From Aliivibrio fischeri ES114 (GTDB lineage: Bacteria; Pseudomonadota; Gammaproteobacteria; Enterobacterales; Vibrionaceae), in NCBI RefSeq assembly GCF_000011805.1, contig NC_006840.2: 32,000 bases of DNA. The stretch is one strand, 5' to 3'. Positions 1 to 32,000 of this stretch are shown here, piece by piece (position 1 is the first letter of the stretch; each line of letters opens with the position of its first letter). Under the pieces are notes generated by a model. The model saw only the letters and a list, made by a program, of their open reading frames with translations. It did not search any database and was not told the origin of the DNA. Position numbers and translations under genes: made by a program.

Positions 1-1024
1 TGAAGACAATCAAAATGCTTACTCTTCAGACATTAATGTGTATGAGCTAACGCCACAAAAAGTAGCGGATTACCAAGTTAAGCAAGCATCAGCTCAAGCA
101 AATTTAGAACTTGAAGAGCAAGTGGCAAGTTACGAATACCGTGTTGGTCCTGGTGATATTTTAAACGTCACCATTTGGGACCACCCTGAGTTAACCATTC
201 CTGCTGGTTCATACCGTAGCTCAAGTGAATCAGGTAACTGGGTTCATGCCGATGGCACCATCTTTTACCCTTACATCGGTACGGTAGAAGTGGAAGGCAA
301 AACCGTTCGTGAAATCAGAACGGAAATTGCTCAAAAATTAAGAAAGTTTATTGAAAGCCCACAAGTGGACGTTAACGTAGCGGCGTTTCGTTCTAAAAAA
401 GCTTACGTAACCGGTGAAGTAGATAAACCAGGTCAACAAGCCATTACCAATATTCCATTAACGCTACTTGATGCGGTTAACCGCTCGGGTGGGTTAGGTG
501 AAGATGCAGATTGGCGAAACGTGACATTAACTCGCAATGGCAAAGAAGAAACCTTATCTCTTTATGCTCTAATGCAGCGTGGTGATTTAACTCAAAACCG
601 TTTATTGCAATCTGGCGATATTATTCATGTTCCTCGTAACGACACTCAAAAAGTATTTGTCATGGGTGAAGTGAAAGACCCGAAACTACTTAAAATGGAC
701 CGTTCAGGCATGAGCCTAACCGAAGCGCTAAGCAGTGTTGGTGGCATTAATGAATTATCAGCCGATGCCACAGGGGTTTTTGTTATTCGTTCATCAAGCC
801 CAGATAAAAAACAAGAAAGCATGGCGGATATTTATCAGTTAAATATTAAAGATGCTTCTGCACTTATTATTGGTACTGAGTTTGATTTAAAACCTTACGA
901 TATCGTTTATGTTACTGCTGCACCAATTACTCGTTGGAACCGTTTGATCATGCAACTTATGCCAACCATTACAGGCTTTAATGAGTTGACGGAAGGGGCG
1001 TTACGAGTGAAGAACTGGCCTTAA
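1..1024 (+). CDS. wza: Outer-membrane polysaccharide export lipoprotein Wza (5' end outside window)
   Basis: The frame is open from nt 2 to the TAA at 1022-1024 (nt 2-37 read [12 protein letters not shown] with no stop), so the GTG at 38 in the ORF track is a window-edge artefact. The product is collinear with E. coli Wza as I recall it: YRVGPGDxLNVTxWDHPELTxPAG, PQVDVNxAAFRSxKAYxTGEV, [15 protein letters not shown], and C-terminal APxxRWNR...LxPTI. No signal peptide or lipobox is in the window, which fits truncation. Confidence 0.93.
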
Positions 1025-1032
1025 ATGGTTAA

Positions 1033-1064
1033 AGGGACTAGGAAGAGCAGGGACTAGGGACTGG
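1033..1064. repeat. Purine-rich 'G-arm' repeat (agggactag ga agagc agggactag ggactgg) just after the wza stop
   Basis: Read directly: agggactaggaagagcagggactagggactgg. It is the reverse-complement type of the ctagtccct / ctcgtccct motifs at 1595-1603, 1758-1780, 1864-1872, 2496-2590 and 19945-20005. Confidence 0.85.
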
Positions 1065-1184
1065 TAAAAGCAAAAGCTATAAGAATAATAATAGATTTAA
1101 ATAATTAAGGCTTAAAAAAACAGACCTTAATTAACAATAAAATAATAAGAAACAAAAAAGCACAATAATCACGGATGATTAGGT

Positions 1185-1535
1185 ATGCGATTTAAAGAAC
1201 TGGATGTATGGAAGAGAAGTTTTAAAGTATCGGTTTATATTTGTAAATCAATGAGATCTTGTAAAGATCTTGGCTTTAAAGACCAAATCTGTCGCTCATC
1301 AGTTTCTGTACCATCGAATATCGCAGAAGGATCAGAAAGAGGCTCAAATAAAGATAATATTCGCTTTCTTTTCTATGCAAAAGGCTCGTGCGCAGAGTTA
1401 CTAACTCAAGTTTTACTCGCAACAGAAATTGGCTATTTAAAAAAAGATGAAGTCAGTAATCTGATTATTGAATTAGAAGAAATCAATAAAATGATTGCAG
1501 GCTACATTAGATACTTACAGAGAACTAGGGGCTAG
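1185..1535 (+). CDS. Four-helix-bundle protein (23S rRNA intervening-sequence protein / Avd-like family)
   Basis: 116 aa with family hallmarks as I know them (TIGR02436 / PF05635 type): N-terminal FKELDVWKRS, central RSSVSVPSNIAEGSERGS, then FLFYAKGSCAELLTQVLLA. Size and predicted all-helical character fit. The stop codon TAG (1533-1535) lies inside a CTAG repeat motif. Confidence 0.85.
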   Translation: MRFKELDVWKRSFKVSVYICKSMRSCKDLGFKDQICRSSVSVPSNIAEGSERGSNKDNIRFLFYAKGSCAELLTQVLLATEIGYLKKDEVSNLIIELEEINKMIAGYIRYLQRTRG

Positions 1536-1889
1536 TAAACGCTAGCTTAAAGGGACGAGTATAAGCATTTTAAGCTCTTACTCGCCCCTTAAACCTAGTC
1601 CCTCGACTCTAATCAAAACGGATAGATTGGCTACTATCACGTAAATTGCACTTCAGCACTTACTCGCCTCTAAAGTCTATCCTTTAAGATTAATATTTAA
1701 ACAAGACGGATAGATTGACTCTCCATAGCGCAAATTGCTTCTACGCTTTTGCTCTGTCTAGTCCTTAAAATCTAGTCCCTCATTTCTAATTTCAAAATTC
1801 AAATCAAGACGGATAGGTCTAAACCAGATGTAAGACATTTAAGCTCTTACTCGCCCCTAAAACCTAGTCCCTCGAAACTAATTTAATCC
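1526..1889. repeat. Degenerate repeat region between the four-helix-bundle ORF and wzb
   Basis: A 13/16-bp hairpin pairs agggacgagtataagc (1551-1566) with gctcttactcgcccct (1574-1589). A 47-48 bp direct repeat occurs at 1566-1613 and 1836-1882 (cattt(t)aagctcttactcgcccct.aaacctagtccctcga..ctaat), with about 4 differences. Three units begin with acggatag at 1618, 1706 and 1809 (periods 88 and 103 bp). The region holds 7 CTAG sites. Confidence 0.9.
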
Positions 1890-2330
1890 ATGTTCAATAA
1901 AATCTTAGTTGTCTGTGTCGGTAATATTTGCCGTTCTCCAACAGGCGAGCATATCTTAAAACAACTTCTTCCTAACAAAACTGTGGATTCTGCTGGTGTT
2001 GCGGTTGAAAAAAGTCGCTTAACTGGTAAAGCGGCGGATGCCATGGCTACCGAAGTGGCGGCAGAACATGGCATTAGCCTTGAGTCACATCAAGCACGAC
2101 AACTAACCAGTGACGTTTGCCGAGAATATGACTTAATTCTTGTGATGGAATCTGGTCATAAAGAAGCCGTGACCAATTTAGCGCCAGAAGCACGAAGCAA
2201 AACCATGTTATTTGGTCAATGGATAGGCCAACAAGATATTCCAGATCCATACCGCCAAAGCCGTGAAGCCTTTGACCATGCCTATGGATTAATAGAAAAA
2301 GCAGCTCAAGAGTGGGCGAAAAAGTTATAG
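1890..2330 (+). CDS. wzb: Low-molecular-weight protein-tyrosine phosphatase Wzb
   Basis: 146 aa. The N-terminal P-loop VCVGNICRSPTGE (CX5R-S/T) and the C-terminal DPY motif (IPDPYRQS) are typical LMW-PTP features. It sits between wza and wzc as in group-1 capsule operons. Confidence 0.93.
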   Translation: MFNKILVVCVGNICRSPTGEHILKQLLPNKTVDSAGVAVEKSRLTGKAADAMATEVAAEHGISLESHQARQLTSDVCREYDLILVMESGHKEAVTNLAPEARSKTMLFGQWIGQQDIPDPYRQSREAFDHAYGLIEKAAQEWAKKL

Positions 2331-2614
2331 ATGTGGTTTCGAGGAACTAGGAACGAGAATTTAGGGACGAGTTAAGTTTTAGGTGCTAGGGACGAGAACT
2401 TAGGAATGAGTAATGCTTTTACTGCTCTTACTTATTCCTTGCTCCTAGTCTCTTGCTCTTACTAATCTTTTACTGCTCTTACTCGTCCCTTGAACCTAGT
2501 CCCTAACTCTTATAAATCTTTTACTAGCTCCTAGTCCCTAGCTTTTATAAATCTTTTACTAGCTTCTAGTCCCTAAAAACTAGTCCCTAACTAAAGCAAC
2601 ATATTGGAACGTCC
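2331..2614. repeat. wzb-wzc intercistronic repeat module (purine arm 2341-2412, pyrimidine arm 2416-2592)
   Basis: The left half carries ggaactag, gggacgag (x2), aggtgctag and ggaatgag. The right half carries the complements ctcgtccct and ctagtccct (x4). A local hairpin pairs ggaatgagtaa (2403-2413) with ttacttattcc (2428-2438): 11 bp including one G.U. cttttactgctcttact occurs twice (2416-2432, 2467-2483). A 30-bp unit is duplicated at 2511-2540 and 2546-2575 with 1 mismatch. The region holds 10 CTAG sites. Confidence 0.9.
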
Positions 2615-4777
2615 ATGTCACAAGCAATCAACTCTACCCGTGATACCTCTACCTCTGATGAAATCGATTTAGCAAAACTGTTTGGTCAGCTAATTGATGG
2701 TCGTTGGCTTATTCTTTCTATTACCACTTTATTTGCCATTGCGGGTATTGCGTTCGCACTTTTATCGACACCCATTTATAAAGCCGATGCCCTTGTTCAA
2801 GTAGAGCAAAAAAGCAATGGGGGCATGTCAGCACTTGTGGGCGATATGGGGGAAATGTTCGCCTCTGAATCATCATCAACCACTGAAATTGAGATCATCA
2901 AATCACGTATGATCTTAGGTGATACTGTTGATGCCTTGAACCTAACGACCATCGCCTCTCCACAATACATGCCTATTATTGGCAAAGGGTTATCTCGTTT
3001 AATGGGTGAAGAGAAAGCGATTAAAGTAAGTCGCTTTGATATTCCAAGATACGTAGATAAGCCTAACTTTACTCTAGTTTTAGATAACGCCGAACAAGGC
3101 ACTTATACCTTATTTGATGGACAAGAGCGAAAAATCTTAACAGGTAAAGTGGGTGTACTTGCAGATAAAAACGATTACCGCGTATTTGTTATGCAATTAG
3201 AAGGTAACACGGGCGATGTATTTGATGTGTCTAAAATTTCTCGTTTTGATGCAATTTTAGCACTGCAACAATCTTTATCTATTAGTGAAAAAGGTAAGCA
3301 ATCCGGCGTATTACAGTTTTCTCTAGAAGGTGAAAACAAAGCACAAATAGAAGCGATTATTAACGATGTAAGTCAAAATTACTTCTTACAAAACATTGCC
3401 CGCAACAGTGCAGAAGCTGAGCAAAGTCTTGAATTCTTGCAAGCTCAACTTCCTGCCATTAAAGATAAGCTGACTACTTCAGAAAATGTATTAAACGACT
3501 TTAGATTAGAGCGTAAATCCGTTGATTTAAGCTTAGAAGCTCGCTCAGCATTAGATGTGCTAGTAAAGTTAGAAGCGCAATTAAATGAACTGACTTTTAA
3601 AGAGAGTGAAATTAGCCAACGCTTTACTAAAGATCACCCAGCTTACAAATCATTAATTGATAAACGTAAAGTTTTACTGGCTGAGAAAGATCGTTTAAAC
3701 GGACAAGTGCAAAAGCTGCCAAAAACCCAACGTGAAGTACTGCGTATGCAGCGTGATGTAGAGCTAAACCAAGAGATCTACATTCAGCTACTGAACAAAA
3801 CTCAAGAATTAAACATAGTGAAAGCCGGTACTGTAGGCAACGTGCGTATTTTAGATACCGCGCAGGCTTATACTCATGCAGTAAAACCGAAAAAACCGTT
3901 AATTGTGGTATTAGCAACTTTATTAGGTGGCATGCTAAGTGTGGCAATCGTGCTACTTAAAGCTGCATTCCACCGTGGGGTAGAAAACCCAGATGAGATT
4001 GAAGCCTTAGGTATTCCTGTTTATGCCAGTATTCCAAAATCAAACTGGCAAGAAAAGCTAGATATTCGCTACAACAAAAAGAAAGTGAAACACTTAGAGA
4101 CGTTATTAGCAGAATCAAACCCTGCTGATTTATCCATTGAAGCACTGCGTGGCCTGCGTACCAGTATGCACTTTGCCATGATGGAAGCCAAAAACAACGT
4201 AGTGATGATCACCGGTCCTGCGCCAAACATTGGTAAATCTTTTGTAGCAGTAAACTTTGCTGCGGTTATTGCCAAAACAGGTCAAAAAGTATTGGTTGTG
4301 GATGCCGACATGCGTAAAGGCTATATGCAACGTTACTTTGGTATGAGGTGGGATAATGGTTTATCAGACTACTTATCAGGTAAATTAAGTTTAGAAGAGT
4401 CTATCCAAAAATCAGAAGTACCAAACTTAGATGTACTAACTCGTGGGCAAGTGCCGCCAAACCCATCTGAACTATTAATGACAAAACGTTTTAGTGATTT
4501 TATTGATTGGGCATCAGCTAATTACGATTTAGTGCTGATTGATACACCGCCAGTACTAGCGGTAACTGACCCAAGCATTGTAGGGGCACTAGCTGGCACA
4601 ACATTAATGGTTGGGCGTTTTGACCAAACGTCAGTTAAAGAAATTGATGTAGCAAGGCATAGATTTGAACAAGCAGGGATAGAAGTGAAAGGCTTTATCT
4701 TGAATGCGGTAGAGAAGAAAGCAAGTAGCACATACGGTTATGGTTACTATAACTACAGTTATGATAGCGATAAATAA
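2615..4777 (+). CDS. wzc: Polysaccharide co-polymerase / tyrosine autokinase Wzc (BY-kinase)
   Basis: 720 aa. Two TM segments (LILSITTLFAIAGIAFALL; LIVVLATLLGGMLSVAIVLL) flank a long coiled-coil periplasmic region. The C-terminal kinase has Walker A GPAPNIGKS, Walker A' VLVVDADMRKG, Walker B LVLIDTPP and the tyrosine-rich tail STYGYGYYNYSYDSDK. Confidence 0.95.
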   Translation: MSQAINSTRDTSTSDEIDLAKLFGQLIDGRWLILSITTLFAIAGIAFALLSTPIYKADALVQVEQKSNGGMSALVGDMGEMFASESSSTTEIEIIKSRMILGDTVDALNLTTIASPQYMPIIGKGLSRLMGEEKAIKVSRFDIPRYVDKPNFTLVLDNAEQGTYTLFDGQERKILTGKVGVLADKNDYRVFVMQLEGNTGDVFDVSKISRFDAILALQQSLSISEKGKQSGVLQFSLEGENKAQIEAIINDVSQNYFLQNIARNSAEAEQSLEFLQAQLPAIKDKLTTSENVLNDFRLERKSVDLSLEARSALDVLVKLEAQLNELTFKESEISQRFTKDHPAYKSLIDKRKVLLAEKDRLNGQVQKLPKTQREVLRMQRDVELNQEIYIQLLNKTQELNIVKAGTVGNVRILDTAQAYTHAVKPKKPLIVVLATLLGGMLSVAIVLLKAAFHRGVENPDEIEALGIPVYASIPKSNWQEKLDIRYNKKKVKHLETLLAESNPADLSIEALRGLRTSMHFAMMEAKNNVVMITGPAPNIGKSFVAVNFAAVIAKTGQKVLVVDADMRKGYMQRYFGMRWDNGLSDYLSGKLSLEESIQKSEVPNLDVLTRGQVPPNPSELLMTKRFSDFIDWASANYDLVLIDTPPVLAVTDPSIVGALAGTTLMVGRFDQTSVKEIDVARHRFEQAGIEVKGFILNAVEKKASSTYGYGYYNYSYDSDK

Positions 4778-4858
4778 GCTTATTCATAGTAGATAAAACA
4801 GAAGAAATAATCAATCAATATAACGTTTAACGTTGGCTAAAATTAAAATAGGACAAAC

Positions 4859-5953
4859 ATGAAGATTCTCGTCACAGGTGGTGCAGGTTTTATCGGCTCT
4901 GCAGTTGTTCGTCACATTATCAATAACACACAAGATAGCGTTATTAACTTAGATAAACTGACTTATGCAGGTAATTTGGAATCTTTATCTGATGTTGATT
5001 CAGATGAGCGCTATGTATTTGAACAAGTCGATATTTGTGACGGTGCAGAGTTAGACCGAGTATTTTCAGAGCACAAACCAGATGCAGTAATGCATCTGGC
5101 GGCAGAGTCTCATGTTGACCGCTCTATTGATGGTCCTGCGGCCTTTATTGAAACGAATATTGTAGGTACGTATACCTTACTTGAGGCAACGCGTTCTTAT
5201 TGGAATACCTTATCCGATGATAAAAAACAGGCATTTCGTTTTCACCATATCTCAACCGATGAAGTGTATGGTGATTTAGAAGGAACAGATGACTTGTTTA
5301 CTGAAACAACATCATATGAGCCATCTAGTCCATATTCAGCATCAAAAGCGTCTTCTGACCACCTAGTTCGAGCGTGGTTACGTACTTACGGCTTACCGAC
5401 AATAGTAACGAACTGTTCAAATAACTATGGTCCGTATCATTTTCCTGAAAAACTCATTCCATTAATGATTTTGAATGCCTTAGATGGTAAATCATTACCA
5501 ATTTACGGTAATGGCATGCAAATTCGTGATTGGTTGTTTGTGGAAGACCACGCACGCGCTTTATATAAAGTGGTGACAGAAGGTGTTGTAGGTGAAACCT
5601 ACAACATTGGTGGACACAATGAAAAAGCAAACATTGACGTAGTTAAGACCATTTGCTCATTACTTGAAGAATTAGTGCCGAATAAACCTGAAGGTGTTGC
5701 TCAATACCTTGACTTAATTACTTATGTTACAGACCGCCCAGGTCACGATGTTCGCTATGCCATTGATGCGTCGAAAATTGAGCGTGAATTAGGCTGGAAA
5801 CCAGAAGAAACATTTGAATCTGGTATTAGAAAAACCGTTGAATGGTATTTAGATAACAAACAATGGTGGTCACGCGTGTTAGATGGCTCTTATGCCGGTG
5901 AGCGTTTAGGTGTGTATTCAGAGTCTGCAGTAATTGAAAAGGAGGCTAAATAA
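4859..5953 (+). CDS. rfbB: dTDP-glucose 4,6-dehydratase
   Basis: 364 aa extended SDR: [40 protein letters not shown] (YxxxK), [16 protein letters not shown], DRPGHDxRYAID. These are classic RmlB signatures. It is followed by rmlA with an ATGA-type overlap. Confidence 0.95.
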
Positions 5954-6852
5954 TGAAAGGTATTGTACTTGCTGGTGGCTCCGGTACGCGTTTGTATCCA
6001 CTGACTCGTGGTGTATCAAAACAGCTTTTGCCTATTTACGATAAGCCAATGGTGTTCTACCCAATCTCGACCTTAATGCTTGCGGGTATTAAAGACATTT
6101 TAATTATTACAACACCTGAAGATAATGCTGGCTTTAAGCGTTTGTTGGGTGATGGCTCTGATTTTGGTATTAACCTTGAATATGCTATTCAACCAAGTCC
6201 TGATGGTTTAGCGCAAGCGTTTATTATTGGTGAAGAATTCATTGGTGATGACAGTGTCTGTTTAGTGCTTGGTGATAATATTTTCTATGGTCAGTCTTTT
6301 GGTAGAACCCTACGTAAGGCTGCTGCACGTGATTATGGAGCGTCAGTTTTTGGTTATCATGTAAAAGATCCTGAGCGTTTTGGTGTAGTTGAATTTGATA
6401 AAGATTATAAAGCATTGAGTATCGAAGAGAAGCCTGAAAATCCAAAATCAAATTGGGCTGTTACTGGGTTATATTTTTATGATAACCGTGTAGTGAGCTT
6501 TGCAAAGAAAGTTGAACCGTCTCATCGAGGGGAGCTGGAGATTACATCTATAAATCAGATGTATTTAAATGATGGTTCATTAAATGTTGAGCTATTAGGT
6601 CGTGGTTTTGCGTGGTTAGATACTGGTACTCACGAAAGTTTGCATGAAGCGTCGTCATTTGTTCAAACTATTGAAAATGTACAAGGTTTGAAAGTGGCTT
6701 GCCTTGAAGAAATTGCATGGTCACAAGGGTGGTTAAGTGATGAAAAAGTATATGAAATAGCAAAACCAATGCTTAAGAATGACTATGGGAAATATTTAGT
6801 TTCATTACTGGATAATGAAACGTTACGCAGTTCATTACAGGCGAATAAATAA
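5953..6852 (+). CDS. rfbA: Glucose-1-phosphate thymidylyltransferase
   Basis: 299 aa: [33 protein letters not shown], [18 protein letters not shown]. These are RmlA signatures. Confidence 0.95.
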
Positions 6853-7409
6853 TGGACATAATTAAAACAAAGTTAGCTGATTGTATAATCATTAAGCCTA
6901 AAGTATTTGGTGATGAAAGAGGTTTTTTTTTAGAAACATTTCATTCCCAACGTTATAAAGAAGTCGCCGGTATTAAAGAGCAATTTGTTCAAGATAATCG
7001 GTCTCAATCATCAAAAAATGTTCTTCGTGGGTTACATTTTCAAAAAACTAAGCCTCAAGGAAAATTAGTTACGGTAATTTCGGGTGAAGTGTTTGATGTG
7101 GCAGTTGACCTACGTCCAGAATCGGAAACTTTTGGCCAATATGAAGCGGTAGTATTGAGTGGTGATAATAAACTTCAGTTTTATGTCCCTCCTGGATTTG
7201 CACATGGATTCTGTGTGTTGAGTGAGTCAGCCGATTTTCAATACAAGTGTACTGATTATTATGATCCGGATGATGAGAGTGGCTTGTTGTGGAGTGATCC
7301 TATCATCAATATTCAATGGCCTTTAAAAACTCCTCTTTTATCGGAAAAAGATAAAATTCAACCATTATTGAGTGAAATTGAAGCTAAAATTAAAGAGGGG
7401 TGGGTATAG
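6852..7409 (+). CDS. rfbC: dTDP-4-dehydrorhamnose 3,5-epimerase
   Basis: 185 aa cupin: FGDERGFFxETF, FVQDNxSxSxKNVLRGLHFQ, VAVDLR, PPGFAHGFxVLSE. These are RmlC signatures. It contains a T9 run at 6923-6931. Confidence 0.93.
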   Translation: MDIIKTKLADCIIIKPKVFGDERGFFLETFHSQRYKEVAGIKEQFVQDNRSQSSKNVLRGLHFQKTKPQGKLVTVISGEVFDVAVDLRPESETFGQYEAVVLSGDNKLQFYVPPGFAHGFCVLSESADFQYKCTDYYDPDDESGLLWSDPIINIQWPLKTPLLSEKDKIQPLLSEIEAKIKEGWV

Positions 7410-7410
7410 T

Positions 7411-8226
7411 ATGAGTAAGTTTACTGTCTTTGGTGGGCGAGGATTTATTGGCTCAGAATTTGTAAAAGAGCTTAGAACACAGGGACATGATGTATTTGTT
7501 CCTGAGAGAGAAGACTTAAGTATTTATGAAGATGATTTAGGAACTGTCATTTATAGTGCTGGATATGGCGATTGTCAAAGAGATCAATTTAATGTTCTAA
7601 CTGCAAATGTTATTTTACTTAGTAGTTTATTACAGAAAGCGAAATTTGATAAGTTAGTTTATATATCATCGACACGTGTTTACATGAATCAAAATGAATC
7701 ATCTGAATATTCAGATGTTACTATTTGTAGTAAAGATAATCGCCGTTTGTTTAATTTAACAAAGTTAACAGCTGAAGAGCTGTGTTTAAAAAGCGAGCGG
7801 GAGTGTTTGATTATAAGGCCAAGTAATGTTTACGGTTTAGCATTGAATAGTAATCTATTTTTACCATCGATAATTAGAAATGCAATTAAAAATAAACATA
7901 TAGATATGTATGTTGATAAAAATTACGAAAAAGATTATGTATCTGTTTATGATGTGGTTAGTAGCACATTGAAACTTATTAAGTTCCCACAGGAAGTTAA
8001 TAAAATAATAAATATTTCTAGTGGTGAAAATATATCAGCAAATGACATTGCTCAAGTCTTAATAAATAAAACAGGCTGTAGTATAAAATGGAAACAGACA
8101 TTGAATAACACAGAATGCTTTTCACCTATAGATATTAGTTATTTAAAGTCGCTAATCGATTATAAACCTAGAACGTTAATTAATGATATTAATAATATGG
8201 TTGATAGTTTTATTGAGAGTATTTAA
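7411..8226 (+). CDS. NAD(P)-dependent extended-SDR epimerase/reductase in the rmlD position (atypical; probable nucleotide-sugar 4-reductase)
   Basis: The preferred start is the ATG at 7411 (MSKFTVFGGRGFIGSEF), one nt after the rfbC stop and preceded by gaggggtgg. The track start at 7372 would overlap rfbC. It has a Rossmann GGRGFIGS, ISSTRVY and IRPSNVYG. The expected YxxxK reads F-N-L-T-K (RRLFNLTKLTAEE). It does not resemble canonical RmlD as I recall it. Confidence 0.65.
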   Translation: MSKFTVFGGRGFIGSEFVKELRTQGHDVFVPEREDLSIYEDDLGTVIYSAGYGDCQRDQFNVLTANVILLSSLLQKAKFDKLVYISSTRVYMNQNESSEYSDVTICSKDNRRLFNLTKLTAEELCLKSERECLIIRPSNVYGLALNSNLFLPSIIRNAIKNKHIDMYVDKNYEKDYVSVYDVVSSTLKLIKFPQEVNKIINISSGENISANDIAQVLINKTGCSIKWKQTLNNTECFSPIDISYLKSLIDYKPRTLINDINNMVDSFIESI

Positions 8227-8229
8227 ATT

Positions 8230-9483
8230 ATGAAATTAAAGGGGGTAGATAATAAAATATTGTCTAATATATTTTCATTACTTTCTGTTCAAGGGGCATT
8301 GTATATAATACCTCTGATTACGCTGCCTTATTTAGTTAGAACTCTTGGTGTCGAAAATTATGGGGTTTTTGGTTTTTCTCTTGCAATTGTGAGTTATATG
8401 TCATTAATTGTTGATTATGGTTTTAATATAACAGCAACAAAGACTGGAGCGGAGATAAGGTATGATAAGAATAAATTAAGTAAGTTGTTTTTTGAAATAC
8501 TTTATTCTAAATTGTTTATGTTTATAATCTGTTCTTTATCCTCAATACTCTTCTCATTTTTTGTTGAAAATAATATTTTTAATAAAGATATTATATTTGT
8601 ATTAATGTTTACGGTTTTTAGTCAAGTTATATTTCCTATATGGTTTTTTCAAGCAATAGAAGAACTTAAACTAGTTGCAACTCTTAATTTTATATCAAAA
8701 TCACTCTCCGTACCATTAATCTTTATATTAATAAATGATGAAAAAGATTTGATAAAGTTGGCGGTTATACATGCTATAACCACAATAATACCAGCTATCT
8801 ACAGTGTTTATTATATACATATAAGAAAGCTTGTGTTTTTTTATAAGCCAAGTCTTAATTCTATTGTTTCTCAAATTAAAAATGGATGGCATATCTTCTT
8901 ATCTGGGATATCTATTAGTTTTTATTCAACAATAGTAACAGTATTTTTAGGTATTTTTTCTGGGGCCACAGAAACTGGGTATTTTGTAGCTGCTGATAGA
9001 TTAAGAAAGGCTGTTCAAGGTATATCAGGACCTATATCTCAGTCATTCTATCCAAGAATTAATAGTTTAATTAATACCAATAAAAAATCAGCTATTAATT
9101 TAATAAAAGTTCTTTATAAAATTCAATTTATTGTGACATTTATATTGTCCAGTTTATTATTCATTTTCTCAGAAGAAATAGTAGAAGTTTTATATGGAAA
9201 TGGTTTTGTTCAAAGTATTGTTATCTTGAAAGTTTTGTCTTATGTTCCATTTTTTGTGTCAATGAGTAATGCAAGTGGAATATGCGTAATTGTGAGCTTT
9301 GGTTTTAATAGATTATTTTCTAAAATAATGATGTTTAGTGGAGGGGTGGGGGTTGCTCTAAGTTTTTTATTAATAAATAGCTATGGTGCAATTGGTTCAG
9401 GTTTGTCAATTTTAATTTCTGAATTTATTATAGCAATAATAATGATTTATTTTGTTATAAAATTAAAATTATTGAAGCAGTAA
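8230..9483 (+). CDS. wzx: Wzx-type polysaccharide flippase (MOP/PST family)
   Basis: 417 aa, very hydrophobic, with about 12 predicted TM segments. The N-terminal pattern (xxxNIFSLLSVQGALYIIPLITLPYLVRTLGVENYG) is typical of O-antigen flippases. It lies in the AT-rich serotype-specific block. Confidence 0.8.
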   Translation: MKLKGVDNKILSNIFSLLSVQGALYIIPLITLPYLVRTLGVENYGVFGFSLAIVSYMSLIVDYGFNITATKTGAEIRYDKNKLSKLFFEILYSKLFMFIICSLSSILFSFFVENNIFNKDIIFVLMFTVFSQVIFPIWFFQAIEELKLVATLNFISKSLSVPLIFILINDEKDLIKLAVIHAITTIIPAIYSVYYIHIRKLVFFYKPSLNSIVSQIKNGWHIFLSGISISFYSTIVTVFLGIFSGATETGYFVAADRLRKAVQGISGPISQSFYPRINSLINTNKKSAINLIKVLYKIQFIVTFILSSLLFIFSEEIVEVLYGNGFVQSIVILKVLSYVPFFVSMSNASGICVIVSFGFNRLFSKIMMFSGGVGVALSFLLINSYGAIGSGLSILISEFIIAIIMIYFVIKLKLLKQ

Positions 9484-9504
9484 TTTTTTACTATGGAGGT
9501 TAAT

Positions 9505-10824
9505 ATGGAGTGGTCTGATTTTTCTGATGATTATGATATGTTGTTTTGTGATAGTGCTGTGGCGAAATCTATTAAGCAAGATATATACGTTAATAAATTA
9601 TCCCGGATTAAATCTATAGTTAAAGTTTTATTTTTATTCTTCAGGAAAAATAAATGTATAGATTTTAAATACAATGGCATTAATAACCTGTATGTATTAG
9701 AGTCAATGACTCCTTCTAATTTTAAAACTATTAATCCGATTTTTGAGTTGGATAAGTCTTCAAAGTTAATTATTGTAACAACTCCTGTTTTTCAAAGAAT
9801 TGACAATGTTAGATATAGGGGGAATCTATTTAATATAGATGACTATACTTTTGTAAATATTGGTGATTTTATTAATTCCTTACATTTTTGTCGGAGGTTT
9901 AATAATAAATTTAGATTTGTAAATATATTTCAATTAATCTTCTTATATTTAAGGGCGTCTAGTTTAAATAATGTGTTAAATGAGCTCTTTTCAAATGTTA
10001 AGTGTAATAATATTATATTGACTAATGATACATTAGGCCTTTCTAATCTTATTGTACAAAATTCTAGAGTTTTTAATATAAAAAATTATGTATTACAGCA
10101 TGGTTTACCAACAAAATTTTATTTTCCTACGAGTGCCGATAACTATATCGTTTGGGGGAGGAGATTTGTTTCAGAATTTAAGAATAAAGGAGCAAGAAGC
10201 AAGCTATATTCATTAGGTTCTCCTAAAGTCGATGAAGTAATGAAATATTGTTTTTCTGATGCTAAATATAATGATTTTTTAAAAAGGTATAACATCTCTA
10301 ATAATAAAAAGATTTTCACATACTTTTCAAATTCTCATGCTCCTGAATTAGATAAAAAAGTCCATGAAATAAATATAAAACTGCTAAATGGTTTAATTTC
10401 TCATAAAGACTATCATGTATGTATTAAATTACATCCTTCTGAAAGCATGCAGTTTATTAAAGAGGTTTTACAACCTTATGATGGAAAATATACTATTATA
10501 GACCATGAAGATGATGTTTATGATCTAGTTAAATTTAGTTCGTATTGTGCATCAATTTATTCAACATTGCTAATTGAGTCAATGTGCCTTGGAACTTATA
10601 CATTTCAATTTAATGCGACTAAATCTCATAAGATTCCTGATTATTCTAATGGTGGTGGATGTGTTGAAATTAATTCTTTCGAACAATTAGAATTATCTTT
10701 GAATGCATCTAATAAAAATAAAATATTAAATCAACAATTAAAATATACCGAGAATTATTTTTCTAATCAAGGGACATCTTCGGAAAAAATATTGGAGCTT
10801 ATTCATGAAAGAAACTGTATCTAA
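9505..10824 (+). CDS. Uncharacterised GT-B-like 'QHG...KxHP' transferase (TagF / KpsS / sialyl- or Kdo-transferase-like)
   Basis: The start is probably the ATG at 9505 (ggagg at 9495-9499, 5-nt spacer) rather than 9493. The motif order is VLQHG, then SADNYIVWG, then LGSPKVD, then CIKLHPSE, then IYSTLLIES. This recalls PF04464-type glycerophosphotransferases and the HP-motif sialyl/beta-Kdo transferases. The assignment rests on remembered motifs only. Confidence 0.4.
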   Translation: MEWSDFSDDYDMLFCDSAVAKSIKQDIYVNKLSRIKSIVKVLFLFFRKNKCIDFKYNGINNLYVLESMTPSNFKTINPIFELDKSSKLIIVTTPVFQRIDNVRYRGNLFNIDDYTFVNIGDFINSLHFCRRFNNKFRFVNIFQLIFLYLRASSLNNVLNELFSNVKCNNIILTNDTLGLSNLIVQNSRVFNIKNYVLQHGLPTKFYFPTSADNYIVWGRRFVSEFKNKGARSKLYSLGSPKVDEVMKYCFSDAKYNDFLKRYNISNNKKIFTYFSNSHAPELDKKVHEINIKLLNGLISHKDYHVCIKLHPSESMQFIKEVLQPYDGKYTIIDHEDDVYDLVKFSSYCASIYSTLLIESMCLGTYTFQFNATKSHKIPDYSNGGGCVEINSFEQLELSLNASNKNKILNQQLKYTENYFSNQGTSSEKILELIHERNCI

Positions 10825-11437
10825 ATTTATTAAATTTTTAAATCTTCCATTTTCTAGAAAAATTCAAGTTTTAAGTTTTTTTTATAGACTTGTATTCTGC
10901 AGTGTTATTTATCGTCTCTTGTGTAAAAAGTTTGGTAGACGTTCAATTGTTAAAAAACCATTGATAATCACGTATGAAGATATTAGTTTTGGAGATGATG
11001 TTATAATTTGGGAAGATGCTAGAATTGAATCCGTACGTAGTTATTTTGAAAGTTCTTTTCAACCACATATAAAAATTAGCAATGGAGTATCTTTTCAACA
11101 ACGGTGCCATATAACAGCTGCGGGAGAATTAATTATTGGGGAGAATAGCATTATTAGTTATGATGTAATGATTACTGATATAGATCATGAATATGTAGAT
11201 GTATTAACACCTATAGGAAAGCAACCACTTAAAGTATCTCCAACTATAATTGGAGAGCAATGTTTTATCGGATGTGGTGTAAAGATTCAAGCTGGTACTC
11301 AATTAGGAAAACACTGTATTGTTGGAGCGAATTCAGTAGTAAGAGGTATATTTCCAGATTATAGTGTTATTGTTGGCTCTCCTGCAAAAATAGTTAAGAC
11401 ATATGACAAAAAATCTAATACTTGGATTAGGTGCTAA
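10805..11437 (+). CDS. Hexapeptide-repeat (LbH) O-acetyltransferase
   Basis: 210 aa. The N-terminal segment is hydrophobic. The C-terminal half has imperfect hexapeptide repeats (IGENSIISYDVMITD...IGEQCFIGCGVKIQAGTQLGKHCIVGANSVVRGIFPDYSVIVGSPAKIV), typical of WbbJ/LacA-type acetyltransferases. Confidence 0.8.
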   Translation: MKETVSKFIKFLNLPFSRKIQVLSFFYRLVFCSVIYRLLCKKFGRRSIVKKPLIITYEDISFGDDVIIWEDARIESVRSYFESSFQPHIKISNGVSFQQRCHITAAGELIIGENSIISYDVMITDIDHEYVDVLTPIGKQPLKVSPTIIGEQCFIGCGVKIQAGTQLGKHCIVGANSVVRGIFPDYSVIVGSPAKIVKTYDKKSNTWIRC

Positions 11438-11441
11438 GTGT

Positions 11442-12389
11442 ATGATAAAGAAAAAAAAGAGAATATTGTTAGTTATTCCTAAATTTTTTAACTATGAGAA
11501 GAATATAAAAAAACATTTTGAATTAATGGGATATGATGTTGATTTAATTATAGATGAAACACCATTTAGAACTATTTTATGCAATTATATACCATATATG
11601 AAATTATTTTTTGGATTTTATGTAGAAAATAAAATAAAGAAGTTAATAACTAAGAATGACTATACATCTTGTTTAGTTATTAAAGGATCATCATTGTCTT
11701 TGAAAGCATTGACAATTATTGAATCTCATATTAAAAATAGGTATTTATATCAATGGGATTCATTATCAAATTATCCATATCAAACGATGTTATTATACTT
11801 TAACCATGTTCTTACATTTGATATTTCTGATTCCAAGCATTTGAATTTAGAGTACTATCCATTATTTTCAATGATTGAGAATGATAGAAAAGAATTAAGT
11901 AGGAATATAGATATTTTATTTATTGGTTCTTTTCATAGTGATAGATATAAAGTATTAAAAGAGATATTATGCCAATATAAAGATTTAAATATATATTTTT
12001 ATCTGTATATACCATTTTTGTCTTATATAAAAAGAATTTTTAAAGGTGAGAAGATTTTATTATCTGATATTCGTTTCTTTAAAATAAAGCCTGAAAAATT
12101 AAGTTGTTTTTATAACAATTCAAAGTGTGTTCTTGATATCGAAGCTTATCATCAAACTGGCTTTACAATGCGAACATTAGAAGCTTTGTATTGTGGCTGT
12201 AAATTAATTACTACAAATGATAATATATATACCGCAGACTTTTTTGATAAAAAAATCATATCTGTTATTGATAGAAATGATGTTCTTTTAGATAAGAGTT
12301 TTATTTTTAATGATGAAAATGTCGAAGATAATAAGATTCTTCAAGTTAAAAATCTAAAGGAGTGGGTGGTGAGGTTTGCTGATGACTAA
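11442..12389 (+). CDS. Putative glycosyltransferase (CgeB-like / Glyco_trans_1_2-type C-terminal domain)
   Basis: The preferred start is the ATG at 11442 (MIKKKKRILLVIPKF), just after the acetyltransferase stop at 11437. The C-terminal ILFIGSFHSDRYKVL...GFTMRTLEALYCGCKLITTND resembles the RxFEAxxCG motif of that GT-B subfamily. This is a motif-level call only. Confidence 0.45.
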   Translation: MIKKKKRILLVIPKFFNYEKNIKKHFELMGYDVDLIIDETPFRTILCNYIPYMKLFFGFYVENKIKKLITKNDYTSCLVIKGSSLSLKALTIIESHIKNRYLYQWDSLSNYPYQTMLLYFNHVLTFDISDSKHLNLEYYPLFSMIENDRKELSRNIDILFIGSFHSDRYKVLKEILCQYKDLNIYFYLYIPFLSYIKRIFKGEKILLSDIRFFKIKPEKLSCFYNNSKCVLDIEAYHQTGFTMRTLEALYCGCKLITTNDNIYTADFFDKKIISVIDRNDVLLDKSFIFNDENVEDNKILQVKNLKEWVVRFADD

Positions 12390-13521
12390 TAATACATTAT
12401 CATTATCAAAGTTAATTGTTTTTTTACTTTTAATCTATTTTACCATTGCCCAGTTAGAGTTCTTCAACAAGTTTTTTTTGAAAAATATCGTTATAATTAT
12501 TATTAACTATTTAATATGTATGTATCTAATTGTGAATAATAAAGATGGTTATAATTTAAAATATATTTACATGCTACCATTTGTATTATTTTTTTCTTTT
12601 TTTACATTTTATAGTTTTGGTAATAATTTATTTGCAGATATTTATAGGGTTAATCTTTTTTGTTCATTTTTTCTTTGTGTCTTTTTTTTATCTAACAATA
12701 TAAACAGTGTGTTTTTTTTAAAAAAACATACAATAAATTTTTACTTTATAATATCATTACTCATAATTTTTGACATGTTTTTGTTTTTCATTACAGGGCG
12801 TGTTTTTTTATTCAATGTAATGATATATATAACTCCTAGATTTATAGGTCCTTTCTATGATCCTAATTTTTTGGGTTTTATATATGGGGCTTTATTTTTG
12901 ATTGTATATTTCGAAAGGACATATAATAAATTATATGGGATTACATTTCTAATTTGTACGATTCTTTCTGGAAGTTGGATTGTTATTGGATTATTGACCC
13001 TAATTCTCATTCAGGTAAGAGTTTTTTCTTTTAGGTATACATTTTTAAAACCAGTAATTTGTGTATTTGTTGTTATTTTATTTTGGTTTGTTTATGAGTA
13101 TTTATTAGATGACGTTTATTTTTTGTTTAAATATCTTGTTGGGAATCTAACGCACTTATCTGAACAATTAATAGATATAAAATTTAAGTCATTAGAGTAT
13201 AGGTTCGAAGTTACTAACATGGCTGTAAATTTGATAATAGATAACCCATTTGGGTACGGTTATAGAACAATTACTAAGTATTTGCCGCTAGATACTCATA
13301 ATTCTTATTTAGGTATTTCCTTTGAATATGGAATCGGGGCATTACTTCTTTTAATTATTCCTTTTTTTATGATGGGAATAAATCGCAGTGTAAATGTGGA
13401 TTCTTTAACATCGTTTATTTGTTTCATGGCTTTATTTTTAAATGTACATTATTTGCCAATATATCTATTTTTTGTGATTACTGTATATTTTCCATTTGGT
13501 GAAAAGAGGTTGTTGTATTAA
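12382..13521 (+). CDS. wzy: Wzy-type O-antigen/capsule repeat-unit polymerase (O-antigen ligase-like domain)
   Basis: About 380 aa and extremely hydrophobic and Phe/Leu/Ile-rich, with at least 10 TM segments. It has a periplasmic-loop motif LDTHNSYLGISFEYGIGALLL (the HNxYL signature of the Wzy_C family). The preferred ATG at 12382 overlaps the upstream stop by 8 nt, with ggtgagg upstream. Confidence 0.8.
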   Translation: MTNNTLSLSKLIVFLLLIYFTIAQLEFFNKFFLKNIVIIIINYLICMYLIVNNKDGYNLKYIYMLPFVLFFSFFTFYSFGNNLFADIYRVNLFCSFFLCVFFLSNNINSVFFLKKHTINFYFIISLLIIFDMFLFFITGRVFLFNVMIYITPRFIGPFYDPNFLGFIYGALFLIVYFERTYNKLYGITFLICTILSGSWIVIGLLTLILIQVRVFSFRYTFLKPVICVFVVILFWFVYEYLLDDVYFLFKYLVGNLTHLSEQLIDIKFKSLEYRFEVTNMAVNLIIDNPFGYGYRTITKYLPLDTHNSYLGISFEYGIGALLLLIIPFFMMGINRSVNVDSLTSFICFMALFLNVHYLPIYLFFVITVYFPFGEKRLLY

Positions 13522-14513
13522 TGAATAGTTATCCATTAATATCTGTAATAATGAGCGTATATAAAGAAGAGAGAGAATGGTTGGTTTCTTCAATCCAGTC
13601 TATTTTAGACCAAACCGTTTCTGATTTTGAATTTATTATCATATTAGATTTTCCTAATTCAGAGTTATTGAAAACATTGAAAGATTTTGAAAAAAAAGAT
13701 AGTAGAATAATTATTTATCAAAATGAGAAAAATGTTGGTCTTGTTGAATCTTTGAATACAGCTCTTTCTTTTTCAAGAGGGAAGTACATTGCTAGGATGG
13801 ATGCTGATGATATTTCTCATAAGAATAGGTTTGAAAAACAATTAAAATATATTACGCTTAATAATCTTGATCTTGTTGGTGGAAATGTAAATATATTCCA
13901 TAGTAATAAAGGAATATATAACACAACAGATAAAGTTCAGAGTGATTATTTTTTATGTAAGCTTTTAAAAATAGGTACTATAGGGATTGTCCATCCCACC
14001 TTTTTTTCTAAAAGAAACGTTTATGATACTATCGGAGGATATTACCATGCTGAATGTGCAGAAGATCTTGAGTTACTTATGAGAGCTAATTTAAACGGAT
14101 TTAAGATTGGGAATATTCCAGATGTTATTTTAGACTGTAGGTATTCAGAGAAGAGTATTACTAAAGAAAATGCGTATTTTATGTTTTGTACAGTAAAATA
14201 TTTAAAATCATTATACCGTTCTTCTTTAAAGTCAGGTGATTATAAGTTTAACTCTAATTATATTGAATTATATTTATATGATGAGAATAATAAGTTAGCA
14301 TTCTCCGAAAAACAAAATTTAATGTCAGAAGCTCGTCATTCATTCAATGAAAAGAAATATATTAGTTTTTTAATTAATTTAATTAAATCTATTCTTATAT
14401 CGAGAACTGTTTTTTTCTCAATAAAAGTTAATGTAATGTCATTTTTATTTAGGAAAGTAGAAGTTAAAATTCCAAAGGTATTATTAGCGTGTATAAAGAT
14501 AAAGTTGCAGTAA
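13521..14513 (+). CDS. Family-2 glycosyltransferase
   Basis: 330 aa: PLISVIMSVYKEE, LDQTxxDFEFIIILD and ARMDADDIS (DxD) are canonical GT-A/GT2 N-terminal features. The start overlaps the wzy stop (TAATG). Confidence 0.85.
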   Translation: MNSYPLISVIMSVYKEEREWLVSSIQSILDQTVSDFEFIIILDFPNSELLKTLKDFEKKDSRIIIYQNEKNVGLVESLNTALSFSRGKYIARMDADDISHKNRFEKQLKYITLNNLDLVGGNVNIFHSNKGIYNTTDKVQSDYFLCKLLKIGTIGIVHPTFFSKRNVYDTIGGYYHAECAEDLELLMRANLNGFKIGNIPDVILDCRYSEKSITKENAYFMFCTVKYLKSLYRSSLKSGDYKFNSNYIELYLYDENNKLAFSEKQNLMSEARHSFNEKKYISFLINLIKSILISRTVFFSIKVNVMSFLFRKVEVKIPKVLLACIKIKLQ

Positions 14514-15304
14514 TAATGTCAGTGTACAAATCTGATAATCCAATTGACTTTAATGTTGCAGTCAACAGTATAATAAGACAAACCTTAAAGTGTGATATAT
14601 TTATTTATCAGGACGGTCCAGTCTCAAGAGAGCTTAAATCTGCTATAAATAGATTTAGAAAATTTAACAATATATTTATTTTTGTTAGTGAAGAAAATAA
14701 AGGTTTGGCTTATGCATTAAATTATTTAATAGATAGTTGTTTATTAAATAATTATCAATATATTGCAAGAATGGATAGTGATGATATTTCACATAAAAAT
14801 AGAATGTCAATTCAAGTAAATTTTCTAGAAGATAACTCAGATATTCATGTTGTTGGTTCATATTGCAAAGAGTTTGGGGCTGACTGTTCTTTAGCTGAGA
14901 AAAAACTTCCAATAACCCATAATGATTTATTGAACTTTAGTATAACTCGATGTCCATTTATTCATCCATCTGTAATGTTTAGAACGTCTATATTTTATAA
15001 TGGTTTACGTTATCCAGTTAATACAAAATATACAGAGGATATGGCATTTTGGTTTATTCTGCTTGATTTAGGATATAAGTTCGAGAATATACCTGAAACA
15101 TTAATTGATTATAGAATGACCGAAAATACGGTACTTAGGAGGCGAGGATTCGATAAAGCATTGTCTGAGGTTTTTATTAGATTTAAGTACATGATTAAAT
15201 TTAAAAAAATAACAGTTAAAAATGTTTCCTTTATCATTGGTAGATTTGTTTTCCATTTACTACCTCCTAATGCAATCAAGTATCTTTATAAAAAAATGAG
15301 ATAA
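14489..15304 (+). CDS. Family-2 glycosyltransferase
   Basis: 271 aa: VAVIMSVYKSD, IRQTLKCDIFIYQDGP and ARMDSDDIS (DxD). It is a paralogue of the preceding GT2. The GTG start at 14489 keeps the first beta-strand; an alternative ATG lies at 14516. Confidence 0.85.
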   Translation: MYKDKVAVIMSVYKSDNPIDFNVAVNSIIRQTLKCDIFIYQDGPVSRELKSAINRFRKFNNIFIFVSEENKGLAYALNYLIDSCLLNNYQYIARMDSDDISHKNRMSIQVNFLEDNSDIHVVGSYCKEFGADCSLAEKKLPITHNDLLNFSITRCPFIHPSVMFRTSIFYNGLRYPVNTKYTEDMAFWFILLDLGYKFENIPETLIDYRMTENTVLRRRGFDKALSEVFIRFKYMIKFKKITVKNVSFIIGRFVFHLLPPNAIKYLYKKMR

Positions 15305-15316
15305 GTTGAGGTTTTT

Positions 15317-16114
15317 ATGTTTTTAATCGCAGGCCCATGTGTTATCGAATCTGAAGACTTAGTTTTAGATACTTTTGCACAGTTACAAGAAATGACAAAT
15401 AAACTTGGTATTGAATATATTGCCAAATCTTCTTTTACTAAAGCAAACCGTTCATCAGCTTCGGCTTTTACTGGTCCCGGTCTTGAAGAAGGGTTAAAGA
15501 TCCTTCAAAAAGCAAAAGATCAATTAGGGGTAAAAATCATTACTGATGTTCATGAAGATACGCCATTAGATGAAGTTGCATCTGTAGTTGATGTTTTACA
15601 AACCCCGGCCTTTCTTGTTCGTCAAACTGGCTTTATTCAACGAGTTGCCTCTATGGGTAAACCTGTAAATATTAAAAAAGGGCAATGGATGCATCCTGCA
15701 GATATGGCTCCTGTAGTTGAAAAGTGCCGTGCTGTTGGAAATGATGATATTTGGCTATGTGACCGTGGAACAAGCTTTGGTTTCGGTGCATTAGTTAACT
15801 ACATGCCCGGTTTAACTATTATGAAAGAAACGGGTTGTAAAGTGGTAATGGATGCAACTCATAGTGTTCAAATGCCAGGGATGCTAAATGGTTCTACTGG
15901 TGGTAATCGTCTGCATGTACCAGCTATTGCAAGAGCTGCTGTTGCTGTCGGTATTGATGGTCTATTTATGGAAACACATCCAGATCCGGATAAGGCATTA
16001 TGTGATGGTCCAAATATGTTACCACTTAAACACATGGAAGAACTATTAGAAACGTTACTTGAGATTGATGAAGTCGTTCATCGTAGAGCTTTTATTGAAT
16101 CTAAATTGGTTTAA
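15317..16114 (+). CDS. kdsA: 3-deoxy-D-manno-octulosonate-8-phosphate synthase, short metallo-type (Cys in AGPCxIES)
   Basis: 265 aa: LIAGPCVIES, KSSFxKANRSS, GPGLEEGLKIL, IITDVHE, LQTPAFLxRQT, NIKKGQ, DATHSVQMPG, FMETHPDPDKALCDGPNMLPL. No in-frame start exists upstream (stop at 15302-15304), so the short N-terminus is real. It resembles the Aquifex-type enzyme rather than the E. coli type (GGMNVLES). Confidence 0.92.
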   Translation: MFLIAGPCVIESEDLVLDTFAQLQEMTNKLGIEYIAKSSFTKANRSSASAFTGPGLEEGLKILQKAKDQLGVKIITDVHEDTPLDEVASVVDVLQTPAFLVRQTGFIQRVASMGKPVNIKKGQWMHPADMAPVVEKCRAVGNDDIWLCDRGTSFGFGALVNYMPGLTIMKETGCKVVMDATHSVQMPGMLNGSTGGNRLHVPAIARAAVAVGIDGLFMETHPDPDKALCDGPNMLPLKHMEELLETLLEIDEVVHRRAFIESKLV

Positions 16115-16116
16115 TT

Positions 16117-16680
16117 ATGTTGGATAAGCAGGTTTGTAAAAATATAAAAATGGTATTGCTTGATGTTGACGGTGTAATGACAGATGGCTCTATTTTTATT
16201 AATCATGATGGTGAGTTTTTTAAATCTTTTAATGTTAAAGATGGTTTAGCAATAGAGTTATTACGGAGTCATCATATTCTTGTTGGTGTTATTTCAGGTA
16301 AAGCAAGCGCTGCCTTGGATACTCGTTGTCAACAGCTCGGTTTTGATGAAATTATTACTGGTTGTAAAAATAAACTTCCTGCTTTAGTTAATATTTGCTC
16401 CAAATATAAAATATCAGCAGATCAAATTGCTTTTTTAGGTGACGATGTTTTAGATATTCCTATCTTTGAAAAGGTAGGTTTAGCTGTAGCACCAATTGAT
16501 GCACATAGTTTAGCTATTGATAGTGCTGATTGGGTATCGAGTTTAAAAGGTGGAGAAGGGATGGTAAGAGAGTTTGCTGATTTATTATTAACAATTCAGC
16601 TTAATTTACCATTAAAGGATGTTTATAAACCTTTACTCGATAAAATTCGTTTAGATGATGTTGCAACGATGGAGCAATGA
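16117..16680 (+). CDS. kdsC: Kdo-8-phosphate phosphatase (HAD superfamily)
   Basis: 187 aa: LLDVDGVMTDG (DxDG nucleophile motif), FNVKDGLAI, VISGK, LGDDVLDIPIFEKVGLAVAPIDAH. It is collinear with E. coli KdsC as I recall it. Confidence 0.88.
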   Translation: MLDKQVCKNIKMVLLDVDGVMTDGSIFINHDGEFFKSFNVKDGLAIELLRSHHILVGVISGKASAALDTRCQQLGFDEIITGCKNKLPALVNICSKYKISADQIAFLGDDVLDIPIFEKVGLAVAPIDAHSLAIDSADWVSSLKGGEGMVREFADLLLTIQLNLPLKDVYKPLLDKIRLDDVATMEQ

Positions 16681-16683
16681 ATC

Positions 16684-17436
16684 ATGAATGTGAAAGTTGT
16701 AATTCCTGCTCGTTATGGCTCATCTAGGCTACCAGGAAAACCCTTATTAACTTTACTTGATAAACCAGTTATTTGGCATGTGATTGAGCGCTGTAAAGAG
16801 GCCGGTATTGAGCAAAATGATATTTTCGTTGCTACTGACGATCAACGTATTATTGATGCGTTAAGAGATGAAAGTATTCAAGTGGTGTTAACTTCATCAG
16901 AGCATCAATCTGGCACAGATCGGATAAATGAAGTCGCTCAGATAAAAGGTTGGGATGAGGATACAATTATTGTGAATGTGCAGGGTGATGAGCCAATGAT
17001 CCCCTATAGATTAATTCAACGAATAGTATCTTTTACGCAATTAAACCCTTCGTACCACATAACAACAGCGGTTGTTCCTTTAGTTTCCCAAGATGACTTT
17101 GTTAACCCTAATGTAGTTAAAGCCATTATAGGTTATAACGGCAGAGCACTTTATTTCACTCGTTCGCCATCTCCATTGAACCGTGATAATTCAAGTGATT
17201 TGTCATTAGCTAAAAGACATATTGGTATTTATGCTTACCGTGCTTCTGCACTAAAACAGTTTTGTTCCTATTCAGAAGATGAGCTTGAGCAGTATGAAAA
17301 ATTGGAACAATTACGCGCACTGAGTCATGGGATGAGTATCGGTGCTACGATATTCGATGGTTTTGTTCCTCATGGAATTGACACTATTGATGATTACGAA
17401 AATATAAAAAAAATAATGGAAGAGAATATCTTATAA
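16684..17436 (+). CDS. kdsB: CMP-Kdo synthetase (3-deoxy-manno-octulosonate cytidylyltransferase)
   Basis: 250 aa: VVIPARYGSSRLPGKPL, ATDDxRI, SGTDR, VNVQGDEPMI, LEQLRAL. These are KdsB/KpsU signatures. Confidence 0.92.
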   Translation: MNVKVVIPARYGSSRLPGKPLLTLLDKPVIWHVIERCKEAGIEQNDIFVATDDQRIIDALRDESIQVVLTSSEHQSGTDRINEVAQIKGWDEDTIIVNVQGDEPMIPYRLIQRIVSFTQLNPSYHITTAVVPLVSQDDFVNPNVVKAIIGYNGRALYFTRSPSPLNRDNSSDLSLAKRHIGIYAYRASALKQFCSYSEDELEQYEKLEQLRALSHGMSIGATIFDGFVPHGIDTIDDYENIKKIMEENIL

Positions 17437-18369
17437 ATGGCTAGTTCAATTGATATTGCAAAACAAGTAATTCAAACCGAAATTGAAGGGTTGGATTATA
17501 TGGCAAAAAGATTAGGTTCTGAATTTGAGGTGGCGATAAATGCCATCATTAATACAAAAGGTCGCACTATAATTTGTGGGATGGGAAAATCAGGAATTAT
17601 CGGAAAAAAAATAGCAGCGTCTTTTGCTAGTACTGGTACTCCTAGTTTCTTTATGCATCCTGGAGAGGCTTTTCATGGCGATCTTGGAATGGTGAAACCA
17701 GAAGATGTATTTATTGCTATATCGAATTCGGGTGAAACTGATGAAGTTTTAAAACTGTTACCTTTCTTACGTGATAACGGTAACTTTGTTATTGCTATAA
17801 CAGGTAAAGAAAACTCTACACTTGCTACAAATTCTCACTGTCATTTAGATATTTCTGTGCCTAAAGAGGCGTGTCCTTTGCAATTGGCACCAACATCGTC
17901 AACAACAGCAACTCTTGTTATGGGGGATGCCTTAACGGTTGCTTTGATGGATGTTCGTGAATTCCAACCTGAAAACTTTGCTCGTTTTCACCCAGGAGGT
18001 AGCTTAGGTCGACGATTATTGTCAAAAGTTCAAGATGAAATGTTTTCTGACAATATCCCAAGTGTCGCTTCAGATGCAGATTTCACTTCTATCATTCATA
18101 AAATATCCTCAAGTCATCTAGGACTTACATTGGTTAATTTAAAGGATGATTCTTTAGCTATCATCACTGATGGTGACTTGCGCCGAGCTATGGAATCAAA
18201 GGGGAGAGACGCTTTTGATTTGGTAGCAAAAGATATTGCATCAATTAATCCTGCCTCTATATCACCTGAGTCTAATATACAAAAAGCTTACGAGATCATG
18301 GAGAGTAAAGGGATAACATCATTGATTGTTGTTGAAAGTAATTCTGTTGTTGGTATTTTGAAAAAGTAA
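17437..18369 (+). CDS. kdsD: Arabinose-5-phosphate isomerase (KdsD/KpsF/GutQ family)
   Basis: 310 aa. The SIS domain has GMGKSGIIGKKIAASFASTGTPSFFMHPGEAFHGDLG and SNSGET. Two C-terminal CBS-like repeats follow. The start abuts the kdsB stop. Confidence 0.9.
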   Translation: MASSIDIAKQVIQTEIEGLDYMAKRLGSEFEVAINAIINTKGRTIICGMGKSGIIGKKIAASFASTGTPSFFMHPGEAFHGDLGMVKPEDVFIAISNSGETDEVLKLLPFLRDNGNFVIAITGKENSTLATNSHCHLDISVPKEACPLQLAPTSSTTATLVMGDALTVALMDVREFQPENFARFHPGGSLGRRLLSKVQDEMFSDNIPSVASDADFTSIIHKISSSHLGLTLVNLKDDSLAIITDGDLRRAMESKGRDAFDLVAKDIASINPASISPESNIQKAYEIMESKGITSLIVVESNSVVGILKK

Positions 18370-18408
18370 TTTAATTATTTATATAACTAATAAATAACTG
18401 AATAACTA

Positions 18409-18437
18409 TTGATAATTTGCTCTATTTTTGTACAATA
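18409..18437 (+). promoter_or_regulatory. Near-consensus sigma70-type promoter (TTGATA-N17-TACAAT)
   Basis: ttgata at 18409-18414, an exact 17-bp spacer, then tacaat at 18432-18437. Each hexamer matches consensus at 5/6 positions. It lies in the 245-bp kdsD-wecA gap and is not experimentally supported. Confidence 0.45.
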
Positions 18438-18441
18438 CCGC

Positions 18442-18556
18442 ACGTTGTTTTTCTTTGGCTAAAAAACAAACGTGGCTCGTGTTTTATTTGTATCGTTACA
18501 TTGATAACTGAATAAAATGCGAGCAAATAGACCACGTAGCAACTGCGTGGTTTTAT
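18442..18556 (+). ncRNA. Candidate small RNA or terminator-containing 5' leader of wecA
   Basis: Downstream of the promoter is a 12-bp bulged hairpin (18442-18453 pairs with 18463-18475; loop ctttggcta). An intrinsic-terminator-like hairpin follows: accacgta (18531-18538) pairs with tgcgtggt (18544-18551), loop gcaac, then TTTTA (18551-18556, sharing the last stem T). No ORF of 60 aa or more lies here. Confidence 0.3.
18531..18556 (+). terminator. Rho-independent terminator-like hairpin upstream of wecA
   Basis: An 8-bp stem (accacgta / tgcgtggt, one G.U) with a 5-nt loop, followed directly by ttttatg. Confidence 0.55.
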
Positions 18557-18614
18557 GCAATACCCATCTATATATAATTAAAAGATAACTACATTCCTAA
18601 AAGGAAGTTTATTC

Positions 18615-19706
18615 ATGATAAACGCATATCTGTTTGTGTTTCTCGTCTCATTTATCAGTTTATTTATTATGCGCAAAGTGGCTAAGCGCATTGGCTTGGT
18701 AGATAAACCTAATGAGCGAAAACATCATAAAGGAGTCATTCCATTAATTGGTGGTATTTCTATATTCACTACATTATGTATTGGTTTGCTTCTTTTCCTC
18801 CCTGTTACTGAAACTTTGCTTATGTATTTAGCATGTGCAGCGGTATTAGTGGTGCTAGGGGCCTTTGATGATTACTTTGATGTGTCATTTAAAATTAGGT
18901 TAATTGTTCAAACTGGCATTTCTCTGGTTATCATTTTTGCTGGTGGACACAGTTTACATAATTTAGGTTTCTTAATGGGCAGTGAGACCATCATGTTGTC
19001 TTCTGCGGTAAGTGGTTTTATTACCATTTTAGGTGTGATAGGGGCGATTAATGCCTTTAATATGGTGGATGGTATTGATGGCTTATTAGGTGGGTTAGCA
19101 TCGGTTACTTTTGCTGCGCTAGCTACCGTGTTCTATTACAGTGGTAATGATTATCTTGCTCATGTGTGCGGGTTAATCGTTATTGCTATGGTGCCATACA
19201 TTATGCTTAACCTCGGTTTTCCTTTGGGGCGTCGTTTTAAAGTCTTTATGGGTGATGCCGGCAGTATGTTTATTGGCTTTACGGTGGTTTGGATGCTTAT
19301 TCGTGGTTCACAAGAGCCAGCCGTTATTGCATTTAAACCGGTAACCGCATTATGGTTAATTGCAATTCCTCTTATGGATATGGCAACCATTATGATCCGT
19401 CGTGTTCGTAAGGGCCAATCTCCATTCAAACCAGATCGTGAGCATTTACATCATATTTGCCAGCGTTTGGGTTTATCTTCTTATATGACGCTTTTCTTAA
19501 TTTGTACTGTTGCTTTAATTTGCGCTTTCTTCGGCATTTGGGCTGATTTAAACGGCGTGAGTGAGTCGGTCATGTTCTTTAGTTTCTTGGCGCTATTTGG
19601 CGTGTACTTTATGACTATCAGCTACATCTGGCGTATCACAACATTTGTGCATAAGCTGTTTGGTAAGCGTATGTCGGTACAGCTTCAAGCTGAGATAAGC
19701 AAATAA
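18615..19706 (+). CDS. wecA: Undecaprenyl-phosphate alpha-N-acetylglucosaminyl-1-phosphate transferase (WecA/MraY family initiating transferase)
   Basis: 363 aa polytopic membrane protein: DxPNERKxH, GAFDDxxD, NAFNMVDGIDGL, FMGDAGSMFIGF, HLHH. These are the WecA/Rfe family motifs. Confidence 0.9.
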   Translation: MINAYLFVFLVSFISLFIMRKVAKRIGLVDKPNERKHHKGVIPLIGGISIFTTLCIGLLLFLPVTETLLMYLACAAVLVVLGAFDDYFDVSFKIRLIVQTGISLVIIFAGGHSLHNLGFLMGSETIMLSSAVSGFITILGVIGAINAFNMVDGIDGLLGGLASVTFAALATVFYYSGNDYLAHVCGLIVIAMVPYIMLNLGFPLGRRFKVFMGDAGSMFIGFTVVWMLIRGSQEPAVIAFKPVTALWLIAIPLMDMATIMIRRVRKGQSPFKPDREHLHHICQRLGLSSYMTLFLICTVALICAFFGIWADLNGVSESVMFFSFLALFGVYFMTISYIWRITTFVHKLFGKRMSVQLQAEISK

Positions 19707-19745
19707 TGGCGTTTTGCTAAATATATAGATAATCAATACACAAAA

Positions 19746-19779
19746 GCGGATATAACTTAAGGTTGTATCCGCTTTTTTT
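19746..19779 (+). terminator. Rho-independent terminator of wecA / end of unit 1
   Basis: gcggatataac (19746-19756) pairs with gttgtatccgc (19762-19772): 11 bp with one G.U and loop ttaag. A T7 run follows at 19773-19779, 40 nt after the wecA stop. Confidence 0.85.
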
Positions 19780-19791
19780 GTCTTATACTCT

Positions 19792-19898
19792 CTAGGTGCT
19801 AGGTGCTAGGTGCTAGGTGCTAGGTGCTAGGTGCTAGGTGCTAGGTGCTAGGTGCTAGGTGCTAGGTGCTAGGTGCTAGGTGCTAGATGCTAGGTGCT
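19792..19898. repeat. Heptanucleotide tandem array (AGGTGCT / CTAGGTG) x15
   Basis: Counted directly: 15 contiguous 7-bp units from 19794 to 19898, of which 14 are identical and one is a variant (agatgct, 19885-19891). A partial ct precedes them at 19792-19793. The same word appears once in the wzb-wzc gap (aggtgctag, 2381-2389). Confidence 0.98.
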
Positions 19899-20033
19899 AC
19901 TCTCTCTTTAGCTCAGTCCTTGCTTTTACTCGCCCCTTAACTCTCGTCCCTTAGCTCTCATCTCTGCTCTTCCTCGTCCTTAGTCCCTTTACTTATAGTC
20001 CCTTATTTTCTCACCCCTCCCTCAACCTCTCAT
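19899..20033. repeat. Pyrimidine-rich 'C-arm' repeat tract (ctcgcccct / ctcgtccct / tagtccct motifs)
   Basis: About four-fifths C/T on the + strand by my count. It contains cttttactcgcccctta (19923-19939), ctctcgtccctta (19941-19953), ctgctcttcctcgtccttagtccctttac (19964-19992) and tatagtccctta (19994-20005). These are the same motif family as 1574-1603, 1843-1872 and 2475-2590. Confidence 0.85.
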
Positions 20034-20220
20034 ATTCCACTTATAAATTTCAGTCTTTAGTGTGTTTGCCGATATATGGGCTTACTATGTAGCCAATCGT
20101 TTATTGGTCTTGCCTTTGAGTACGTTGCAAAGATGCTAACTTATTGGGCTTATGATAAAATATAAGCATATATAAACAGTTTAAATCATCAAACGCCTTG
20201 GGTATGCGTTATAACCTATG

Positions 20221-20232
20221 GGCGGTAGCGTA
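20221..20232 (+). promoter_or_regulatory. ops element (RfaH loading site) within a JUMPstart-like sequence
   Basis: ggcggtagcgta matches the ops core GGCGGTAG plus the following CGT of the E. coli/Salmonella consensus GGCGGTAGCGTG. It lies 49 nt upstream of the first gene of unit 2, in an untranslated leader, the usual position in polysaccharide operons. Confidence 0.75.
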
Positions 20233-20280
20233 CCTAATTGTTGTTTTTAAACCATAAACAAGAAAGTTAAGTAATTCTTT

Positions 20281-21246
20281 ATGCAATATAAAATTGAAGT
20301 TTTGCCAGCTGGTGTTCATTATCAGAGTGAAGATAATCTTCTTGATGATGCCCTTTCTCAAAATATTCCCTTAGAACATAGTTGTAAGACTGGGGATTGT
20401 GGTGCTTGTAGTGCAGAGATAATTACAGGAAATGTAGAAAATGTGCATGGAAACGTAGTTACTCAAGGCGAAATTCTTACTTGTCAATCAAAAGCGTTAT
20501 CTGATGTTGTTTTAAAAGCAAATTATTACCCTGAGTTGGTGGATATAAAACAACAAACGATTCCGTGTAAAGTAGCCAATGTGATTCGAGTTACTGACGA
20601 TATTATTATTCTTAAATTCCGTTTTCCACCAACGGTTAAGTTTGATTACCTTCCGGGTCAATATGTTGATTTGAGCTATAAAGGCATTAAGCGAAGTTAC
20701 TCTATTGCAAATGCAAAGTTAGATAGCAAAGAATTAGAATTACATATTCGAAAAGTGCCTAATGGACAAATGTCTGAATTGATTTTTGGTGATGTGCAAC
20801 TAAATCAATTAATGAGGATGGAAGGTCCAAAAGGGACGTTTTTTGTTCGTAATAATAATAAGCCACTTCTTTTACTCGCAACAGGTACTGGTATTGCCCC
20901 AATTAAGGCTATAGTTGAAGAGCTAATTGTAAAAGAAGATAAACGTAATGTTTATATTTACTGGGGTATGCAATATGAAGCGGAATTATATTGTACAGAA
21001 CTAGCTCAATATGCTGAAGAATATGAGCATATTCAATTCTCTCCTGTTTTGTCAAAAGAGCAAGATTGGCAAGGACATAAAGGTTATGTTCAAGATGCTG
21101 TTAATCATGATTTTGATTCATTAGAAAACGTTGAAGTATATGCGTGTGGTTCATTGAGGATGATCGATGAAGCTAAAGTATTATTTATGAATAAGCAATT
21201 ACCATCAGATTCCTTTCACTCTGATGCATTTACCCCTGCAAAATAA
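20281..21246 (+). CDS. ddhD: CDP-6-deoxy-L-threo-D-glycero-4-hexulose-3-dehydrase reductase (E3; [2Fe-2S] + FNR-like flavin/NAD domains)
   Basis: 321 aa. The N-terminal plant-type ferredoxin has the pattern CKTGDCGACSAE...LTCQS. The FNR-like domain has RSYSIAN and a GTGIAP nucleotide-binding motif. It sits directly before ddhA-ddhB-ddhC. Confidence 0.88.
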   Translation: MQYKIEVLPAGVHYQSEDNLLDDALSQNIPLEHSCKTGDCGACSAEIITGNVENVHGNVVTQGEILTCQSKALSDVVLKANYYPELVDIKQQTIPCKVANVIRVTDDIIILKFRFPPTVKFDYLPGQYVDLSYKGIKRSYSIANAKLDSKELELHIRKVPNGQMSELIFGDVQLNQLMRMEGPKGTFFVRNNNKPLLLLATGTGIAPIKAIVEELIVKEDKRNVYIYWGMQYEAELYCTELAQYAEEYEHIQFSPVLSKEQDWQGHKGYVQDAVNHDFDSLENVEVYACGSLRMIDEAKVLFMNKQLPSDSFHSDAFTPAK

Positions 21247-21268
21247 TTTAAATTAGTTGGAGATACCA

Positions 21269-22042
21269 ATGAAAGCAGTGATTCTAGCTGGTGGTTTAGG
21301 CACTCGCCTAAGTGAAGAAACATCAGTAAAACCAAAACCAATGGTTGAAATCGGTGGAAAACCAATTTTATGGCACATCATGAAGCTATATTCTGCTCAT
21401 GGCATTAATGATTTCATTATTTGTTGTGGTTATAAAGGATATGTAATTAAAGAGTATTTTGCTAATTATTTCTTACATATGTCTGATGTCACTTTTGATA
21501 TGAAAGAAAATAAAATGGAAGTACACCATAAACGTGCAGAACCTTGGACGGTAACATTAGTTGATACTGGTGATAATTCGATGACAGGTGGTCGTTTAGG
21601 CCGAGTTGCAGATTATCTTAAAGACGAAGAGGCTTTTTGTTTTACCTATGGTGATGGTGTTAGTGATGTTGATATTACAAAAACACTTGAGTTCCATAAA
21701 GCTCATGGAAAAAAAGCAACGTTAACGGCAACATTTCCTCCTGGCCGTTTTGGCGCTTTAGATATTTCTGCAGGTAAAGTTAATAGTTTTAAAGAAAAGC
21801 CTCGTGGTGATGGCGCTATGATTAATGGTGGGTTCTTTATTCTATCCCCTAAAGTGCTGAAGTTGATCGATGGTGATAGTTGTACTTGGGAGCAGTACCC
21901 ATTAAATAAATTAGCCGAAGATGGCGAGTTAATGGCTTATGAGCATCATGGCTTTTGGCAACCAATGGATACTTTGCGCGATAAGGTATATTTAGATGAG
22001 TTATGGCAAGAAGGTAAAGCACCTTGGAAAATTTGGGAGTAA
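21269..22042 (+). CDS. ddhA: Glucose-1-phosphate cytidylyltransferase
   Basis: The ATG at 21269 ([18 protein letters not shown]) is preceded by ggaga at 21259-21263; the TTG at 21257 in the track is less likely. [35 protein letters not shown] and [10 protein letters not shown] are RfbF/DdhA signatures. Confidence 0.93.
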
Positions 22043-22045
22043 GTT

Positions 22046-23128
22046 ATGAATCCTAGTTTCTGGAAAGGTAAAAAAGTATTTGTGACAGGTCATTCTGGTT
22101 TTAAAGGTGGCTGGTTATCGTTGTGGCTGCAAGAGATGGGCGCAATAGTAAAAGGATATTCTTTACCGGCTCCTACTTTACCAAGCTTATTTGAAGAGGC
22201 GAAGGTTGGATCTAGAATGAGTAATGAGGTAGGTGATATTCGAGACTTTACTCATCTTCGTCAAGTTATCTCAGAATTTAAACCTGAAATCGTTTTTCAT
22301 ATGGCTGCACAACCATTAGTCCGCTTATCTTATGATGATCCGATGGAAACTTATTCAACAAACGTTATGGGTACTGTTTATTTGTTGGAGGCCGTAAAGC
22401 AAGTTGGTGGTGTTAAAGCAGTCGTTAATATTACATCTGATAAATGCTATGAAAACCGCGAATGGGTTTGGGGTTATCGTGAAGATGAAGCGATGGGGGG
22501 TTATGACCCATACAGCAACAGTAAAGGTTGTGCTGAGTTAGTTGCATCATCTTATCGTCAATCTTTTTTCAATAAAGATAAATATGCTGAGCATGGTTGT
22601 GCGTTAGCTTCTGTTCGAGCTGGTAATGTTATTGGTGGCGGTGATTGGGCTGATGATCGTCTTATTCCTGATATGCTTAAGGCGTTTTCGAGCAATCAGG
22701 CCGTTGAAATCCGTAGTCCCCATGCTATACGTCCTTGGCAACATGTTCTTGAACCTCTTTCTGGCTACATTACGATAGCTGAATATTTATATGAATATGG
22801 GTGTGATTTTGCGGAAGGGTGGAACTTTGGACCTAAAGATGAAGATGCTAAGCCAGTTGAATGGATTGTTGATACATTAACTTCTGTTTGGGGGGACGAT
22901 GCCCGTTGGTTCTTAAGTGAAGGTGAGCATCCACACGAAGCCCATTATTTAAAATTAGATTGTTCTAAAGCTAAAATGCGTTTGAATTGGCAACCAGTTT
23001 GGGATTTAGAATATACATTAACAAAGATTGTGAATTGGCAAAAAGCTTGGTTGAATAAGCAAGATATGCAGCAATACACAATTAATGAAATTAAAGAATA
23101 CATGACAGCAAGAGCAGGAACTAAATAA
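22046..23128 (+). CDS. ddhB: CDP-glucose 4,6-dehydratase
   Basis: 360 aa extended SDR: [39 protein letters not shown] (YxxxK), [20 protein letters not shown]. These are RfbG/DdhB signatures. Confidence 0.93.
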
Positions 23129-24441
23129 TGTCTAAAGAATTAATCAGAAGTCAAATTGCAGATCTTGTTGATCAATATGCAGCACTTGAATATGCACCTA
23201 AAGAATTTGTTGGTGGCGAAACTGTAGTACCGCCATCTGGAAAAGTACTAGGTGCGAATGAATTAAAAATGATGGTTGAAGCATCGTTAGATGGTTGGTT
23301 AACTACTGGACGCTTTAATGATGCATTTGAAAAACGCCTAGGTGAATACCTTGGTGTTCCTTATGTGTTAACTACAACATCTGGATCTTCGGCTAATTTA
23401 TTAGCATTAACAGCGTTAACATCACCAAAACTTGGTGATCGTCAATTAAAACCAGGTGATGAGGTCATTACTGTAGCTGCTGGCTTTCCAACAACGGTAA
23501 ACCCAACGATTCAAAACGGATTAATCCCTGTTTTTGTTGATGTTGATATTCCAACATATCAAATCAAACCTGACATGATCGAAGCAGCAGTTACAGAAAA
23601 AACCAAAGCAATCATGGTTGCTCATACGCTTGGCAATGTATTTGATTTAACTGAAGCACGTCGTGTAGCAGATAAATATAATCTTTGGCTAATTGAAGAT
23701 TGCTGTGATGCATTAGGCTCTACCTATAATGATCAAATGGTTGGTACGTTTGGTGATATCTCAACAGTAAGCTTTTATCCTGCTCACCATATAACAATGG
23801 GGGAAGGTGGTGCGGTATTTACTAAAGATAAAGAGCTTCGTAAATTAATTGAATCTTTCCGTGATTGGGGACGTGATTGCTACTGTGCACCAGGTTGTGA
23901 TGACACATGTAAGAAACGTTTCGATCAACAATTAGGTTCATTACCTCAAGGCTACGATCATAAATATACATATTCGCATTTAGGCTATAACTTAAAAATT
24001 ACCGATATGCAGGCAGCTTGTGGCCTTGCACAAATGGATCGTGTTGAAGAGTTAGTGCAAGCTCGTAAAGATAATTATGCATATTTAAAAGAAGGCTTAG
24101 CCTCATGCGAGGAGTTTATTATTCTTCCTGAAGCAACTGAGAATTCAACTCCATCATGGTTTGGCTTCCCTATCACAATCAAAGAAGATAGTGGTATTGA
24201 GCGTGTTGATCTTCTTAAGTTTATGGATCAATTTAAGATTGGTACTCGTTTATTATTTGCTGGTAATTTAACTCGCCAACCGTACTTTAAAGATGTTGAG
24301 TATCGTGTTGTTGGTGAATTAACTAACACTGATTTAATTATGAATAATACATTCTGGATTGGTGTGTATCCTGGTTTAACTAAAGATCATTTAGACTTTG
24401 TTATCGAAAAGTTTGAAGAGTTTTTTGGTGTGAGTTTTTAG
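23128..24441 (+). CDS. ddhC: CDP-6-deoxy-L-threo-D-glycero-4-hexulose-3-dehydrase (E1; PMP-dependent, DegT/DnrJ/EryC1 fold)
   Basis: 437 aa aminotransferase-fold protein with [23 protein letters not shown] and [14 protein letters not shown]. The usual PLP-lysine position is occupied by His, as in E1/RfbH. It also has a Cys-rich insert [16 protein letters not shown], consistent with the E1 iron-sulfur cluster. Confidence 0.9.
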
Positions 24442-24456
24442 ATTTAAGGTAGGCAA

Positions 24457-26157
24457 ATGAAAGCTTCAGATGCAGTAGCAAGATTATTATCATTAAATAA
24501 TGTAAATGTTGGTTTTGAGTTAATAGGTGGGATGATTACACATTTAGTCGATAGTATTAATGAGTTAGGCGAGACCACATTATTATCATTACATCATGAA
24601 CAAGCTGCTGCATTTGCTGCGGGTGGGGTTGCAAGAGCAACCAATAATAAAATTATAGGTCTAGCTCTTGGAACTAGTGGACCAGGAGCTACGAATTTAA
24701 TTACAGGAATCGCGGATTGTTGGTTAGATAATTACCCTTGTATTTTTATTACAGGGCAAGTTAACACTTATGAATTAAAAGGTGATAAACCTTTAAGACA
24801 GCAGGGATTCCAAGAGCTTGATATTGTTAGTTTAGTCGAATCGATTACCAAATATGCAGTTCAAGTAAAGACAGCAGAAGAGATTTTACCAACATTACAA
24901 AAAGCTATAAATATGGCAAAAGAAGGTCGCCCTGGACCTGTATTGATTGATATCCCAATGAATTTACAAAGGGAAGAGTTAAATATTCAACTGAATGATA
25001 TCAATAGTTTTTTAAATGTTGACGTTGATGATGAGCTAAAATCTGAAGCTATTGATTATTCTTCATTAGATTGTTTATTAAAAAATGCAGAAAAACCAGT
25101 ATTTATTATCGGCGGTGGCGCTTGTAGTGAAGTGCATTTCGATGATTGGCAAAGTAAAATATCTAATTACGGCATTCCGTGTGTTTCTAGTTTAAAAGGG
25201 ACAGAAAAGACCACTTGCCTACCTGGCTATTTAGGTATGCTTGGTGCTTATGGAACTCGTGCTGCTAATTATGCAGTGCAGAACGCAGATTTGATTATTA
25301 TTCTTGGAAGCCGACTTGATGTTAGGCAAACAGGAGCAAATGCAGATGATTTTGCTCGGAGTGCAAAGAATATAGTCCAAATTGATATTGATGCAGCACA
25401 ACTTAATAATCGAGTTAGAAATAATTTATCAATTATTGGAAAGTGCAATGATTATTTTATTCACATGCTAAATGGTGATCTTAAAATAAACTGTGTTGAA
25501 TGGCATAATGAAGTTACTGGTTTATTTCATGAAAAGTTTACAGATGAATACCCTGAATTAAAATTTAGTCCTTTTCAAATTGTAAACTCTTTATCTCAAT
25601 GTTTTAGAGGTAAAGCTGTACAGTTTGTCGCTGATGTAGGTAATCATCAAATGTGGCTTGCTCATTCACTGCTTTTAGAGAAGCAACAAAAATCTCATCA
25701 TTCAGGCGGACTAGGCGCTATGGGATTCTCTTTACCTACGGCAATTGGAGTGAAGTTAGCAACTGATGATCTTGTTGTTTCGATTTCTGGCGATGGTGGA
25801 TTTCAGCTTAATGTGCAAGAGCTAGATATTATCAACCGTGAGCAGTTACCAATTTTAGTTATTATTTTAAATAACCATTCATTAGGAATGGTTAAGAATT
25901 TTCAAGATATGTACTTTGAAGGGCGTAGCCAACCAACGTATTGGAATGGGTATTCTTGCTCATTTAAGGATATAGGAGAAGCTTATGGGATTGAATCACA
26001 TAAAGTAAATGATAATTTTGATTTCTTAAGTAATGTTAAAAGTTATGTTGATAATCCAAGACCGTTATTAATTGAAGTGTCAATTGAAAATATTACTTCA
26101 TGCAAGCCAAGATTAGCGTTTGGTAAGCCAATTGATGAGCAATATCCTAATGATTAA
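24457..26157 (+). CDS. ThDP-dependent acetolactate-synthase-like enzyme; predicted sugar C-branching carboligase (YerE-like)
   Basis: 566 aa with three-domain ALS-type architecture: HEQAAAFAAGG, GPGATNL, and the ThDP-binding motif SGDGGFQLNVQELD...ILNNHSLG (GDG-X-NN). No ilv partner genes are nearby. It lies directly downstream of ddhDABC and upstream of an SDR, the arrangement I recall for the Yersinia pseudotuberculosis yersiniose A genes. Confidence 0.7.
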   Translation: MKASDAVARLLSLNNVNVGFELIGGMITHLVDSINELGETTLLSLHHEQAAAFAAGGVARATNNKIIGLALGTSGPGATNLITGIADCWLDNYPCIFITGQVNTYELKGDKPLRQQGFQELDIVSLVESITKYAVQVKTAEEILPTLQKAINMAKEGRPGPVLIDIPMNLQREELNIQLNDINSFLNVDVDDELKSEAIDYSSLDCLLKNAEKPVFIIGGGACSEVHFDDWQSKISNYGIPCVSSLKGTEKTTCLPGYLGMLGAYGTRAANYAVQNADLIIILGSRLDVRQTGANADDFARSAKNIVQIDIDAAQLNNRVRNNLSIIGKCNDYFIHMLNGDLKINCVEWHNEVTGLFHEKFTDEYPELKFSPFQIVNSLSQCFRGKAVQFVADVGNHQMWLAHSLLLEKQQKSHHSGGLGAMGFSLPTAIGVKLATDDLVVSISGDGGFQLNVQELDIINREQLPILVIILNNHSLGMVKNFQDMYFEGRSQPTYWNGYSCSFKDIGEAYGIESHKVNDNFDFLSNVKSYVDNPRPLLIEVSIENITSCKPRLAFGKPIDEQYPND

Positions 26158-27157
26158 TAAAAACGATTTAGAATTAATATCAGATAAAGTAGAGTCTTCT
26201 TTTGGTTTATTTAAAAATAAAAATATATTTATAACCGGCGGAACAGGTTTTTTTGGGAAGTGGCTTTTAGAGGCTATATTATATTTGAATTTAAAGAGAA
26301 ATTTAAATATAACAGTAACGTTGTTATCCAGAGACCCAGAGCGATTTAAAAACAATTATCCTCATTTATGTAGTAGTGATAATATAAGTTTTATAAAAGG
26401 AGATGTTAGAGATTTCCCTTTTCCTAATGAATATTTTAATTATATTATTCATGCTGCAACAGAGGCTTCTTCAACGCTAAATAAAGAAAATCCAAGTTTA
26501 ATGCGTAGTACGATAATGGATGGAGCTAAGCATATCTGCAATTTTGCGAATACCGTAAAATGCGAACGATTATTATATACAAGTTCTGGTGCAGCTTATG
26601 GCCCACAACCCCCCAATATGAAAGCCATGTCGGAGGATTTTATTATTAACCCTAACTTTAATGTTAATGATGCTTATTCTTCTGCAAAACTAGAATCTGA
26701 AGATTTTTTTAAGAATAATTTAAAATGCCAAATTATTGTAGCGCGATGTTTTGCTTTCTCTGGGCCTTATCTTCCCCTAGATGGAAGCTATGCATTCGGT
26801 AACTTTATTCGTGATGCATTAGATGGTAAAAATATATCTTTGAATGGTGATGGGACAGCTGTTCGTTCTTATCTTTATGCCGCAGATTTAGTTATTTGGT
26901 TGATGAAAGCATTAGTTATAGGACAAGATAGGACTATATATAACATTGGTTCTCCAGACCCTATTACAACGTTAAAATTGGCAGAAAAAATATGTGATGC
27001 TAGTGGTAATAATAGTAGTGTTAATGTTTTAAATAAGAGTTCAGATAGCGGGAATATTTATATTCCTTGCACGTTAAAATCACAAAGTGATTTAGATGTC
27101 GAGGTATATACATCTATTGATGAAAGTATACTTAAGACATTGAAGTTTTATCGGTAA
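26150..27157 (+). CDS. NAD(P)-dependent extended SDR; predicted reductase of the branched-sugar side chain (YerF-like)
   Basis: The preferred ATG at 26150 overlaps the upstream stop by 8 nt; alternatives are the ATG at 26135 and the TTG at 26120. It has a Rossmann motif FITGGTGFFGKWL, TSSGAAYG and YSSAKLESE (YxxxK). The functional call comes from context only. Confidence 0.55.
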   Translation: MINKNDLELISDKVESSFGLFKNKNIFITGGTGFFGKWLLEAILYLNLKRNLNITVTLLSRDPERFKNNYPHLCSSDNISFIKGDVRDFPFPNEYFNYIIHAATEASSTLNKENPSLMRSTIMDGAKHICNFANTVKCERLLYTSSGAAYGPQPPNMKAMSEDFIINPNFNVNDAYSSAKLESEDFFKNNLKCQIIVARCFAFSGPYLPLDGSYAFGNFIRDALDGKNISLNGDGTAVRSYLYAADLVIWLMKALVIGQDRTIYNIGSPDPITTLKLAEKICDASGNNSSVNVLNKSSDSGNIYIPCTLKSQSDLDVEVYTSIDESILKTLKFYR

Positions 27158-27230
27158 AGGATATGAAACTATCCAGTAAATATTATTGTGATTCAATGTT
27201 CATATAACGAATTTCTTTTTAATAAATTAA

Positions 27231-28160
27231 ATGGTAATAATGAAAAATAATATTACAGTTTGCATACCTACTTTTAATCGGTGTGAAAGTTTAAAAAAAA
27301 CATTAGGTCATTTACTTAGTTCAAAATCAATATCCTTTTCTGTTGTTGTGTCAGATAATGCTTCAGAAGATGATACCTGGGAGTATTTAAATTCTTTAGA
27401 TGATACAAGGCTTATTATTTCTAGGAATGAAACAAATATAGGATTCACTGGTAATATATTAAAAGTTTTAGAATTATCACCGACGGATTTTATATTGTTT
27501 ATGAGTGATGAAGACTTTGTCATACTAGAAAATATAGAAGAGATAATTAGAACTAATATTGATGATGATGTTGGTGTTTTCTATGGGGGAGTTCTCCATG
27601 AGAATAATTCGACATATTATTATAAATATAATAAAAAAACTTGGAAGAAAAAAGAAGCGTTAAATAAGGTTGTATTATCTCATAGCTATATGTCAGGTAT
27701 GATCTTTAATAAGAAATATTTGGATTTAAATAAGTTTAATACATCTATAGCTGATGAAGACGTAGTTCTATACCCTCATGAAATTATGGTTTATATGATT
27801 TTATGTAATGGAGGAAAGCTTGTGACAGACTCTTTACCTATTGCAAAGCAGGGGGAAGCCGTAGAGTCTGAAGCGATTATAAAATATAAATATTACGAAT
27901 ATAATGAAAGGTTGAAACTATTTAAACAATATTGTCGAGTAGTAAGTAATTTAGATTATGGTTTAATAGAATCTAGAATATTTTTTAAGAAAATGGCTAT
28001 TATCGCTTCATGTGTATTTGTGGATGAAGTTTTAATAAAAAAAATAAAACCTAAGCAATATTTGTCGGAGATATTTTCTCTTAATTGTGGTTGGTTGTTT
28101 AAACTTCAATTTGTTACATATTCATCGGCTGTTTTTTTAATGCGTAAATTAAAAAATTAA
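27231..28160 (+). CDS. Family-2 glycosyltransferase
   Basis: 309 aa: ITVCIPTFNRCESL, VVSDNASEDDT, FMSDEDF (acidic DxD-like). The ATG at 27240 is an alternative start. It is a paralogue of the next gene. Confidence 0.75.
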   Translation: MVIMKNNITVCIPTFNRCESLKKTLGHLLSSKSISFSVVVSDNASEDDTWEYLNSLDDTRLIISRNETNIGFTGNILKVLELSPTDFILFMSDEDFVILENIEEIIRTNIDDDVGVFYGGVLHENNSTYYYKYNKKTWKKKEALNKVVLSHSYMSGMIFNKKYLDLNKFNTSIADEDVVLYPHEIMVYMILCNGGKLVTDSLPIAKQGEAVESEAIIKYKYYEYNERLKLFKQYCRVVSNLDYGLIESRIFFKKMAIIASCVFVDEVLIKKIKPKQYLSEIFSLNCGWLFKLQFVTYSSAVFLMRKLKN

Positions 28161-28194
28161 AAAATTAAAAAATTAAATATAAATAAGTGAATTT

Positions 28195-29184
28195 ATGCTT
28201 CTTACTATAGCTATACCAACTTTTAATCGAGCTGAAAAGCTGGACTTGCAACTTAAAAATATTTGTGACCAATTAATTGAACTAAAAAGAGATGATATCT
28301 GTATCTTAGTTCAAGATAACCATTCAGATGATCAAACAACAGAGATTAGTAATAAATATATGTCTAAATTTGAAAGTATAGACTTTGTTTATTTTAGAAA
28401 TGAGTCTAATTTAGGCTTTGATCGAAATGTTAATTTGTGTTTGACTAATTCAAAAAGCAAATATACTTGGATATTATCTGATGATGATGATCTCAATAGT
28501 AATGCAATATTAACTATTATATCTGAAATAGATAGAAATGTTGGTAAATTTAATTTTGCTTTCATTAATTATATAGTTAGGTCATCTGAAGGTGTATGTG
28601 CGAATAAGTGCCCTAATATAAAAACTAAACTTGTTAATGGTATGAATTTACTTTATGAGATTGAACTATCTCATTCATTTATAAGTTCTTGTATATTTGA
28701 AGTTAAATCATGGCTAAATAAAGATGTGTCAGAATACTTTGATTCTCTCTGGATCCATCTGCTTGTAGCTAGAGATATTGTCCCTAACGGCAAGACCCTC
28801 TTAATTTCAGAACCCGTTATTACCATGAATATGCCTTCATTAGAAGAATCGAGAGATTCGGTTATATATGAAGATAAATTAGAGTTTTATACCAATGCAC
28901 ATATTCGAATTAGTAAGTTTTGTCACGAACTTGATAATTACGGCTACTCTAATGACTTGAAGCAGTATTTAGTCAATAAGTGTAGAGATTATGATCGACG
29001 ACAGGTTATTAACTATAAATTAACTGTCGAGCGAAATAGTTTTAAAGATATGGTTAGAATCGCAAAAGCGTATTATTCTGTAAAGAATAATACATGGAGT
29101 TATTTTTTGGTTTTATTGCCATTGATTTTATTACCAAGAGAGTTTTTCAAAGCTTTAAAGTGGCTTAAATATGTTCTTAAATAA
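28195..29184 (+). CDS. Family-2 glycosyltransferase
   Basis: 329 aa: LLTIAIPTFNRAEKL, VQDNHSDDQT, ILSDDDD. It has the same architecture as 27231-28160, with a hydrophobic C-terminal segment (YFLVLLPLILLP). Confidence 0.75.
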   Translation: MLLTIAIPTFNRAEKLDLQLKNICDQLIELKRDDICILVQDNHSDDQTTEISNKYMSKFESIDFVYFRNESNLGFDRNVNLCLTNSKSKYTWILSDDDDLNSNAILTIISEIDRNVGKFNFAFINYIVRSSEGVCANKCPNIKTKLVNGMNLLYEIELSHSFISSCIFEVKSWLNKDVSEYFDSLWIHLLVARDIVPNGKTLLISEPVITMNMPSLEESRDSVIYEDKLEFYTNAHIRISKFCHELDNYGYSNDLKQYLVNKCRDYDRRQVINYKLTVERNSFKDMVRIAKAYYSVKNNTWSYFLVLLPLILLPREFFKALKWLKYVLK

Positions 29185-30448
29185 GAAGATTAATAACAGG
29201 ATTTTAAATTTTAGTTTTATATTGCGTGGGATATCTTCAGGAGTTAAATTTCTTTTTGTTTTATATTTGGCAAGCTTCGCTTCTGGAGTTGTCGTTGGTC
29301 AATATGCTCTTATTGCTACGATAACTGCTATTACTGTTCAGTTAATTGGTTTTGATGTTACAACTATAATTGGTCGCCTAATTCATAAAACCGAACGTAA
29401 TGGTAAAGTTAAACTACTAGAGTCACAATATTCTTTTTATTTAATAAACTATATTGTTTTCTTTCCGTTAATTTTTTTCTTATTTTTAAAGTTTGTAACA
29501 GACGATTTTTTCTTCGCAATGTTATTTGGATTTACTATTGTAGTAGAGCATTTTTTTACTGAAGTTTTTAGAACATTAGTTTCTTTAGTTAAAGTTAAAT
29601 TTGCAACTATTATTCAATTTTTAAAATCAGTCCCTTATATAGTATTCATCATGCTATCCTCATTTTTTTATAATATTGATATATCTATTGAATTTATCAT
29701 AATATCGTGGTTGGTGAATTTATTACTTGTTTTCATATTTTTCTTTTTTAAATGTTGGAATGGTCTTAATTTAGATTTGTATTTCTTATTTGACAAGAAA
29801 ACATATGTAGGAATTAAACATTTACTTTTCAGTGCGATACCATATTTTTCAATTACAGTATTGGGCGTCCTATTTAGCCAGATAGATAAGTTTTTTATAA
29901 ATGATTATTTAGGTCATGAACTTTTGGGTGTTTACTTTACTTTTTTTACTATTTGTAGTGTTCTTACATTATTTATAAGTTTGACTGTAGGTGTAAATCA
30001 AGGTCCAGTAGTTATAAAAATATTTTCACAATCTGGGGTTGGTGCATATATTTCAGCAAGAAAACGGTTAGTGTCTTCTTATTTTAAGTATATAACGATA
30101 GGTTTTATCGTAAGTTTAATTGTTGGCTCTTTATATATATATATTTCTAATAAAGAAATTTATAGCGACAATTATTTATCCTTCTGTATATTACTTTTAT
30201 CAACAGCAATTCTTGCTTTTGGTCAAGTTTTTAGAGTTGATTTGTATTTACTAGAGAAGGATAAGGTTTTATTTTTAATATATCTTTCATCTTTGTTATT
30301 TAATCTATTGCTGCTATCTATACTGCTACCAATATATGGCGTATTAGGAGCAAGTATAACCTCTTTAATATCAACTTCTTTTATGGTTTTTACAAAAATA
30401 ATGCAGTCTAAAAAATATCTTAAATTGGTGGCTTTAAATGAGTGTTAA
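29171..30448 (+). CDS. wzx: Second Wzx-type flippase (MOP family)
   Basis: 425 aa with about 12 hydrophobic segments and no soluble domain. Its length and topology match 8230-9483. It overlaps both neighbours by 11-14 nt. Confidence 0.7.
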   Translation: MFLNKKINNRILNFSFILRGISSGVKFLFVLYLASFASGVVVGQYALIATITAITVQLIGFDVTTIIGRLIHKTERNGKVKLLESQYSFYLINYIVFFPLIFFLFLKFVTDDFFFAMLFGFTIVVEHFFTEVFRTLVSLVKVKFATIIQFLKSVPYIVFIMLSSFFYNIDISIEFIIISWLVNLLLVFIFFFFKCWNGLNLDLYFLFDKKTYVGIKHLLFSAIPYFSITVLGVLFSQIDKFFINDYLGHELLGVYFTFFTICSVLTLFISLTVGVNQGPVVIKIFSQSGVGAYISARKRLVSSYFKYITIGFIVSLIVGSLYIYISNKEIYSDNYLSFCILLLSTAILAFGQVFRVDLYLLEKDKVLFLIYLSSLLFNLLLLSILLPIYGVLGASITSLISTSFMVFTKIMQSKKYLKLVALNEC

Positions 30449-31541
30449 AGTAAATAATGCTATTTTATCAAGGGTGATTATTGACTCTCTTGAGAATGAA
30501 TACGAAATGGATGTTTATTTTAATAGGAAACTAAATAATAAATATATGTTTTTCAGGCCATATGCTAAAAATAATCATAACTTTATTATGTTTTTTTTGG
30601 AGTCTATTCTGTCATTTTTTCTTCTTTTGTTTTCATTTGCGATTCCTATTATTAACTTTAGGTTGATTAGGTTTTATCATAAAGGGGGGTCTAGAAATAT
30701 AATATTTATCCCTTCTCTAAAAGCTCAGTCTATACATGATGATATTGATGTTGACACAAGTAAGTTTGACTCTGAGATATCATTTATTAATGGAAGTAAG
30801 AAAGAAAAAAAACGATTTAAGAGTGGCGATTATACATTGTATTTATATTGTATTTTTTTGTTTTTTAAAAAATATTTTAATTCTCCTTGGTTTTATCGTT
30901 CCATTTTACTTATCCCTGAGATGATTGCTTTAGTTTCTTGTTTGAGGTTATCAAAAGCAAATAATATAGCTATGACAAATCAACTTGATAGATGGGCATA
31001 TCTAATATCGAGTTTTTCTAAAATAAATGATTGTTCTTTATCATTATATCAACATGGAACTGTTATTGGTGAATTTAAGCCAAAGAATAAGTTGCCAATA
31101 GTGAATATTTTATATAGTTATAACCAGGCGGAAAGGGATTTTTTTGAAAGTAACATTATAGATATTCTATGCGATTGTGTTTATTTGAAACCAAAAATAA
31201 AACTATCTGAAATTAGTCATAAAAGTAGTTTGTTGATTATTGGTTCAGGAAGTATTGAGCATTTCTCTATTGAGGTTGAGACTGTAAAATATTTAATGCA
31301 TAATAAGCGGTTTTTTGTATATATAAAACCACACCCGAATTTATTAGTTAATAGGAACTATTTAGAATTTGATAAAGAAAGATTAAGTATTATATCTGAT
31401 AATGTTTTTTTTCCAAATGTGGATGTGGTTATTCATTTTGGTTCTACATTGGCTATTGAATATGAAAATTCAAAAGAGAACATACGTGTAATCGAGTTAA
31501 ATAAAAACTCTAATATAATAGAAAAATTAAATTTAATTTGA
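30438..31541 (+). CDS. Uncharacterised membrane-anchored 'QHG...KPHP' transferase-like protein (distant paralogue of 9505-10824)
   Basis: 367 aa. There is an N-terminal TM segment (FIMFFLESILSFFLLLFSFAIPII). Then LYQHG, LLIIGSGS, FVYIKPHPN and VVIHFGSTLAIEYE occur in the same motif order as the 9505 ORF. I cannot name a confident family. Confidence 0.35.
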   Translation: MSVKVNNAILSRVIIDSLENEYEMDVYFNRKLNNKYMFFRPYAKNNHNFIMFFLESILSFFLLLFSFAIPIINFRLIRFYHKGGSRNIIFIPSLKAQSIHDDIDVDTSKFDSEISFINGSKKEKKRFKSGDYTLYLYCIFLFFKKYFNSPWFYRSILLIPEMIALVSCLRLSKANNIAMTNQLDRWAYLISSFSKINDCSLSLYQHGTVIGEFKPKNKLPIVNILYSYNQAERDFFESNIIDILCDCVYLKPKIKLSEISHKSSLLIIGSGSIEHFSIEVETVKYLMHNKRFFVYIKPHPNLLVNRNYLEFDKERLSIISDNVFFPNVDVVIHFGSTLAIEYENSKENIRVIELNKNSNIIEKLNLI

Positions 31542-31618
31542 ATTTAAAAAGATTAATACCACTGAAATATTTGTAGATCTTTCTTTTTAATGAATTATTG
31601 TGGTTTATAGAGGTTTGA

Positions 31619-32000
31619 ATGTTTAAAGATAAAATATTATTAATCACTGGTGGAACTGGTTCTTTTGGTAACGCAGTTCTAGATCGTTTTTTAGAAACGG
31701 ATATTAAAGAAATACGCATTTTTTCTCGTGATGAAAAAAAGCAAGATGATATGCGTAAAAAGTATAACTCACCTAAGTTAAAGTTTTATATTGGCGATGT
31801 ACGTGACTACAATTCAATTTTATCAGCCTCTCGTGGTGTTGATTTTGTTTTCCATGCAGCAGCATTAAAGCAAGTTCCTTCCTGTGAATTTCATCCGATG
31901 GAAGCGGTGAAAACCAATGTTTTAGGCACGGAGAATGTTCTTGAAGCTTGTATTGCGAATGAAGTTTCTCGTGTTGTATGCTTGAGTACCGATAAAGCGG
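31619..32000 (+). CDS. fnlA: UDP-N-acetylglucosamine 4,6-dehydratase/5-epimerase, CapE/FnlA/WbjB type (3' end outside window)
   Basis: This ORF is not in the track because it runs off the window. The ATG at 31619 is preceded by agagg. Translation reads MFKDKILLITGGTGSFGNAVLDRFLETDIKEIRIFSRDEKKQDDMRKKYNSPKLKFYIGDVRDYNS...FHAAALKQVPSCEFHPMEAVKTNVLGTENVLEACI...VCLSTDKA. This is nearly collinear with S. aureus Cap5E / P. aeruginosa WbjB as I recall them, the first enzyme of the UDP-L-FucNAc family pathways. Confidence 0.85.
   Translation, partial: MFKDKILLITGGTGSFGNAVLDRFLETDIKEIRIFSRDEKKQDDMRKKYNSPKLKFYIGDVRDYNSILSASRGVDFVFHAAALKQVPSCEFHPMEAVKTNVLGTENVLEACIANEVSRVVCLSTDKA

Follow-up and report, generated by a model that had tools for sequence, protein, structure and literature searches.

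Gene content and repeat arms of the wza-wzb-wzc region

The window analyzed here comprises 32,000 nt of Aliivibrio fischeri ES114 (contig NC_006840.2), and all features described below lie on its plus strand. Near its start, wza (38-1024; VF_0162 gfcE in ES114), which codes for an outer-membrane polysaccharide export protein with the Pfam domains Poly_export, SLBB and Wza_C, is the upstream operon neighbor of a small gene, VF_0163 (1185-1535; HP in the following). This gene is followed by wzb/etp (1890-2330), which codes for a low-molecular-weight phosphotyrosine phosphatase (Pfam LMWPc), and by the downstream operon neighbor wzc (2615-4777), the gene for a tyrosine autokinase (Pfam Wzz, WZC_N, GNVR and AAA_31).

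VF_0163 encodes a four-helix-bundle protein of 116 aa. The first-pass annotation had assigned this ORF to the family first found in 23S rRNA intervening sequences (IVSs), which also includes Avd, and profile searches confirmed this S23p/Avd-like identity with scores above the cut-offs for PF05635 (112.3 bits, cut-off 33.8; E = 1.7e-32), TIGR02436 (113.7 bits, cut-off 24; 4.5e-33) and NF008912 (177.3 bits, cut-off 124; 8.8e-53). The product also has a sequence match in PDB entry 2GSC (E = 2.8e-13), and in an alignment of 24 sequences the columns of the family motifs W9, SVPSNIAEG and AKGS..E are invariant. The protein is basic (pI 9.25), and comparison with A. logei gave pN/pS values of 0.085/0.57, indicative of purifying selection. 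By analogy with Avd, it probably forms a pentamer. PF05635/TIGR02436 is among the commonest families of “hypothetical” proteins, and we know of no role for it outside diversity-generating retroelements (DGRs). VF_0163 is expressed under common regulation with wza, etp and wzc (PMC7468203). A promoter/terminator scan of the plus strand of 900-2700 detected no promoter-like or terminator-like site, which, together with the co-regulation, shows indirectly that the gene and its flanks are transcribed as part of the operon.

Upstream of the gene, a G/A-rich arm (1027-1078; 36.5% G and 11.5% C) consists of AGGGACTAG(G) and AAGAGCAG units. These units are composites of 16-28 nt with the heptamer GGGACTA inside them (two copies at 1050-1063) rather than a pure heptamer array, and strains differ in how many of them they carry. 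The arm is followed by an A-rich leader (1079-1184) that is near-invariant in 10 strains and carries a small hairpin (approximately 1103-1132), present in both the minimum free energy (MFE) and the centroid structure, as well as a GGAT Shine-Dalgarno-like motif 5' of the ATG. Downstream of the gene, two local hairpins (1527-1592) are predicted, one at 1530-1547 over the stop codon and one at 1550-1590, in which GGGACGAG pairs with CTCGCCCC; the fold of 1530-1895 has a z-score of -4.5. As had been noted before, the stop codon of the ORF is part of a CTAG repeat word: the TAG at 1533-1535 lies inside AGGGGCTAG, a repeat-word variant (repeat family D6). Three C/T-rich arms follow, namely arm a (CTCTTACTCGCCCCTTAAACCTAGTCCCTCG; 1574-1607), arm b (1744-1784) and arm c (1836-1878), with a degenerate copy (repeat family D3) at 1649-1683. 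The placement of the arms in the first-pass annotation was borne out, as GGGACTAG occurs 5' of the ORF at positions 1034 and 1050, and CTAGTCCC occurs 3' of it at positions 1595, 1772, 1864, 2496, 2531, 2566 and 2580.

The last four of these positions belong to the wzb-wzc spacer, which contains no ORF and is composed of a purine half (2336-2410; 34.7% G and 9.3% C) and a pyrimidine half (2411-2592; 28.6% C and 8.2% G), the latter with tandem 51- and 35-nt units (TRF) that include TAGTCCC heptamers. Direct copies of pyrimidine units are found on both sides of wzb (families D1 and D2 at 1562-1882 and 2412-2592). Farther downstream, a (CTAGGTG)x15.4 heptamer array (19792-19899; TRF, 98% matches) comes after an intrinsic terminator (approximately 19742-19780) and ahead of the ops element that belongs to the next operon; C/T-rich units akin to the 3' arms (19900-20035; CTCGCCCCTTAACT and CTCGTCCCTTAG; 39.7% C and 7.4% G) follow the array. 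Within the 32 kb, the arm words are confined to four intergenic spacers of a single locus. The spacers are enriched for CTAG about 14-fold, with 32 occurrences in 1,372 nt versus 51 in the remaining 30,628 nt. When 24 family members were used as tblastn queries, no decayed copies of the gene turned up elsewhere in the window, and no Rfam family, rRNA included, matched the window at gathering thresholds or at E<=1.

Predicted pairing of the arms and variation of the locus in Vibrionaceae

The MFE and centroid structures of 1020-1895 (z-score -6.2, based on 20 shuffles only) both pair 1033-1064 with 1758-1780 in arm b and 1843-1872 in arm c, which places an IVS-type stem around the ORF in silico (1033-1064 with 1758-1872). 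When single duplexes of the 5' arm were computed, the partners ranked in the order 1740-1792 (arm b; dG -42.9, z -4.6), 1830-1885 (arm c; dG -32.7, z -4.0) and 1560-1612 (arm a; dG -33.4, z -2.7) by z-score, with only a weak duplex for the degenerate copy (z -1.5) and z-scores of about 0 for coding-sequence controls. The top partner, however, ahead of the 3' arms of the ORF, was the wzb-wzc spacer (-54.5, z -6.7), which implies that the arms are promiscuous rather than dedicated to the ORF. Pairing across the ORF, on which the idea of an IVS-like insert depended, was predicted in all 10 A. fischeri strains (the window and nine others) with 42-80 ORF-spanning pairs per strain, whereas only 0-5 such pairs were obtained for A. 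logei and P. lipolyticum; ORF-spanning pairing is hence not conserved. Two cargo-less copies of the arm pair had also been proposed. The one at 2331-2614 is real; its purine half precedes its pyrimidine half, and its fold has a z-score of -2.7. That at 19792-20033 consists of the heptamer array and the C-rich units after it; 19780-20045 folds no better than shuffled sequences (z +2.7), and the heptamer array is not predicted to pair with the C-rich neighbor. In silico, the arms and the ORF-less purine-then-pyrimidine arrays nearby are predicted to fold into long imperfect duplexes.

Among A. fischeri strains, the wza-HP spacer ranges from 160 to 267 nt, with differing unit numbers, and the wzb-wzc spacer from 172 to 362 nt; in one assembly, the latter contains a run of N. 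The HP gene itself occupies one fixed place in the 10 of 10 assemblies shown, so that the presence/absence polymorphism between strains expected of a mobile insert was not seen, and 256 blocks of the collection contain the exact VF_0163 protein. The same place is occupied in six other Vibrionaceae species (seven with A. fischeri). The wza-HP-wzb-wzc order together with the words GGGACKAG / CTMGTCCC and AAGAGCAG / CTGCTCTT recurs in V. vulnificus and V. navarrensis, and an 18-mer of the 5' arm, AGGGACTAGGAAGAGCAG, has an identical copy in V. vulnificus spacers. A. logei and two Photobacterium species show the same layout with drifting words. In V. navarrensis, two alleles exist at the wza-wzb site in which protein subtype and repeat word differ jointly, and the words shift with the protein subtype in every spacer of the locus, even where a spacer has no ORF. 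Two exceptions to the common arrangement are Photobacterium damselae, where the gene lies in the wzb-wzc spacer, which is the empty spacer of the present window, and P. nomapromontoriensis, where wzb is naturally absent and HP is directly followed by wzc.

The ES114 locus is the orthologue of the “HP/Wzd + R regions” of the V. vulnificus group-1 capsule locus. This orthology had not been mentioned in the first-pass annotation. The V. vulnificus HP (“Wzd,” VV0338) is 57-58% identical to the ES114 protein and falls into the same Pfam family; in the homologue cluster, YJ016 is represented by BAC93102.1, which is presumed to be VV0338. Both species have the wza-HP-wzb-wzc order with repeats on each side of wzb and share the CTAG-containing words GGGACTAGGAAGAGCAG / CTTCCCTAG. 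In V. vulnificus, every spacer carries a purine and a pyrimidine half, whereas the A. fischeri wza-HP spacer contains purine units only, and its pairing partners are therefore located past the ORF. According to a review (PMC7247339), V. vulnificus also has two alleles in which HP and repeat word differ jointly, as in V. navarrensis. Its repeats have an accepted role in deleting wzb and in the phase variation of the capsule, with a lock in the translucent phase, and the wzb deletions observed have been proposed to arise by R-region recombination (Chatzidaki-Livanis 2006, via PMC7247339). There, the repeats are treated solely as direct repeats that serve as substrates for recombination, and the review mentions neither the inverted layout nor the protein family nor the parallel to IVSs.

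Tn-seq data further show that VV0338 tolerates transposons (“Neutral,” 92% of 26 TA sites hit), and the list of genes essential in human serum includes wza, wzb and wzc and omits VV0338 (PMC6037467). A role of the ORF in capsule production, which the first-pass annotation had suggested assessing by deletion, is made unlikely by this dispensability, and the VF_0163 protein is probably not needed for capsule making.

The gene-plus-arms layout in other bacteria

Homologues picked with two peptide patterns were surveyed in two independent samples, one with 72 genome loci and the other with 72 metagenome loci, with flank complementarity expressed as alignment-based scores. The median complementarity of the flanks was 36.5, versus 24 in control ORFs (Mann-Whitney p=5e-18), and 36 of 72 loci exceeded the 95th percentile of the controls. 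Inverted similarity between the flanks outweighed direct similarity in both samples (55 vs 13 and 58 vs 14 loci), upstream flanks carried period-7 arrays in 36/72 and 40/72 cases as compared to 26/459 controls, and the G-rich arm came first in 49 vs 3 and 50 vs 0 loci. Many homologues of VF_0163 are flanked by pure heptamer arrays. The association of this gene family with inverted arms, which the first-pass annotation had put forward as a check, was found in many phyla and in both samples. The resulting layout rule is demonstrated for the S23p-like subfamily and not for the Avd proteins of DGRs. Neighboring genes on both sides were co-directional with the gene in 54/73 loci, and recurrent sites include wza/wzb, cysD/cysN, rmlB/rmlA, metK/ahcY, tdh/kbl, nrdB/nrdA and the region downstream of rplM-rpsI. 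The cysD/cysN site is occupied in three phyla. Arrays of 7-9 nt were also present in 23/147 other spacers near the gene. Among 18 homologous loci, no rRNA-embedded copy and just one tRNA were encountered, so that the connection with true IVSs is drawn from work on Coxiella (PMC4990558).

When loci from different genomic contexts are compared pairwise, the number of shared flank 7-mers climbs from 4.7 to 14.8 with protein identity. The repeat word varies along with the protein subtype and accompanies it to new sites, in keeping with a match between the protein and its own repeats. The earlier suggestion of a protein acting on cognate RNA structures gains from this co-variation as far as the match between protein and repeat is concerned, but its RNA part, like RNase III processing of the arms, received no backing from a G·U versus A·C asymmetry test of whether the sense RNA is under selection: among 154 loci, G·U pairs favored the sense strand in 64 and the antisense strand in 81 (sign test p=0.18). 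In view of this result, the complementarity could be maintained through the DNA or reflect repeats that were once perfect and are decaying neutrally.

Several other accounts of the layout were considered and dropped. Reading G-rich-up/C-rich-down as a polarity relative to the gene was abandoned, as the reverse complement shows the same layout; what is preferred is a topology, not a strand, and the layout is no proof of a function via the gene's own transcript. G-quadruplex formation by the G-rich arms needs GGG runs and fails for (TCGCAAC)n and (AACCTAG)n. Similarly, the supply of stops in three frames by a 7-nt unit with TAG fits the CTAG words and fails for (GGACCCA)n. A general flanking-repeat rule was not found described in the literature searched, most subscription journals being outside the search, and the layout appears to represent a largely undescribed kind of module.

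Interpretation and relation to known systems

The reading favored here, with a probability of roughly one half for the explanation as a whole, is that 1027-1889 represents one copy of a widespread operon-spacer module, composed of a PF05635 gene with a G-rich arm 5' and a complementary C-rich arm 3', that was inherited with the capsule/EPS operon throughout the Vibrionaceae. The module would be transcribed as part of the wza-wzb-wzc operon, and the arms as well as the ORF-less purine-then-pyrimidine arrays would fold back into long imperfect duplexes. By analogy with the 23S IVSs and the hmw1A hairpin, these duplexes may be cut by RNase III, which would yield separate wza, HP, wzb and wzc mRNA pieces. 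The basic, probably pentameric protein is proposed to bind its own repeats, as suggested by Avd biology and by the co-variation of repeat word and protein subtype. At the DNA level, the arrays are unstable, as seen here in the shifts of copy number between strains, and the direct copies flanking wzb could recombine, leading to wzb deletion and phase-locked acapsular variants as reported for V. vulnificus in PMC7247339.

Alternatively, it is possible that the repeats are DNA-level contingency sequences that destabilize capsule genes by slippage and by recombination around wzb, with the gene as an unlinked passenger. The deletion of wzb by R-region recombination and the resulting lock in the translucent phase (PMC7247339), the direct pyrimidine copies on both sides of wzb, the strain-variable unit number, the natural lack of wzb in P. 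nomapromontoriensis and the negative sense-strand test are all consistent with this possibility. However, the same arrays occur in operons without a phase-variable phenotype (cysD/cysN, metK/ahcY, rmlB/rmlA and past rplM-rpsI), and the repeat word tracks the protein subtype to unrelated sites, which argues that the gene is no unrelated passenger. In addition, the arms around the gene are inverted, and simple recombination between inverted repeats deletes no gene.

It is unlikely that the protein is a dedicated capsule/EPS regulator that sets wzb and wzc levels by binding to the arrays, either in the transcript or in the DNA of wza-wzb-wzc. The position conserved in seven Vibrionaceae species, the co-regulation with the locus (PMC7468203), the basic and selectively maintained protein and the V. 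navarrensis spacer words that change with its subtype even where no ORF is present could be explained in this way, but the “Neutral” VV0338 is missing from the human-serum list that carries wza, wzb and wzc (PMC6037467), and the presence of the module in unrelated operons indicates that its role is not capsule-specific.

An active mobile element with an autonomous copy that bears the ORF and non-autonomous copies that lack it, all moved by the protein in a bacterial “foldback”-like process, is regarded as quite improbable. Several pairs of related copies do occupy different sites. A Grimontia copy at wza/wzb is 67% identical to a Photobacterium copy upstream of epmC and a Psychrosphaera copy at cysD/cysN is 79% identical to a Pseudoalteromonas copy upstream of a suhB-like gene, each pair with the same flank words, while the Colwellia and P. 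shioyasakiensis copies, both with (AACCTAG)n, are 69% identical. The occupied spacer also varies by genus, the cysD/cysN junction is filled in three phyla, and 7-9-nt arrays extend to other spacers near the gene. Nevertheless, genes for a transposase, integrase or reverse transcriptase were absent from the loci examined, which also showed neither target-site duplications nor sharp element ends, and the position is fixed in A. fischeri and syntenic across the Vibrionaceae. The repeat words are moreover limited to four spacers of one locus in the 32-kb window, where tblastn found no decayed gene copies, and we know of no PF05635-family member with DNA cutting or joining activity. From the autonomous/non-autonomous pattern initially proposed, the notion of occupied and empty sites is retained, given the P. 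damselae gene in the wzb-wzc spacer, while active transposition is not, in view of the lack of a transposase, duplications and recent movement. A chance resemblance of low-complexity purine/pyrimidine tracts beside a small hypothetical gene would suit the low-complexity spacers and the poor folding of 19780-20045 but can be dismissed given the 14-fold CTAG enrichment, the duplex z-scores down to -6.7 against coding controls of about 0, the identical 18-mer in V. vulnificus spacers and the replication of the pattern in two 72-locus samples.

Beyond the favored reading of an inherited operon-spacer module, a broader and more tentative generalization can be drawn. S23p-type genes with complementary, mostly 7-nt arms in G-rich-first order might constitute one class of operon-embedded elements, of which the 23S IVSs were the first to be noticed. 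The protein would recognize its own word and help to maintain or spread it, and the elements would colonize co-transcribed junctions (wza/wzb, cysD/cysN, rmlB/rmlA, metK/ahcY, tdh/kbl and rRNA) across phyla without a known transposase. A single anatomical rule fits three observations so far considered apart from one another, namely the ORF-bearing 23S IVSs, the V. vulnificus phase-variation repeats and the scattered orphan four-helix-bundle genes, and it provides the PF05635 family with a testable job, the binding or processing of duplexes of its own repeats, for which VF_0163 of A. fischeri ES114 is a tractable model. In practical terms, the arrays break assemblies and mark sites of likely capsule-gene loss.

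Among known systems, Avd, which forms a pentamer with a positive charge, shares a four-helix-bundle fold with VF_0163 by homology, and a DGR study sought Avd-binding RNA stem-loops downstream of the template repeat (TR). A DGR reading of the present locus was rejected, as a reverse transcriptase, a template/variable repeat (TR/VR) pair and a target gene are missing here and in every related locus examined and there is no hint of mutagenic retrohoming: no reverse transcriptase domain was found among the annotated neighbors at 10 A. fischeri and 10 related loci, nor a long repeat pair in the window. Short tandem units make up the long inverted arms of eukaryotic foldback transposons and bacterial MITEs, which exist as ORF-bearing and ORF-less copies. 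The likeness of the module to them is one of form only; it lacks a transposase and target-site duplications, and its copies are found in one locus of the window.

The hairpin of (ATCTTTC)n heptamers in the 5'-UTR of H. influenzae hmw1A is processed by RNase III (PMC12721329). In it, a transcribed heptamer array pairs with a complementary G-rich arm, an arrangement with a candidate counterpart in the module; a variable copy number and a location adjoining surface-structure genes are common to both, and the hairpin offers a tested mechanism that ties a hairpin to both RNase III and changes in repeat number (PMC12721329). In contrast to the module, the hmw1A hairpin contains no protein gene, its pyrimidine-rich repeat forms the left arm (the opposite order), and it occupies a single promoter-proximal site instead of operon spacers.

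A further parallel is provided by the IVSs of Coxiella burnetii and Leptospira, which have in common with the module a protein of the same family (S23p), an inverted-repeat stem around the ORF, predicted in silico for the module, and a host transcription unit (PMC4990558). In the Coxiella 23S IVS, a stem of terminal inverted repeats is cut by RNase III, and strain-variable tandem heptamers lie 5' of the S23p ORF (PMC4990558). The two differ in their hosts, which are helix 25 or 45 of the 23S rRNA in the case of IVSs and a protein-coding operon with wza and wzb as neighbors in the case of the module, in the state of the protein, which is under purifying selection in A. fischeri and decaying and probably not made in Coxiella, and in size, with about 860 nt and several 3' arms for the module versus about 430 nt for the IVS. 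The description of the locus as a “transplanted” IVS implies a direction of transfer that nothing seen here supports. The likeness to ORF-bearing rRNA IVSs that underlay this description is nonetheless real, as attested by the complementary tandem arrays in many phyla and by the Coxiella anatomy.

The four-helix-bundle gene and its repeat arms in the capsule operon

The 116-aa ORF (HP, 1185-1535) is located between wza (38-1024) and wzb (1890-2330); wzc (2615-4777) comes next, ahead of the rml genes and a long polysaccharide cluster. The first-pass annotation had placed HP in the S23p/Avd-like family, and profile searches leave this membership clear (PF05635, E=1.7e-32; TIGR02436, 4.5e-33; NF008912, 8.8e-53). 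The nearest solved relative is the Xanthomonas protein 2GSC. The exact protein is AAW84658.1 (Aliivibrio fischeri ES114), the following gene being AAW84659.1. An RNA-seq study of ES114 lists the ORF as VF_0163 and shows it to be expressed, its level moving with those of wza (VF_0162), etp (VF_0164) and wzc (VF_0165) (PMC7468203). With a pI of 9.25 the protein is basic, and comparison with A. logei shows purifying selection (pN 0.085, pS 0.57).

The purine word GGGACTAG is found at 1034 and 1050 and its complement CTAGTCCC at 1595, 1772 and 1864, as originally annotated, with four further copies in 2496-2580. Arm words are confined to four spacers of the window (1025-1184, 1536-1889, 2331-2614 and 19707-20280), which contain 32 CTAG in 1,372 nt vs. 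51 in the other 30,628 nt. The proposed pairing of the arms across the ORF was found in silico: in the RNA fold of 1020-1895, the minimum free energy and centroid structures alike pair the 5' arm with 1758-1780 and 1843-1872 (z-score -6.2, from 20 shuffles only). Arm-vs-arm duplex energies reach z -4.6, compared with approximately 0 for coding controls. The 5' arm has a still better partner in the pyrimidine half of the wzb-wzc spacer (z -6.7), and the arms are therefore a promiscuous family rather than a dedicated pair. Within the HP-wzb spacer, 1610-1830 consists of ~3.5 tandem copies of a ~90-nt unit, each carrying the motif (A/G)ACGGATAG(A/G)T (1617-1629, 1705-1717 and 1808-1818); CGGATAGATTG, whose chance expectation in the window is 0.02, also occurs in A. 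logei and inside a MITE-like insert of V. navarrensis allele B.

Of the two suggested cargo-less copies, the wzb-wzc spacer is genuine, having the purine-then-pyrimidine order without an ORF (fold z -2.7), whereas 19792-20035 comprises a (CTAGGTG)x15.4 heptamer array and C-rich units with no predicted pairing between them (fold z +2.7). This array lies between an intrinsic terminator hairpin (~19742-19780; stem GCGGATA/TATCCGC, then T7) that closes the GT4-family gene 18615-19706 and an ops/JUMPstart element, GGCGGTAGCGT, at 20221-20231, 3' of the C-rich units and ahead of a second operon starting at 20281, for which the array could act as a phase-variable switch. Repeat words are absent from the 245-nt AT-rich spacer (18370-18614) that separates the GT4 glycosyltransferase gene from the SIS/CBS-domain gene (17437-18369).

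Counterparts in V. vulnificus and other Vibrionaceae

In V. vulnificus, a 58% identical homologue occupies the same site (wza-HP-wzb-wzc), and its spacers share identical words with the window, including the 18-mer AGGGACTAGGAAGAGCAG, followed by complements of the CTTCCCTAG type. HP and its spacer words correspond to the "HP" and "R regions" (repeat regions of the group-1 capsule operon) of Chatzidaki-Livanis et al. (2006), as relayed by a review (PMC7247339), and the A. fischeri locus is a new addition to this arrangement. According to the same account, the allele-2 repeats read (A/C)CTAG(G/A)A(A/C), the wza-HP spacer contains an additional R region, and phase-locked translucent variants were proposed to arise when R regions on the two sides of wzb recombine (PMC7247339). 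Of the 26 TA sites in the V. vulnificus homologue VV0338, 92% were hit; the gene was classed as "Neutral" and is missing from a human-serum requirement list that includes VV0337, VV0339 and VV0340 (PMC6037467). VV0338 is dispensable, and the suggested role of the ORF in capsule production is unsupported. The YJ016 protein BAC93102.1 is a member of the HP homologue cluster, for one member of which one source uses "Wzd."

The synteny extends to A. logei, V. navarrensis, Photobacterium lipolyticum, P. nomapromontoriensis (without wzb) and Grimontia hollisae. The words differ among species, for example GAGTAGCGAG / CTCGAAACTCG in P. lipolyticum, while the purine-then-pyrimidine order is constant. 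Among 10 A. fischeri strains, gain and loss of units varies the wza-HP (160-267 nt) and wzb-wzc (172-362 nt) spacers, and the HP-wzb spacer is steady at 353-356 nt. The repeats of the wzb-wzc spacer are exactly where A. fischeri assembly GCA_009727525.1 has a run of N (L001, ~6340-6410), indicating that such arrays break short-read assemblies. In P. nomapromontoriensis (L017, 3393-3760), wzb is absent and wzc directly follows the four-helix-bundle gene after a 366-nt spacer of four or five tandem ~75-nt units; this may be a natural wzb-deletion locus resembling the V. vulnificus TR2 variants.

Flanking repeats among homologues

More distant homologues in Colwellia and Psychromonas reside in other polysaccharide clusters and are likewise flanked by purine units and then their complements. 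The layout was assessed in 80 unselected loci from one-genome-per-species contigs (72 usable; 459 ORFs of the same loci as controls) and in 72 independent metagenome loci, both drawn by two peptide patterns, so that the rule is limited to the S23p-like subfamily. In the first sample, median complementarity of upstream and downstream flanks was 36.5 vs. 24 in controls (Mann-Whitney p=5e-18), exceeding the control 95th percentile in 36/72 loci. Inverted arms around homologues were observed in both samples, inverted similarity exceeding direct similarity in 55 loci vs. 13 under strict Watson-Crick scoring and, among the metagenome loci, in 58 vs. 14. Period-7 tandem arrays were present upstream in 36/72 loci (controls 26/459) and downstream in 33/72 (controls 32/459), periods 8 and 9 being next commonest; examples are (TCGCAAC)x20, (AACCTAG)x22 and (GGACCCA)x40. 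GC skew changed from positive upstream to negative downstream in 49 loci and in the opposite sense in three. The metagenome sample reproduced every figure, with period 7 in 40 upstream and 34 downstream flanks and the G-rich arm first in 50 loci vs. none. Neighbors were co-directional on both sides in 54/73 loci, with gaps of ~80-90 nt. Arrays of 7-9 nt also occurred in 23/147 non-adjacent spacers less than 4 kb from the gene (L023-L102), and seem to cluster around it beyond its own flanks. A description of this general rule was not found in the literature searched, which excluded most subscription journals, and this absence is no proof of novelty.

The repeat word follows the protein subtype. 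In locus pairs with unrelated surrounding genes, the flank 7-mers in common rose from 4.7, the chance level, to 14.8 at a protein identity of at least 65%; as judged from such sequence comparisons, the flanks belong to the four-helix-bundle gene. For example, (AACCTAG)n accompanies 69% identical proteins in a Colwellia polysaccharide cluster and upstream of cysC in P. shioyasakiensis (read by eye), and shared words accompany 79% identical proteins between cysD and cysN in Psychrosphaera and upstream of a suhB-like gene in Pseudoalteromonas prydzensis. The Grimontia-type protein has GGACCCA/CCCAGAA heptamers both between wza and wzb and upstream of epmC (read by eye). V. navarrensis has two alleles between wza and wzb, one combining a V. 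vulnificus-type protein with GGGACKAG words, the other a Grimontia-type protein with (GAACCYA)n heptamers as well as an array, (CCATAGGA)x6, similar to the allele-1 octamer of V. vulnificus. The (GAACCYA)n array of the V. navarrensis HP-wzb spacer (L103, 2944-3342) is interrupted by a unique segment of ~230 nt with perfect 20-bp inverted repeats, CAGGGAAAAATCATGAACAT, at its ends, apparently a small MITE inserted into the array. The polysaccharide cluster of Colwellia echini has an inserted toxin-antitoxin pair of the nucleotidyltransferase/HepT-like kind (L021, 507-1331), which follows wzc and lies upstream of both ugd and the four-helix-bundle gene.

Active transposition is unsupported. The idea of occupied and empty copies has real grounds, as P. 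damselae carries the gene in the wzb-wzc spacer, between (ACGAGAAT)n and (CTCGATAA)x5-9, and has a wza-wzb spacer without the gene in which purine units persist along with (CACCTAG)n, complementary to the window heptamer. Several sites recur: downstream of rplM-rpsI (10 loci), cysD-cysN (eight loci, three phyla), rmlB-rmlA (eight), metK-ahcY (seven), tdh-kbl (three) and nrdB-nrdA (one). The cysD-cysN loci (L040, L044, L055, L064, L071, L077, L090 and L107) belong to Gammaproteobacteria, an Opitutales MAG and a Geopsychrobacteraceae MAG; in four copies compared (L040, L044, L064 and L077), the proteins are merely 48-56% identical. Either a favored site or cysDN travelling with the insert would account for this recurrence.

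A proposed transcribed duplex and its relation to intervening sequences

By analogy with characterized systems, the arm duplex would be transcribed, then cut by RNase III, and the four-helix-bundle protein would bind it. Several observations count against this mechanism. Selection on the sense RNA should make G·U mismatches better tolerated than A·C ones, which was not observed (64 vs. 81 of 154 loci, p=0.18). Furthermore, the extent of ORF-spanning pairing varies: A. fischeri has 42-80 pairs (strong), V. vulnificus and V. navarrensis have 26-37 (partial), and A. logei and P. lipolyticum have 0-5 (absent). The order "G-rich arm first" is the same whichever strand is read, so it reflects a preference of topology and is no proof of sense-strand function; one speculative reason for it is that an arm rich in C and poor in G, if transcribed first, would expose a loading site for Rho. 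Also, none of 18 homologous loci tested was located in an rRNA.

The transcribed, RNase III-cut and protein-bound duplex is still the favored reading because of three precedents. An (ATCTTTC)n array transcribed in H. influenzae was shown in 2025 to pair with a G-rich arm and to be cut by RNase III, and changes in its repeat number require both RNase III and transcription (PMC12721329). The DGR relative Avd forms a positively charged pentamer, and a DGR study sought Avd-binding RNA stem-loops downstream of TR. The third precedent is the Coxiella 23S rRNA intervening sequence. The resemblance to intervening sequences noted in the first-pass annotation is backed by comparative evidence. The ends of the Coxiella element form an inverted-repeat stem of 28 bp that RNase III cuts; the element contains an S23p ORF and, 5' of it, two or three tandem GACAGAT heptamers, in strain-dependent number (PMC4990558). 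This anatomy of stem, ORF and upstream repeat units is also that of the window module.
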